Shown in pieces: positions 1-64,000 of a stretch of 64,000 nucleotides of DNA. Within the stretch, counting starts at the first letter, position 1, and the number at the start of each line of letters is the position of its first letter. Both the position numbers and the translations under genes were made by a program. Source of the DNA: Nitrospirota bacterium (GTDB taxonomy: Bacteria; Nitrospirota; UBA9217); the NCBI GenBank assembly GCA_963754875.1, contig CAVWHO010000020.1:256001-320000 (forward strand), read 5' to 3'. The notes under the pieces were generated by a model, which had not been told where the DNA came from, made no database searches, and saw only the letters and a list, made by a program, of their open reading frames with translations.

Positions 1-2
1 TT

Positions 3-656
3 CAAGTAGCCGGCACCGATGCCAAAGTTCTTTCCGAAACCGACTTGCTTCAACTGTCCTGCGGGATTTACGGCTGCACGTCCAATTGCTGCACAAAAAG
101 CGCTCCCATCATCCTGAACCCCTACGAGATCGCCCTTATCTGCCGGGAAAGCAAGCTGAGCTACGAGGATTTCCTCGATATTGTGGAAACGGACCGGGCC
201 AGGGGTTTTCCACTCGTCATGTTGCCGCGTGACCCCGCATGCCACTTTTGGACGGGAAGAGGATGCCGTATATACCAAGCACGTCCGCTCGCCTGCCGGC
301 TGTTCCCGCTCGGCAGGGTGTTCAACAACGGCCAATCCTACATTGTGCTGCCGCAACTCAATGTTTGTTCAGGACTTGCGCCCTCTCCTGCAAAAACCCT
401 AGCGGATTATCTGCGGGAACAGGATACTTCCACGTCTATTCAAATGGCCGACCGCTGGATCGAGTTTGTGAACGAGATCGAACTGCAGCCGCTTCCTGAT
501 AAACCGGTCACTTCCATTGCCTTTCATATGCTCGTGTACAGTCCCGATACACCGCCTGCTGTCGGCGGTGTTGATCCTACGTTGGACCTCGAAGGTCGCT
601 TCCTCATGCGTCTTGTCACGGCGCGAGAACAGCTGCCGCGTTTTTTGACCCGTTGA
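3..656 (+). CDS. YkgJ/FliB-like cysteine-cluster protein (5' partial)
   Basis: Frame is open from the window start; C..C..NCC and C.F....GC.IY..RPLACRLFP motifs. Confidence 0.8.
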   Translation, partial: QVAGTDAKVLSETDLLQLSCGIYGCTSNCCTKSAPIILNPYEIALICRESKLSYEDFLDIVETDRARGFPLVMLPRDPACHFWTGRGCRIYQARPLACRLFPLGRVFNNGQSYIVLPQLNVCSGLAPSPAKTLADYLREQDTSTSIQMADRWIEFVNEIELQPLPDKPVTSIAFHMLVYSPDTPPAVGGVDPTLDLEGRFLMRLVTAREQLPRFLTR

Positions 657-730
657 TTAACGAAACTACTTATCGTGATGCGCCGTCTGGGGAGCAGCGA
701 CCGTATCTCCGTTGAGAGGAGGATGAATAG

Positions 731-3264
731 ATGCGCACACGGATCATCCTGATGAGCGGTATCGGCGCCGGGGTGCTCTTCTGGTTTCTGGACGCTTTTG
801 CGAACGCAGTGCTTTTCAAGAACGGCACGCTCCTGGGTCAGTTGTTCAAACCGACACTCCATGACGTGGGGACGAGACTGTTGGCCATTGCCGTTGCCGC
901 CATCTTCCTCACGATCGTCCAGAAAACGGTATCGGTGCAAAAACGGGCAGACGGAGCATTACGAGAGAACGACGAACAGTATCGCCTGGTGATCAACAAC
1001 ATAAACGATATCGTTTATCTGGCCGCCATCGGCGATCATGCCCGCAGGGGGAAGGTAGAGCTGGTCGGCGGACGCATTGAGCAGATCGTGGGATACCGGT
1101 CTGAAGAGTTCATCGAAGACCCGCAGTTATGGTTTCGAATCATGCACCCCGACGATGTACCGGTAATTCGCCAGTCTACAAAAAAGATCATTGCCAGCGG
1201 CAAAGCAGGCTCCCGGACATATCGCGTCCGCCACAAGAACAGCGGAGGGTATCTCTGGATCGAAGACAAGGTGATGCCGCGGTTCGACGGCAGCGGCACG
1301 GTCACCGGCTTTTTCGGAGTCGCCCGGGATATATCGGATCGTAAACGCCTGCAGGACGCCATCAAAACTGCCGTCATGCGGGCGGAGGATGAAAAAGCGA
1401 GGAGCGAAAGCATTCTTGAGGCCATCGGCGACGGTGTCAGCATCCAAGACAATGATTTCGTGTCCTCTACCAGAACCAGATCCACAAGAGTCTCGTGGGC
1501 CATCACGAAGGCGAGTTCTGTTTCCAGGCCTATGAAAAGAGGGAGCAGTGCTGCAATGGATGTCCCGTCGCCCTTGCCTATGCAGACGGGAAAATCCATA
1601 CCGTAGAGCGGTCAGCACCGTCCGGGTCCGGGCTTCTCTATCTGGAAATAACCGCCTCCCCGCTCCTGGATTCAACAGGCGCGATTATTGCCGGTATCGA
1701 GGTTGTTCGGAACATCACGCTGCGTAAAAAAGCAGAGAAGAACCTTAAAGAGTCGGAGGAAAAATTCCGCACTCTCTTTGTAGAATCAAAAGACGTGTTC
1801 TATATCAGCACGCTCCAGGGGAAATTTACGGACATCAATCCGGCGGGTGTAAAACTCTTCGGATATGACTCCAAAGAAGAACTTCTCAGCATCGATATCG
1901 AGCGTGATCTGTATGTGTACCCGGCCGAAAGAAAACGGTTCGTCGATATCGTTCAGGAGTCAAATTACGCAAAGGATTATGAAGTGCTTATGAAACGGAA
2001 GAACGGGGAGAAACTGACCGTTCTTATAACCAGCACGCCGCTCAGGAGCGAGCGGGGAGAGGTTATCGCCTTCCGCGGGGTCATCAGAGACGTCACCGAA
2101 CAGAAGAGACTCGAACACGAGTTGTTGCATTCGCAGAAAATGGAAGCAATCGGACTTCTTGCCGGCGGCATAGCGCACGACTTCAACAACATCCTCACCG
2201 CCATCCTCGGTTATGCAAATCTGCTCAGAAAAAAAATAAACGATGATCAATTGAAAGATTATCTAGAGCAGGTCGTCGAGGCAGCGGAACGGGCGTCCCA
2301 TTTAACGAAGAGCATCCTTACCTTCAGCCGGAAGCAGATGCTGAATCCGCAGCCGGTCGATTTGAATGAAATCGTCGGAAGAGTGCAGAAGTTTCTCGCG
2401 CGCCTTATCGGCGAAGACATTGCACTGAAGGCCGTGCTTGCCGTCGCTGATCTCATGGTCATGGCGGACGGAAGTCAGATTGAGCAGGTGCTGATGAACC
2501 TTGCAACAAACGCCCGCGATGCAATGCCGGGCGGCGGCTCGTTGATCATAGAAACAGCGAGGATTAGATTGGATGAAGAGTTTGTTAAGGTGCATTCCTA
2601 TGGAACACCCGGGGTGTATGCTCTTCTCTCCGTGAGTGACACAGGCACGGGCTTCGACGAGTATGAGCGGCAACGGATTTTCGAACCTTTTTTTACGACC
2701 AAAGAGTTCGGGAAAGGCACGGGCCTGGGGCTGTCAATCGTCTACGGCATTATCAAACAGCATAGGGGATATATCAATGTCTACAGCGAGATAAAGCACG
2801 GGACCACATTTAGAATATACTTGCCCCTCATGGAAAAGAAAGCTGAAGACTCGACCATTATTGAAGCTGCAACCGTTTCCCCGGGTGGATCGGAGACCAT
2901 ATTGCTGGCGGAAGACGAAGCGAGTGTCAGGAAACTCAACACGCTTATTCTTGAAGAGGCCGGATATACGGTTATAGCGGCACGGGACGGCGAAGAGGCG
3001 GTGCAAAAGTTCATCGAGAACAGAGATCGGATCAATCTCATCATCCTCGATGTCATCATGCCGAATAAAAGCGGCGAAGAAACGTATCAAGAGATCCGGC
3101 ATATAAGCCCGTCGGCAAAAGCGTTCTTTACGAGCGGCTACACTGCCGACAGCATCCACGGCAGGGGCATGCTCGGTGCTGAAGAAAATATCACATCCAA
3201 GCCAGTCGCCCCGACCGAGCTCTTGCGCAAGGTGCGCGAGGTCCTTGACAGGCTGGCTGGTTGA
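731..3264 (+). CDS. Membrane-anchored multi-PAS hybrid sensor histidine kinase/response regulator, split by a 1-nt frameshift near 1459
   Basis: ORF 731-1606 (2 TM + PAS) continues into ORF 1495-3264 (PAS, AHDFNN H-box, GTGLGL G2 box, C-terminal REC). Adding one base restores IQDNDF-RVLYQNQIHK. Confidence 0.88.
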
Positions 3265-3327
3265 TGCGAGAAGGAATGAATCGCCCCTTCGTTGTTGTTC
3301 TCTTCCCCCCCCATCCCTTAACTTTTG

Positions 3328-3356
3328 TTGACATGACCATGCGCACCCTATATTAT
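3328..3356 (+). promoter_or_regulatory. Sigma70-type promoter for the SLT gene
   Basis: TTGACA-17 bp-TATTAT. Confidence 0.6.
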
Positions 3357-3416
3357 ATATACTAGCAGCGAGTGAGCAGTATCATACTGATGATGTATTT
3401 CAGCCAGGTATCCCCT

Positions 3417-5834
3417 ATGTTGGCATCCCGTACGATTATCCCGGTGTTTCTCCTGCTCTTCCTGGCGGCCTGCGGCCCGAAGAAGACTCTTCCGATTGAT
3501 ACAACCGGGAGTACGGGACCAAGCCGCTCTGCGCACAATCCTCTCGCACGACAATATTCAATACCCGCACTCATAAAAGACCCGGAGCTGAGGCTGAGGG
3601 CCGCTCTCGATGCCTCGCGGGCGGGAAATTATGAAACCGCGTTGCGCTTTTCCCGGCGCGTCGTGGAACAGTATCCGGGGACGGCCTGGTACAAACGAGC
3701 GCTCTTCGTGTCCGAACAGGCATTGATTCAGCTCGATCGCGCGTCTGAAGCCGATGCAGCCATGCTTCGCGTAGGTGAAGAATATCCTGCGCTTGCCGAT
3801 TACGCAGTTTATCTGCTCGCAGACTATCATTACTCCAAGGCCCGGTACAGCCGGGCCGTTGCCCTCTATCAGGACGTGATGGAAAAATATCCGCGGAGTT
3901 CCCTCGCCGTTCAGGCAGCGTACCGCCGGGGCCTTGCTCTTCTCGCATCCTCGTCCTATCTTCCCGCTATCGACGCATTTGAAAAATTTCTGGAGGACTA
4001 TCCGCACTCCGATCTTGCGCCAAATGCCGGCATCGGGCTCGCGCGGGCGTTGGCCGCCGAAAAACAACTGGACCGTGCAGTGCTTGCCTACCGCGAAGTG
4101 TGGACACGGTATGCCGGCACCGACGCGGACCAGGAAGCGGGGCAGGCGCTCCGGGAATTGAAAACAAGCGGCGTCCCCGTTACCGACTTCACGGCCGGAG
4201 AATTGTACGAACGAGGGAAAAACCTTTTTCGGTTGAACCAATACGACAAAACGGTAGATACGTTCAGAAAGCTGCTTGATCGTGAGCCGTCCTTTCCAGC
4301 CCGCGCAGAGGTGCTGTTTCGGACCGGCGTCTCACTGTTCAATCTCGCAAAACGCAGCGATGCCGCCGTGGTCCTGGAAAAGATGGTGCGCGACTATCCT
4401 GCTGATCCCCGGACGCCGGAAGCGCTCTACTGGCTCGGCAAGTCGTACAGCACGCTTGGAGACTGGGACCGGGGTGTTAAGACGTTCCAGAAGATCCTTG
4501 ATCGTTTTCCGGGGAGTGACTGGGCGGATGATGCGCTGTTCCTCACCGGGAACATCTATCGCGAAGCAGGCGACGTAAAAAAGGCGCTTAACTATTATGC
4601 ACGTCTGGTGGAGGAATATCCAGACAGCAACTTCGCCGACAGCGCCCTATGGTGGGGGGCCTGGTCCTCCTATACCGCCGGCAACTATAAAAAAACAGAA
4701 CAGGACCTGCAGGAGCTCATCAGCCGCTATCCCCATTCCTTTCTCGTCAACCAGGCGCGTTACTGGCAGGGTAGGGCCGCAGAAAAAAGAGGCGATCCCG
4801 TCCGCGCGATAGGGTACTATGGGCGGGTCCTTAAGGAAGGCCCCTACACTTATTATGGGAACCGCTCCGCGGAACGGAAACAACGGCTCGAGGCCGCCGG
4901 TACCGTGGAGAATGCCGACGCTAGTGCCGAACCGGAAGCGCTCTGCGTTAATGTCTCCTGCGCTGAAGACCTCTTGAGTTCCTTCGAGACCGATGACGGT
5001 CCTCCGGAATGGACTGAAGAGACGAAGCAGGTACTGGCCGCCAATCCCTCATTCCGGAAGACACTCGAACTGATGCAGCTGGACTTGAAAAAAGAGGCGG
5101 CGCAGGAGCTGTGGTCACTGCAGGACACCACGCCGAGAAAACGGGGTATGCTGATCGGTCTCAGCAAGGCGTTCTTCGAACTCGGCGATTACAACCGTTC
5201 GCTCATACTGGTGCTTAGAAATTATGAGCGATATCTGCCGGCGCCTGCCAAGGGGGTCACCGAAGACCTGTGGCTGCTTGCCTATCCTCAGGGCTACTGG
5301 GAGACCATCCTGTCCTATTCCCGCAAATACGGCCAGGACCCTTTATTCATTGCCGCCGTTATCCGTGAGGAGAGCCAGTTTTCCCCCAATGCGCTTTCAC
5401 CGGCTGGGGCAAGAGGTCTGATGCAGGTTATGCCGACAACCGGGGAGCGTGTCGCGCGGCTGATCAAACTCAAGGATTTCGACCGGGGGAAACTCTTCGA
5501 TGCAGACACCGCGATCAATATCGGAACATGGTACATCGGCCAATTGATGAAACGGTTCAAAAACGATCCGCTCCTCGTTGCTGCGGCGTATAATGCAGGG
5601 CCCGAGGCCGTGGCCGCTTGGCTCGCAAAATACGGATACCAGGGAGAGCACGAGGCTTTTGTCGAGGCGATCCCCTTTGCCGAGACCCGGGGATATGTAA
5701 AAAAAGTATTGCGGAATTACGCGGAGTACAAAAGGATATACGGCAATCCGAAGGAACCGACGGCGAGTGCGCAATCCCAGGACCAAGACGGGACAGTATC
5801 GAAGAATACGGCAAGGAACATCCAAAATCCATAA
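3417..5834 (+). CDS. TPR-repeat lipoprotein with C-terminal soluble lytic transglycosylase (SLT) domain
   Basis: Lipobox LAAC, many TPR/BamD-like repeats, SLT motifs IREESQF, GLMQ, AAYNAG. Start could be 3372. Confidence 0.88.
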   Translation: MLASRTIIPVFLLLFLAACGPKKTLPIDTTGSTGPSRSAHNPLARQYSIPALIKDPELRLRAALDASRAGNYETALRFSRRVVEQYPGTAWYKRALFVSEQALIQLDRASEADAAMLRVGEEYPALADYAVYLLADYHYSKARYSRAVALYQDVMEKYPRSSLAVQAAYRRGLALLASSSYLPAIDAFEKFLEDYPHSDLAPNAGIGLARALAAEKQLDRAVLAYREVWTRYAGTDADQEAGQALRELKTSGVPVTDFTAGELYERGKNLFRLNQYDKTVDTFRKLLDREPSFPARAEVLFRTGVSLFNLAKRSDAAVVLEKMVRDYPADPRTPEALYWLGKSYSTLGDWDRGVKTFQKILDRFPGSDWADDALFLTGNIYREAGDVKKALNYYARLVEEYPDSNFADSALWWGAWSSYTAGNYKKTEQDLQELISRYPHSFLVNQARYWQGRAAEKRGDPVRAIGYYGRVLKEGPYTYYGNRSAERKQRLEAAGTVENADASAEPEALCVNVSCAEDLLSSFETDDGPPEWTEETKQVLAANPSFRKTLELMQLDLKKEAAQELWSLQDTTPRKRGMLIGLSKAFFELGDYNRSLILVLRNYERYLPAPAKGVTEDLWLLAYPQGYWETILSYSRKYGQDPLFIAAVIREESQFSPNALSPAGARGLMQVMPTTGERVARLIKLKDFDRGKLFDADTAINIGTWYIGQLMKRFKNDPLLVAAAYNAGPEAVAAWLAKYGYQGEHEAFVEAIPFAETRGYVKKVLRNYAEYKRIYGNPKEPTASAQSQDQDGTVSKNTARNIQNP

Positions 5835-5861
5835 AATCCGGGGTGGCGCAGGGAGCTAGGC

Positions 5862-6116
5862 ATGCCGACAAGTCGGAGCGGGAAAAATAGTGAGAACGAG
5901 CTTGAAGTGCGTTTCGGCGTGATAGAAAATCGGGTGAAGGCGCTTGTGGTGGAAAACAAGGGTCTCAAAGCCCGCATGAGTGAACTGGAAGAGGAACTGG
6001 CACAAGCAAAACGAGAGGCCCTGGAGCTGGAACACTTCCTCGGCAAGAAACTGCATATCCGGGAAAAAATCGAGAGGGTCCTGCAGCAACTCGATACGGT
6101 CGGCATCAAGAAATAG
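5862..6116 (+). CDS. Small coiled-coil protein, ZapB-like
   Basis: 84 aa heptad-rich sequence ending IREKIERVLQQLD. Confidence 0.55.
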   Translation: MPTSRSGKNSENELEVRFGVIENRVKALVVENKGLKARMSELEEELAQAKREALELEHFLGKKLHIREKIERVLQQLDTVGIKK

Positions 6117-6156
6117 GGACGAGTCGCCGGGGCGTGCCGGCACCCGTGATATCGCC

Positions 6157-7059
6157 ATGAACCAGAATGATATTTTTTATAAAACGCTCCTCGACAATCT
6201 TTACGATGGCGTCTATTTCGTGGACCGCGACCGGAATATTACCTACTGGAGCAAAGGCGCCGAACGCATAACCGGATATACAGCTGCTGAAGTGCTCGGC
6301 AGATCCTGTTCCGATAATATCCTCCTGCACGTTGACAAAGACGGGAACAGCCTGTGCACGGAGATCTGTCCGCTCTTGAACACAGTAAACGACGGCAGGG
6401 TCCGGGACGCCGATGTCTATCTGCACCATAAGGATGGACACCGCGTGCCCATCACGATGCACGTTGCTCCCATTCATGACGACCAGGGCTCGATCATCGG
6501 CGGCGTGGAGATCTTTACCGACAATACGCCGGCCGTAATTGCACTCGGACGGCTTGCGGAGCTCGAACGGCTGGCCTACGTTGATGAACTCACCGGGCTC
6601 GCGAACCGGCGTTACGCCGAGATCACGCTGAGGTCGCGGATCGAAGAACTACAGCGATATGGATGGCGTTTCGGCGTTCTTTTTATCGACATCGACCATT
6701 TCAAGGACATCAACGACCGGTTCGGTCACGACCGCGGGGACGAGGTGCTGAAGATGGTTGCCAAGACGCTCCAGAACAGCGTCCGGTCCTTCGATGTCGT
6801 CAGCAGGTGGGGCGGGGAAGAGTACGTGGTAGTGATCGCGAACGTGGAAGGGAACGAACTCACTGCCACGGCAAACCGCTGCCGGCTGCTTGTGGAGAAG
6901 TCCAGTATTCCGAAAGTCCCCTCACTCCGCGTCACAATCTCCCTCGGCGCTACGCCTGCCCGCAGGGACGACACGATCGATTCGCTCATCAAACGCGTGG
7001 ACATGCTCATGTATAAAAGCAAACAGGCAGGCAGAAACCGGTTGACGGTGGAAGAATAA
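6157..7059 (+). CDS. PAS-domain diguanylate cyclase
   Basis: PAS domain, D.LTGL.NRR, DIDHFK.IND, GGEEY active site with RSFD I-site. Confidence 0.92.
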   Translation: MNQNDIFYKTLLDNLYDGVYFVDRDRNITYWSKGAERITGYTAAEVLGRSCSDNILLHVDKDGNSLCTEICPLLNTVNDGRVRDADVYLHHKDGHRVPITMHVAPIHDDQGSIIGGVEIFTDNTPAVIALGRLAELERLAYVDELTGLANRRYAEITLRSRIEELQRYGWRFGVLFIDIDHFKDINDRFGHDRGDEVLKMVAKTLQNSVRSFDVVSRWGGEEYVVVIANVEGNELTATANRCRLLVEKSSIPKVPSLRVTISLGATPARRDDTIDSLIKRVDMLMYKSKQAGRNRLTVEE

Positions 7060-7081
7060 TCAAGAGCAGAGGACCTCCTCT

Positions 7082-7813
7082 TTGGACATTATTACCGCAC
7101 AAAAACTTGTTAAAGACTACGACGGCCTCCGGGCCGTGGACAGCATCGACTTTACGATCAAGCAGGGTGAGTGTTTCGGCTTTCTCGGGCCGAATGGCGC
7201 GGGCAAGACGACGGTCATGCGCGTTATTTCCTGTTTCCTGCCGCCGACCGGCGGCTTGGTAACGGTCTTTGGCATGGAGGTGACTAACGGAGCGAGCGAG
7301 ATAAAAGCGAGGATCGGCGTGATGCCGCAGGACAACAACCTCGACCCCGATCTTTCGGTGATCGAAAATCTCGTCGTCTATGCTCGCTACTTCGATATCC
7401 GGAAAAAGGACTCGCTCCGTCTGGGTCGTGCGCTCCTGGAATTCGTCGAACTTCAGGACAAGACCGGCGTCAAGATCGACGAACTTTCCGGAGGAATGAA
7501 ACACAGGCTGTTGCTCGCCCGTTCGCTCGTCAACGATCCGGAGATCCTGGTCCTCGACGAGCCCACGACGGGCCTGGATCCCCACAGCAGGCGCGCGGTC
7601 TGGGACAAGCTCAACCATCTCAAGAAAAAGAACACTACGCTCCTGCTCACGACGCACTACATGGAAGAAGCGGAAAAGCTCTGCGACCGAGTCGCCATCA
7701 TGGATTCGGGCAAGATCGTGGCCGTCGACACGCCTGCCGATCTCATCGCGACCCATGGAGGCAATCTCGAAGATGTGTACCTCAAACTGACGGGGAGGAG
7801 CCTTGCGGATTAA
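7082..7813 (+). CDS. ABC-2 exporter ATP-binding protein (NodI-like)
   Basis: GPNGAGKT Walker A, LSGG signature, LDEPT, TTHYMEEA. Confidence 0.9.
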   Translation: MDIITAQKLVKDYDGLRAVDSIDFTIKQGECFGFLGPNGAGKTTVMRVISCFLPPTGGLVTVFGMEVTNGASEIKARIGVMPQDNNLDPDLSVIENLVVYARYFDIRKKDSLRLGRALLEFVELQDKTGVKIDELSGGMKHRLLLARSLVNDPEILVLDEPTTGLDPHSRRAVWDKLNHLKKKNTTLLLTTHYMEEAEKLCDRVAIMDSGKIVAVDTPADLIATHGGNLEDVYLKLTGRSLAD

Positions 7814-8558
7814 GCGCGCCTTCAGGGTCTGGCAGCGGCACTGGCTGGTCTATACCAAACTCTATCGAACAAGTTTTGCCCTCAATTTTGCCGAACCGGC
7901 GCTTTATCTGGTCGCCATGGGGCTTGGGCTGGGCTCGTTTGTAAAAGACATTCATGGCCAGCCGTACATAAAATTCATCGCGCCCGGCATCGTGGCCTCG
8001 TCTTCGGTATTCGCGGCAGTGTACGAGTGCACCTACGGCACGTACATACGCATGACGTTCCAGAAAACGTTCGACGCGATCCTCGCCACGCCGATAAGCC
8101 TCGACGACCTTGTCATGGGCGAGCTTCTCTGGGGCGCCACCAAGAGCGTGATCTTCGGAATCACCATCACCATCGTAATAGCCCTTTTCGGGCTTGTCGA
8201 TTCTCCACTCATCGTGTGTGTGGTCCCCTTTGTCTTTTTGGGCGGACTTATCTTCGCGGAACTCTCGCTCATATTCTGCGCCATCGTACCGGGCATCGAT
8301 TTTTTCAGTTACTTTTACACGCTTTTCATGACGCCGCTGTTCCTTTTTTCCGGTATTTTCTTTCCCCTCGACGCCATGCCGCGCGTTGTCGCTGATCTCG
8401 CCTTCTTTACGCCTCTGTACCACCTGGTCAACATCTGCCGTGCTTTTTCTTCAGGCACGGTCATGAATGCCCTCTGGAGCATCGTCTGGATCATTGTCGT
8501 TACGGCACTCCTTGCGCCGTTCCCGTTCAAGCTTATGCGAAAAAGGGTCATCCCGTAG
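7803..8558 (+). CDS. ABC-2 exporter permease (NodJ-like)
   Basis: About 6 TM helices, FIAPG, FSGIFFP; overlaps the ATPase gene. Confidence 0.88.
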   Translation: MRIKRAFRVWQRHWLVYTKLYRTSFALNFAEPALYLVAMGLGLGSFVKDIHGQPYIKFIAPGIVASSSVFAAVYECTYGTYIRMTFQKTFDAILATPISLDDLVMGELLWGATKSVIFGITITIVIALFGLVDSPLIVCVVPFVFLGGLIFAELSLIFCAIVPGIDFFSYFYTLFMTPLFLFSGIFFPLDAMPRVVADLAFFTPLYHLVNICRAFSSGTVMNALWSIVWIIVVTALLAPFPFKLMRKRVIP

Positions 8559-8852
8559 TTGCCTTCCTGTGCCTGGGGAGGCGGCCCTCGATGGTTCCGC
8601 GGGGACAACCGAGGCGCTTATCACAGAACGGCACTTCCTCCTTTTCGCCGGGATGGGGTATGCGGTCGGCCCAGCGGAAAAAAGCGGGGATAAGGGCGAG
8701 GGGACAAGCCGCCAGGAAGGTTGCGAAAAACGCGGATAAAGGGGTGATAGGGGTCCCGAAAAATGATATGATGATCAACTATGATATAATAATTAACGAA
8801 CCGAATGATTCAGTACGATCACGGTTTTCCGCTCTTGGTCCGGACATCAGGC

Positions 8853-9860
8853 ATGCAAAAAACAGCCCCAACACGATTGCTTCTTGCCGGAGATATCGGC
8901 GGCACGAAAACACGGCTCGGACTCTTTTTACGTTCTCGGAAAGGTCTCAGCATGGTAGTTTGCCGGACCTTCCCGTCCCGGGACTATAAGGGCCTGGAAA
9001 CCATAATCAGCGAATTCCTGCAAGACTACAGGCAGGTCTCGGCTGCGAGTTTCGGCGTTGCTGGCCCGATTGTCAAGGGAAGCGTACTAGCCACTAATCT
9101 TCCCTGGGCGTTTTCGGAACGCTCCCTCATCCGTTTTCTCGCAATTCCGCATGTCGCACTGATCAACGATCTCGTTGCAAACGCTTACGGCATCACGGTC
9201 CTTTTGGGAAAGGACGTTGCCATTTTGCAGAGAGGCAGGAAGATTCAGGGAAACGTCGCCCTGTTGTCTTCGGGTACGGGGCTCGGCTCTTCCATCCTTT
9301 TCTGGGACGGCGCGAAGCATGTGCCATCTCCTTCCGAGGGAGGACACATTGATTTCGGTCCGAAGAACCGTATCGAGCTGGATCTTCTTGAGTTTCTTTT
9401 TGAACGGTTCGGCCACGTAAGCTATGAACGGATCCTCTCCGGACCCGGGCTCTTGCATATTTATCAGTTCTTGAAATATACACGCAAATACGGCCCTGAG
9501 CCGGCGTGGCTTGCCGATCAATTCCAACATGCAGACCCTGCTGCCGTCATTGCCGAAGCAGCCAGACTCCGGAAGAGCCGCCTCTGCTCCAAGGCGCTGG
9601 ACATGTTCGCTTCCATCTACGGCGCCGCAGCAGGCAACCTCGCGCTTCAGGTCATGGCCATGGAGGGAATCTACCTGGGCGGCGGCATTGCGCCGAAGAT
9701 CATCTGGAAACTGAGAGACGGAACGTTCATGAAGGCATTTACAAGTAAAGGGAGGCTTTCCTCCATTGTCGAGCATATTCCCGTAAAAGTCATCATGAAC
9801 GATAACGCCGCATTGCTCGGAGCTGCCGTCCATGCTGCCCGGCTGATTACGGAGAGATAA
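8853..9860 (+). CDS. glk: Glucokinase
   Basis: AGDIGGTKT, GVAGP, LIND, GTGLG, SEGGH, GGIAPK motifs. Confidence 0.92.
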   Translation: MQKTAPTRLLLAGDIGGTKTRLGLFLRSRKGLSMVVCRTFPSRDYKGLETIISEFLQDYRQVSAASFGVAGPIVKGSVLATNLPWAFSERSLIRFLAIPHVALINDLVANAYGITVLLGKDVAILQRGRKIQGNVALLSSGTGLGSSILFWDGAKHVPSPSEGGHIDFGPKNRIELDLLEFLFERFGHVSYERILSGPGLLHIYQFLKYTRKYGPEPAWLADQFQHADPAAVIAEAARLRKSRLCSKALDMFASIYGAAAGNLALQVMAMEGIYLGGGIAPKIIWKLRDGTFMKAFTSKGRLSSIVEHIPVKVIMNDNAALLGAAVHAARLITER

Positions 9861-9915
9861 GATCATAACTCTTGTATGCAGACGTCTCGCTTCTCGCCCA
9901 AGGCTGTACGCGGCA

Positions 9916-10767
9916 ATGCTCCTGATTGTGCTCTGTGTCCGTGCTTCGCTGTCATCCGGAGAAGAACCTGCTCATCCTGTTGACCGTGCGTATCAGAAGG
10001 TTCAACAGCCCGGCGAATCACAACAGCAAGCAACAGTTGCACTGGATAAGGAGTATTTCATCGGGTATTGGTCTGACACAAAAAACATCCTGACCTCTCC
10101 GGGCAGATGGGAATCATCGGACTGGATTACAGCATCTCTGGTGACCGGCGCAGCAGCAGGACTGTTCACGCAGGACGACAAAATCAAGACGTGGGTGCAA
10201 AAAAACAAAACCGGTTCCACTTCACACCTGGCTGATGGTACCTCGAAGATGTATACATACTCCTTCCCAGCCATTGCAGGACTCGGTGTGTACGGGTATT
10301 TGGCCGCAGATCAAAAAGCAACGACTGCGTTTTTGCTCGGGACGGAGAGCGCCATTATCACGGCCGTTTTTGTCCAGAGCTTAAAGCGTTCGACCGGAAG
10401 GCACCGGCCTTATACGGGCGACTCGCACGATACATGGTCCGGTCCGACCCTTTCCGGCCACAATGACCATTTGTCGTTCCCCTCCGGAGACGCTTCAACG
10501 GCCTTTGCGATGGCGTCTGTCGTGGCTTCCGAATACGACAACATGATAGTGCCGCCCCTGGTTTACACGGTGTCAGTGCTCGTGGCTCTCGAGCGTGTGT
10601 ATAACAACGCCCACTGGTCTTCCGATGTATTCCTCGGCTCGGCCATCGGTTATTTTACCGGGAAGGCGATTGTACGGTATCACACGGGCATGAGAGAAAC
10701 CCATTTGTCGATCGTGCCTCTGGTAAACGGAAAAGAACTGGGTTGTCTTTTGTCTTACCAGTACTAA
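9916..10767 (+). CDS. PAP2-family phosphatase
   Basis: K...GRHRP, SFPSG(D), R......HW.SDV. The usual PSGH His is replaced by D. Confidence 0.8.
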   Translation: MLLIVLCVRASLSSGEEPAHPVDRAYQKVQQPGESQQQATVALDKEYFIGYWSDTKNILTSPGRWESSDWITASLVTGAAAGLFTQDDKIKTWVQKNKTGSTSHLADGTSKMYTYSFPAIAGLGVYGYLAADQKATTAFLLGTESAIITAVFVQSLKRSTGRHRPYTGDSHDTWSGPTLSGHNDHLSFPSGDASTAFAMASVVASEYDNMIVPPLVYTVSVLVALERVYNNAHWSSDVFLGSAIGYFTGKAIVRYHTGMRETHLSIVPLVNGKELGCLLSYQY

Positions 10768-11055
10768 TGCAGGGACGGGGACCGAGGAAAAATTTGCTGA
10801 TATATATCAGGTTTTATTTTATGTATTCTTTGACATGCATTTTATCTCTCGTTGCCGCATAAGAATAAGGAATGGACACATTGAGCACCGCCTCTGTGCC
10901 GTACTTTTCGGACAAACAATAAGGAAACCGGCCAATGCTTACCACCGGATGCGGCTGGGCCTTTATAAAAAAATACCTACTGCATGGCTCAAGTGGCAGC
11001 GGTCGTGATATCTGGCCGATAGCTCTTTTACTCCTACTCTTATCGGAGACGAACG

Positions 11056-12243
11056 ATGATCAACATTAAGGACATCCAGCAGGCAGGAAAAGACATAGCA
11101 GCTTATATTCATAAAACGCCGTTGATCCGCTCCAACGCCCTGAGTGGGCTTGCCGGCGCCGACGTTTACCTGAAGCTTGAAAACCTGCAAAAGACGGGCT
11201 CCTTTAAAGTGCGGGGGGCGTTCAATAAAATGCTCCATGTGCCGCAGGGGAGGGTGGTTGCTGCATCCATGGGCAATCATGCGCAGGCCGTTGCCTTTGC
11301 ATCATACCAACTCGGCAAAAAGGCGACAATCGTGATGCCCGCGACCGTTTCCCTGGTAAAGGAGGAAGCGACCAGAGGGTATCATGCCGACGTCATTCTC
11401 TTCGGCGAAGGATTCAAAGACGCCCTGGAACATGCCTTACAGCAGAAAGACGCTGCTTTCATCCATGCATTCGATGACGATGAGGTCATTGCCGGTCAGG
11501 GGACCATCGCGCTCGAAATCTTTGAAGAGCTGGAAAACGTCGATGCGGTATTCGTGCCAGTGGGCGGGGGCGGGCTTGTCAGCGGGATCGCGACGGCAGT
11601 GAAGGCGTTGTCCCCGAAGACCGCGGTGATCGGCGTCCAGGCCGAGGCGGCGCCTGCTGCACGGTTGTCACATCAGGGAAAAAAAATTGTTGAGCAGCTG
11701 CCGCTCCCCACGATCGCAGACGGGATTGCCGTCGCGCGGCTGGGCGAGAAGACCTATGAGCTCATCAACAATTATGTCGATGATATCTACCTCGTCTCAG
11801 AGGGAACAATTGCCCGATCCATCCTTCTCTTCCTCGAACGCAAGAAGCTCGTTGTAGAAGGCGCGGGGGCGGTAACGCTCGCGGCCCTGATGGAGAACCG
11901 AACGCGGTTTGAGAACAAGCGGGTGGTACTTATCTTGAGCGGCGGAAACATCGATTTCACGATCATCGACAGAATCATCAGGAAAGGACTTGTCACCAGC
12001 AACAGGATAGGGGTATTTGAAGTGGTCCTCGACGATATTGCCGGCAGTCTACATGACGTGATCGACATTATCGCATCCCTTCGCGCCAACGTTCTCGATA
12101 TCCTTCACGACCGGCTCGCGCCGGACCTTCCTATCGGGAAGGCAAAGGTCGTGTTTACCGTGGAAATCCGTGGCAAGAAGCATCTCGAAAAAATATTTGA
12201 GGACCTCGCGGGAAAAGGTTATGCCGTAGGAGAAAGAAAATGA
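11056..12243 (+). CDS. ilvA: Threonine ammonia-lyase with C-terminal ACT domain
   Basis: KLENLQKTGSFKVRGA PLP lysine motif, GNHAQ, PVGGGGL, SGGNID. Confidence 0.9.
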   Translation: MINIKDIQQAGKDIAAYIHKTPLIRSNALSGLAGADVYLKLENLQKTGSFKVRGAFNKMLHVPQGRVVAASMGNHAQAVAFASYQLGKKATIVMPATVSLVKEEATRGYHADVILFGEGFKDALEHALQQKDAAFIHAFDDDEVIAGQGTIALEIFEELENVDAVFVPVGGGGLVSGIATAVKALSPKTAVIGVQAEAAPAARLSHQGKKIVEQLPLPTIADGIAVARLGEKTYELINNYVDDIYLVSEGTIARSILLFLERKKLVVEGAGAVTLAALMENRTRFENKRVVLILSGGNIDFTIIDRIIRKGLVTSNRIGVFEVVLDDIAGSLHDVIDIIASLRANVLDILHDRLAPDLPIGKAKVVFTVEIRGKKHLEKIFEDLAGKGYAVGERK

Positions 12244-12290
12244 ATGGATAGCTATCGGGGAAACAGCCGTTCTGCTATACTTAACAAAGT

Positions 12291-12953
12291 ATGAAATTGT
12301 CTGACAGGATCCTCTCGGGTCATCCGATCACGATGAAACAAAAACGAGAGACAGGATTGCATATCAATATTCTACCAGGCGAATACTATTCCGCAAGGGA
12401 ACCCGTCACGATACGCACGCTCCTCGGGTCCTGCGTTGCCGCTTGCCTCTATGACCCGGTGAACAAGGTGATCGGCATGAACCATTTTCTTCTGAGCAAT
12501 CGGAGATATGCACGGAACATGCCCGTGGTTTTGAGCGAAGCAGGCCGCTACGGCATCCACGCCATGGAGCTTTTGATCAACGATATGCTGAAGCTCGGCG
12601 CGAAGCGGACCAACCTGCGCGCGAAAGTTTTCGGCGGCGGGTCCATTTGTCTTGCCTCCGAAGCGAGAGACAATTTTTTCTGCGTCGGCGAGGTGAATAT
12701 CCGTTTCATTCGTGAGTTCCTGAAAAATGACGGCATACCGCTTGTTGCCGAAGACCTGGGAGGCGAGAAAGCGCGCATAATCCATTTTCTCTTTGACGAC
12801 TATTCGGTTCACGTGAAGAAAATCGGAACAACAACTGCGCCCAAACTGGCTTTGACCGAGCGGCAGTTCTGGCTCAGGGGCATAGAGGAGCATGAACGCG
12901 CAAAACCCCAGGCGGAAGTGTGGGAAAAACAACAAGGTGTCGAGTCTTCATGA
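12291..12953 (+). CDS. cheD: Chemoreceptor glutamine deamidase CheD
   Basis: TLLGSCVA, GMNHF, RYG..AMELLIN, AKVFGG, EDLGG. Confidence 0.88.
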   Translation: MKLSDRILSGHPITMKQKRETGLHINILPGEYYSAREPVTIRTLLGSCVAACLYDPVNKVIGMNHFLLSNRRYARNMPVVLSEAGRYGIHAMELLINDMLKLGAKRTNLRAKVFGGGSICLASEARDNFFCVGEVNIRFIREFLKNDGIPLVAEDLGGEKARIIHFLFDDYSVHVKKIGTTTAPKLALTERQFWLRGIEEHERAKPQAEVWEKQQGVESS

Positions 12954-13817
12954 TTATTTGCTCAATAGCTTATACACGGCAGAAAAGTCCATTTCCCCGA
13001 GGCCATTCTTTATTGCCAGCGCATAGATTTCTTTGGCCGCGTTAGCAGCAGGTAATGCCACGCCCGTCTCGTAGGCCGTGTCTGCGGCCAGATGCAGGTC
13101 TTTGTGCATCCACTGGAGAGGAAACTCAGTCTCGAACTTACCCTCTTCTATCTTAGAACGTTTCAAAGCGAGAAAGGGAGCAGCAACCGGGGAGGCAGAC
13201 AAGGTAGTGAAGAGCTGCTCTTTGCTGATTCCGAGCGCTTCTCCAAGCACGAGCGCTTCTGAAAACGCCACCATGGCCTGGCCAAGCATGATGTTGTTCA
13301 CCATCTTCATGGCTGTACCCATGCCCTGTCCGCCCACATGAAACACGGCTTTACCCATGGCTTCGAGGAGGGGACGCGCTTCTTCCACATCCTTTTTCTC
13401 TCCGCCTACAAAGAAGAGGAGTTGGCCCTGTTCGGCCGGGATCTTGGAACCGGCGACCGGCGCGTCGATGAACCTGACCTTGCGCTGCTTTGCTTCGTTC
13501 GCCACAAGCTTCGAAAATGAAGGATTAACGGTACTACAGTCGATCCAGAGCGAATCCGGGGCAAGGCTTCCCAGGAAGCCATTCTTGTCGAGCAAAGCCG
13601 TTTCAGCCACGGCGTCGGGTTTTGCAAGCATGGTGATAACGACCTTGACCTTCTTTGCCAGATCTGCAGGCGACGGTGACCACTGTGCACCCATTGCGAG
13701 CAGCGGATCAGCCTTTTCTTTGGTCCTGTTATGGACGACCAACTCATGTCCCTTTTTCTGCAGGTTTGCCGCCATGCGGCTTCCCATGATTCCCAGGCCG
13801 ATAAATCCGACTTTCAT
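12954..13817 (-). CDS. NAD(P)-dependent beta-hydroxyacid dehydrogenase (3-hydroxyisobutyrate/GlyR family)
   Basis: GFIGLGIMG, DAPVAGS, KMVNN, KDL motifs; GGAGG RBS. Confidence 0.88.
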   Translation of the reverse strand: MKVGFIGLGIMGSRMAANLQKKGHELVVHNRTKEKADPLLAMGAQWSPSPADLAKKVKVVITMLAKPDAVAETALLDKNGFLGSLAPDSLWIDCSTVNPSFSKLVANEAKQRKVRFIDAPVAGSKIPAEQGQLLFFVGGEKKDVEEARPLLEAMGKAVFHVGGQGMGTAMKMVNNIMLGQAMVAFSEALVLGEALGISKEQLFTTLSASPVAAPFLALKRSKIEEGKFETEFPLQWMHKDLHLAADTAYETGVALPAANAAKEIYALAIKNGLGEMDFSAVYKLLSK

Positions 13818-13873
13818 AGAGCCCTCCTGTTTGAAAGCGATTCTTAAATCCCGCCCCAACATCCGTCGCAAGG

Positions 13874-14200
13874 CTAAGGACGTCTTTCCCGCACTTCTCC
13901 CTTGTCAACTTTCTTCTGTTGCTGTTCCGGTTTTCTGATAATGATGCGCGGTTCACGCATCTTCCGGACCGGGAGATTTTCCGGCGGCTGAGATCGGAAA
14001 ACCGATGCTTCCCGCTCCTTTATCAGTCTCCGCTCGTTCTTCAAAACTTCGGGCTGAATTTTCCGGAACCGTTCCGGCGGCAGAGTCTGATTGTCCGGCA
14101 GGACGTTGGAGAATTGACTACGGCGCTGAACCCGCCTGCTGTGGTTTCTCCGGGTTCACCTGGGGACGGCGCTCAGTGACTTCAGGCCGAATAGGTTCCC
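13874..14200 (-). pseudogene. Probable 3' remnant of an R/P/Q-rich protein tail
   Basis: Startless, protein-like minus-strand frame ...LPPERFRKIQPEVLKNERRLIKEREASVFRSQPPENLPVRKMREPRIIIRKPEQQQ...RERRP*. Confidence 0.3.
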
Positions 14201-14356
14201 GCTCAGAAATCGGTGGATGGTCTCCTCACCTTCTTTATTGGTATTTTACCTTATTTGACCGATGATTGTCCAACAAGTTGAATTTATCATGCCGCAATAA
14301 ACAAAATTTTTATGCAGCAACTTGACTTTGGCGCCATATTTGGTAAGAATTACTTT

Positions 14357-15202
14357 ATGAAAAGGAAAATCCTCATGACCGCATTTATCATCGCTCTCAG
14401 TATCGCCATGAGTGTGGGTATGACCCCTGCCAACGATGTCTTGCGTGTAAGCGACAACACAGTTACAACGTTCAAAGAGATGATCCGCGATGCGAAAAAG
14501 ACCAACCTCATTTTTGTCGGTGAAATCCATGACATCCCGGAATATCACCGGCTGGAGCTTAAAGTGATCAAGGCGCTCCATGAGTCTGATGCGCCGCTGG
14601 TCATCGGACTGGAAATGTTCAGGGCTGACAGCCAAAAAGCGCTGGACAATTGGGTGAACGGCGGTTTGTCGCTCGACAATTTCCTGCCTATTTATTATGA
14701 TAACTGGCGGCAGGGCTGGCCGTTGTACAAAGATATCTTTTCCTATGCACGCGAGCACCGGATATCCATGATCGGGCTGAACATTCCCGATGAGATCGCA
14801 AAAACAGTAGCGCGCAAGGGTTTTACGTCACTCACCACAAATGAGAAAAAACAGTTGCCCCCGGGCATCAGCTGCGATATCGACCCGACTTACATGGAAT
14901 TCATCAAAAAAGCTTACGCAGGTCATGCGCGAGCGGTGGATAAAAAATTTCTAAACTTTTGCGAAGCGCAGATGGTGTGGGACAAGAGTATGGCCTGGCA
15001 CCTTATTGAATATCTAAAAAAACATCCCGGTAAGACCGTGATTGTCCTTGCAGGCGTAGGACATGCATGGAAACGCGGCATTCCTGAACAGGTGTCCCGG
15101 CTTTCGAAGTATACGTCCACCGTCATTCTGCCGCTCATCCCGGACCAGGTGGAACTGGAGAGCATTACCCTTCAGGATGCGGACTATGTAGTGCTTCGTT
15201 AA
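14357..15202 (+). CDS. ChaN/DUF399-family (heme-uptake-like) exported protein
   Basis: Signal peptide, FVGEIHD, IGLEMF, AQMVWD..MA, LAG.GH. Confidence 0.8.
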   Translation: MKRKILMTAFIIALSIAMSVGMTPANDVLRVSDNTVTTFKEMIRDAKKTNLIFVGEIHDIPEYHRLELKVIKALHESDAPLVIGLEMFRADSQKALDNWVNGGLSLDNFLPIYYDNWRQGWPLYKDIFSYAREHRISMIGLNIPDEIAKTVARKGFTSLTTNEKKQLPPGISCDIDPTYMEFIKKAYAGHARAVDKKFLNFCEAQMVWDKSMAWHLIEYLKKHPGKTVIVLAGVGHAWKRGIPEQVSRLSKYTSTVILPLIPDQVELESITLQDADYVVLR

Positions 15203-15239
15203 CGAAGGAGAACACCTCTCGGCCCTTATCACCCGTCGA

Positions 15240-15524
15240 TTATTTTATCTTCTTGATGAATTCCTCAACAGGGACGGCGGGGAGGGACATAAGCTGCACC
15301 GACCCTCGCGAACCGATCTCAACGGACATCCTCATGACGGTTTCGTTGTCGGGCGCTTCGACTACATTCACAAAATCGTAAGGTCCCATCACGACATACT
15401 GCCTCAGTATTTTTACTCCCATTGCCTCGATCTCCCGGTTGACTTCCTGGATCCGTTCAGGCTTTTGCTTGATGGTCCTTCTCCCTTCGTCTGTCAGGTT
15501 GCTCAGAATGACATAATACGGCAT
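15240..15524 (-). CDS. GYD-domain protein
   Basis: 94 aa, LT..G..TIK..P.R and GPYDFV..VEAPD; AAGGAGG RBS. Confidence 0.85.
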   Translation of the reverse strand: MPYYVILSNLTDEGRRTIKQKPERIQEVNREIEAMGVKILRQYVVMGPYDFVNVVEAPDNETVMRMSVEIGSRGSVQLMSLPAVPVEEFIKKIK

Positions 15525-15552
15525 AGTTATTCCCTCCTTTTTAATTAGCATT

Positions 15553-15730
15553 AATGGGGTATCCACTTCGCTCAGGTAACCCCAATATGTAGAAACGTAT
15601 TCTGACAGAACCACTCGGGCATGTCGTGCTAAACGAATGAAATATTGTCTCTCCTGAGGATCTAATCGGGTGCCTGGTGTTAAGTACTTCACAAGCAATT
15701 GTAGCTACCTGAGTCAAGGGGATACCCACC
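15553..15730. mobile_element. MITE-like element 1 (178 bp)
   Basis: 24-bp inverted repeats with 4 mismatches (15557-15580 and 15704-15727), flanked by an 8-bp direct repeat TTAGCATT (15545-15552, 15731-15738). Confidence 0.6.
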
Positions 15731-15792
15731 TTAGCATTTTTACCCAGAGAAAAGACCGGTTGATACTTTTGATTTCTGATGTAATCATCTTT

Positions 15793-15924
15793 GATGAACT
15801 CGTAAAAAGTCGTCATTCCCGCTTATCGGGAATCATGTTGCCATTCAACACTCTGATAAAATACGATTCCGGACAAGCCGGAATGACGGTCCTTCGGCGA
15901 TTTTAGACTTTTTACGAAACCGTC
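15793..15924. mobile_element. MITE-like element 2 (132 bp) containing a REP-like palindrome pair
   Basis: TIRs GATGAACTCGTAAAAAGTC and GACTTTTTACGAAACCGTC; 6-bp direct repeat ATCTTT on both sides; internal GTCATTCCCG..CGGGAATC and GATTCCGG..CCGGAATGAC hairpins. Confidence 0.7.
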
Positions 15925-16181
15925 ATCTTTTTATTCCTATTTAATTATAACTGATTTTGCATAGCCCATGGTAAGGCATTTAATTAATGTGACGATCGTC
16001 CCTGAACAGTTCCAGTCATCCCCCAGACGGAATCTGAATTTGCTCCCCTGGACATCAACTCGGTGATCAAAGAAGGATGTAAGATGATTCACCTTGCCAT
16101 TCATGTCAAGTTGTGATATCTAAAGGTTAGAGATGAAAAGCGATCAGACCTCGGTCAATCGCTCACTGGTCCTGAACCGAG

Positions 16182-17381
16182 ATGAACAACACTCAAAAAT
16201 TATCCTCCCTTCAGGTATTTAAAGCATTTCTTAAGCTCGGTCTGACCTCCTTTGGCGGTCCGGTCGCACATCTCGGCTATTTTCGTGATGAGTTCGTCGC
16301 TCGACGCAAATGTTTGAGCGAGCCTGCCTATGCCGATCTCGTAGCCTTATGTCAGTTTCTTCCCGGACCGGCAAGCAGCCAGGTGGGTATAGGAATCGGC
16401 CTTTCTCAGGCAGGGATAGGCGGTGCTTTCGCAGCATGGGCCGGTTTTACGTTGCCATCGGCGTTGGCCCTTATCCTTTTCGCGTATGGCGTTACCGCAT
16501 TAAAAGGCGGGGTCGAACATATCGGTTGGCTCCACGGCCTGAAGGTCGTGGCGGTAGCGGTGGTGGCCCAGGCCATTTGGGGAATGGCAAAGGCATTGTG
16601 TCCTGACCGGTCCCGGGGAACGGCAGCCATCCTGGCAGCCGTTTTCATGCTGGCATGGCCGAGCTCGTGGGCGCAGATCGTGATGATTCTCCTGGGTGCG
16701 TTGTTCGGGTTGGTGTTTCTAAAAGTGGATACGGTCTCCGACCATACCTCCCTAGATATCCCGATCAGCCGCGTTGTAGCAGTATCCCTCCTGGGCCTGT
16801 TTGGTGCTCTCCTCATTGTCATTCCGCTATTCGCCAGCCAAGTTCCAAATCATACCCTTACGCTGATCGACAGGTTTTACAGGACCGGCTCCTTAGTCTT
16901 CGGCGGAGGCCATGTAGTCCTACCGTTGTTGCAAGCTGCGGTTGTATCTCCGGGCTGGATCAGTAAGGACCTGTTTCTGGCTGGTTACGGGGCCGCTCAA
17001 GCAGTACCTGGTCCGCTCTTCACGTTCTCCGCCTATCTTGGTGCAGTGATGCAACCCGGCCCCAGTGCTTGGGTCGATGGGATTATTTGCCTGGTTGCTA
17101 TTTTTCTGCCGTCTTTTCTCCTCGTTCTCGGGATACTTCCCTTTTGGGAGAAGCTGCGCAGAAGAAAAGGCGTGCGCAGCGCCTTGATGGGGGTGAACGC
17201 CGCGGTTGTCGGGCTTTTGTTGGCAGTGTTCTACGACACGGTATGGACCAGCGGCATCATTTCTGCAAGAGATTTTATTCTCGGACTTGTCGCCTTCGGC
17301 CTCCTTTCCCTCTGGAAAGTCCCGCCGTGGCTGGTAGTCGCGGTCACTGCCCTCGGGAGCGCAGCATTAGCTGCGATATAG
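16182..17381 (+). CDS. chrA: Chromate efflux transporter (long-chain CHR)
   Basis: SFGGP.AH, CQFLPGP, VFGGGHV, AQAVPGP duplicated-domain motifs. Confidence 0.92.
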   Translation: MNNTQKLSSLQVFKAFLKLGLTSFGGPVAHLGYFRDEFVARRKCLSEPAYADLVALCQFLPGPASSQVGIGIGLSQAGIGGAFAAWAGFTLPSALALILFAYGVTALKGGVEHIGWLHGLKVVAVAVVAQAIWGMAKALCPDRSRGTAAILAAVFMLAWPSSWAQIVMILLGALFGLVFLKVDTVSDHTSLDIPISRVVAVSLLGLFGALLIVIPLFASQVPNHTLTLIDRFYRTGSLVFGGGHVVLPLLQAAVVSPGWISKDLFLAGYGAAQAVPGPLFTFSAYLGAVMQPGPSAWVDGIICLVAIFLPSFLLVLGILPFWEKLRRRKGVRSALMGVNAAVVGLLLAVFYDTVWTSGIISARDFILGLVAFGLLSLWKVPPWLVVAVTALGSAALAAI

Positions 17382-17421
17382 CCGGCACAATTGAGCGAGC
17401 ACGTAACTCAAGGAGAATGAC

Positions 17422-18213
17422 ATGCACCATAAACCCATCGAAAGCAGCTGCTGGTTGCCGGCTTTTTTTATCGTATTTCTGTTGTTAGCCGCCTTTTTCC
17501 CGGCTGCGGCATGGGCAGGCCCACCATTCGTTACCGATGATCCCGAGCCCGTTGAGTACCATCACGGGGAATTCTACCTCTCTTCCCAATATGCGAACAA
17601 CAAGGGCGGACAGGAAGGGACCTTGCCCCATTTCGAGTACAACTACGGAGTACTCCCCGATGTCCAATTGCATCTCCTTGTCCCAATCGCTTTTGTCCAT
17701 CCGAATGGAGGACCGACCGTGTACGGCCTTGGCGATACAGAGGTTGGGGTAAAGTATCGCTTTGTCCATGAGACGGACACATTACCTCAAGCGGGCACCT
17801 TCCCAATTGTGCACATCCCTACCGGGGGCAGCGATCGCGGCCTCGGGAACGGCCATGTTCCTTTGTTCCTGCCGATCTGGGTCCAGAAAAGCTGGGGACC
17901 ATGGACGACCTACGGCGGCGGTGGTTATTGGAACAATCCCGGCAAAGACAACAAGAACTTTTGGCAACTTGGCTGGCTGGTGCAGCGTGACATTACCAAA
18001 GCGATCACTCTGGGCGCTGAGGTATTCTATTTCGGCAAAGATACGGCCGATGGCCGTGATAGGACAGGTTGCAACGTCGGCGGCATCTTTAACTTGAGCG
18101 AAGAACATCACATCCTTTTCTCGGGAGGGAGTGATATTACGGGAGACAACAGATTATCTCTCTATCTCGGCTACCAATGGACCTTCGGGCCTCATGGGGA
18201 AGAAAACAATTAA
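17422..18213 (+). CDS. Conserved exported protein, probable outer-membrane beta-barrel
   Basis: Signal peptide ending AWA-GPPFVTDDP, amphipathic beta-strand pattern, aromatic C-terminal strand YLGYQWTF. Confidence 0.6.
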   Translation: MHHKPIESSCWLPAFFIVFLLLAAFFPAAAWAGPPFVTDDPEPVEYHHGEFYLSSQYANNKGGQEGTLPHFEYNYGVLPDVQLHLLVPIAFVHPNGGPTVYGLGDTEVGVKYRFVHETDTLPQAGTFPIVHIPTGGSDRGLGNGHVPLFLPIWVQKSWGPWTTYGGGGYWNNPGKDNKNFWQLGWLVQRDITKAITLGAEVFYFGKDTADGRDRTGCNVGGIFNLSEEHHILFSGGSDITGDNRLSLYLGYQWTFGPHGEENN

Positions 18214-18304
18214 GGACACGCTTTATGAACAGCATATAGCAAGGATGCGAGAGCCAATTTTCTCGATCAATAACTTACTTGCCATGACGCTATAATGATT
18301 CATC

Positions 18305-18333
18305 TTGCCTTTCTCATGAAGTTATGCTATATA
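18305..18333 (+). promoter_or_regulatory. Putative sigma70 promoter for the leader-cooT transcript
   Basis: TTGCCT-17 bp-TATATA with extended -10 TG. Confidence 0.4.
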
Positions 18334-18385
18334 AACTATAGAGGGAATCGATCGAATGATCGCTTGATAATAACGGCAGGGGACG

Positions 18386-18574
18386 ATGAAGTCAGAAACG
18401 GGCAAATCGAAGAAACAACACCAGACGACGAGTTCAAAAATGAAGCCTACCTGTGGAACCCTGTCGTATCTTGCTGAATGCCGGGGCATAACGAAAAAAA
18501 CCGATCTGTCCCGGTGGGCAGCGCCGCCGGACAGTATCAATAAAATCGTTCGCAAGTATCCCGCCGACTCATAA
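18386..18574 (+). CDS. Putative Cys-containing leader peptide (alternative ATG at 18440)
   Basis: 62 aa ORF with CGTLSYLAEC and RWAAPP; its stop codon lies in the loop of the downstream terminator. Confidence 0.5.
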   Translation: MKSETGKSKKQHQTTSSKMKPTCGTLSYLAECRGITKKTDLSRWAAPPDSINKIVRKYPADS

Positions 18575-18589
18575 GACGGCGGGTTTTTT
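18560..18589 (+). terminator. Rho-independent terminator/attenuator upstream of cooT
   Basis: CCCGCCG...CGGCGGG stem followed by TTTTTT. Confidence 0.8.
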
Positions 18590-18628
18590 ATTTTCAAGCT
18601 GTTTCAGAGAAAGGACGAGGACTAAACC

Positions 18629-18817
18629 GTGTGCGACTTAAAGGCTTATGTAAAAAAGGACGATAAAGAAGAGCTGCTGCTCGAGTCGGTCAATCTCATT
18701 CGAGCGGAACATGGCGAGGTGACTGTCAGGAACCTCTTCGGGGAAGAAAGGAAAGTTCGCGGAGAAGTACGCGAAGTCTCGCTCGCCAAGAACCGCCTTC
18801 TTGTGGAACAGGTTTGA
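18629..18817 (+). CDS. cooT: CooT-family nickel-binding protein
   Basis: 62 aa, N-terminal MC..AY, EELLLESV, NLFGE; GTG start with GAGG RBS. Confidence 0.8.
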   Translation: MCDLKAYVKKDDKEELLLESVNLIRAEHGEVTVRNLFGEERKVRGEVREVSLAKNRLLVEQV

Positions 18818-18879
18818 TCGGTTCGTCGTGCTTATCTGTAACAGTTCTCTCATTCAGCATGTCGCTGAATGAATCAATA

Positions 18880-19896
18880 TCAAGTCGATGAAAGTTTCAT
18901 CTCTCTCTTGCCCTGAATCCTGCTATCCTCAACGACACGGATTTTATCCAGCTTAAATTCTTTCATGAGTGATTTTATGTTTTCGCGCCGCTGACCTACG
19001 GCAAGAGAGATATCCTTGGGGTTTACGGAAAACTCTGCTGTAGTGTTTTCTCCTGTCCTCTTTTTCAGTGCAGACCGCATCTTATCCAGGAAAATTGCAG
19101 ACTCAACGAGCTGTCTAAAGGCAGGGTGAAAAGGGCCGGCAAGGATAGTACCCGGCTTCTCCAGCTCTTCCGTTGATTGCAGTCCTATTCGGATTACATC
19201 GATACCCGCGTGTTCAACTCTTATTACAGCATCTCGGCATAAGGCATACGGCCTCATCGAGTGTGAACGGCCGATATGATCCGTTTCTGTAAAGTTTTTC
19301 AAGCGGTGTGCCTTTGATTACGAGCACAGGATAGAGCCGGACGAAATCGGGTTTCATCGAATGACGGTGTCGATGGTCTTTCTGAAGAAAGTTATTTGCT
19401 CGTATCGCCCGGGAGGCCCGGCATGAGTTGAAGCCCGACTGTAAATTCATGCTCTTTAAGAAGCTTTTACCGCGTTTATCGTATCGTCTGCCGCTGTGAC
19501 CGCGACCGGCGTTGATCAATACGGTGTCATCCATGGATTGAGCGCCGAGTTCAATGACCGTAACATGATGCTCTTTGAGGAGTGATAGTATCTCCTTGCT
19601 GATGCAGTCAGGACGCGTGGAAAGCCTGATAGTGCGGACTCGTGCTGACTGAATAAAGGGACGGACGGTTTCGAGATAGGTTTGCTGTACTTCGAGTGGC
19701 AGAGCGGTAAAGCTTCCCCCGTAGAATGCAATTTCGACAGCGTTCAGCGGAACGATGAGTGCTTAAATAGCGATTGATCTTGTCAGGGATGGTTGATGCA
19801 TCATCGGGGTCGGTTCTGTCCCGTAATATTTTTCTGGTTGCAAAATACGCACTGATGCGGGCAACCGGAGTGGGGGATGAAGAAAGGGATGATCAT
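18880..19896 (-). CDS. Elp3/YhcC-like radical SAM protein (multiply frameshifted)
   Basis: Fragments in different frames: MIIPFFIPHSGCPHQCVFCNQ (CxxxCxxC), PDFVRLYPVLVIKGTPL, IRIGLQ..AGPFHPAFRQLVES. Confidence 0.8.
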
Positions 19897-19970
19897 GGGA
19901 ACAGTTGGCAGAAGAGAGTAGATAGGAGACAGGGGAGGAACTGGATTATTTCCCTGTACTCGTTTGCTGC

Positions 19971-20669
19971 CTACTGCTGTTTGTCTTCTCGAAGTCTTTC
20001 CAGCGCTTCTTTTGCCGCTTTCTGTTCGGCTTCCTTTTTGCTTTTGCCGATGCCGTGACCGTATACGTTTTCCTTTAACGGAAAGCTCGACTTCAAACTG
20101 TTTCTGGTGATCGGGGCCGGTCTCGGACACGATCCGGTATTCGGGAAGCTGCTTCAGCCGCTCTTGGCACAGTTCCTGGAGTTCGGTCTTGTAATCGAGC
20201 GTGCCGCGGGACGTGCAGGTTTTTTTAACCATCTCTTCGAAGAACCGGATGACGAATGCTTCCACAGCTGCATTGCCTGCATCGAGATAAATGGAGGCGA
20301 TGAGCGCTTCAAGACAGTTCGCGAGCAAGCGAGTCCTTGTCCCTTCCGCCGGTCTGTTCTTCTCCTTTGCCGAGCAGCAGGTAGCTGCCAAGACCGATTT
20401 CCCGGGCAACGGAGGCGAGGGCGGGCTCGCTCACGACAGCAGCGCGCAGCCGCGAGAGGTCGCCCTCGTTCGAATCGGGACAGTTTTTCATCAGGTATTG
20501 ACTGATCACGAGACCGAGAACGGCGTCGCCGAGGAACTCGAGCCGTTCGTTGTGGGCAGGAAACCCGGTTTTCGTTTGCAAAGGACTTGTGCGTCAGCGC
20601 CCGTTCGAGCAGTTCCGGGTCCTTGAACTGATGGGAAATCCGATGCTGCATGTCCGAAAGGGGCGGCAT
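19971..20669 (-). CDS. rnc: Ribonuclease III (frameshifted)
   Basis: [26 protein letters not shown] dsRBD, AEQKAA spread over several frames. Confidence 0.9.
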
Positions 20670-20670
20670 G

Positions 20671-21914
20671 TTATTTGCGGAAGCGTTTAAAGATCAGGCA
20701 CGCATTGGTGCCGCCGAAGCCGAAGGAATTCGACATAGCCACATCCACCTGCACGTGTCTCGCTTTATTGGGGATATAGTCCAGATCGCACTCTGGATCG
20801 GGGTTATCGAGGTTGATGGTCGGCGGCAGGACGCCGCGGTCCAAGGCCAGGACGGAGACAACGGCCTCGACGCCGCCGGCAGCGCCGAGCAGGTGGCCGG
20901 TCATGGATTTCGTGGAGCTGACCGGTATCTTATAGGCATAGTCGCCGAAGACGGTCTTGATGGCAATGCTTTCGAGCTCGTCGCCGTACTTCGTGGATGT
21001 GCCGTGTGCATTGATGTAGCCCATTTCCGTGGGAGCGATGCCTGCGTCCTTGATCGCCAGTTTCATGCACCGCGCGGCCCCTTCGCCGTTCGGAGCCGGG
21101 GAGGTTATGTGGTAGGCGTCTCCCGAGGCGCCGTAGCCGATCAGTTCCGCATGGATGCGCGCACCTCGCGCTATTGCGGACTCCATTTCTTCGAGGATCA
21201 ACGACGCCGGAGCCTTCGCCCATGATGAACCCGTCGCGGTCGGTGTCGAAGGGACGGCTTGCGCGCTGGGGCTCATTGTTCCGCGTGGACAGGGCCTTCA
21301 TGGCATTGAATCCGCCGACGCCGAGCGGGCAGATGCAGGACTCGGTGCCGCCGGCGATCATGGCATCGGCGTCTCCGCGCTCGATGGTCCTGAACGCTTC
21401 GCCGATGGAGTGGGTCCCCGTTGCACATGCCGTGACGACACAGATGTTAGGACCCTTGGCGCCGTAGCGGATGGAGAGTATCCCCGCAGCTTCATTGATG
21501 ATCAGCATGGGGATAAAGAAGGGGGTTATCTTGCGAAAACCCCGCTCGAGATAGACCTTGTGGTACTTTTCAATGGCAGGGAGTCCGCCCATGCCCGCGC
21601 TGACCATGACACCGACGCGCTCCGCATTCTCCTCGGTGATCTTGAGTCCCGCACGAGTCCATGGCCATCTGGCTTGCGGCTATCGCCAGATGAATAAAGC
21701 GGTCCATTTTTTTGATCTCTTTGAGCTCGATGTATTTCTCGGGCTCGAAGCCGTGGATCTCGCCTGCGATCTGCGTCGGAATATTCTTGTCCTCGAACTG
21801 CGTGATCGGGCCGATGCCCGACTTGCCGTTGATCAAGCCTTCCCAACTTGTTTCCGTATCAAGTCCGACCGGGGTGATCATCCCGATGCCGGTGACGACA
21901 ACTCTTCTTTTCAA
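20671..21914 (-). CDS. fabF: 3-oxoacyl-ACP synthase II (two frameshifts)
   Basis: RRVVVTG, TACATG catalytic Cys, [21 protein letters not shown]. Confidence 0.93.
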
Positions 21915-22041
21915 AAGAGGGTTCCTCCTGGATAAAAATCCGAAAAGCCAAAAAACCAGCCCCCGCTCGAGCGGAAGAGGTCTTCTGGCTTTTTGGAATT
22001 ATGGTTCCTGTAGTTTGTATTTCCGTTGCTGGAGAACGCCG

Positions 22042-22308
<267 letters not shown>

Positions 22309-22358
22309 TTAAGACTTGATTGATCGTGTATGGTGCGTTGTGAAAATCGATTACTCGT

Positions 22359-23099
22359 TTACATGTACATTCCGCCGTTCACGTGGATCACCTGGCCGGT
22401 GATATACGACGCCCACGGCGAGGCGAGGAACCTGACGGCATTTGCCACGTCCTGCGGCGTGCCGAGCTTGCCCATGGGAATCTGCTTCGCCAGCTCCTGC
22501 CTTACATTCTCGGACAGAGCCTGGGTCATGGCCGTATCGATGAAGCCCGGGGCAACGGCATTTGCCGTGATGCCTCGGTTCGCGTATTCACGGGCAATGG
22601 TCTTTGTCAGCCCGATGAGGCCGGCTTTGGAAGCTACATAGTTAGCCTGGCCGGCGTTCCCCATCGCGCCGACGATCGAGGCAATATTGATGATGGTTCC
22701 CGCACGCTGCTTGGACATGTACTTGAGTGCAGCCTTCGTGCAGAGGAACGAACCTTTCAGGTTGATGCTGAGCACCAGGTCCCAATCCTCATCCTTCATA
22801 CGGAGGATGAGGCCGTCGCGGGTGATGCCTGCATTATTCACCAGGATATCAATTCTGCCGAACTTTTCTATTACCTGGTCGATCATGGCCGTGACATCAG
22901 CGGAAGCGGCCACGTTCGCCTTGAGGGCCAGTGATTTTCTGCCTTTGGTCTCGATATCTCCGGCGGTTTTTTGTGCGGCATCGAGGTTAACATCGCAGAT
23001 GGCGACATCGGCGCCATCGTTCGCAAGAGCAAGGGCGATGTCCCTGCCGATCCCCTGGGCAGCTCCGGTGACGAGGGCGATTTTACCAGATAAGCTCAT
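22359..23099 (-). CDS. fabG: 3-oxoacyl-ACP reductase
   Basis: TGAAQGIG, NNAGITRD, YVASK, GFIDT. Confidence 0.95.
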   Translation of the reverse strand: MSLSGKIALVTGAAQGIGRDIALALANDGADVAICDVNLDAAQKTAGDIETKGRKSLALKANVAASADVTAMIDQVIEKFGRIDILVNNAGITRDGLILRMKDEDWDLVLSINLKGSFLCTKAALKYMSKQRAGTIINIASIVGAMGNAGQANYVASKAGLIGLTKTIAREYANRGITANAVAPGFIDTAMTQALSENVRQELAKQIPMGKLGTPQDVANAVRFLASPWASYITGQVIHVNGGMYM

Positions 23100-23217
23100 G
23101 AACTCCTCCAGAGACAATTCAAAGATCCAGCCATACTCCTCGCAGACATCCGAAAGGCAGATGCACGTCTTGAGTCAATTTCCTGGCGTCCTCTGTGTCG
23201 TTGCGAGAATTATACAG

Positions 23218-24150
23218 CTATATTCCCAGTGTGGTCAGTGTGTCGTTCATGCTCTTCTGGTCTTCGACATTCAGAATTTTTGCGTCTTTGGCGATCCGCC
23301 TGACAAGACCCGAGAGCACTTTGCCGGGGCCGATTTCAATAAAGGTGTCGCATCCGTCAGCTACCATCGCGCTGATTGAGTCTTCCCAGTACAGGGGAGC
23401 GCTGATCTGTTTGACGAGCGACGGCCTCAGCTCCGATGCCGTGCGCAGGAACTTGGCGTCGGCGTTGTTCACGATCGGGAAACGGAGGTCGCGAATCGTT
23501 GTTTTTTCCAGCTCCCGCGCAAGTGCGATGCCGGCCTGTTTCATCAAGGCACAGTGTGAGGGAACGCTTACCGCGAGAGGGATGACTTTTTTCGCCCCTC
23601 TGGATTTTGCAAGCTCCATCGCTTTTTCGACAGCAGCTGTTTCGCCGGCAATTACTATTTGGCCCGGAGTGTTGTAATTTGCAGGGGCAACTATACCATT
23701 TTTAGCAGCTTCAAGGCAAGTTTTTTCTACGTCCTGCCGGTCCATGCCCAGAATAGCGGCCATGAGTCCCGATCCCGCGGGAACTGCTTCCTGCATAAAT
23801 CGCCCTCTTTTTTGGACCAATGCCACGGCGTCTTTGAACTCGAAGCCATCTGCCGCGGTGATTGCCGTATATTCGCCGAGGCTGTGACCGGCTGCAGCCG
23901 CTGCCGTCAAACCTCTCCGTTCAAGAGGCTGCAAGATCGCCATACTCGCCGCCAGAATGGCAGGTTGTGTGTTTTCCGTGAGGTTCAGTTTTTCGACAGG
24001 GCCGTCTATGCACAGACGCGCAAGATCATACCCGAGCGCGGTACTTGCTCTGTCGAAAACTTCTTTGGATTCCGGGAAATTCTCTATAAATTCTTTTGCC
24101 ATCCCGACATACTGGGAACCCTGGCCGGGAAAGATGAATGCGATTTTCAT
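23218..24150 (-). CDS. fabD: Malonyl-CoA:ACP transacylase
   Basis: FPGQGSQ, GHSLGE, VSVPSH. Confidence 0.95.
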   Translation of the reverse strand: MKIAFIFPGQGSQYVGMAKEFIENFPESKEVFDRASTALGYDLARLCIDGPVEKLNLTENTQPAILAASMAILQPLERRGLTAAAAAGHSLGEYTAITAADGFEFKDAVALVQKRGRFMQEAVPAGSGLMAAILGMDRQDVEKTCLEAAKNGIVAPANYNTPGQIVIAGETAAVEKAMELAKSRGAKKVIPLAVSVPSHCALMKQAGIALARELEKTTIRDLRFPIVNNADAKFLRTASELRPSLVKQISAPLYWEDSISAMVADGCDTFIEIGPGKVLSGLVRRIAKDAKILNVEDQKSMNDTLTTLGI

Positions 24151-24270
24151 GAAGTATGACCTCGAAAAATCTTGAGCGCTGCAGTTTGTCGCAGCTTAAA
24201 GAGATAAAAGGCTACCGAGGGATAACCCGTATTCTTTGCTTTATCTGAAGACAAAAGAACTTGTATTCAG

Positions 24271-25461
24271 TTATCCCCGCATTTCCCGGATCTTCTTGAT
24301 CATAATCGGGACAACTTCGTGGACGTCACCGACGATGCCGTACGTAGCCACGTTAAAGATGGGCGCGTCAGGATCTTTGTTGATGGCCACAATCACTTCC
24401 GACGACTGCATGCCGGCAACGTGCTGGATAGCACCGGATATTCCGCAGGCAATATAGAGCTTAGGGCAAACGGTCTTGCCGGTCTGACCTACCTGGTGGG
24501 GATAGGGGACCCATCCTTCGTCAACAGCGCCTCTCGTCGCAGCAACGGCGCCGCCGAGCGCCTTGGCGAGTTCTGCAACAAGCTCGAAGTTTTTAGCGCT
24601 ACCCAAACCACGGCCTCCAGCCACGATAATATCGGCCTCACATATGTTCACCGTCTCTCCGATCTCTTCTATGGTTTTGATGACTTTGGTGCGGAGATCG
24701 CCGGACTGGGTATAGCGCACGTTAATAACGTCCCCGGTCCGGGAGTCGTTGTGCGGAGCTGGTTTCATGACCTTGTGTCTGACCGTTGCCATCTGCGGAC
24801 GGTGGTTCGGGGTTACAATGGTGGCCATAATGTTTCCGCCGAAGGCAGGCCGGGTCTGGTGGAGGTGGCCGGTTTCCGCATCAATATCGAGGGCCGTACA
24901 ATCGGCAGTCAACCCGGTGTACAGTGATGACGCAACTTTGGGGAAGAAGGAGCGGCCGATCGCTGTTGCGCCGGCAAGGATGACCTCCGGTTTATGTTGT
25001 TTCGCAAGCGTTGTCAGGACCGCAGCATAAGAATCGTCGTTGAAATCCTTGAGTGCCGGGTCGTCGGCAACATAGACAATGTCTGCGCCGTGGGCGATGA
25101 GATCCTGCACCTTGTCCTTGATGCCGTGACCGATGAACACGGCAGAGAGCTTTGTTTTCTTTTTGTCGGCGAGCTTCCTGCCCTCACCGAGGAGTTCCAG
25201 GGCCACGCTGGCGACGTCCCCTTTGTGTTGTTCTGCGAAGACCCACACGCCCTTGTAGGCTGACAGATCGGCAGCCGGCGCCGTAGCTTCGTCAATCTTC
25301 TCGATGGCTTTGAATTCGCAGACTTCAACGCAGGCCCCGCACATGGTGCAGGCCTCGGTTATGAATGCCTTGCCCTCTCGCATTTCGATTGCGCCGAAGG
25401 GGCAAGCCGTCACGCAGGTTTCGCAGGACGTGCACTTATCGGATATGACTCGAACGCTCAC
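24271..25461 (-). CDS. etfA: Electron transfer flavoprotein alpha subunit with N-terminal 2[4Fe-4S] ferredoxin domain (CarE-like)
   Basis: CTSCETCVTACP and CTMCGACVEVC; GLTADC, RPAFGG, QVGQTGK, GISGAIQH. Confidence 0.93.
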   Translation of the reverse strand: MSVRVISDKCTSCETCVTACPFGAIEMREGKAFITEACTMCGACVEVCEFKAIEKIDEATAPAADLSAYKGVWVFAEQHKGDVASVALELLGEGRKLADKKKTKLSAVFIGHGIKDKVQDLIAHGADIVYVADDPALKDFNDDSYAAVLTTLAKQHKPEVILAGATAIGRSFFPKVASSLYTGLTADCTALDIDAETGHLHQTRPAFGGNIMATIVTPNHRPQMATVRHKVMKPAPHNDSRTGDVINVRYTQSGDLRTKVIKTIEEIGETVNICEADIIVAGGRGLGSAKNFELVAELAKALGGAVAATRGAVDEGWVPYPHQVGQTGKTVCPKLYIACGISGAIQHVAGMQSSEVIVAINKDPDAPIFNVATYGIVGDVHEVVPIMIKKIREMRG

Positions 25462-25567
25462 GGGGAACTCCTTAAGCCAGAAGACAGATGTCAGAGGACA
25501 GATGACGGATTGTTACTCTCATCTTACGGTTTTGTCTGGTTTCTGAATCTCGCTTTTGTCATCTGTT

Positions 25568-26353
25568 TTAAATAAACGATTGCTCTTTCAACTTTGAAAT
25601 GACAGTAGTGATTTGATCTTCCATGCTCCCGGTCAGAACCTCTCGCTGGCCGCGGGCCGCGGGCGGGAATATTTTTACGACCTTCGTGGGAGAACCCTTG
25701 AGCCCGCATTTGCTGTCGTCGGCGCCGATATCCTTGGCGTTCCAGCTGGTTACCTTCAGGCTTTTGGCCTTCATCTTGCCCTTGAGAGAAGGTACGCGGG
25801 GTTGGTTGATTTCTTTTACAACCGTGATGAGCGCGGGAAGGGACGTTTCAACGACATCATATCCCTCGTCCATCAGCCGTTCAGCCAACATCTTTTTCCC
25901 CTCGATTTGTTCGATCTTCTTTATATACGCGACGAAGGGAATGCCGAGCATATCAGCAGTTTCCGGACCGACTTGCGCTGTGTCTCCATCGATTGCCTGT
26001 TTGCCGGCAATGATCAGGTCGTAATCAGCTATTTTCTTAATTCCCTGGGAAAGAGCATAGGACGTGGCCCAGGTATCCGCACCGGCAAATGCCCTATCGG
26101 AGAGGAGCACGACGTCGTCTACTCCGAGAGAAATGGCTTCTTTCAGCGCCTCAGCCGCCTGGGGCGGGCCCATGGTGACTGCGGTAACCTTGCCGCCGTG
26201 TTTTTCCCGAAGACGGAGAGCCTCTTCGATGGCATACATGTCAAAGGGGTTGATGATGCTCGGAACCCCGTCGCGGATAAGCGTGTTGGTCTCGCGGTTT
26301 ATTTTGACTTCCGATGTGTCCGGAACCTGTTTTACCAGGACGATGATGTTCAT
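25568..26353 (-). CDS. etfB: Electron transfer flavoprotein beta subunit
   Basis: KQVPD, DRAFAGADT, GKQAIDGDTAQVGP, GLKGSPT. Confidence 0.95.
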   Translation of the reverse strand: MNIIVLVKQVPDTSEVKINRETNTLIRDGVPSIINPFDMYAIEEALRLREKHGGKVTAVTMGPPQAAEALKEAISLGVDDVVLLSDRAFAGADTWATSYALSQGIKKIADYDLIIAGKQAIDGDTAQVGPETADMLGIPFVAYIKKIEQIEGKKMLAERLMDEGYDVVETSLPALITVVKEINQPRVPSLKGKMKAKSLKVTSWNAKDIGADDSKCGLKGSPTKVVKIFPPAARGQREVLTGSMEDQITTVISKLKEQSFI

Positions 26354-26419
26354 GTATCCAATCCTTTTCTACGAAAGCACGAAGGGGTTTTTTTGACTTA
26401 ACGACTCTGTGCTGATTTT

Positions 26420-27577
26420 TTATTTCGTTCTTGTAGCTTCCTTAATCATGTCCAGCGCGACAACATTGCGCTGGATCTGGTTCGTGCCCTCGTAAATCTG
26501 GAGGATCTTGGCATCGCGCATCATTTTTTCGACCGGGTATTCCTTCATATATCCCGAACCGCCCATGACCTGGACCGCATCGGTGGTTACTTTCATCGCC
26601 ACATCGGTGGCAAACAGCTTGGCCATGGCCGAGGCGCGTGAAACGTCTTTTGCCCCGCTGTCGATAAAGCGCGCAACGGAATATACGAGAGAGCGTGCGG
26701 CTTCGGTTTGGGTTTGCATGTCGGCAAGCATGTGCTGGACGGCCTGGAACGAGGTGATCGGCTGGCCGAACTGGACCCGTTGCTTTGCAAATTTGATCGC
26801 TTCGTCAATGGCCCCCTGCGCAACACCTACGCCCTGGGCGCCCACACCCGTGCGGGAGCTATCGAGTGTCTTCATGGCAACGATGAACCCCATGCCTTCC
26901 TTGGCAATAATGTTTTCCTTAGGGATGCGGCAATTGTTGAAAATGAGTTCCGTGGTAGATGAAGCCCGAATGCCCATTTTGTTTTCCTTCTTGCCGAAGG
27001 TGAAGCCCGGCGTGCCCTTTTCCACGATGAATGCCGATGCGCCACGCGGACCTTTTGACCTGTCGGTGATTGCGATAACCGTGTAAATATCGGCTTCACC
27101 ACCGTTCGTGATCCACTGTTTGGTGCCGTTCAGTACGTACTCGCTGCCATCGAGCTTTGCCGTAGTCTGTACACCGCTGGCATCGCTGCCGGCGTTGGCC
27201 TCTGTTAGTCCGAAGGCCACGAGTTTCTTACCAGTCGCGATGTTGGGAAGATATTTTTTCTTCTGGGCGTCGGTGCCGTGGAGCAAGATGGGATACGTGC
27301 CGAGCGCATTGGCGGCATAGCTCGTCGAAACGCCCACACAGGCCTTGGAGAGCTCTTCTACGGCGATACAGAGTTCGAGGGATTGCTTGCCCAGCCCGCC
27401 ATATTCCTCGGGAATAAAGATGCCGAAGAGATCGGCCTGAGCCAGGGCTTTCATGATGTCGGTCGGAAATTTGTTCTGTTCATCGAGCTCGGCGCGAACG
27501 GGAACGATCTTTTCCACGGCTATCTGCCGGGCAAGGTCGCGTATCATGATCTGTTCTTCTGTCAGCAAATAGTCCAT
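26420..27577 (-). CDS. Acyl-CoA dehydrogenase, butyryl-CoA dehydrogenase/CarC-like
   Basis: LTEANAGSD, KQWITNG, KMGIR, IYEGTNQIQR with catalytic Glu. Confidence 0.93.
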   Translation of the reverse strand: MDYLLTEEQIMIRDLARQIAVEKIVPVRAELDEQNKFPTDIMKALAQADLFGIFIPEEYGGLGKQSLELCIAVEELSKACVGVSTSYAANALGTYPILLHGTDAQKKKYLPNIATGKKLVAFGLTEANAGSDASGVQTTAKLDGSEYVLNGTKQWITNGGEADIYTVIAITDRSKGPRGASAFIVEKGTPGFTFGKKENKMGIRASSTTELIFNNCRIPKENIIAKEGMGFIVAMKTLDSSRTGVGAQGVGVAQGAIDEAIKFAKQRVQFGQPITSFQAVQHMLADMQTQTEAARSLVYSVARFIDSGAKDVSRASAMAKLFATDVAMKVTTDAVQVMGGSGYMKEYPVEKMMRDAKILQIYEGTNQIQRNVVALDMIKEATRTK

Positions 27578-27632
27578 TAAATCCTCCGCACGGTATCAAC
27601 AATTAATAATCTCAAATATATTTTTTCTTGCG

Positions 27633-28616
27633 TTACCAACGTACAAGAGCTGAAGCCCACGTCAGTCCTCCACCGAATGCTTCAAAAAGGAGGAGATGAT
27701 TTTCTTTAATTTTGCCGCTCCGGACCGCTTCGTCAAGGGCCATGGGGATGGAAGCGGCCGAGGTATTGCCGTATTTAGGAAGTGTCAGCACAACTTTTTC
27801 CATTGGCATATTGAGACGTTGTGCCATGGCTTGAATGATCCGCAGGTTCGCCTGGTGAGGAACGAGGAAGTCGATCTCTTCCGCTTTTACCTTGTTATAC
27901 TCCAGTGCTTCCTGGACGACGCCCTCAAGAGCCCTCACCGCGGCTTTGAACGTTTCATTGCCTTTCATCTTTATAAAATGCATGCGTTTATGGATTGTTT
28001 CGTGAGAGGTCTGGGTTCTGTGCTCCGCCGCCGGGAACATGGATCAAGGTTTCCCTGCGAACCGTCGGAATGGATGTGAGTGGAGAGAATGCCGCGCTTG
28101 CCCGTGTGCCGTTGGATGACTGCCGCACCTGCGCCGTCTCCGAAGAGAATGCAGGTCGAGCGATCCTCCCAGTCCGTATACCGCGACAGGACCTCGGCAC
28201 CGACGAGCAGGATGTTTTTATACATTTCAGATTTGATGTATGCGCTTGCAACGGACATCCCGTAGATAAAGCCTGAACAGGCGGCATAGATATCGAAGGC
28301 AGCGGCTTTTCGTGCCCCGAGTCTTTCCTGGAGCACGCACCCCAAGCTCGGCAGGATCATGTCCGGTGTCATGGTTGCTACTATGATAAGATCGATTTCT
28401 TCAGCGGCGAGCCCCGCGGCTTTGAGGGCTTTTTTGCTCGCTTCATAGGCAAGGTCCGATGTGGTCTGTCCCTTTTCCTGCGATCCTGCGCTCTTTAATG
28501 CCTGTTCGCTCGGTGATCCATTCGTCGGTGGTGTCAATAAGCTTTTCCAGATCCTGGTTCGTAATAATTTTTTTAGGTGCAAAGGATCCGGTTCCTGTTA
28601 TTCGTGCGTGAATCAT
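27633..28616 (-). CDS. fabH: 3-oxoacyl-ACP synthase III (frameshifted)
   Basis: ITGTGSF.P, AACSGF catalytic Cys, FGDGAGA, PHQAN, GNTSAAS. Confidence 0.93.
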
Positions 28617-29626
28617 TTAGTTCTCGTCAGCTCCATATTCTTTTCAATGTCCTCATGAATGTGTTTATTAACCTCGCTCTTGGCAAGCTCGGCGGCGACA
28701 CGAATCGCGTTCTTGATCGCCCGTCGGACGAGCGGCCGTGGCTGATGATGCTGATGCCGTTGATGCCCACGAGTGGTGCGCCGCCGTATTCCGCATAGTC
28801 GACCCGGCGTTTGAGCGAATCGAACGCCGGCCGCATTAACAGATAACCGAGTTTTCGCACCAGGCTCTTGCCGATACCCTCGCGGATAAAGAGGCCTATG
28901 GCTTCGACAACGGATTCGGAGACCTTGAGCACGACGTTCCCGACAAATCCGTCGCAGACGATCACATCGGCGTTGCCGGACATAACATCACGGCCCTCGA
29001 CGTTTCCGATGAAATTAAGCGAGGTCTCGGTCAGGAGTTTGAAAGCTTCCTTGGTCAGTTCGTTCCCTTTGGTTTCCTCCTCCCCGATGGAAAGGAGCCC
29101 CACACGGGGATTTGGAATTCTTAACAGATACTTCGCGTAGACTTCGCCCATAATGGCGAATTGCAAGAGGTGGTTTGGCTTGCAGTCCACGTTCGCGCCC
29201 ATATCGAGGATAATGGACGTGCCTTTAGTGGTCGGCATGAAGGTGGCAATGGCAGGCCGTTCCACGCCCTCAACCGACCCCAGAACAAAGAGCGAGGTTG
29301 CCATGGCTGCGCCGGTATGTCCCGCACTGATCACGGCGACTGCCTCTCCGTTTTTGACGAGATCGTTGGCCACCCGGATGGACGAATTTTTTTTCCTGCG
29401 AAAGACCGTAGCAGGCGAATCGAGCATGTCCACGACTTCGGCGGCATTTTGAATCTCTATGGGAAGCGTTTTTGCTTGAGGGTGCTTGTCTAATTCTGCC
29501 CGGACAATCTGTTCGATACCGACCAGGATTATCCCGACCTCCGTACTCCATTGCAGCCTGCACGGCACCTGCGATGACGGCATGCGGCGCGTTGTCCCCC
29601 CCCATTGCATCAACGGCAATCTTCAT
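28617..29626 (-). CDS. plsX: Phosphate acyltransferase (frameshifted)
   Basis: MKIAVDAMGGD, DMGANVD, GNVEGRD, DGFVGN, ISHGRS. Confidence 0.93.
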
Positions 29627-29705
29627 TCAGACTCCCTACAATATAAAAGGCAAAGGGTCATACGGAAAAACAGTATCATCCCTTTGCCTTCGAACATGCT
29701 TCTGA

Positions 29706-29891
29706 CTATATCTGCTGAACAGTCATGACCTCACGGCCGTTATAGGTGCCGCAGGACAGACAGGCATGATGAGGCTGTTTGACCTCCTGACACTGCGGGC
29801 AGACCGTCAGGTTCGGGGCCATGAGTTTTTGTTTTTCTGTGCGTCTCTTGTCCCTGCGGGACTTGGAATGTCTGTGTTTTGGATTTGCCAT
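29706..29891 (-). CDS. rpmF: 50S ribosomal protein L32
   Basis: MANPKHRHSKSRRDKRR..CPQC..H.AC.SCGTY. Confidence 0.95.
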   Translation of the reverse strand: MANPKHRHSKSRRDKRRTEKQKLMAPNLTVCPQCQEVKQPHHACLSCGTYNGREVMTVQQI

Positions 29892-29908
29892 TTTTAGTAA
29901 TACTCCTT

Positions 29909-30426
29909 CTATTTTTTTAATAAATCCTTTAAAGCGGCAAAAGCACCGAAATCTCCCGGCCCACTCTGCTGGTGACCGCATTGCGTTTTGTTCAGATCCG
30001 TTCCGCAGACGCTGCAGAGCCCCTTGCATTCAGGATTGTGAAGCGGGACCATGGGGACGGCGATGAGCAACTGCTCCTTTACAATACTCGATCGGCTCGA
30101 TTTCATCGCCTTGATAGAACTCTATGTCGAGTTCTCCGGAAACCAGCTCATGCTCCGGCGCCGCACCAAGCGAATTGACCGGGGCCAGGTCAACGAGTCA
30201 ATTCGTTGTCTATCTTATAAGGAAAGCTTATCAGGCAACGGCTGCATTCAAGAACGGCAGTTGCCTGTACTCGCCCTGAAATATGGAGGATGCCTCTTCC
30301 TTCCGGTTTGATTCGCAGATCCGCTGTAAACTCCGCGATGTCAGCGCCCTTGTCGAACAAATCGAGCTTCTGCGCAAGCTCCAGGGTAAGCCCCTCTGGC
30401 GGTATGTCGTTGATTTTGATAGCCAT
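29909..30426 (-). CDS. yceD: YceD/DUF177 protein (frameshifted)
   Basis: ECSRCL and CKGLC..CG.DLN motifs; canonical position upstream of rpmF. Confidence 0.85.
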
Positions 30427-30457
30427 TTCTTTTTATTACCGGGGCTGTAAGATTGGA

Positions 30458-30486
30458 ATTATATAGAGACAGCCATGTTTTGTCAA
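30458..30486 (-). promoter_or_regulatory. Consensus sigma70 promoter of the yceD-fab operon
   Basis: Minus strand TTGACA-17 bp-TATAAT. Confidence 0.8.
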
Positions 30487-30743
30487 GAAAAAATACCGTT
30501 CTTTGCCCTGACCCAAGATAACGGCATTGCTCTTGCTATTATTTATTATCGATGTTTTTTGTGCTTAGTAACAACCCATGGCTTTTGTGCCGCAGAACGG
30601 CAGTGCAGGATGTTGCAATTTGTTTGCTAGTTTCTATCCAGCTGCAAATGCACGTATACCCTAAAAATACCCTATCTGATGTGTTGACTTCACTGGGCGA
30701 TTTAACTAAAATTTTAAACCTGCCAAAACTCAGGAGGCATTCA

Positions 30744-31420
30744 ATGAGAACAAAATTGCTGCTTCTGTTCGGTCTTTGTTGCTTCCTTTGTTTTTGTTGT
30801 CGGCACAACACGGCTATGCAGCCATCTATAAGTATTTAGACAAGGACGGTGTGATCTGTTTTGCAAACGATCTCCAGTCCATTCCTGAACAGTTCCGTGC
30901 GAACGCTAAAGTCGTGAGTGACGATACAGATCAGGAGAACCAACAATCGATGCATAACCAGCAGATACCAGGACAGACCAACGGGAAATCACGAGGATGT
31001 TCCCCCGGAATAGCCCATAATAGGGCAGTCGATACTCGGAATGAAAATAGTTTTTTCAATAATCGCATGCTTCTTACGGCAATTGTCGTTGTGAGCGCCG
31101 GCTTCGCTTTTATTATTCTGGGGATGCTTGAGACTGATCACAAAAAAACGATTGCGTCGTTCGCGTAACTCTTCTGTGGGCAGTAGCGCTCTATCTTCTC
31201 ATTGCGCATGCCGGCGACGCGCTTCGTATGATTCGAACATTCGGCGGTACAAGTCGACGAGGTGAAGCACCAGTCTGAGGAAAAAGGAAAGAAGGCCGCA
31301 AAAGCCGATAAAAGCCATGAGGACAATTTGTGGAACAGGTCGGACAGGCTTCCTCAACCGATATTCCGGAAGACAGTTCGAGAGAAAAAAGAGTAGAGTG
31401 TACGTGCAAGATCAATTGTT
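30744..31420 (+). CDS. DUF4124-domain exported/membrane protein (frameshifted; end approximate)
   Basis: Signal peptide then AIYKYLDKDGVICFANDLQSIPEQFR; AGGAGG RBS. Confidence 0.55.
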
Positions 31421-32797
31421 TTCAGTAACCTCTCGGATGGAAGCGTAAATGACTTGCAGCGCGCGATTCAGTTCCTTCAAGGATATTGAAAGCGGAGGCA
31501 TGAGTACGATCACATTGCCAAGCGGCCGGATGATGAGACCCCGCTTCCGACATTCAACAATGACCTTGATCCCGATTTTGCTTTCCGCGGGATAGGGTTC
31601 CTTCGTCAACCTGTTTTTTACCAGTTCGATGCCAACCATGAGACCTTTCTGTCTGACCTCACCCACGTGTTCCAGTGCTTTGAACTGTTTTAAGCCTTTT
31701 GCTAATTCGGTTATCTTTGGCTGAATTTTCGAGAGGATATTCTCCTTTCGATACAGGTCGATGCTGGCGATTGCGGAAGCGCAGGCGAGCGGGTTGCCGG
31801 TGTAGGTGTGGCCATGGAAAAAGGTCCTGAACTCCCGGTATTCACCCAGGAAGCCGCCGTAGATGTCGTCGGTCGTGAGCGTGGCCGCAAGCGGAAGGTA
31901 ACCGCCGGTGATTCCTTTGGCTATGCACAGGATGTCGGGTGCGACTCGTTCATGTTCGCAGGCGAACATTTTTCCTGTTCTGCCAAAACCGGTCGCGACC
32001 TCATCCGCGATCATTAAGACATTGTATTTCGTACACAGTTCCCGGATTTTCTTCAGATAGCCCGGCGGCTGCATGAGCATGCCGGCAGCACCCTGTACGA
32101 GGGGTTCGATGATCAGCGCAGCGGTCACCGAGGCATATTTCTGGATCGTTCTTTCGGCGTGCACAAAACAGGTGTTCTGGCATTCCGGGTAGTTTAGTCC
32201 ATACTTGCAGCGATAACAGTGCGGCGACTCGATCTTGTAGGTCTGGAAGAGGAGCGGTTTATACATCCGGTGGAAGAGATTCATCCCCCCCACGCTTACT
32301 GACCCGATAGTGTCACCGTGATATGCTTCAGTGAATGAAATGAATCCCGTCTTTTTTTGATATGGGGCGCCCTTCTGCTGCCAATATTGAAACGATATCT
32401 TCAGGGCGATCTCCACGGAAGTGGAACCGCTGTCGGAATAGAAAACCTTCGTAAGGCCTTTCGGCGCGATCTTAATCAGTTTTTGTGCCAGGCGTACAGC
32501 AGGGATATTCGACAGCCCGAGCATGGTGGAGTGGCTGATTTTTTTAAGCTGCATTGCAACGGCAGCATCAATCTCTTTTTTACGGTGGCCATGGACCGTG
32601 ACCCAGAGCGAGGAGACGCCGTCAATATAGTGTTTGCCGTGAATGTCGGTGAGTGTGCACCCTTTGCCGCTCTCGATAATAATCTGTTTCTCTTTTCCCC
32701 AGTCCTGCATCTGGGTGAAAGGGTGCCAGATATATTTTTTATCCAGCGTTTCCAACTCCTGTGCGGCTTGTTGTTTTTTGGAGCGTTGATGCGCCAC
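31412..32797 (-). CDS. bioA: Adenosylmethionine-8-amino-7-oxononanoate aminotransferase
   Basis: IWHPFTQM, DSGSTSVEIALK, YHGDT, DEVATGFGRTG, AKGITGG, HGHTYTGN. Confidence 0.95.
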   Translation of the reverse strand: MAHQRSKKQQAAQELETLDKKYIWHPFTQMQDWGKEKQIIIESGKGCTLTDIHGKHYIDGVSSLWVTVHGHRKKEIDAAVAMQLKKISHSTMLGLSNIPAVRLAQKLIKIAPKGLTKVFYSDSGSTSVEIALKISFQYWQQKGAPYQKKTGFISFTEAYHGDTIGSVSVGGMNLFHRMYKPLLFQTYKIESPHCYRCKYGLNYPECQNTCFVHAERTIQKYASVTAALIIEPLVQGAAGMLMQPPGYLKKIRELCTKYNVLMIADEVATGFGRTGKMFACEHERVAPDILCIAKGITGGYLPLAATLTTDDIYGGFLGEYREFRTFFHGHTYTGNPLACASAIASIDLYRKENILSKIQPKITELAKGLKQFKALEHVGEVRQKGLMVGIELVKNRLTKEPYPAESKIGIKVIVECRKRGLIIRPLGNVIVLMPPLSISLKELNRALQVIYASIREVTENN

Positions 32798-32844
32798 TGT
32801 CGGATTGCCCCTTCTTTTTTAAATTCGTACAAAATCTGCACGAT

Positions 32845-32872
32845 ATTATAGTTCGAACGCATTTTTTGTCAA
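32845..32872 (-). promoter_or_regulatory. Sigma70 promoter for bioA
   Basis: Minus strand TTGACA-16 bp-TATAAT. Confidence 0.65.
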
Positions 32873-32997
32873 TAATAAAAAGGCTTGAAAACTCTCACTT
32901 CTTTCTGGTAAGATAACATGATCGGGAAGAAAACATGCAAATCCATGCCGCGGCGAAACCTTTTTCCCCAACCAACCCGGGAGGTTTATTCGTAATC

Positions 32998-34506
32998 ATG
33001 CTCAATAAAAAGAAATTTTATCTATCCGCAGCCTTTATACTTGTTCTGGGCGTGTTTGTAGGCCTTGTATTGTCATCGCATATCGGTATCATGTCGCCGC
33101 TGCCGGCAAAGAGCCAGTTATCGGCTAAATCGGTAGACCTCCTGACACAGCTCAGCGACGCACAGTCCGAGGTCGCAGCGGTTGCTACACCATCGGTTGT
33201 GAATATTTCCACAACGAGGGTGATCAAGTCGCGAGAAGAAGTGCCGTTCGATCTTTTCGACGATCCGTTCTTCAGGAGATTTTTCGGTGACCAGTTCCCC
33301 CACCCCAATGCACCGAAAGAACACAAGGAGCAGAGCCTGGGTTCCGGTGTAATCGTGTCTGAAGACGGCTATATCGTAACGAACAACCACGTGATAGAAA
33401 AGGCCCAGGAGATAAAAGTACTTCTCTTAAACAAGAAGGACTATGATGCCAAACTTGTGGGCGCTGACCCGAAAACCGATATCGCCGTCATTAAAATCGA
33501 TGCCAAAGGGTTGCCCGCGCTGCCATGGGGCGATTCCAATAAATTGAAAGTGGGCGAGATAGTGTTCGCGGTCGGAAACCCATTCGGACTTAACCAGACA
33601 GTAACGAGAGGGATCATCAGCGCTGTCGGACGGGCCAATGTGGGCATTGCTGATTACGAGGACTTCATCCAAACCGATGCGGCCATCAATCCCGGAAATT
33701 CCGGCGGCGCCCTCGTCAACGCCCGGGGTGAGCTGATCGGCATCAATACCGCGATCCTTTCTCGGACCGGCGGCTATCAGGGCATCGGATTCGCCGTGCC
33801 GAGCAGCATGGCGCGGCAGGTGATGGACAGTCTCGTAAAATATAAAAAAGTGGTGCGCGGCTGGCTCGGTGTCAGCATCCAGGAAGTCACGTCCGATCTT
33901 GCCGAGGAGTTCGGCGTCAAAGACTTGAAAGGCGCGCTTGTGAGCGGCGTGATGAAGGGAAGTCCGGCGGAAAAGGCGGGGATAAAGCAGGGAGACGTGA
34001 TACTTCAGTATAATGGCAAGGTCATTGAGGACACGGGACATCTGAGGAATATGGTCTCCCAAACACCGATCGGCACAACGGTAAAAGTAAAAGTTCTCCG
34101 ACAGAAGAAGGAAATCGAACTGGACGTCACCATTGTCGAACTGCCGAAAAAGCTGGCCGAGGCATCGACGTCGACGGGTCAGGAAGAACACGGCAAGGCG
34201 ACGAATGAGGGAGAAAGTACGGCCTTGGCCGGGCTGGTTGTTCATCAGCTGACGCCGGACCTCGCGCGGCGATTCGGTTATGATGAAAATGAAAATGGTG
34301 TCGTCGTCGTCAAAGTGGAAACCGACAGTAAGATCGCCGAAGCAGGGATCAAACCCGGAGATATCATCCTTCAGATTAACCAAAAAAATGTGGCTACGAT
34401 AGAAGAATTCAAGAAGATGTCATCAAAGATAAAAGCAAAAGAGAGACTCCTGTTTCTTATTCGCAGGAAGGGGCAAGACCTGTTTGTAACTGTCAAGCCT
34501 GAATAA
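32998..34506 (+). CDS. degQ: DegQ/DegP (Do) periplasmic serine protease with two PDZ domains
   Basis: LGSGVI, TNNHV, DIAV, INPGNSGG, RGWLGV. Confidence 0.93.
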   Translation: MLNKKKFYLSAAFILVLGVFVGLVLSSHIGIMSPLPAKSQLSAKSVDLLTQLSDAQSEVAAVATPSVVNISTTRVIKSREEVPFDLFDDPFFRRFFGDQFPHPNAPKEHKEQSLGSGVIVSEDGYIVTNNHVIEKAQEIKVLLLNKKDYDAKLVGADPKTDIAVIKIDAKGLPALPWGDSNKLKVGEIVFAVGNPFGLNQTVTRGIISAVGRANVGIADYEDFIQTDAAINPGNSGGALVNARGELIGINTAILSRTGGYQGIGFAVPSSMARQVMDSLVKYKKVVRGWLGVSIQEVTSDLAEEFGVKDLKGALVSGVMKGSPAEKAGIKQGDVILQYNGKVIEDTGHLRNMVSQTPIGTTVKVKVLRQKKEIELDVTIVELPKKLAEASTSTGQEEHGKATNEGESTALAGLVVHQLTPDLARRFGYDENENGVVVVKVETDSKIAEAGIKPGDIILQINQKNVATIEEFKKMSSKIKAKERLLFLIRRKGQDLFVTVKPE

Positions 34507-34701
34507 CTCGATTCCCTCTCATGGTTTGTTCCTTCAGTCCCGCGACTTGGAGTCCACCGGCTCCCGCCGGGGAGGATGCGCCGTAACCCGCGGGAGGTCG
34601 TGTAAGTATTTGGAGCCTCCGGCTCCTGCCGGAGGCTCCACTCGGCTGTTGAGTAATCCATATCATCATATTTCATTTCAGGTGGAAAGGAGGTGAGAAT
34701 A

Positions 34702-35721
34702 ATGGGACGTATCCTTATTCGCATTTTGTTTGTTTTTTTAAGCACCCTGCTCGGGTACTATGTGTCTACGCAGCTTTATGACCAGGTCAGCAAGATCGAA
34801 GGCATGGTAGTCGGCTTCAGTGTGGCGGTATTGATCATCCTTACCGAATTTTTGTTTAGACGGGTCTCATTAAAGGTCATCATCGGTGGTATCCTCGGTT
34901 TCATTCTCGGGCTGACGTCCGCGAATATTATTGCGGCCCCCCTCAAGCTCGTACCACTCGAAAGGAGCATTGTAAATTTCATCCTGCTCCTCATGAACGG
35001 TTTTTTTGGGTACATCGGCATTATGATTGGTATTCGGGAAGGTGAACGGTTTAATCCCGCCAATATCAAAAAGCTGTTTAAAAGCGGCGGCGAAGAGAAT
35101 ATTAAAATCATGGACACAAGCGTGATCATCGACGGCCGGATCGCCGATGTGTGTGAAACGGAGTTTTTGGACGGCACGATCATCATTCCCCAGTTTATCC
35201 TGCACGAGCTTCAGCATATTGCCGATTCTTCGGACTCGTTGAAGCGGGCGCGCGGCAGAAGGGGACTTGATATTCTTCACCGAATCCAGAAGATGAGCCA
35301 TATGGAGGTCCGTATCGTCGAAGAGGACTTTCCCAAGATCCGTGAGGTCGACAGTAAACTGATTGCACTGGCCAAAAAGCTCGGCGCGAAAGTCATCACC
35401 AATGACTTCAACCTGAACAAAGTTGCGGAACTCCAGGGCGTGAAAGTGCTGAATATCAATGACCTCTCGAACGCCGTGAAGCCGGTCGCCCTTCCCGGCG
35501 AGAGCATGCGCGTCTTCGTTCTTAAGGAAGGCAAAGAACCAGGCCAAGGAGTTGCTTACCTCGATGATGGCACGATGATCGTGGTTGAAAACGGGCGAAA
35601 GCATATCAACAAAAATGTCGACGTAGCGGTTACCAGCGTGCTCCAGACCGCGGCAGGCAGGATGATTTTCACAAAACTGAAGGAAGACATGGACCACGAT
35701 CTACAGACTGCGGAACATTGA
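34702..35721 (+). CDS. Membrane PIN/TRAM-domain protein (YacL family)
   Basis: 4 TM helices, [41 protein letters not shown]. Confidence 0.9.
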
Positions 35722-35828
35722 TGATGCCAGGAGACGATAAACAGGGAAGAATTAATGACGGTCCGGTTTTTCCCAACCTACAAAATATAGTCTACATTAT
35801 ATAGTCTACATTTTTTTTAGGAGGTTCA

Positions 35829-36572
35829 ATGTCAGGTCATTCAAAATGGGCAACAACGAAACATAAGAAAGCCGCTACTGATGCAAAGCGGGGGAAGATC
35901 TTTACCAAACTTGCCAAAGAGATAACGGTTGCGGCCAAGCTGGGAGGCGGTGACCCGAACGGGAACCCTCGCCTCAGGACCGCGGTCGCCAAGGCAAAGG
36001 GAGTGAGTCTGCCTGCTGAAAATATCAAACGTGCGATCCAGAAAGGGACGGGCGAACTGCCGGGGGTTTCCTACGAAGAGGTCATGTATGAAGGATACGG
36101 TCCGGGCGGCGTGGCGGTCATTGTCGATGTCATGACCGACAACCGGAACCGGACGGTATCGGAGATCCGAAATATTTTCAGCAAGGCCGGAGGAAATATG
36201 GGCGAAGCAGGTTGCGTAGCCTGGATGTTCCACAAAAAGGGGTATCTGGTTGTCAATCGTACCACGGTTGATGAAGACAAGCTCATGACACTCGCCCTCG
36301 AGGCAGGTGCCGAGGACATGCAAACCGAGGATGAGAATTACGTTATCACGACACCCCCAAACGATTTCGAGAAAGTGAAAAAGGCTCTCGAAGATGGTAA
36401 CATTGCTTCCGACGTAGCAGAGGTCACAATGATTCCTCAGACCTACGTAAAGCTCGACGGCAAGGAAGCCCAGCAGATGCTACGTCTCGTTGAAACACTT
36501 GAAGACAACGATGATGTGCAGAACGTGTACGCCAACTTCGATATTCCCGAGGAAATCATGAACGCTGAGTAG
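35829..36572 (+). CDS. yebC: YebC/PmpR family protein
   Basis: [31 protein letters not shown]. Confidence 0.96.
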
Positions 36573-36722
36573 TGTGCAGCAGTCATTGTATACCGAAACG
36601 GATAGTGGGAAGTTAATTTGGGGAAAATGAAGGCGGTTTTCTCTCATTTTCTGTATTTTCCACTATTCAATCTTTAAGCTCCAATTTCTCAAGGCTTTTT
36701 TGTTCCATTAAGGGGGGGGCAT

Positions 36723-37295
36723 ATGAGAGTGCTGGGGATAGACCCGGGAACGCTCACGAGCGGTTATGGAATCGTGGCGGAAGAAGATCACAAACTCTTT
36801 CATGTTGTTTCGGGAGGCATCAGTCCCTCGGCAAAACAGCCTTTCCCGAAACGGCTCAAAAAAATCTACGAGGAGCTCGAAAAGATCATCGTCAAATATC
36901 GACCTCAGGCTGTCGTTGTCGAAGACCTGTTTGTTTCGAAAAATATCAAATCGGCGCTCAAGCTGGGCCACGCGCGGGGCGTTGCAATCCTCGCAGCCAT
37001 GAACGCCGGGTTGCCGGTTTTCGAATATGCTCCGTTGGAAGTGAAGCAGGCGGTCGTCGGCTACGGAAAAGCGGAGAAGAAACAGGTGCAACTCATGGTC
37101 AAGGCCCTGCTTGATCTTCCCAAAGTTCCTCACCCGGCCGATGCCGCCGATGCGCTCGCCGCGGCGATCTGTCATATTCATTCTTCGAGGCTGCGGGAAG
37201 TTCTCAAGAATTCGGCCGCATTGAAGCAAATGGGCAGGGTGGGCAGTGCACTGCGCGGTGCAGACAAACGCACCATCCCTTCGGGACTGCGGTAG
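36723..37295 (+). CDS. ruvC: Holliday junction resolvase
   Basis: GIDPG, GYGKAEKKQV, DAADALA. Confidence 0.95.
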   Translation: MRVLGIDPGTLTSGYGIVAEEDHKLFHVVSGGISPSAKQPFPKRLKKIYEELEKIIVKYRPQAVVVEDLFVSKNIKSALKLGHARGVAILAAMNAGLPVFEYAPLEVKQAVVGYGKAEKKQVQLMVKALLDLPKVPHPADAADALAAAICHIHSSRLREVLKNSAALKQMGRVGSALRGADKRTIPSGLR

Positions 37296-37305
37296 GCGGG
37301 ATGGG

Positions 37306-37905
37306 ATGATAGCTTCTCTCACGGGCAGACTGAGACGCAAAGCAAACGATTACCTGGTCGTTGATGTTGCCGGCGTCGGCTACCAGGTGCAGGTCCCGCT
37401 GTCAACCTACTGCAGCATTCCCGAAATCGGCGACGAAGTCAGCCTGCATATCCATACTTATGTCCGCGAAGATTCTCTGTTGCTGTTCGGTTTTTTAGAA
37501 GAATCCGAAAAAGAGATGTTTCTGCTCCTGATGGGCGTATCCGGTATCGGTCCCAAGCTTGCCCTTTCCGTTCTGTCCTGCCTGTCTGTTAACGATCTGT
37601 GCGCTGCTATTTGTTCTTCCGACGATTCAAAGTTGTGCACGATCTCCGGCATTGGCAAGAAAACGGCAGCACGCATGGTCCTCGAATTAAAGGACAAAAT
37701 GAAGCTTCTGTCCATAAACCGACCGGAGAAGGGCATGATGCCCGCAGTGTCAGATGATGTAGAAGATGCCATTTCCGCTCTCGTAAACCTGGGATATAAA
37801 AAGCCTCTTGCGGAAGACGTGCTAAAAAAAATCAAGCAACGAAAGCCCGGTGCCGCAATCGAAGATCTTATCCGGGAAGCATTGAGCGTTTTGATGAAAA
37901 GATAA
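37306..37905 (+). CDS. ruvA: Holliday junction branch migration protein
   Basis: GVGY, VREDS, GIGPK, GIGKKTA, ALVNLGY. Confidence 0.95.
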   Translation: MIASLTGRLRRKANDYLVVDVAGVGYQVQVPLSTYCSIPEIGDEVSLHIHTYVREDSLLLFGFLEESEKEMFLLLMGVSGIGPKLALSVLSCLSVNDLCAAICSSDDSKLCTISGIGKKTAARMVLELKDKMKLLSINRPEKGMMPAVSDDVEDAISALVNLGYKKPLAEDVLKKIKQRKPGAAIEDLIREALSVLMKR

Positions 37906-37969
37906 ATCCACAGCAGCTGTTTGCCGATCTATTTCCTGTCTCCGTTCCACTGCAAGGGAGAAGTAATCT

Positions 37970-38989
37970 GTGCCTGAGAGAATCATAGAGCCTGAACAAA
38001 ATGAAGACGATGTGCTGCTTGACCGAAGCCTGAGGCCCCTCCGATTCGAGGATTTCGTGGGCCAGGACCGCATCAAGGAGAATCTCCACATATTCATCGA
38101 AGCAGCGAAAGGGAGGCGTGAGGCTCTTGACCACGTTCTTTTTTGCGGGCCGCCGGGCCTTGGGAAAACGACGCTGGCGAACATCATCGCGCACGAGATG
38201 GGCGTGAGTATCAAGTCGACCTCCGGTCCTGTCCTGGAGCGTGCCGGCGACCTGGCAGCAATCCTGACCAACCTGGAACCTCACGACGTTCTTTTTATCG
38301 ACGAGATTCACCGCTTGAACCGTGTTGTGGAGGAGATACTCTATCCGGCCATGGAGGATTTTCAGCTGGATATTATTGTCGGCCAGGGGCCCGGCGCACG
38401 CTCCATTAAGCTTGAGTTGCCGCACTTCACGCTCGTGGGTGCCACCACGAGGACCGGCCTCCTCACCTCTCCGCTCCGCGATCGCTTCGGTGTCATCGAC
38501 CGACTCAGTTTTTATGATTCCGACGAACTCACGAGCATTATTAAGCGCTCAGCAGGCCTGCTCCAGACGGCAATTAATGATTCGGCGGCCGCAGAAATAG
38601 CCCGACGCTCGCGGGGGACCCCCCGTGTCGCCAACCGGCTCCTCCGCAGGGTACGGGATTTTGCCCAAGTCGAGGGAGACGGAACGATCACTCCGGATCT
38701 CGTCACGAGTTCCATGAAAAGGCTGGAGGTCGATGAGAAGGGGTTCGACCATATGGACCGCAAACTGCTCCTCACTATCATCGACAAATTCGAGGGCGGG
38801 CCGGTGGGGCTCGATACCTTGGCGGCAGCGCTCAATGAAGAAAGGGACACTCTTGAGGACGTTTATGAACCGTTCTTGATCCAGGAAGGCTTTCTTGACA
38901 GGACGCCGCGCGGCAGGCAGGCAACACGCCTTTCTTATGAATATTTCGGCAAAGTAAGACCCGCATCAACCCAGGAGAAGCTCCTGTAA
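37970..38989 (+). CDS. ruvB: Holliday junction branch migration helicase
   Basis: [26 protein letters not shown]. Confidence 0.97.
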
Positions 38990-39142
38990 ATTGTTGAGCA
39001 GGTTTCTGTTCCACTGCGTTCGTCCTCGTTCTTTATGAACCGCAGGCGGTGTTAATTGTTTGCCGTCCTGCTTCAGCCGTTGACCGGAGAAGCGGACTGA
39101 GAAACAGAACAAAGAACACCGGTCCGCTCGGGGAGTTATATC

Positions 39143-39685
39143 GTGGAGATCCTCTTTCATATATGCTGTGCACCGTGCGCACTCTATCCTTATTACCGAC
39201 TGAAGGAAGAAGGGCACGACCCTACCGGGTATTTTTACAATCCCAATATCCACCCCTATCAAGAGTACAAAAAAAGACTAGATACAGTCAAGGATTTCGC
39301 CGGCCGCGTTGGGCTCGAAGTCGTTTACCGGGACGGATATGATCTCGATCAGTTTCTCCTGTGTGTTGCAGGGAAGGGCGCCCTGAGGTGCGAACACTGT
39401 TATCGGATGAGACTTGATGCGGCGGGAGCAACGGCAAAAGAAAAGGGTTTTCGTTTTTTTACGACATCTCTCTTATACAGTAAGTACCAGAAACACGACC
39501 TGATCGTCGGCGTCGGAAGGGAAATGGCTTCAACCTACGGGGTCGAGTTCTATTATGAGGACTTTCGCCGGGGATGGCGTGAAGGGATTGTCGAATCCAA
39601 AGCCATGGGGCTCTATCGGCAGCAGTACTGCGGTTGCATATACAGCGAGCAGGACCGATATCGTAAAACACCGGACCTGACTTGA
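39143..39685 (+). CDS. queH: Epoxyqueuosine reductase (DUF208)
   Basis: HICCAPC, YNPNIHP, RC..CY, YRQQYCGCIYS. Confidence 0.9.
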   Translation: MEILFHICCAPCALYPYYRLKEEGHDPTGYFYNPNIHPYQEYKKRLDTVKDFAGRVGLEVVYRDGYDLDQFLLCVAGKGALRCEHCYRMRLDAAGATAKEKGFRFFTTSLLYSKYQKHDLIVGVGREMASTYGVEFYYEDFRRGWREGIVESKAMGLYRQQYCGCIYSEQDRYRKTPDLT

Positions 39686-39713
39686 GGTCGTCAAGGGGAC
39701 ATTTCTCGCCAGT

Positions 39714-40791
39714 ATGCGTGTAAAAATTATTTTGTTCATCATCTGTCTGCTTCAGTATCCCTGCCCTAACGCTCGGGTCTGAAACCATCCGCGTCGCAAT
39801 AGCTGACAACCAGAAAACGGTGTCCCTCCAGTCATCATCGGGACTGATCGCCGCGGGACAATCAACAAGCCACGGTGGAAAAAAGTTGTTCTACAGCGCG
39901 GCTTCCGTCGGCGCGGGTCTAGTGCGCTTCAGGTCCGCCGGCGCGGTCATCCAGGTAAACGGCAAAGGATATCGTGGCTGGGTGGAAATCAGGAAAAAGA
40001 AAAACGGTCTACTGCTAGTCGTTAATGAACTGGATATCGAGGAGTACCTCAAGGGTGTAGTTGCCGCAGAGATACCTCCGGACTGGAATTTCGAAGCACT
40101 GAAAGCCCAGGCCGTAGCATCACGCACCTACGCCATCTACCAGAAACAATCGGCCGGCAAAAGACCGTATCACATCCTGGCCACCGTGGACAGCCAGGTT
40201 TATTCGGGGAACAGGGGAGAGCATCCGCAAGCGGTACGTGCTGTTCGGGAGACGAGGGGCGTCGTCATTACGTACCACGGCGAGATCATCCCCGCATTCT
40301 ATCATTCCAGTTGCGGCGGGCACACGGAAAACGCTGCCGAACTTTGGGGAATCGACAAACCGTACCTCAAGGGTGTTGATTGCGATTGCCAGGAAATATC
40401 GAAATACGGACTCTGGGAGAAACGGGTGCCCTTGTCCGAGGTGCTCAGTGCGCTTAGGAAACAGGGATACCGGCTGCATGACATTCTCGATATGGGCATA
40501 GGAGACATCACTCCTGCGGGTCGTGTTAAGGAAGTTGTCATCACGCACGGGGGCGGAAAACTTATGGTGCCTGCAGAAGATCTCAGGGCCGCCCTCGGGA
40601 ATACGCAGATTCCGAGTGTTTTTTTTGAGCTGGAGCTCGCCGGCCGGGAGGCTGTTTTTTCCGGAAGGGGGCGGGGACATGGGGTGGGGTTGTGTCAATG
40701 GGGCGCAGAAGAAATGGCACTCCGAGGGTATGATTATCAAGCCATATTGATCCACTATTATCCCGGTACGAAACTCACTAGACTTGAATAG
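39714..40791 (+). CDS. SpoIID/LytB-domain protein (signal peptide frameshifted near 39755)
   Basis: EEYLKGVV..E, EALKAQAVASRTYA, YHSSCGG, GHGVGLCQWGA. Confidence 0.88.
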
Positions 40792-40863
40792 ACCTGCATG
40801 CAGGAAAGTCCGGTACATCATTTTTCTTGACAGAGATTCAGTATCGACTATACAATGAGGCGT

Positions 40864-41655
40864 ATGAAAAAATCAAACAAACAGAACAAGGCGAACAGAA
40901 CGATCAAAACGAGCGTGGCGAACGTCCCCCCGAACGGTCCATTCGTTCTCATTTCCATGGCGTTGTCTTTCGTTCTCATCTGCGTTTTTGCCGCTGCCAC
41001 ATACGAGAGAAACAGCATCTATCACAGCCATGTCACGCTTTGGGCAGAAGTGGTCAAAAAGGCGCCGAACAAGCGGAGGGCCCATGAAAATTACGGCCAG
41101 GCGCTTTCTTCCGAGGGTTATTATATCGAAGCGGAGAAAGAGTTCAAGACCGTCATGGCACTGCCGGACGACGGCAGTGTCCCCCTGCGCGATCTGTACC
41201 GCGAGATCGGCGTCGTTGATTTCAGGATCGGAAAGTTCGATGATGCCATTGTCGCCTGGCAAACAGGATTGCGCTATGCACCGAATGATCCCAGCCTTTT
41301 GAACAACCTTTCTATTGTCTATATGCAAACAGGGCGGTTTGACGAGGCAGCTGCTGCAGCACAAGCGGCACTTGCCGGCGATCCGACAATGCCCCAGGCA
41401 TTAAATACGATGGGGCAGGTTTATCTTGTGAGAAAGGACTACGATAAAGCTGTCGACTATTTCCTGAAGGCCGTCTACCGAGAGCCCGACGTTCCGGCGC
41501 GGTATTGGAACGCAGCACTGGCATTAGAACAGGCAAAGAAGATCGACCAAGCCTATGAATATGCCTCGAAGTATGCTGCCATGGAAACCGATCCTGTAGG
41601 ACGGCAGAGGGCATATGGATATATCGAGCACCTTAAACAGCTGTTACACAAGTAA
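40864..41655 (+). CDS. Membrane-anchored TPR protein
   Basis: TM helix, RN..Y....TLW, several TPR repeats. Confidence 0.8.
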   Translation: MKKSNKQNKANRTIKTSVANVPPNGPFVLISMALSFVLICVFAAATYERNSIYHSHVTLWAEVVKKAPNKRRAHENYGQALSSEGYYIEAEKEFKTVMALPDDGSVPLRDLYREIGVVDFRIGKFDDAIVAWQTGLRYAPNDPSLLNNLSIVYMQTGRFDEAAAAAQAALAGDPTMPQALNTMGQVYLVRKDYDKAVDYFLKAVYREPDVPARYWNAALALEQAKKIDQAYEYASKYAAMETDPVGRQRAYGYIEHLKQLLHK

Positions 41656-41906
41656 AGTCATTCGCACTGATGTTAGTGCCCTTCTCTTGTCCTTCATCGG
41701 GTAAACGCCGGCTGTTCATTTCTGCAGTATTGCAGTATCCTTCCTTTCGACAAGCGCAGAACAGAGTTTGTCCCTTTGCAACCACGGAAACAGGATTTTT
41801 TTAAAGTCCACCGCTTCCTGCTCGTCTTTTCATCTCATTCCCTTGCAATTTCTGCTGTGATAACATAGAATTAAAATGGGCAGCAGAAATGCTTAGCAAT
41901 ACTTCC

Positions 41907-42788
41907 ATGGAAAACGAACTCCTCGAAAAATTCATCAATTTTCTGGCCGTGGAGAAAGGACTGGCACGAAACACGCTCGACTCCTATGAGCGGGACTTGC
42001 GGAAGTATTTTGATTTCATGAAAACGAAAGGGTCGGATGACATTGCCCCGTCGGATGTTTCCTCTTTTTTAGAATCGCTATCGTCGGCCGGCATCGCCGC
42101 ACCTTCAATCGCACGGTGTCTGGCCGCGCTACGGGGCTTTCATAAATACCTTATGACAGACGGGCTCAGCAGCAGAGACCCGACGATAAACCTGGAAACA
42201 CCGCGTGGATGGAAACGTCTCCCCAAAACGCTTTCCGGCGCTGATGTCGAAACACTGCTCAAACAGCCCGATCCAGCGACCCCGATCGGGCTTCGGGATA
42301 AAGCGATGCTGGAGTTGCTCTATGCTACGGGGCTTCGGGTAAGCGAATTGGTCGGCCTCAAACTGAACGATATCAATTTTGAGCGCGGCTTCCTCGTCGT
42401 GATGGGGAAAGGTTCAAAGGAACGAGCGGTCCCCTTGGGCGAAGCGGCAATTTTTTTTGTACAAACCTATCTGGACCAGGGGCGGTCTTTTCTGCTCAAG
42501 GGGAAAGATTCGGACCATCTGTTTATCAGTTCGAAACATCAGGGGATTACCCGACAGATGTTCTGGGAGCGGATCAAGCATTATACACGCAAGGCCGGCA
42601 TTGAGCGGGTCGTCTCACCGCACACGCTGCGCCATTCCTTCGCAACGCACCTGCTCGACAATGGCGCGGACCTGCGTGCGGTCCAGGCGATGCTGGGTCA
42701 TTCGGATATTTCCACAACACAGATTTACACGCACGTATCCCGGGAAAGGCTTAAGAAGATACACGAGAAGTACCACCCGAGAGGATAA
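41907..42788 (+). CDS. xerD: Site-specific tyrosine recombinase XerD
   Basis: RDKAMLELLYATGLRVSEL, HTLRHSFATH, LGHSDISTTQIY, YHPRG. Confidence 0.93.
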   Translation: MENELLEKFINFLAVEKGLARNTLDSYERDLRKYFDFMKTKGSDDIAPSDVSSFLESLSSAGIAAPSIARCLAALRGFHKYLMTDGLSSRDPTINLETPRGWKRLPKTLSGADVETLLKQPDPATPIGLRDKAMLELLYATGLRVSELVGLKLNDINFERGFLVVMGKGSKERAVPLGEAAIFFVQTYLDQGRSFLLKGKDSDHLFISSKHQGITRQMFWERIKHYTRKAGIERVVSPHTLRHSFATHLLDNGADLRAVQAMLGHSDISTTQIYTHVSRERLKKIHEKYHPRG

Positions 42789-42835
42789 CGAGAAGGTTCA
42801 GAGTATACAGAGAGTACAGAGTACAAAGTGAGCAT

Positions 42836-45469
42836 ATGGAAGTCATCACCAGTCATACAAACGCGGATTTTGACGCTCTGGCCTCCATGGTCGCAGCGAA
42901 GAAACTCTATCCTGATGCGAAGCTGGTGTTTCCCGGTTCCCAGGAAAAGAGCATGCGGGATTTTTTTCTCGAATCGGCGTTTTATGCGCTTGAGGTCGAG
43001 CGTTTAAAAAACATCGACGTGGACAGCATCACACGGCTCATCATTGTCGATAACCGCAATCCTGCGCGGCTCGGCAAGCTTGCCCTCGCGCTGCCGCATC
43101 CCGGCGTTTCCGTGCATATTTACGATCATCACCCACAAGCGGAAGGCGACATCAGAGGCGAGAAGGAAGTCGTTGAGCAGGTCGGCGCCACAACCACGAT
43201 CATGGTTGAGCTCCTCAGGCAGAAGGGGGTCCCGATCAGTCCGCTCGATGCAACGATCTTCGCGCTCGGCATCTATGAGGAGACAGGCTCACTCACCTTC
43301 GTATCGACTACGGAGCGAGATGCACAGGCCGTGGCATATCTCATCTCGCAGGGCGCCCAGCTGAATATCATCGCCGACTTCCTCTCCCGGGAGCTTACCA
43401 CCGAGCAGATTGCGGTCCTGAATAATCTCATAGAATCGGCGAAAAGCTATGATATCAACGGTGTCCGCGTGGTCATTTCCGCGACGTCGATTCCACGCTT
43501 CCTCCCGGATCTTGCCAACTTGGCGCACAAGATCAGGGAGATGGAAAGCCTGGACGTGCTCTTCCTCGTCGTCCAGATGGGCGACAAGACGCACGTCATT
43601 GGTCGCTGCAGGATCCCTCAGGTGAACGCTGGAGTCGTGCTCGAAGAGCTGGGCGGCGGCGGGCACGCCACTGCTGCATCGGCCGTGGTCAAGGACATGA
43701 CCTACCTTCAGACCCGGGAGCGCCTCATCGACCTATTGAAGCAACATATCAAGCCGGGCCCCACGACAAGCGAGATCATGACTTCGCCGGTCAAGACCAT
43801 CCCTTCCGGCAGCACCATCGCCGAAGCCGGAGAGGCCATGACACGGTTCAGTATTAACGCGATGCCGGTTTTGCGCGACGAAGCGTACCAGGGGATCATT
43901 ACGCGCGAAATCGTGCAGAAGGCCCTTTTTCACGGCTTGGGCAAACAAAAGGTCGAGGAGTTCATGACGACCGGCGGCCCGGTCGCAAGCCCGGACATGC
44001 CCATGAGCCAGGTGGAACGGATCATGATTGAGGAACACCAGCGCTTCATCCCGGTCCTTGACGAGGGAGGTGCGCTCGTAGGTGCGATCACCCGCACGGA
44101 CCTTCTTCGCTCCCTGCACGAGGAGCGGCTCGCGGACATCCGCGAGTCCGAAGAAGCGGCGCCCCGTTCCATCAGGCACGTGAAAGGGCTGATCGAAGAG
44201 CGCGTGCCCCCCGAGGTGCGCGAGGCCCTCCAACTCGTTGGTGACGTGGCTGATTCGAGCGGCTTCCCGGTTTATCTCGTCGGAGGCATCGTACGCGATC
44301 TGTTTCTTCGGGTCCCGAACCTCGACGTCGACATTGTGGTTGAAGGCGACGGCATCACCTTTGCCGGCATGCTCGTGAAGCAGGCAGGTGGACGCATGAA
44401 GACCCATCAAAAATTCGGTACTGCAGTCGTGGTCCTCCCCAACGGACTGAAGATCGATATAGCCACAGCGCGGCTCGAATATTATGAATCACCGGCAGCG
44501 TTGCCCACGGTGGAGCTGTCATCCATCAAAAAAGACCTTTACCGCCGGGACTTTACGGTCAACACGCTTGCTGTGCGCCTCAACAGCATGAGGTACGGCG
44601 AACTGATCGACTTTTTCGGCGGCCTGCGGGATATCAAGGACAAGACCATCCGGGTGCTGCACAGCCTCTCCTTCGTCGAGGATCCCACCCGCGTGCTGCG
44701 GGCCATCCGTTTCGAGCAGCGGTTTGATTTTCATCTGAACAAACACACCCAGAACCTGATCAAGACCGCCGTGAACATGAAACTGTTCAACCGGCTGACA
44801 GGCGAGCGGATCTATACGGAACTCGTACTGATGTTCTCCGAGGCCGAGCCGCTGAAAGTCCTGAAGCGCATGAAGGACTTTGACCTTTTGAAGTTCATTC
44901 ACCCGGGTTTGAAAGGGACGGCGGAGCTCGAACGGCTCTTCACGAACATCGGCGAGACACTCACGTGGTTCAGATTGCTCTATCTCCAGCTGAAGGCGGA
45001 AAAATGGTTTGTTTATTTTCTCGGATTTTTCGATCGGATGAAGGACTCCGCGGCAGAGGAGGCGCTGGAGCGGCTTGCGGTCCCCACCCGGATCAGGGCG
45101 CGCATGCTCCATGCACGCGTGCGCTCCCGCGAGGTGCTCTATGTGTTCTACAAGGAACAGGAGCTTTCGTCGAGCCGCATTTACGACCTGCTGTCACCGT
45201 TGGACGTTGAGTCCATTCTCCTTATGATGGCAAAGGCGAAGAAGGAGACAGCAAGGAAGTATATCTCGCTCTACCTCACCCACCTTCGTAATGTCAAGGT
45301 GACGGTGACCGGAGATGACCTCAAAAAAATGGGCATCCCGCCGGGGCCGAGGTATAAAAAGATCCTTGTTGAACTTCTCGATGCAAAACTGGACGGAGCA
45401 GTCAAAAACCGTGAGGATGAGCTGGAGTTCGTAAGGCGTAAGGCGAATAACGACAGCCGAAAAAATTAA
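42836..45469 (+). CDS. DHH-CBS-tRNA nucleotidyltransferase (CCA/A-adding, poly(A) polymerase family)
   Basis: H..ADFD, YDHH, GGGGH, CBS pair, VGG.VRD, DVDIV, RRDFTVN, EDPTR..RA.RF. Confidence 0.9.
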   Translation: MEVITSHTNADFDALASMVAAKKLYPDAKLVFPGSQEKSMRDFFLESAFYALEVERLKNIDVDSITRLIIVDNRNPARLGKLALALPHPGVSVHIYDHHPQAEGDIRGEKEVVEQVGATTTIMVELLRQKGVPISPLDATIFALGIYEETGSLTFVSTTERDAQAVAYLISQGAQLNIIADFLSRELTTEQIAVLNNLIESAKSYDINGVRVVISATSIPRFLPDLANLAHKIREMESLDVLFLVVQMGDKTHVIGRCRIPQVNAGVVLEELGGGGHATAASAVVKDMTYLQTRERLIDLLKQHIKPGPTTSEIMTSPVKTIPSGSTIAEAGEAMTRFSINAMPVLRDEAYQGIITREIVQKALFHGLGKQKVEEFMTTGGPVASPDMPMSQVERIMIEEHQRFIPVLDEGGALVGAITRTDLLRSLHEERLADIRESEEAAPRSIRHVKGLIEERVPPEVREALQLVGDVADSSGFPVYLVGGIVRDLFLRVPNLDVDIVVEGDGITFAGMLVKQAGGRMKTHQKFGTAVVVLPNGLKIDIATARLEYYESPAALPTVELSSIKKDLYRRDFTVNTLAVRLNSMRYGELIDFFGGLRDIKDKTIRVLHSLSFVEDPTRVLRAIRFEQRFDFHLNKHTQNLIKTAVNMKLFNRLTGERIYTELVLMFSEAEPLKVLKRMKDFDLLKFIHPGLKGTAELERLFTNIGETLTWFRLLYLQLKAEKWFVYFLGFFDRMKDSAAEEALERLAVPTRIRARMLHARVRSREVLYVFYKEQELSSSRIYDLLSPLDVESILLMMAKAKKETARKYISLYLTHLRNVKVTVTGDDLKKMGIPPGPRYKKILVELLDAKLDGAVKNREDELEFVRRKANNDSRKN

Positions 45470-45799
45470 TGCAGTAATTGCACGGCTAAAATCATTCCCA
45501 CCAAACCTTGTTGATTTAAGGAGGAGGGGTGCTTATAGCCCGCGAACACATCGTACGCAAGCCCATGTCTGCAAGCGGGGACTCACAGGATAGGAGCTGG
45601 ACGAATAACTGTGCTTTCCCCCGGACTATCCTTATGAAGGGTGAACTGAAAGACTCTTCAGGTGTCGCAAACTACAGATTCCTGTCTGGGACCCTTGATA
45701 CAAGGCGCGATACATAGAGAAAGATCGTAAATGTTCCCGTCACGACGATACCCGGAATACATTTTCACGGTTCTCCGAAACTCCTTGAAGGAAAACCCC

Positions 45800-45827
45800 T
45801 TGCAACTGTCCGCAAAAACGGTATAAT
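45800..45827 (+). promoter_or_regulatory. Sigma70 promoter ahead of a ~260-nt leader
   Basis: TTGCAA-16 bp-TATAAT. Confidence 0.6.
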
Positions 45828-46096
45828 GTTAATATAAATTACTATCGGGGCAAGGCTCTCCTGTGTTTCGGAACGGGATGTCGTTTGCGCCTGATCATCG
45901 ATCACTGACTCTTCCTGCTCTCACCTTTTCTGCCTAAAAAAGCGACAGCATAGCTGGTTGGCGAACGATGTGGCTTTGCGGACACCCACTCGAGTCCGTG
46001 CCTTCTATTCGGGGAGGCGGCGCGATTGCGGAGAAGACGTAACGTGCTGTGCGGCATTGACCGTCGGCGCGAACTTTAAATCACGGAGGAGGCAAC

Positions 46097-46432
46097 ATGG
46101 CGAAGAAGCTTTATGTCGGGAATTTGTCGTATAACACCCACGAAGAGGATTTGCGGGAGGCATTCTCGAAGATCGGCGAGGTACTGTCCGCTACACTGAT
46201 CGTCGATCAAACGAACGGCAGGTCCAAGGGGTTCGGTTTTGTGGAGATGGCGTCGGATGAGGACGCGGAAAAGGCGATCTCTACCATGAATGGTACATCA
46301 TTTATGGATCGGACGATCACGGTAAATGAGGCCCGGCCGAAGACGGAGGGTGGGCGCTCGGGTTCCGGCGGTGGCGGTAGAGGTGGTCGCGGCGGATACG
46401 GCGGTGGCGGAGGAGGAAGATCGTGGAGGTAA
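46097..46432 (+). CDS. RRM RNA-binding protein with Gly-rich tail
   Basis: RNP2 LYVGNL, RNP1 KGFGFVEM, RGG/G-rich C-terminus; GGAGG RBS. Confidence 0.93.
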   Translation: MAKKLYVGNLSYNTHEEDLREAFSKIGEVLSATLIVDQTNGRSKGFGFVEMASDEDAEKAISTMNGTSFMDRTITVNEARPKTEGGRSGSGGGGRGGRGGYGGGGGGRSWR

Positions 46433-46698
46433 GAGTCCAGTCCCAGAACATTGAAAAGGCCCTGCGGGATTTGAAGAAAAAACTTCAGCTTGACGGGGTA
46501 TTCGGGGACCTGAAGAATCGGCGCTTTTATGAAAAGCCCTCAGTGAAAAAGAAGAGGAAGCAGGCGGAGGCGCAGAAGCGAAAACGGAAGCTCCTTAAAC
46601 GCTCGCGTCCATCCGGATCGGGTCCTGGGGGTTCTGGGCCAAGGCCGGGAAGGCCGTCACAGTCACCCTCTGCATCGAATAACCAGGCCCGGACCTGA
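46423..46698 (+). CDS. rpsU: 30S ribosomal protein S21 with G/S/P-rich C-terminal extension
   Basis: IEKALR.LKKK....G...DLK.RRFYEKPS.KKKRK..EA. Confidence 0.85.
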   Translation: MEVRVQSQNIEKALRDLKKKLQLDGVFGDLKNRRFYEKPSVKKKRKQAEAQKRKRKLLKRSRPSGSGPGGSGPRPGRPSQSPSASNNQART

Positions 46699-46740
46699 AA
46701 AAATCAATTACTGAAGAGGGGCCATAGCAGTGGGATTGAA

Positions 46741-46774
46741 GCGGGCCGGCCCCCAGTTATCCGGCCCGCCTTTA
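46741..46774 (+). terminator. GC-rich hairpin after rpsU (weak U-tract)
   Basis: GCGGGCCGG...CCGGCCCGC followed by CTTTA. Confidence 0.4.
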
Positions 46775-46816
46775 TCAAGGTGCAGCTTTCGAAAATTCTT
46801 TCTGAGGAGGCATCCA

Positions 46817-46981
46817 GTGGGGAAACCAAATTTTAATTTCCAAAAGCGTCAGAAAGAACTCGCGAAACAAAAAAAGAACGAGGAAAAAAAGCAGCGCAAA
46901 CTTGATAAAAATGCTGTAAAGTCCGCTGAGGATCAGGGCAGACTGGTTGAAGGCGGAGAGGACAATACAAACCGCATTTGA
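46817..46981 (+). CDS. Small basic protein (54 aa)
   Basis: GAGGAGG RBS, GTG start, MGKPNFNFQKRQKELAKQKKNEEKKQRK. Confidence 0.65.
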   Translation: MGKPNFNFQKRQKELAKQKKNEEKKQRKLDKNAVKSAEDQGRLVEGGEDNTNRI

Positions 46982-47025
46982 CGTGGGAATAAGCAGAAAC
47001 TCTCGCAAGAGGGAGGTGATGAGGC

Positions 47026-47088
47026 ATGGCAGCTTCACGGCAAGGCGCAAAGAAGGAAGTAAAAAAACCGAAGAGCAAGAAGAAATAA
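47026..47088 (+). CDS. Putative 20-aa Lys-rich microprotein
   Basis: GGAGGTGA RBS; MAASRQGAKKEVKKPKSKKK. Confidence 0.5.
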   Translation: MAASRQGAKKEVKKPKSKKK

Positions 47089-47265
47089 TATTTTCATGAT
47101 TGATGAACGTATCATTGTCACGCCGGGAGGTCGTGTGCTCCAGCGTGTGGATCTCTCTCTCGTGAATATGCACGAACGGAACCTCGGGGTTGTCGCCTCG
47201 GATATCTAACCGGCATCCAGGTTAACCTCCTCGGGGTTTTCACCATGTTCATGGTGCAGATTAGC

Positions 47266-47406
47266 CTACGATGGTTTCTTGGGACTGCATTCCGTCTCCT
47301 TGCAGCCACACAGAGGATACCACTTCTTGAACCCGTAGTAGAAGGTAATAGCAGCATAGATGTAAATTGCTGCAGCGACGGCAACGATGATTAGAATAAT
47401 CGTCAT
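47266..47406 (-). CDS. Putative 46-aa single-pass membrane microprotein
   Basis: MTIILIIVAVAAAIYIYAAITFYYGFKKWYPLCGCKETECSPKKPS; AAAGGTG RBS. Confidence 0.5.
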   Translation of the reverse strand: MTIILIIVAVAAAIYIYAAITFYYGFKKWYPLCGCKETECSPKKPS

Positions 47407-47701
47407 ACCTGCACCTTTTAGCAACCCCCCCCAGATCAGATATAGTTCAAGAGATCTGCTTCTCCTTTTTTTAAAAAGTATACAGCAACTCTCTTAGACT
47501 AGCTCCTGAATCCGCGAAGAGCGCGGGGGGGAAATGCTAAAAAGAAATACTTTCCCGCTCACATTGTTGATGGTCGCGATTACCTGCTTGTCCTCCTGAC
47601 AATTCGTCAGTGGTTATTTCATCACGCATTCTTGCCGGCGCAAAGTACTGCGGATAGCTTCATAATTGAAAGCGGCCAGTCCGGACAAGGGAACTCTGTC
47701 C

Positions 47702-48049
47702 TTACCCTGGAGACTGTCCTGCTTCCAGTAGACTGATGATTGGTTCCTCAGGATGCGGAAGTCCGGCAATCTTCCAGGCAATGAGCGGGTTGAAGAACTT
47801 TTTAGCTACGCAGTCTTTCGGTTCATGGAGCTTTGTGCATATCGAATTCACGATAGGGAAGAAGTTGTATGCCTTGTAATGATCGCGGATGAATTTCAAT
47901 ATGGCAATGCTCTCAGCAGTAAGTTCCCCGACCTCTGCTTTTGCGGCCAGCTCACGCGCAACTCCCTCATCCCAGTCGTCAAAATTAACCAGATACCCCT
48001 CATCATCCATGGCTATCTTTTTTTTACTAGGTTGTTCCAGTACAGGCAT
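47702..48049 (-). CDS. DsrC/TusE-family protein lacking the C-terminal cysteines
   Basis: D.EGYL..FDDWDE.VA..LA, I.KFIRDHY, AWKIAGLP.P. Confidence 0.85.
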   Translation of the reverse strand: MPVLEQPSKKKIAMDDEGYLVNFDDWDEGVARELAAKAEVGELTAESIAILKFIRDHYKAYNFFPIVNSICTKLHEPKDCVAKKFFNPLIAWKIAGLPHPEEPIISLLEAGQSPG

Positions 48050-48271
48050 AAAAAAATCCTTTCTTACAACATAACACTCAACATCCACCTACAATCATTT
48101 TATATCCCGTTCCAGCAGTGGTCAAGTCGTGCTAAAGTCGTACAAAGGCCACATGCTCGCGGTTAGGATGTTAAAGATCAACAGCAACAAAGGTTGGCAG
48201 CAGTACTTCCGTTGCCAAAGAGGTTGCTGGTACTGCCGTTAGAACCCCTTAGCTTTGGCCATGGAGAGTGG

Positions 48272-49306
48272 TTAGGATTGCTTGTCGACTTCTTCGTACA
48301 CGAGGCGAGTGATATCGCGAATCACTTTCGACAAACGGTCGACATCATTGCCCTGCGCCATGACACCGAGGAGAAAAGGTCGGTTCGGGTGATAAATGAT
48401 ACCGACCTCGTGTAGTTGCTGGACTTCCTGCTGTTGTCCTTCCATCGATACAGATATTTTCCGTTCACCCTGTTTGCATGCTATCTCGATGTTTGGCGGA
48501 ACCCCCGCGGCCATTCCGTCCCGGAACGAGAGTTTGGAAAGATATCTGAGGGCTTTTTCGGACATCTCTTCGGAGAGATAGGATGCGTTATACAGGACAC
48601 GATAGAATGCCGCGAACGCGTTTAATGATAGGGAGTCTTCCTGTTTCTGAGGGTCGTATTCAACGTACAGGTCCTTGAAAATTTTATCAAGGCGTCCCGG
48701 TGGCAGATTTGCATATAACAAGGAGTACGCAGCGGCATCGTCGTGAACGATCATTCTAAAAATAAGGTCGTTGACCGTATAAGCTTTGCCGGGATCCAGG
48801 TCCTGCGAGTGGATGCCATTGTCCTGAGCTACTCCTTTCTCTTTGCCGTTATACAGCAGGGTTTTACGCAGAACCAGCGGGCTCGACTCTGCCCACTTGA
48901 AATAGGCGATCATGAGCGGCACTTTTAAAAGACTTTTCGGTGACAATTTGTCATGCGCCCTGATGCCGAAGGAGTTCCCGTTATTCAAGTCCCGAAAATA
49001 AACAGAGATGGTAGACGCCTCGCCGCTTTTCAACGTATTTTCGATCATCGCATTCACTTTGTACTGAAAAGGCTTCAGCTCTTTGGCTGATTGATGTTTT
49101 TCAGAACCATTCGATCTCACGGAGGCACGGATGAACCTGAATGTTCCTTCCTCACTCTCCGGGACAGCTTCGCCTTTGCTCGTTGAAGGAGGGGTAAATA
49201 CGCCAATCCCGGAACCTACGAATACACCGAACGCAAAGGTGGCGGCAAACAGAGTCAACAAAAGAGGCCACTGAAGCGATAGTTTTCTTCTTTCCAATTC
49301 ATTCAT
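48272..49306 (-). CDS. Class A beta-lactamase-like serine hydrolase with degenerate motifs
   Basis: N-terminal TM, ISVYFRDL, SLLK (SxxK), HDD in place of SDN, KQG in place of KTG, HEVGIIY. Confidence 0.75.
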   Translation of the reverse strand: MNELERRKLSLQWPLLLTLFAATFAFGVFVGSGIGVFTPPSTSKGEAVPESEEGTFRFIRASVRSNGSEKHQSAKELKPFQYKVNAMIENTLKSGEASTISVYFRDLNNGNSFGIRAHDKLSPKSLLKVPLMIAYFKWAESSPLVLRKTLLYNGKEKGVAQDNGIHSQDLDPGKAYTVNDLIFRMIVHDDAAAYSLLYANLPPGRLDKIFKDLYVEYDPQKQEDSLSLNAFAAFYRVLYNASYLSEEMSEKALRYLSKLSFRDGMAAGVPPNIEIACKQGERKISVSMEGQQQEVQQLHEVGIIYHPNRPFLLGVMAQGNDVDRLSKVIRDITRLVYEEVDKQS

Positions 49307-49881
49307 AATGTTTTTCCCGAAGCTGGCCGCTTCCGCGGGGAAGTTTCCTTTCGAACCAGGTTTCTTTTTTCCGGCTGGTTCACTTCCGGGGAAAGAATAA
49401 GCCGGGGAGGGATGTTTTGCGCCCCGAGTATCTCAGCCATCTGGTCCAGAGCCTGCGCGATGCTTTTCAGTCTGTTGGTGTCCAGTTTTTCAAGCCCGGA
49501 GACCAGGAGACCCTGGGCCACTTCCGGAGCTTTCTTTACTAATGCACGACCCTGCCCGGTCAATTCTACCCTAACCACACGGCGGTCCTTTGTCGAACGC
49601 AGCCTTATGACCAATCCCTGTTTTTCGAGGCGGTTAAGAATCCCCACCACAGTCGCAGGGTGAAGATACATGCGTCTGGCGATCTCAGAGACCATGATGG
49701 GAGCTTCCTGTGCTATAGTTTTGATTGCCCAGAGCTGGGGACCGGTGAGGCCTGTCTCACGCTCGGACTTCTTCGATTGCCCATTGACTACCTGAAAAAC
49801 CCGGCGCAGATTATCGATGATTTCCGCGACTGCGTCTGACCTCTTAGTCAAGAATAGAGCCTCCCATAATTGGCTTGACAA
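49303..49881 (-). CDS. MarR-family transcriptional regulator (true start may be about 30 nt downstream)
   Basis: GLTGPQLW, HPATVVGILNRLE..GLV.R, DRR, LT..G. Confidence 0.9.
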   Translation of the reverse strand: MSSQLWEALFLTKRSDAVAEIIDNLRRVFQVVNGQSKKSERETGLTGPQLWAIKTIAQEAPIMVSEIARRMYLHPATVVGILNRLEKQGLVIRLRSTKDRRVVRVELTGQGRALVKKAPEVAQGLLVSGLEKLDTNRLKSIAQALDQMAEILGAQNIPPRLILSPEVNQPEKRNLVRKETSPRKRPASGKTL

Positions 49882-50234
49882 AGCAGCAACAAAGTGCTAT
49901 TAGTTTGAATACAAATCATTGTACCATACAAGATGTGAAATGTAAAATAAAATGAAATTAAAGTGTTCGTTCGATTAAACAAAATGCAAGCCATGGTGTC
50001 AAAAGAAAGAGTACCGCGTGTTTAAAATAAAGCGAAGAAACAAAAGGAGCAAAACATGATAATGACAGGCTGACTATCTATTCTGTGGCGGATGACCCGG
50101 CTTCATTCTGTACTCGTATCGTCAGTAAAAGAAGGATTAGATTTATCTTGTGACTCATAACCGCATTAGTAAAACAGCAGTAAACGATATTAACGCTACT
50201 ACATCGAATGGTACATTCTAGGAGGAATAACTGT

Positions 50235-50789
50235 ATGAATCGCAAAAGCTTGCTGTATCTATCATTTATCTTACTTGTTGGCATTGTTACCTTGTGGGGT
50301 TGTCCGAAAAAAGCAGAAGTAACAACAACGCCCGAAGCGCAAACGGAAAAAGCGACACCGTCGGCGACCCCTGCTCCGTCGACAGAAGCTACAACAGCCG
50401 AAACAAAGGCTGAGATGAAAGCCGAAGGTTCGAATGAAAAGTCCGGCATAACGGCGGAAGGTCTCAAACCCGTTTATTTCGATTTTGACAAGTCCTTTAT
50501 CCGCGATGATGCAAAGGCCGTCATGAAGGCGAATGTCGAATGGCTCAAAGCGAACCCCAAAGCAAAGATCAGGATCGAGGGCAATTGTGACGAACGGGGC
50601 GCTGTCGAGTACAATCAGGCGCTCGGTCAGCGACGTGCATTGAGCGCAAAGAAGTATCTGGCCAATATGGGCATCTCGGAACACCGGATTTCGCTCCTCA
50701 GCTTCGGCAAGGAGAAGCCGATTTGCAGCGAACATGAGGAAACCTGCTGGCAGAAGAACCGGCGCGATGATTTCGTCGTGGGAGAATAA
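50235..50789 (+). CDS. pal: Peptidoglycan-associated lipoprotein
   Basis: Lipobox LWGC, VYFDFDKS, IEGNCDERG..EYN.ALG.RRA, SFGKEKP, NRR. Confidence 0.92.
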   Translation: MNRKSLLYLSFILLVGIVTLWGCPKKAEVTTTPEAQTEKATPSATPAPSTEATTAETKAEMKAEGSNEKSGITAEGLKPVYFDFDKSFIRDDAKAVMKANVEWLKANPKAKIRIEGNCDERGAVEYNQALGQRRALSAKKYLANMGISEHRISLLSFGKEKPICSEHEETCWQKNRRDDFVVGE

Positions 50790-51085
50790 GCACGCCCGCT
50801 GCCGGACGGTCTAAGTGAGGTTTCTGTAGTTTCTCTAATCGGAAACAGTCGTCGGGAGAGTTGCTGCCCTACTATACCGATCTTGCCGTCGCTCCGCTCG
50901 TTGTCGGTGTCATGCGATGAAAGCGGTAAAAGGAGACAGTCGCTTTTCCGAAAAAAACGCAAAAGACCACGAGACGATTCGACTTCGATCCGCCGAGACG
51001 CAAAGGCTATCGACGACAGGAAAAACGCCCTGCTTTATAAAATAGTTGCGCCGTAAAATAATGCCGTCAAACGGGAGGTGACGTA

Positions 51086-51418
51086 ATGAGCTATCTGGAT
51101 CTTGACGGTATGAAATGGGTCAAATTAAAAGCTGATTTGGAAACAGGACTCAAGGAGGGCATCGTGGCTCTCAAAAAGGGCGTCGTAGTAGTCAAAAAGA
51201 GAACGGGCGAATTGACGGAAGAAGGGAAGCGTCAATACAAACTGATGGCACTAAAGTCAAAATTGCATAATGGCTTTTCCGACCTTGGCGCGAGAGTGTA
51301 CTCACTGGCCGCTACAAAAGGCAGGAAAAATCTCGAAGCGGACGCCAAAGTGAAAGACATCATGGCACAGCTCAAGAGATATGACGCAGAGATAGTTTTC
51401 CTCGAAAGACGCAGCTAA
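51086..51418 (+). CDS. Hypothetical helical protein
   Basis: GGAGGTGA RBS, 110 aa, coiled-coil-like. Confidence 0.65.
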   Translation: MSYLDLDGMKWVKLKADLETGLKEGIVALKKGVVVVKKRTGELTEEGKRQYKLMALKSKLHNGFSDLGARVYSLAATKGRKNLEADAKVKDIMAQLKRYDAEIVFLERRS

Positions 51419-51602
51419 AATCATCCAAACGGGGGATCGGAAGCGCCGCTTGAATCCTCCCGGCTTGTTACAGATACATCACTGCTCACTTTGAGGGTGC
51501 CGGAGAATTGTATACTTTCGGCGCCCTTTCTTATTTAAGGTAAAGCGTCACACTCTGATGTGAGCCGGAAGAGAGGTATTAAATGAGCATAGGCAGTATA
51601 TT

Positions 51603-52952
51603 ATGAGAAAAAAAGTCGTAGAAGGGTCGGTTCTTTTTATCAGCATACTGAAGTGGTTGTTTCTAGCGACCTGCATCGGGGTCATTGTCGGCTTGTCGAC
51701 AGCGGCGTTCCTGAAACTGCTCGGCCTGAGCATCTCCGCAACGGCGCCGCATCATTATTATTTTCTTTTTCTTCCGGTGGCCCTGTTCCTGAGCGCCCTT
51801 GTAGTGAAGGTCTTTGCACCGGACGCCGAAGGGCACGGCACGGAGAAGGTCATCGAAGCGGTGCATCGGCACGCCGGTAAGATGAACGCCCTGGTCGTGC
51901 CGGTCAAGCTGGTGGCGACCGTCATAACGATCGCCTTCGGCGGGTCGGCCGGGAAAGAAGGTCCGGCCGCCCAGATCGGGGCCGCGATCGCGTCAACCTT
52001 CGCCCGGTTCCTGCGGTTTGGAGACCAGGACCGCAAGAAGCTGGTCATCTGCGGCATCAGCGCTGGGTTCGCCGCGGTTTTTGGAACGCCGATCGCGGGC
52101 GCCCTCTTTGGGGTCGAGGTCCTCTTTGTCGGGGCTATGCTGTACGATGTGCTTCTCCCATCCTTTGTCGCGGGTATCGTTGGATATCAGGTTTCATCTG
52201 CGCTGGGGGTCACGTACTTTCATGAAGCCGTCTGCATCGTTCCGGCTTTCAGCAGTTATTTCTTTTTTAAAATCTGTCTGGCCGGCCTGTTTTTCGGCTT
52301 CTGCTCGCTTATCCTCATAGAAACGATCTACTTTGTCGATAAACTGAGCCATCGACTGAAGATCGGGAAGCCAACCAAGGGTTTGATCGGCGGTCTGGCA
52401 CTCATTCTTCTTACCTTTCTTTTCTCTACGCGTTATCTTGGCCTCGGCCTTGAAACGATAGTGGGTGTGCTGCAGGGAGGTTCGGTCCCTGATGGAGCAT
52501 TCCTGATTAAGATGCTGTTTACAGCGATCACGCTTGGTTTCGGCGGAAGCGGCGGTATTGTCACTCCCGTCTTTTTCGTCGGCGCGACTGCGGGCAGCGT
52601 TTTCGGCAGTTTCCTCGGTTTCGATATGGCGCTGTTTTCCGCCATTGGCATGGTCAGCCTGCTCGCTGGCGCAGCGAACACTCCAATTTCCGCGAGCATA
52701 ATGGCGATCGAGCTTTTCGGGCCGCAGATCGCTCCCTATGCCGCAGTGGCCTGCGTTATCAGCTTTCTCATGACCGGCCACAGGAGCGTCTACCCGAGCC
52801 AGGTCCTGTCGCTGGCAAAGTCGTCGTCGCTCACCGTGGCCAAAGGCAGCGAGATGCGGGACCTGGGAGACGTCGTGTTCCATCCCAGAAAGAAAAGCGT
52901 CAGCGCCGGCATCATGAAAGGCATTGAAATGCTGACAAGGAAAAAGAAGTAA
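51603..52952 (+). CDS. CLC-family anion channel/transporter
   Basis: GSAGKEGP, AGFAAVFGTP, GGSGGIVTP, NTP; many TM helices. Confidence 0.9.
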   Translation: MRKKVVEGSVLFISILKWLFLATCIGVIVGLSTAAFLKLLGLSISATAPHHYYFLFLPVALFLSALVVKVFAPDAEGHGTEKVIEAVHRHAGKMNALVVPVKLVATVITIAFGGSAGKEGPAAQIGAAIASTFARFLRFGDQDRKKLVICGISAGFAAVFGTPIAGALFGVEVLFVGAMLYDVLLPSFVAGIVGYQVSSALGVTYFHEAVCIVPAFSSYFFFKICLAGLFFGFCSLILIETIYFVDKLSHRLKIGKPTKGLIGGLALILLTFLFSTRYLGLGLETIVGVLQGGSVPDGAFLIKMLFTAITLGFGGSGGIVTPVFFVGATAGSVFGSFLGFDMALFSAIGMVSLLAGAANTPISASIMAIELFGPQIAPYAAVACVISFLMTGHRSVYPSQVLSLAKSSSLTVAKGSEMRDLGDVVFHPRKKSVSAGIMKGIEMLTRKKK

Positions 52953-53170
52953 CAACCTATTCTCAAATAATACCGTAATGTTGCCTTGCGAGAAGATGCC
53001 TTGACTCAGGCTGACGGGGCATCCTTCAGCCACGCGCACGCCCGTTGACTGAAAATTCAACTCGTACCCTGTGTTTACTTACGGTACGAAATCTGCTACC
53101 TTAAATAAAGGACCGTTGACGCGGAATTAATTTCTTCCGCGCTGGACGAACTTTCTTTCACGGGGGGGAC

Positions 53171-53428
53171 ATGATCACGCTGATCTTCGTTATCATTATA
53201 ATCGTGGCTGTTGCAGCTTTTTCAGCGCAAAACGCTACACCGGTCGCGGTCACCTTTTTGCTTTGGCATTTTGAGGCTTCGCTTGCTCTCATTATCGTGT
53301 TGTCTCTTCTCGGCGGCATGATCATCGGCATGGCTTTGCTGTCGTTGCTCCGCCTGCGCCGGTCCGTTCGGGCAAAGAGGAAAGCGACTACCGACGCGGA
53401 TAGTGCCGGCGCTAATAAACCACGGTAA
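53171..53428 (+). CDS. LapA/DUF1049-family membrane protein
   Basis: 2 TM helices, FSAQNATPV.V.FL.W.F. Confidence 0.8.
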   Translation: MITLIFVIIIIVAVAAFSAQNATPVAVTFLLWHFEASLALIIVLSLLGGMIIGMALLSLLRLRRSVRAKRKATTDADSAGANKPR

Positions 53429-53458
53429 CATGCAAAAACGACAAGGAGGAACACGCTT

Positions 53459-54502
53459 ATGGACACCGCCTCTATGAAGTTCCTTGTCCCCGCGGCGACA
53501 GCCCTGGGGTGTATGCTTATCCTGCTTATCTTCAGGTCCGTTATTTTCCGGTTCCTTCATGCCTGGGCGAAAAAAACCACGACACAGATCGACAATATCA
53601 TCATCGACTCGACCAAAAACCCCTCAATACTCCTCGCAGTGGCGATTGGCCTTCATATCGGCCTGGCCTTCTCTGACCTTCCCGAGAAGCACATGGAGTA
53701 CCTGGGGAAAATCCTTCATGTCATCATCATCCTGTCTGTGACTGCTGCCGCCGCTACCCTGGCCGGCAGACTGTTCAGGAATTACGTCCAGAAGAGCAAC
53801 ATCCCCATTCCCACGACGGGCCTCGCTTACGGCATTCTGAAGGGGACGATCTTCGTCATCGGCTTCCTGATAATCCTGACCGACCTCGGGATATCGATCG
53901 CCCCGCTGATCACGGCCTTGGGAGTCGGCGGACTCGCCGTGGCCCTGGCGCTCCAGGACACGCTGGCAAACCTCTTCGCAGGCATCCACATCCTCATGGA
54001 AAAGTCCCTCAGGATCGGCGATTTCGTCAAACTCGAGACGGGGCAGGAAGGATACATCGACGACATCACCTGGCGGACGACACGGATCCGCATGCTCCCG
54101 AACAACATGGTCGTGATCCCCAACAGCAAACTTGCTCAGAGCGTGGTGACGAATTACTACATGCCGGAAAAAAGAATGTCGCTTCCCATCTCTATCAGTG
54201 TAAGCTACTCGACCGACCCGGAGCAGGTGGAAAGCATTTTAGTTGAAGAGGCAAAGAAGTGCTCAATCGATGTTCCGGGGCTCCTTGCAGATCCCGAACC
54301 CTTCGTGCGGTTCATTCCCGGGTTTGGAGCGAGCTCTCTCGACTTTACTCTTAACTGCCAGGTGGCCGAGTTCACGGACCAGTACCTGGCCCAGCACGAG
54401 CTCCGGAAGCGGATCTTCAAACGCTTCAAGGAAGCGGGCATCGAAATTCCCTTCCCGCACCGGACCGTGTATGTCCGCGAGGAGAAGGAGTGGCGCAAAT
54501 GA
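53459..54502 (+). CDS. mscS: Small-conductance mechanosensitive channel
   Basis: LGVGGLAVALALQDTLANLFAG, IGDF, IPNS, GIEIPFP. Confidence 0.92.
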   Translation: MDTASMKFLVPAATALGCMLILLIFRSVIFRFLHAWAKKTTTQIDNIIIDSTKNPSILLAVAIGLHIGLAFSDLPEKHMEYLGKILHVIIILSVTAAAATLAGRLFRNYVQKSNIPIPTTGLAYGILKGTIFVIGFLIILTDLGISIAPLITALGVGGLAVALALQDTLANLFAGIHILMEKSLRIGDFVKLETGQEGYIDDITWRTTRIRMLPNNMVVIPNSKLAQSVVTNYYMPEKRMSLPISISVSYSTDPEQVESILVEEAKKCSIDVPGLLADPEPFVRFIPGFGASSLDFTLNCQVAEFTDQYLAQHELRKRIFKRFKEAGIEIPFPHRTVYVREEKEWRK

Positions 54503-54580
54503 GCAGGATGCCGGCTAATGCGGAGGGCTGCGGTAAACAGAATGAAATGATGGTCCGCGGAATTCAACGAACCGCTCACG

Positions 54581-55096
54581 ATGGACCGGAATAAAAAAAT
54601 CTTGTGCCGAAAAAGATACTATGCTAACATAGGGGCCATGCAGTGGAACGCAAAACGGATAGTCCGTATTTTTTTCCTTTTTCTCTACGCCCTCTACGCC
54701 TTCACGCCCGTCCATATGTACGCTATGGCGGGGGGCGGCGGGACCCGCAGCCTCCTTCATACGAGAAAACACGCTTCCACGGACATCGTCTGGGCAAACG
54801 TCCTCTATTCCTTTCTGGTCGATGACGACGATACGCCGCCCGCAGGCGTCGGAATCTCCGCCGATGCATCGCCGGACGGCGACGTGGTTCTTGTCAAGAA
54901 AAGACGCGCTTTGTTGCGGGAACAGTTCGACATCAAACCGCTGTTCGACATCGAGATGCTGCCCCCCGGCGGCCTGGAACGCACACCGTTCACTTCCGCG
55001 GAGTATGAAACCGCGAAAACCCCGCTCCTGCGGGAAACTGACGTTTGTCTTGTCCTCAACGCCGGCCTCTCTCCCCCGTCTCTCATTCTCTCATAA
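54581..55096 (+). CDS. Hypothetical protein with N-terminal hydrophobic segment and C-terminal GLSPP (start may be 54638)
   Basis: Long ORF with typical codon usage, co-oriented with its neighbours. Confidence 0.55.
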   Translation: MDRNKKILCRKRYYANIGAMQWNAKRIVRIFFLFLYALYAFTPVHMYAMAGGGGTRSLLHTRKHASTDIVWANVLYSFLVDDDDTPPAGVGISADASPDGDVVLVKKRRALLREQFDIKPLFDIEMLPPGGLERTPFTSAEYETAKTPLLRETDVCLVLNAGLSPPSLILS

Positions 55097-55345
55097 GCCT
55101 CTTATCCATCATACATGCCGCCGCACGGTATGTCGACATCGCGCCGGGACCGCATCGTTTCCCGGCGGAGTGACCGTCGTCGCGCGCGGCGTGGCACTTT
55201 TCCGATAAGGAACATTGATTGCCGATATGTCCCTTTTACTCACAGACCAGGTGGAGGCATATTGCACTGAGTCTTTCCTCTGCCGGCAGTTTCAGGCAAA
55301 GGTCCCTGGGTCGATGTTTCGAAGATGCTGAAGGGGGTGAGGATT

Positions 55346-55489
55346 TTGAACGTCTTTTTCCTCGAGTACATCGTTCTTTTCGTCATAGTGTTGGCAGCGG
55401 GATGTAAGGTGCTGAAAGTATTGCGCGCCGACGGCCGTAAAGGGGACCCTCCGGAGAAAATGGTTTCCAGGAAAAATCGCACAGGATAG
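55346..55489 (+). CDS. Putative 47-aa membrane microprotein
   Basis: GGGGGTGAGG RBS, TTG start, NVFFLEYIVLFVIVLAAGCKVLKVLR. Confidence 0.35.
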   Translation: MNVFFLEYIVLFVIVLAAGCKVLKVLRADGRKGDPPEKMVSRKNRTG

Positions 55490-55624
55490 ACGGTGACTCG
55501 GAATAGCAGGGACCGGCAAGATTTGTTACGGAATATGTGACAAGAGAAACCGTGTCCCGTAAGAGGGTGGGGGATTGACTTCACGCTGAGCGAGGTGTGC
55601 ACGTTGAGAAAGGTACGCGCTTTC

Positions 55625-57094
55625 ATGAGTTCGTTGAGTTCGTTGTTTTTTACATACGGAGCGGTCATGATGTTTGTTGCGGCAGTCCTGGGAGGGCTTC
55701 CGGTAAAGGCCCTGGCTGCCGGCAGAGACGGGAATGTTCCTGCTTCGCTCACCCTGGGAACGAAGCCTGGAGCAACCGCAAAAAAAGAGCCGCGGGCCGC
55801 AATTTCCGCAGAGCCGGAAACGCGCAAGAGCGCAGACGAGGAAACAGCGGCGCCAGCGCAGGGAGACCGAAACGAAAAAGCTGCTCCTGCGGGAAGGGTG
55901 GAGGACGGTGAGCGCAATCTGGACGATGCATTGAACCGTATCGAAGCGGCCTGGGAAGCCTGGACGGGCGGCGATGAGGAAAAGTCCATCGAGGCGCTGG
56001 ACCAGGCCTACGCGCTCATCCTGAGGGTTGGCGCAGATAACCAGAGCCTCGCCCGCCAAAAAGAAGATATCCGCCTGACCATCTCCAAGCGCCTCATGGA
56101 GATTGATGCTTCCCGGCATACTGCTGCCAAGGGCAACCACAAGGCAATACCCTTGACCATCAACAAGTACGTGGAGCGCGAGATCGGCCTGTTTCAGGGA
56201 AGAGAACGCCGATTTTTTCTTGAATCCTACAGGCGTTCCGGAAAATATCGCGGCGAGATCGTGAAGGCTCTGAAGGAGGCCGGCCTGCCCGAAGAGCTCT
56301 CGTGGCTGCCGCTCATCGAGAGCGGTTTCAAGATAAGGGCGCAGTCGCCCGCCCGGGCACTGGGACTCTGGCAGTTTGTCCCCTCGACGGGTTACAAGTA
56401 CGGCCTCAGGAGGAACAAGTGGATCGACGAGCGACTCGACCCGGTGAAGTCCACGAACGCCGCCATCGCCTACCTGACTGATCTGCACGAAATCTTTGGG
56501 GATTGGGCCACGGTACTGGCAGCCTACAACTGCGGCGAGGGAACGGTCCTGAGGGCGATTAACCGCCAAAAAAAGGGCTACCTCGACGACTTCTGGGACC
56601 TGTATGAACGGCTGCCCTACGAAACAGCCCGTTACTTCCCCCGTTTCCTTGCCGTGCTGGCGATCCTGAAGGACCCGTCCCGATACGGCTTTACGCTGGA
56701 GGAGCCGAATGACCCCGAGCCTCACGAGACGCTCGCTATCAAGAGCTCCCTTCCCCTGAGAACTATAGCGGAAAAGCTCGGCGTGCCCTTTAAGGACCTT
56801 GAGGACTTGAACCCGGAGCTCCGCAGGTACAGAACCCCTGCAGGGTCTTATTCCCTCAAGGTACCGCCCGTAAAGACAGCTCTTCTTCTGGTTGCAGCGG
56901 ATGCCCAGCCGGAGAAGTTCGGTCTGAAGAAGGCCTACGTGTATCACCGCGTCACATCCGGAGAAACCCTGTCTCTCATCGCAGTGCGGTACCACACGAG
57001 CATAAAGGCCATAATCGAGATGAACGGCATCGAGCAGGCGCGTTACATCCGCGCCGGGCAGAAATTAAAGATACCGCTGGACGATGTCTCTTGA
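55625..57094 (+). CDS. MltD-like lytic transglycosylase with LysM domain
   Basis: LPLIESGF, GLWQF, DERLDP, AAYNCGEG, LNPEL, C-terminal LysM HRV.SGETLS.IA. Confidence 0.9.
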   Translation: MSSLSSLFFTYGAVMMFVAAVLGGLPVKALAAGRDGNVPASLTLGTKPGATAKKEPRAAISAEPETRKSADEETAAPAQGDRNEKAAPAGRVEDGERNLDDALNRIEAAWEAWTGGDEEKSIEALDQAYALILRVGADNQSLARQKEDIRLTISKRLMEIDASRHTAAKGNHKAIPLTINKYVEREIGLFQGRERRFFLESYRRSGKYRGEIVKALKEAGLPEELSWLPLIESGFKIRAQSPARALGLWQFVPSTGYKYGLRRNKWIDERLDPVKSTNAAIAYLTDLHEIFGDWATVLAAYNCGEGTVLRAINRQKKGYLDDFWDLYERLPYETARYFPRFLAVLAILKDPSRYGFTLEEPNDPEPHETLAIKSSLPLRTIAEKLGVPFKDLEDLNPELRRYRTPAGSYSLKVPPVKTALLLVAADAQPEKFGLKKAYVYHRVTSGETLSLIAVRYHTSIKAIIEMNGIEQARYIRAGQKLKIPLDDVS

Positions 57095-57254
57095 CGCAGG
57101 AATAAATTTATAGGTCTACAAAGATGTTTCGTCCACAAGGACACTCTGGTGGCATAAGCGACCGTGTTTCAGAAATTGGACGCAATCGGCCGCAAAAAAT
57201 ATTCTGTTTTTGTTTCTCTCTTACGCCTTGACGCCGGTTTCCATGTAATTCCAA

Positions 57255-57374
57255 TCCGTGGACGATCCGGCCAAGTTCTTCCAGCTCTACCAAGTGCTCA
57301 GGAACGAGAGGAGCATCAGCATCGACCTGATCCGGATAGGACAGCGCCAGACACTGAACTACGAGATTCTTTGA
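57255..57374 (+). pseudogene. Probable 3' remnant of gspC (PDZ tail)
   Basis: Startless frame SVDDPAKFFQLYQVLRNERSISIDLIRIGQRQTLNYEIL*. Confidence 0.45.
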
Positions 57375-57546
57375 CTCTGCCACAGATGCCAGCAATACTA
57401 AAGAAGGCTATAACGGCAACGGACAGATCGTACCCCGGCCGACAATGGAGGAAAAGATACCCGCAACGTTTCGTATCCGGGCGAGGTCTGCTAAACTTAA
57501 ATAGAAGCGAGGCGGATGAGTGGTACTTTTTGCGGAGGAAGAAGCT

Positions 57547-58212
57547 ATGAGCGGGTCCTTTGAATTCAAACAGTGCATAACGATGCTCAAGGCCACGGGG
57601 AAAAAGGCGCGAAATCTGCGCGAGTTCCGCGACGCCCTCGCTGCGGTAAGCAAAAGGTCAATCTTTCACCATACCTATCAGTACTTTTTGAAGGGACATA
57701 TCCTGGAGTACACAAACGACTTTGCCCACTGGGCCGGAGAAAGCCTGGAGGCACGTGCTTTGTCCGAGCATCTCTCGAACATCGATCCCTACGACTTCAG
57801 TGATATCGAGGATATGAGGAGTGCCCTGGTGAAGGCCGTCGACGAGTACCTTGAAATGCTTCCTGAGCCCCGCGACGCCATGCCGGGAGATGAATTTTAT
57901 TTTAACGAGACAATAAGCTTCGTATTCCCCGCAGGCGTGCGGGCACGGAACCTGGCCGAGTTTTTGATGGCCGTCAAATACGTGGACGGCAGCTCGCTGT
58001 ACTACCACTTTTTCGACGCGAGGCAGCGCCTCGGTGGCTCTGATGAATTTTCGATATGGTTCGAGGAAGCGCTCGGGAAAAGCGGCCTGGCGAAACGCGT
58101 CCGGGAAATCGATCTGTTCATGCACAGCCTTGAGGGAATCCGCGAACGCATTGCCGCGGCGGTCGAGGATGAAGTGCGGCGAGACATGGAAAGTATGGGG
58201 GTAGCGCCGTGA
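57547..58212 (+). CDS. DUF5752-family protein (TreT partner, OrfY-like)
   Basis: Internal duplication ARNL.EF...SIFHH/SLYYH, NDFA.W; overlaps treT. Confidence 0.8.
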   Translation: MSGSFEFKQCITMLKATGKKARNLREFRDALAAVSKRSIFHHTYQYFLKGHILEYTNDFAHWAGESLEARALSEHLSNIDPYDFSDIEDMRSALVKAVDEYLEMLPEPRDAMPGDEFYFNETISFVFPAGVRARNLAEFLMAVKYVDGSSLYYHFFDARQRLGGSDEFSIWFEEALGKSGLAKRVREIDLFMHSLEGIRERIAAAVEDEVRRDMESMGVAP

Positions 58213-59420
58213 TCGGTCAGTATAAAGGCATATCACCGAAAGGCGACCTGGCGCTTCTCCAAAAGCTTGGTGATGCATTCAAGGGGAGATCGTTCCTCCA
58301 TGTCAACTCTACCCGCGAAGGCGGCGGGGTTGCCGAGATCCTGCACCGCATGATCCCGATCCTGGGGGACCTCGGCATTAACGCGCGCTGGGAGGTCATC
58401 AAGGGCGACGCGAAATTCTACGACACGACGAAGAAGATCCACAACGCGCTCCAGGGCAACGAAGAGCATTTCACCGCTGCGATGTGGGACCATCACTTTG
58501 AGGTGAACAGGAACAACGCTGGAAAGCTCGACCTCGATGCGGACGCGGTCCTGATCCATGATCCCCAGCCCGCGCCGCTGGTGGACTTCAGAAAAAAAGG
58601 CGTCTGGATGTGGCGTTGTCATATCGACGTATCGAATCCCCGTGCCGATGTGTGGAACGCCATCAAACGTTACACCGAACACTACGACGCCGCAATCTTT
58701 TCTGTGGCGAAATTCGCCCGCTCCATGCCTGTTGACGAGTTCATCATCCCGCCGTCCATCGACCCGGTGAGCGAAAAGAACAGGGACCTTTCCCCTGATG
58801 AGATCAGCGAGACGGCGAATAAATTCAGCATCCCCCGGGACCGGCCGGTGCTCCTTCAGGTTTCACGATTCGATGTCTTCAAGGATCCCCTCGGCGTGAT
58901 CAAGGCCTACCGCATGGTTAAAAAGTACAACGACTGCGTGCTGGTCCTGGCCGGGAGCCCCGCCTCGGACGACCCGGAAGGCGAAGCGGTGCTGGCTGAG
59001 GTGCGCGAGTATGCGGCCGGGGACCCGGACATCATCATCCTGCTTCTGCCGCCCTTCAGCGACAAGGACATCAACGCACTCCAGCGCCTATCCACAGTGG
59101 TGCTCCAGAAGTCTCTCAAGGAAGGCTTCGGGCTCACCGTGTCCGAGGCCATGTGGAAAGAGAAGCCCGTGATCGGCGGGGCCGTGGGCGGTATCCCGAC
59201 GCAAATCGTCCATGGGGTCACGGGTTTCCTCGTCCACTCTCCCGAAGGCACGGCGTTCCGCATTCGACAACTTCTGAACAACCCCGACATGGCGAAGCGG
59301 ATGGGCGAAAAGGGAAAAGAGTACGTGCGCAACAATTTCCTCATCACGCGGCAGGTACGGGACTATCTCTCCGTCTGGTACGCAGCGGAACATAAGGGCA
59401 GGAGCGTGCTGGAGCTGTAA
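58209..59420 (+). CDS. treT: Trehalose glycosyltransferring synthase (GT4)
   Basis: HVNST..GGGVAEIL, HDPQP, WRCHID, SRFD.FKDP, EGFGLTVSEAMWK. Confidence 0.9.
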   Translation: MIGQYKGISPKGDLALLQKLGDAFKGRSFLHVNSTREGGGVAEILHRMIPILGDLGINARWEVIKGDAKFYDTTKKIHNALQGNEEHFTAAMWDHHFEVNRNNAGKLDLDADAVLIHDPQPAPLVDFRKKGVWMWRCHIDVSNPRADVWNAIKRYTEHYDAAIFSVAKFARSMPVDEFIIPPSIDPVSEKNRDLSPDEISETANKFSIPRDRPVLLQVSRFDVFKDPLGVIKAYRMVKKYNDCVLVLAGSPASDDPEGEAVLAEVREYAAGDPDIIILLLPPFSDKDINALQRLSTVVLQKSLKEGFGLTVSEAMWKEKPVIGGAVGGIPTQIVHGVTGFLVHSPEGTAFRIRQLLNNPDMAKRMGEKGKEYVRNNFLITRQVRDYLSVWYAAEHKGRSVLEL

Positions 59421-59462
59421 TCGGCAACAAATCGACCGACCGGAAAAGGAGAAAAACGTACT

Positions 59463-61307
59463 ATGCGGGCAGGCGCTCTTTATCACGGGGAGGGTCGCTG
59501 CGAGTTCATCGTCTGGGCGCCGCTCCGGAAAAGCGTTGAGCTGAAGATCATCGCGCCTGCAGAACGGATGGTCCCGTTGGAACGGTCGGAAAAAGGTTAC
59601 TGGCGCGTCGAAGTCGGCGATGTTTTTCCGGAAGCGTACTATCTCTACCGCCTCGATGGAGAAAAAGAACTGCCTGATCCGGCCTCACGATACCAGCCCC
59701 AAGGCGTTCACGGACCTTCGCAGGTCGTCGATCATTCCTCCTTTCCCTGGGAGGACGACGGAGGGAAAGGACTTGCCCTTCCGGATTACATCATCTATGA
59801 GCTTCATGTCGGGACCTTTACACAGGAAGGGACGTTTGATGCACTCATTCCTCGTCTTGGTTACCTCAAAGAACTCGGAATCACGGCGATCGAACTCATG
59901 CCGGTGGCCCAGTTTCCCGGGATGCGTAACTGGGGATACGACGGAGTCTATCCCTATTCGGTCCAGAACTCCTACGGCGGCCCTGAGGGCCTCAAAGGGC
60001 TCGTGAACGCGTGCCACCGGAAAGGCATCGCCGTGGTCCTCGACGTGGTCTACAACCACCTTGGTCCCGAGGGGAATTACCTCTGGGACTATGGCCCCTA
60101 TTTTACCGACAAGTACAAAACACCCTGGGGAGACGCGATCAACTTTGACGGGCCCTCCAGCGACGAGGTGCGGAACTATTTCATCGGGAGCGCCCTCGCC
60201 TGGGTGACGGACTATCATATCGACGCGTTGCGTATCGACGCAATCCATGGCATCTTCGATTTCAGCGCCAAACACTTCCTGCAGGAGTTGGGAGAAGCGG
60301 TTCGTGCCCGTGCCGAAGAGCTTGGCCGGAAGGTGTACGTCATCCCCGAGAGCGACCTGAATGACGTCCGGGTCATCAATCCCGTTGAGATGGGCGGCTA
60401 CGGTCTCGATGCGCAGTGGAACGATGATTTTCACCATGCGCTTCATGTCCTGCTTACCGGTGAGCGCCGGGGCTATTACGGGGATTTCGGAAAGATCGAT
60501 CATCTCGAAAAAGCGATCAGGGAGGGGTTCGTGTATTCCGGCCGATATTCCCCGTTCCGCAAACGCAGGCACGGGAGTTCATCAAAAAGCCGGCCTGCTC
60601 ATCAGTTTGTCGTCTTCTCCCAGAACCATGACCAGGTGGGAAATCGTCTGATGGGAGAGCGGCTGACCTCACTCGCGACATTCGAACAGCTCAAGCTCGC
60701 AGCAGGTGCCGTTCTCCTGTCGCCATTCATTCCGCTCCTGTTCATGGGCGAGGAGTACGGCGAGACGGCGCCCTTTCAGTATTTCGTGGGCCACGGCGAC
60801 AGGGATCTTATCGAAGCGGTGCGCAGGGGCAGAAAAGAAGAGTTCAGGACCTTCGGATGGGAGGGCGAGGTCCCGGACCCACAGGCGGAAGATACGTTCC
60901 TGAAATCAAAAATCGACTTCGAACTTCGTCAGCATGATCAGCATCGGACCATGCTTGGTTTCTATAAGGAGCTACTCCGAATGCGGAAGGAAACGGTATC
61001 TTTGAATAATCTCAGTAAAACAGACACGGAGATCAGGACCTTCCCGGCGGAGAAGATGCTGTTCGTACGGCGATGGCAGGGTAGCGAAGCAACCTTTAGT
61101 GTTTTCAATTTTAGCGAAGATCAACACGCTGTTCCCCTGATCCTGCCGGAGGGACTTTGGGAAAAGATGCTGGACTCCTCAGAAATTCGATGGGCCGGGA
61201 CAGGCAGCTGTGCGGAAGCGAGTATTGATGCGCGAGGCCGGGAGGTAATTGGCTGCCTTAAGCCGCACAGCTTCGTTCTCTACCGGTCTGTCAGGGGGGC
61301 TCAATGA
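59463..61307 (+). CDS. treZ: Malto-oligosyltrehalose trehalohydrolase (GH13)
   Basis: YELHVGTFT, RNWGYDGV, DVVYNH, RIDAIH, QNHDQVGNR. Confidence 0.95.
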   Translation: MRAGALYHGEGRCEFIVWAPLRKSVELKIIAPAERMVPLERSEKGYWRVEVGDVFPEAYYLYRLDGEKELPDPASRYQPQGVHGPSQVVDHSSFPWEDDGGKGLALPDYIIYELHVGTFTQEGTFDALIPRLGYLKELGITAIELMPVAQFPGMRNWGYDGVYPYSVQNSYGGPEGLKGLVNACHRKGIAVVLDVVYNHLGPEGNYLWDYGPYFTDKYKTPWGDAINFDGPSSDEVRNYFIGSALAWVTDYHIDALRIDAIHGIFDFSAKHFLQELGEAVRARAEELGRKVYVIPESDLNDVRVINPVEMGGYGLDAQWNDDFHHALHVLLTGERRGYYGDFGKIDHLEKAIREGFVYSGRYSPFRKRRHGSSSKSRPAHQFVVFSQNHDQVGNRLMGERLTSLATFEQLKLAAGAVLLSPFIPLLFMGEEYGETAPFQYFVGHGDRDLIEAVRRGRKEEFRTFGWEGEVPDPQAEDTFLKSKIDFELRQHDQHRTMLGFYKELLRMRKETVSLNNLSKTDTEIRTFPAEKMLFVRRWQGSEATFSVFNFSEDQHAVPLILPEGLWEKMLDSSEIRWAGTGSCAEASIDARGREVIGCLKPHSFVLYRSVRGAQ

Positions 61308-64000
61308 GGGAAACGCCAAAAGCGAAAATTCCCGTCTCCACCTACCGGCTCCAGTTCAACCGTACATTCACGTTCCGCGGCGCAACCCGCATCATCGGCT
61401 ACCTGTACGATCTCGGCATCACGGACATCTACGCATCGCCTTATTTTGCGGCAAAACCCGGGAGCCTGCACGGCTATGATATTGTGGACCACACGAGGCT
61501 GAACCCCGAGATCGGAACCGAAGAAGAGTATTACGCTATGATCACCGAGCTTAAAAATCACGACATGGGCCAGCTCCTCGACATCGTGCCGAACCACATG
61601 TGCGTCGAGAGTCCGGAGAACCGGTGGTGGATGGATGTGCTCGAAAACGGGCAGAGTTCTCCCTATGCCCGGTATTTTGACATCGACTGGGCCCCGGTCA
61701 AGAAGGAGCTCAAGGACAAGATCCTGATCCCGGTCCTGGGCAGCCAGTACGGCAACGTCCTCGAAGGTCAGGAGCTGGCGCTCGTGTTCGAGGACGGCGC
61801 CTTCTTCGTGCGCTACGACGATCACCTCTTTCCCCTGCGGCCTCATTCCTACGCCCTCGTCATGGAGCACCGCCTGGATGAGCTGCAGGAACGGCTCTCC
61901 CCCGGCCACCCGGACCTTGCCGAATACCTGAGCATCATCACGGCCCTGGGGCATTTGCCCCGCTACACCGAGTCCGATCCCGATCGCATCGGTGAACGGC
62001 TCCGGGAAAAGGAAGTAATCAAGCGGCGGCTCCTGGCGCTCATGGACCGGTCCGTCGAGGTACGAAAGCACCTCGACGGGAACATGCACCTCTTCAACGG
62101 GACCAAAGGGGACCCCCGGAGCTTCGATCTCCTCGATGAACTATTGAATCAGCAGATCTATCGACTCTCGCACTGGCGGGTCGCCACCGAGGAGATCAAC
62201 TACCGGAGGTTCTTCGACATTAACGGCCTGGGGGCCATCCGCATGGAACATTATGAGGTCTTTCAGGCAGCCCACCGGCTCATCTTCAGGCTGATCGGCG
62301 ACGACAGCGTGACCGGACTCAGGATCGACCATCCCGACGGGCTCTTCAATCCCGTGGAATATTTCCACCGGCTCCAGCGGGCCTGTTTCATCCGGCAGAT
62401 GATTGGCCCCGCCGGCATAACGCCGGAATCGGAGCACGAACTCGCTGAACGATACGACGATGCGGTCCTTGCCGATCCTGCCTACCGGCCCTTCTACATC
62501 GTCGGCGAGAAGATCCTCACCAAGAGCGAACGCATGCCCGACGACTGGCCCATTTTCAGCACCACGGGCTACGTATTCCTCAATTCGGTGAATGGTATCT
62601 TCATCGACAGCGGGAGCGCAAAGGTATTTGACCGGATCTTTGAGAAATTCATTGGAAAGAAAATGAATGTTCCCGAAGTGATCTACGAGAAAAAGAAACT
62701 CGTCATGCAGGTGGCCATGGCGAGCGAAGTAAACACCCTGGGGCATTACTTGAATGACCTCGCGGAGAAGAACCGCCATACGAGGGACTTCACGCTGAAC
62801 AGTCTGCGGAGCGCCATTACGGAGGTGATCGCCTGCTTTCCGGTCTACCGCACGTACACCAACACGTGGATTGTCGCGGACCGGGACCGCCAGGTGGTCG
62901 AACTGGCAATCTCGCGGGCCAAGCGGAAAAATCCGGCCCTCAGCGAATCGATCTTCGATTTTCTGAAGGACGTCCTGCTGCTCCGCTTTCCGGGCGAGGA
63001 GAAAGACGAAGACAAGGCCGCGTGGCTCGATTTCGTGATGCGGTTCCAGCAGATAACCGGGCCGGTCATGGCCAAGGGCGTCGAGGACACGGCCTTCTAT
63101 GTTTACAATCGGTTCGTGTCTCTCAACGAGGTGGGCGGCATGCCGGAGCGGTTCGGCACGCCGCTCGAAACCTTTCACGGACAGAACATCGAGCGCGAAA
63201 AAAACTGGCCTCATGCCCTCATTACGACTGCCACCCACGATTCGAAACGGGGCGAGGATACGCGGCAGAGGATCAACGTGCTTTCCGAGATGCCGCGAGA
63301 GTGGGCGGAACGCGTCAGGGCCTGGGCGCGGCTCAACAAAAAGAAAAAAAACGTTATCGACGGCGTTGAAGCGCCGGACCGGAACGAAGAGTATCTCCTC
63401 TACCAGACGCTCATCGGCGCCTGGCCGGCGGAACCGATGGACGAGCAGGGCCGCGACGCATTCATCGGGCGGATCAGGGACTATATGCTCAAGGCTTCCC
63501 GCGAGGCAAAGGTGAACACGAGTTGGATCAGTCCGAACGGGAAATACGAGGAGGTCCTCGCTGCGTTCGTCAGCTCCATTCTGAGGCCGGCTCGCGGGAA
63601 CCGTTTCCTGGGCGACTTTCTGCCGTTCCAGCAGATGGTCTCCCACTACGGCATGTACAACTCCCTGTCCCAGACGCTGCTCAAGATCTGCGCTCCCGGC
63701 GTCCCTGATTTTTACCAGGGCACGGAGCTGTGGGACTTCAGTCTCGTGGACCCCGACAACCGCAGACCCGTGGATTTTGAACGACGAATCAACCACCTGA
63801 AGGACCTGAAACGGAAAGAAACGGAGATGACGGAAGCCGCACTTGCGTGGGAGTTGACGCAAAATATGGTTGATGGACGGATCAAGTTGTTCGTTCTTCA
63901 AAAAGCGCTTTCGCATCGGCGGGCCAACTTCGAGCTCTACGGCCAGGGAGAATACCTGCCTTTGGCAAGCAGGGGACCTAAATCCGGAAATGTCTGCGCA
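61304..64000 (+). CDS. treY: Malto-oligosyltrehalose synthase (3' partial)
   Basis: Own translation from ATG 61304: STYRLQF, SLHGYDIVDH, DIVPNHM, NYRRFFDI, RIDHPDGL, THDSKRGED, GVPDFYQG. No stop seen before the window end. Confidence 0.95.
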   Translation, partial: MRETPKAKIPVSTYRLQFNRTFTFRGATRIIGYLYDLGITDIYASPYFAAKPGSLHGYDIVDHTRLNPEIGTEEEYYAMITELKNHDMGQLLDIVPNHMCVESPENRWWMDVLENGQSSPYARYFDIDWAPVKKELKDKILIPVLGSQYGNVLEGQELALVFEDGAFFVRYDDHLFPLRPHSYALVMEHRLDELQERLSPGHPDLAEYLSIITALGHLPRYTESDPDRIGERLREKEVIKRRLLALMDRSVEVRKHLDGNMHLFNGTKGDPRSFDLLDELLNQQIYRLSHWRVATEEINYRRFFDINGLGAIRMEHYEVFQAAHRLIFRLIGDDSVTGLRIDHPDGLFNPVEYFHRLQRACFIRQMIGPAGITPESEHELAERYDDAVLADPAYRPFYIVGEKILTKSERMPDDWPIFSTTGYVFLNSVNGIFIDSGSAKVFDRIFEKFIGKKMNVPEVIYEKKKLVMQVAMASEVNTLGHYLNDLAEKNRHTRDFTLNSLRSAITEVIACFPVYRTYTNTWIVADRDRQVVELAISRAKRKNPALSESIFDFLKDVLLLRFPGEEKDEDKAAWLDFVMRFQQITGPVMAKGVEDTAFYVYNRFVSLNEVGGMPERFGTPLETFHGQNIEREKNWPHALITTATHDSKRGEDTRQRINVLSEMPREWAERVRAWARLNKKKKNVIDGVEAPDRNEEYLLYQTLIGAWPAEPMDEQGRDAFIGRIRDYMLKASREAKVNTSWISPNGKYEEVLAAFVSSILRPARGNRFLGDFLPFQQMVSHYGMYNSLSQTLLKICAPGVPDFYQGTELWDFSLVDPDNRRPVDFERRINHLKDLKRKETEMTEAALAWELTQNMVDGRIKLFVLQKALSHRRANFELYGQGEYLPLASRGPKSGNVCA

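Follow-up and report, generated by a model that had tools for sequence, protein, structure and literature searches.

The Nitrospirota genome studied here (90% complete) carries, within a stretch of 64,000 nucleotides (the window), intact acd, etfB and ferredoxin-fused etfA genes flanked by fabH and fabD, all on the minus strand. The three products probably constitute the housekeeping enoyl-ACP reductase of FAS II in these anaerobes, built on an ACAD fold, as the module occurs in just those genomes of the phylum that lack known reductases. That the enzyme couples enoyl-ACP reduction to electron bifurcation is suggested by its sequence signatures, and we consider this slightly better than an even bet.

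The order on the minus strand is fabH-acd-etfB-etfA-fabD-fabG-acpP, followed by fabF and rnc (Table 1). The spacers from fabH through to fabD measure 55, 66, 106 and 120 nt, in agreement with the placement and the 55-120 nt gaps of the original prediction. The reading frames of acd, etfB, etfA, fabD, fabG and acpP are intact, while yceD, plsX, fabH, fabF and rnc are interrupted by single-base indels (in fabH near 28010, 28046 and 28477, by comparison with the close relative L092, in which all five genes are uninterrupted), and these look like assembly errors.

Table 1. Features of the fab gene cluster and the embedded acd-etfB-etfA module (positions within the window).
Feature	Position	Strand	Basis
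Sigma70-type promoter-like site TTGACA-17-TATAAT, upstream of yceD	30458..30486	-	12/12 consensus match
rpmF (ribosomal protein L32)	29706..29891	-	sequence; same gene matched in related loci
plsX, broken by single-base indels in assembly	28617..29626, end approximate	-	comparison with related loci
fabH, three frames from single-base indels (likely assembly errors)	27633..28616	-	NCBIfam fabH match on two pieces
acd, ACAD-fold flavoprotein, 385 aa, proposed enoyl-ACP reductase subunit	26420..27577	-	Pfam
etfB, 261 aa, bifurcating-type ETF small subunit	25568..26353	-	best PDB match CarD 6FAH
Codons for DGDTAQ (EtfB 122-127), bifurcating-ETF signature including Gly123	25973..25990	-	sequence
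etfA, 396 aa; N-terminal 2[4Fe-4S] ferredoxin domain ~25299-25461	24271..25461	-	Pfam; CarE match
fabD, malonyl-CoA:ACP transacylase	23218..24150	-	TIGR00128 above cut-off
fabG, 3-oxoacyl-ACP reductase	22359..23099	-	TIGR01830 above cut-off
acpP, acyl carrier protein, DSL motif	22042..22284	-	sequence
Terminator-like hairpin, acpP/fabF interval	21960..21977	-	sequence prediction; stronger than etfA/fabD hairpin
fabF, broken by two single-base indels in assembly	20671..21914	-	comparison with related loci

A full-consensus promoter-like site is present upstream of yceD, as had been proposed, but the further claim that the cluster is served by this promoter alone is qualified by a second promoter-like site (10/12, at 23238-23209 ahead of fabG) and by hairpins inside the cluster, a weak one at 24228-24209 in the etfA/fabD interval and the one listed in Table 1. 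Such sites were in only modest excess over shuffled sequences (promoter-like, 16 versus 10.4±3.6; terminator-like, 27 versus 19.8±4.0).

FabI, FabK, FabL and FabV, already reported missing from the window, were not found in the entire assembly, the FabV search being one without a positive control, as was that which returned FabV in none of 60 genomes. Matches to PF03060 in this genome turned out to be IMPDH, ThiE, PyrD and HisF. An NCBIfam scan of eight of the 11 PF13561 matches (FabG of the window and the next seven), all but three partial ones with E values of 1e-9 or worse, placed neither FabI nor FabL among the best families. Acd, EtfB and EtfA themselves gave no homology to FabI, FabL, FabV or FabK in NCBIfam and Pfam scans.

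Across a phylum sample of 131 genomes, the Acd clade is found in 72, all devoid of canonical FabI, over-cut-off FabK and FabL-like SDR, while the 59 genomes without an Acd orthologue have FabI (45), FabK only (1) or a FabL-like SDR (13). The anticorrelation that the original prediction called for hence takes the form of mutual exclusion in 131/131 genomes. As these fall in 24 families, and kin are not independent, the exclusion rests on few independent events, and it is confounded with an anaerobic lifestyle. The synteny likewise expected is conserved, with fabH-acd-etfB in 26 of 28 orthologue loci. FabK occupies the slot of the module in sister lineages (fabH-fabK-fabD in G025, G034 and G030), and a FabL-like SDR lies between fabH and fabD in 12/12 loci fetched. 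In 22 of 80 loci, all of them from Nitrospirota, acd is located apart from fab genes. Together, the conserved synteny, the lack of a canonical reductase in the genome and the complete exclusion uphold the suggestion that the module performs FAS II enoyl reduction.

The association extends to many phyla, fab genes being located within 7 kb of acd in 38 of the 80 loci and in at least five gene orders. Among 30 Margulisiibacteriota fabD loci chosen regardless of the module, etfA is immediately ahead of fabD in 15; fabH is directly ahead of fabD in seven, and a FabK in the slot of module-less members, which had been considered, was seen in none. Outside Nitrospirota the exclusion of module and known reductases is not absolute. 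A Desulfobulbaceae genome (G074) combines a fab-embedded module with a FabL above the NCBIfam cut-off, G086 and G087 carry genes similar to this FabL, with a divergent FabI-like gene in each of the three; the fab-linked G055 and G065 have FabK-like genes below cut-off. Canonical FabI and FabK are present in five and two, respectively, of the 23 genomes with a module copy away from fab genes, and the clostridial copies, unlinked to fab genes, coexist with FabI or FabK.

In three closed or near-closed genomes (G112, G120 and G140) the module Acd is the sole ACAD, and searches retrieved no crotonase, no 3-hydroxyacyl-CoA dehydrogenase and no NMO-family gene beyond 490-aa IMPDH-sized matches; their two SDRs are FabG and one unlike FabI/FabL where scanned. 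Acd is also the sole ACAD in G027 and G036, which have neither crotonase nor thiolase and retain etfBA immediately ahead of fabD, and no 3-hydroxyacyl-CoA dehydrogenase was found in G036. A sole ACAD in small closed genomes without these partner enzymes argues against both primer supply and beta-oxidation.

Acd comprises the N, middle and C domains of the acyl-CoA dehydrogenase superfamily (Pfam and predicted model, pLDDT 92). Its best PDB match is Bcd of Clostridium difficile (5OL2; TM 0.95), at 427 bits versus 327 for CarC, which ranks 20th among the PDB matches, and it shares ~53% identity with butyryl-CoA dehydrogenases. Relative to that of Bcd, helix E is shorter by one residue, in the register of medium-chain enzymes, and Glu363 of the IYEGT motif is invariant (65/65 alignment rows). 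A quick tree search shows Acd to belong to one tight clade with a long stem (SH-aLRT 100), and the members of this clade are 66-97% identical across phyla, which fits the expectation for a housekeeping enzyme. Acd scores under the cut-off of every NCBIfam equivalog; the top match for Acd and EtfA is AcrABC, the scores reaching 478, 243 and 364 bits against cut-offs of 640, 475 and 600. Basic residues near the substrate entrance are conserved among the 65 rows (K/R173 in 58, K/R175 in 64, R178 in 65, K/R236 in 63, K/R379 in 65), but CoA-type relatives have similar ones, and no clade-specific basic patch could be demonstrated from sequence.

The features originally reported for the Etf subunits are all present: DRAFAGADT (residues 86-94) and GKQAIDGDTAQVGP (117-130) in EtfB, and two CxxCxxCxxxC motifs (Pfam Fer4) at the N-terminus of EtfA, the latter also in 48 of 50 EtfA proteins from the loci. 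The EtfB signature is D122-G123-D124-T125-A126-Q127, and in EtfB from the loci DGDTAQ is found in 78/80 and DGDT[AG]Q in 80/80. A DGDTAQ loop with Gly at Acidaminococcus fermentans position 123 is given as the mark of bifurcating (group 2) ETFs in two publications (PMC8958531, PMC12630350), and EtfB falls in group 2 by this sequence criterion. Its best PDB match is CarD (6FAH, 7e-82; canonical ETFs ~1e-27), while EtfA matches CarE of the same structure, also its best, over the full length (1e-125).

The module resembles CarCDE of Acetobacterium woodii in its ACAD-EtfB-EtfA gene order and in the N-terminal 2[4Fe-4S] domain of EtfA, but its Acd is nearer to Bcd than to CarC, and its neighbours are fab genes rather than a caffeate pathway. 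With Bcd-EtfAB (C. difficile; A. fermentans, 4L1F/4KPU) it has the catalytic motif and the bifurcating Etf signature in common, yet its Acd forms a separate clade, its EtfA is ferredoxin-fused, and its carriers do not need the thiolase, hbd and crotonase of butyrate fermentation. It would share with FabI, FabL and FabV (SDR fold) and FabK (FMN TIM barrel) the proposed reaction, and it shows a distribution complementary to theirs and, for FabK and FabL-like enzymes, the operon slot; it differs in its unrelated fold, in being a three-subunit FAD/Fe-S complex instead of a single polypeptide type, and in the predicted ferredoxin coupling. ACADs acting on carrier-bound thioesters are known (the prolyl-PCP/ACP dehydrogenases RedW, PigA and AnaB, 4IRN; MbtN), but these are oxidative, belong to secondary metabolism and are distant from Acd (scores far under cut-off). 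We know of no dedicated bifurcating Etf for enzymes of this type.

By analogy with CarCDE, NADH would donate a hydride to the EtfB flavin, as the DGDTAQ signature and the homology to CarD and Bcd-Etf suggest. The two electrons would then part, one reaching the Acd flavin by way of the EtfA flavin, the other reaching ferredoxin by way of the fused 2[4Fe-4S] domain. After two rounds Acd would reduce trans-2-enoyl-ACP supplied by FabZ, with Glu363 as the putative proton donor; it is gene context and distribution that point to ACP as the substrate carrier. The net reaction would be 2 NADH + enoyl-ACP + 2 Fd(ox) -> acyl-ACP + 2 NAD+ + 2 Fd(red).

Part of the case for an enoyl-ACP reductase belongs to an enzyme without strict bifurcation in vivo, using NADH alone or electrons from reduced ferredoxin via the fused Fe-S domain, which we consider rather unlikely. 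The signatures speak for a second FAD site rather than for coupling, the EtfA arginine is also conserved in canonical ETFs, and the clostridial acryloyl-CoA reductase AcrABC, the nearest NCBIfam family, is to our knowledge non-bifurcating. Nevertheless, DGDTAQ with Gly123 and the CarE-type ferredoxin domain are retained in nearly all copies, and the enoyl-thioester (~-10 mV) versus NADH (-320 mV) offers the same driving force as for Bcd. There is a slim chance that the module instead supplies FabH with short or branched acyl-CoA primers, the alternative initially put forward, and that another, unrecognised enzyme reduces enoyl-ACP. The similarity of Acd to butyryl-CoA dehydrogenases, its CoA-type entrance motifs, the usual position of acd after fabH and the thiolases and crotonases encoded elsewhere in the source genome are in line with this, but the alternative is weakened by the closed genomes and by G027 and G036 described above, and also by two loci (L087 and L098) in which acd follows plsX with no intervening fabH. 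It moreover leaves unexplained why 72/72 carriers are without a known reductase and 59/59 non-carriers have one.

It is also improbable that the module is a unit of energy metabolism or acyl-thioester oxidation merely co-regulated with fab genes. Bifurcating Etfs are largely restricted to anaerobes, so that the distribution could follow lifestyle, the independent events are few and the unlinked clostridial copies would fit; the module has, however, been inserted repeatedly at different points of fab operons and kept as the sole ACAD where partner pathway enzymes are missing, and its carriers would be left with no recognisable means to complete the elongation cycle. Least probable is that the true reductase is a FabX-like [4Fe-4S] NMO-family protein, or that such a protein has the Etf as its electron acceptor for unsaturated fatty-acid synthesis, with Acd in a side role. 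An NMO-family match occurs in 28/28 family members and 52/72 Nitrospirota carriers, in the latter mostly FabX-like, and in several operons that hold the module such a gene is flanked by acpP and fabF. It is absent, though, from 10/10 genomes of family f15 and from the closed G120, G140 and G143, which rules it out as a universal reductase, and it was not found in the source genome; it also occurs alongside FabI or FabK and in module-less operons. The protein shares the four cysteines of FabX and most resembles Helicobacter pylori FabX (PMC8626469), a flavin and Fe-S enzyme at the acyl-ACP/enoyl-ACP step which, unlike the module, has the NMO fold and is an oxidative, O2-dependent dehydrogenase/isomerase whose Fe-S domain replaces the FabK NAD(P)H site; FabX-like genes are separate from the module in many carriers.

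No account of such a module was found in the literature searched, although the ETF family survey of Garcia Costas et al. (2017) or its supplements could mention its gene context. The balance tips slightly towards the module representing a class of enoyl-ACP reductase, widespread and so far unrecognised, that has an ACAD fold and a ferredoxin-fused bifurcating ETF and acts as sole FAS II reductase in anaerobes of many phyla; fatty-acid synthesis would then be the first core lipid-building pathway to bifurcate electrons on a carrier-protein-bound substrate. With some 7 reductions per C16 chain, each cell would probably gain little energy, and the interest is therefore mechanistic and evolutionary. 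If correct, the assignment would fill a pathway hole in 72 of the 131 Nitrospirota genomes sampled, and in many of other anaerobic phyla, where no enzyme can be recognised for an essential FAS step, and the enoyl-ACP reductases would gain a new fold. Electron bifurcation would reach beyond catabolism into the making of lipids and would take in substrates bound to ACP. The assignment would also correct the annotation of these genes as butyryl-CoA or AidB-like dehydrogenases, a label that metagenome studies can mistake for a sign of butyrate or fatty-acid metabolism.

In the window, the minus-strand order yceD-rpmF-plsX-fabH-acd-etfB-etfA-fabD-fabG-acpP-fabF-rnc is present as in the original prediction, with gaps of 55, 66, 106 and 120 nt around the module genes (acd, etfB and etfA), and the 12/12 promoter match, both EtfB motifs and the two Fe-S motifs of EtfA were likewise recovered. 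The site scan of the window also lists a promoter-like site ahead of fabG, a hairpin behind etfA and another behind acpP. The window covers G000:C20:256001-320000, and the assembly (G000; 4.3 Mb, 90% complete) is error-prone, as many single-base indels at window positions 19800-30430 break the housekeeping genes yceD, plsX, fabH, fabF and rnc compared with the close relative L092. These indels are probably assembly errors, and apparent pseudogenes in G000 should be doubted. In the same comparison acd, etfB and etfA are all intact.

Features located in the window, elsewhere in G000 and in other genomes
Feature	Location	Strand	Remark
BioA-like aminotransferase	window 31412-32797	minus	read from sequence
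Second 12/12 promoter match	window 32845-32872		upstream of BioA-like aminotransferase
DegP/HtrA-like protease	window 32935-34506		divergent from BioA-like aminotransferase
Frameshifted ACAD, thiolase, crotonase-domain protein and distant EtfAB	G000:C11:43471-55500 (L250)
Open frame joining three domain types	G000:C16:92210-100135 (L249:4211-12136)
FabL-like SDR	L189:6853-7665 (G158); L191-L202; G155:C5:6640-7446		below FabL cut-off
Desulfobulbaceae cluster	L158 (G087:C3:2577000-2586000); L156; L157

Acd contains ACAD domains in a domain search, scores under the cut-off of every NCBIfam equivalog, is nearest to the butyryl-CoA dehydrogenases of C. difficile and A. fermentans, and has a predicted structure with a pLDDT of 92. 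Among the matches listed, the closest named records are labelled Nitrospirota (87-97% identity), and in a quick tree against four other ACADs, 59 Acd sequences form a single clade on a long stem (SH-aLRT 100). The closest counterparts of EtfB and EtfA are CarD and CarE, from the bifurcating caffeyl-CoA reductase, canonical ETFs being distant. The EtfB loop in the window reads D122-G123-D124-T125-A126-Q127; DGDT[AG]Q occurs in 80/80 EtfB and the two Fe-S motifs in 48/50 EtfA extracted from loci, some of which overlap. In the available text of PMC8958531, DGDTAQ is given as a bifurcating-ETF signature and the EtfA arginine as without diagnostic value; that of PMC12630350 describes Gly123 as invariant among bifurcating ETFs.

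The predicted fabH-acd-etfBA-fabD synteny is conserved. An Acd orthologue (72-100% identity, two of them in pieces) is found in 28 of 41 genomes, and 26 of these 28 loci have the order fabH-acd-etfB; in G027 and G036 acd stands alone and etfB-etfA lies directly before fabD. No Acd orthologue, EtfA, FabI or FabK was found in G012 (90% complete). Among the best 80 of 588 relatives in a species-level collection, a fab gene lies within 7 kb at 38 loci, in orders that include fabH-acd-etfBA-fabD, fabH-acd-etfBA-fabG, plsX-acd-etfBA-fabG, fabF-acd-etfB-x-etfA and fabF-rnc-acd-etfBA, the records being labelled Nitrospirota, Actinomycetota, Desulfobulbaceae, Margulisiibacteriota, Omnitrophota and Planctomycetia. 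The unlinked loci comprise 22 from Nitrospirota and 20 from other groups, some ending at contig edges. As an unbiased look at fab context, 30 Margulisiibacteriota fabD loci were taken: etfA immediately precedes fabD in 15, and in two more it lies one or four kb upstream; fabH immediately precedes fabD in seven, and six have neither.

The anticorrelation with known enoyl-ACP reductases was borne out in 131 genomes of the phylum (G000 and 130 genomes at least 95% complete). The Acd profile matched 74, from which G030 and G155 were dropped as generic ACADs (about 45% identity, outside the Acd clade in the tree), leaving 72 carriers that span 14 families. None of the carriers has canonical FabI (E below 1e-60), which is present in 45 genomes of seven families, and FabK over the cut-off is confined to G030 and G091, both non-carriers. 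Two weaker FabI matches were seen: that of G130, a carrier, is a FabI-like but divergent gene belonging to a separate acp-fabF cluster, and that of G158 is a FabL-like gene between fabH and fabD (best family FabL, 158 of 328 bits). Thirteen genomes have the FabL-like gene: G155 and 12 members of family f16. None is a carrier, all lack FabI, FabK and the module, and the gene sits in the fabH-fabD slot at all 12 loci fetched; this divergent SDR likely represents an unannotated enoyl-ACP reductase subfamily. FabK fills the same slot in G025, G034 and G030. In all, FabI, FabK or the FabL-like gene is present in 59/59 non-carriers, and a canonical reductase in 0/72 carriers. This exclusion pattern consists of a few events among kin and overlaps with lifestyle.

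Nor was a canonical enoyl-ACP reductase found elsewhere in G000: FabI and FabL are absent among the eight best of 11 SDR matches, FabK among seven PF03060 matches (the five proteins scanned are IMPDH, two ThiE, PyrD and HisF), FabV was not found in a search run without a positive control, and tblastn with E. coli FabI, a FabK, a FabX-like and a FabL-like protein gave FabG-level matches only. Two FabZ-like genes are present. A second ACAD, frameshifted, lies with Etf genes, thiolase and crotonase on contig C11, so that G000 has a separate CoA-linked cluster, a probable beta-oxidation unit apart from the fab module. On contig C16, a 2642-codon frame has an FAD oxidoreductase domain at its N-terminus, followed by ACAD middle/C domains and, at the C-terminus, an ETF-alpha domain, an arrangement suggestive of a fused Fix/Etf-ACAD polyprotein; the same ACAD piece occurs in frames of about 2640-2690 codons in many relatives.

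In the closed or near-closed genomes G112, G120 and G140 (1-3 contigs, 99-100% complete) the Acd orthologue is the only ACAD, crotonase and 3-hydroxyacyl-CoA dehydrogenase are absent, and the module would need no CoA pathway there. G027 and G036 have no crotonase and no thiolase; G026 and G035 have one crotonase-family gene each, G035 also one thiolase, and G143 has a second ACAD next to a 3-hydroxyacyl-CoA dehydrogenase. The general enoyl-ACP reductase might instead be sought in a FabX-like protein of the NMO family, as 52 of the 72 Nitrospirota carriers have an NMO-family match under the FabK cut-off, the proteins examined carry the FabX cysteines and, for the one searched, the nearest protein is H. 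pylori FabX. Twenty carriers, among them all 10 members of family f15, lack the gene, however, and it therefore cannot be the general reductase. In G112, G120 and G140 the NMO-family matches are all IMPDH-sized, with no other NMO-family gene, and each genome has two SDRs (the second scanned in G120 alone). FabX is described in the available text of PMC8626469 as a dehydrogenase/isomerase requiring O2. In the fab operons of L085, L111, L114, L233-L239, L245 and L246, which come from anaerobes and of which only some have the module, acpP and fabF are separated by a FabX-like gene with four cysteines.

Results that speak against the enoyl-ACP reductase reading come from the genomes of 50 of the 80 loci, which have no completeness figures. 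The module is beside fab genes in 27 and unlinked in 23. Canonical FabI or over-cut-off FabK occurs in 0/27 fab-linked genomes; in two of them FabK-like genes score 260 and 320 bits, and three Desulfobulbaceae carry both a FabL-type gene (in one case verified over the cut-off) and, within a specialised cluster, a FabI-like gene that is divergent. That cluster (L156-L158), with genes labelled from their ORFs, combines FabG, FabZ-like and divergent FabI-like genes with two phytoene-dehydrogenase-like genes, a FabH/OleA-like gene, a hydrolase and an AMP-ligase, a putative specialised lipid pathway. Among the unlinked genomes FabI is found in 5/23 and FabK in 2/23, and a single clostridial subclade of the quick tree holds six of these seven; there the module may have another or a redundant role. 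In this subclade (L093, L095, L097, L100, L108, L117 and L122) acd-etfB-etfA is a free-standing three-gene unit in varied neighbourhoods, the host genomes mostly having FabI or FabK.

Acd residues 55-125 align with medium-chain enzymes at equal length (query 1-63 to 1EGC 66-128), and Bcd, SCAD, IVD and CarC need one extra residue over this stretch. With this offset, Ser84 and Ala88 correspond to positions 95 and 99 of MCAD, where a Gln and a Glu close the cavity and VLCAD has glycines. Position 84 is S/A/G/T and position 88 Ala in 65/65 rows, a hint that the pocket would suit long chains; in another ACAD pair, small-for-large residue swaps fit longer chains (available text of PMC11890623). Acd has conserved basic residues, but they are not unique to its clade, similar ones occurring in CoA-type relatives.

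The module, with the gene content, order, motifs and distribution observed here, is real and conserved, and very likely part of fatty-acid synthesis. We infer an ACP substrate, the reductive direction and bifurcation, and predict that it works like Bcd-Etf and CarCDE; by context it is a member of neither. Taking the CarCDE reaction in the available text of PMC5861303 as a model, the stoichiometry would be 2 NADH + enoyl-ACP + 2 Fd(ox) -> acyl-ACP + 2 NAD+ + 2 Fd(red). That the module is the enoyl-ACP reductase of FAS II we consider probable; that it is this reductase and also bifurcates electrons we favour only slightly. In the openly searchable literature, no paper was found that assigns an enoyl-ACP reductase role to an ACAD-ETF or places one in a fab operon. 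New here are the complete four-way partition in Nitrospirota, the FabL-like gene as a third kind of gene in the slot, the finding that closed genomes lack CoA-pathway partners, the rejection of the FabX-like rival and the explicit counter-examples. If the proposed function is true, the module would be a new class of enoyl-ACP reductase.
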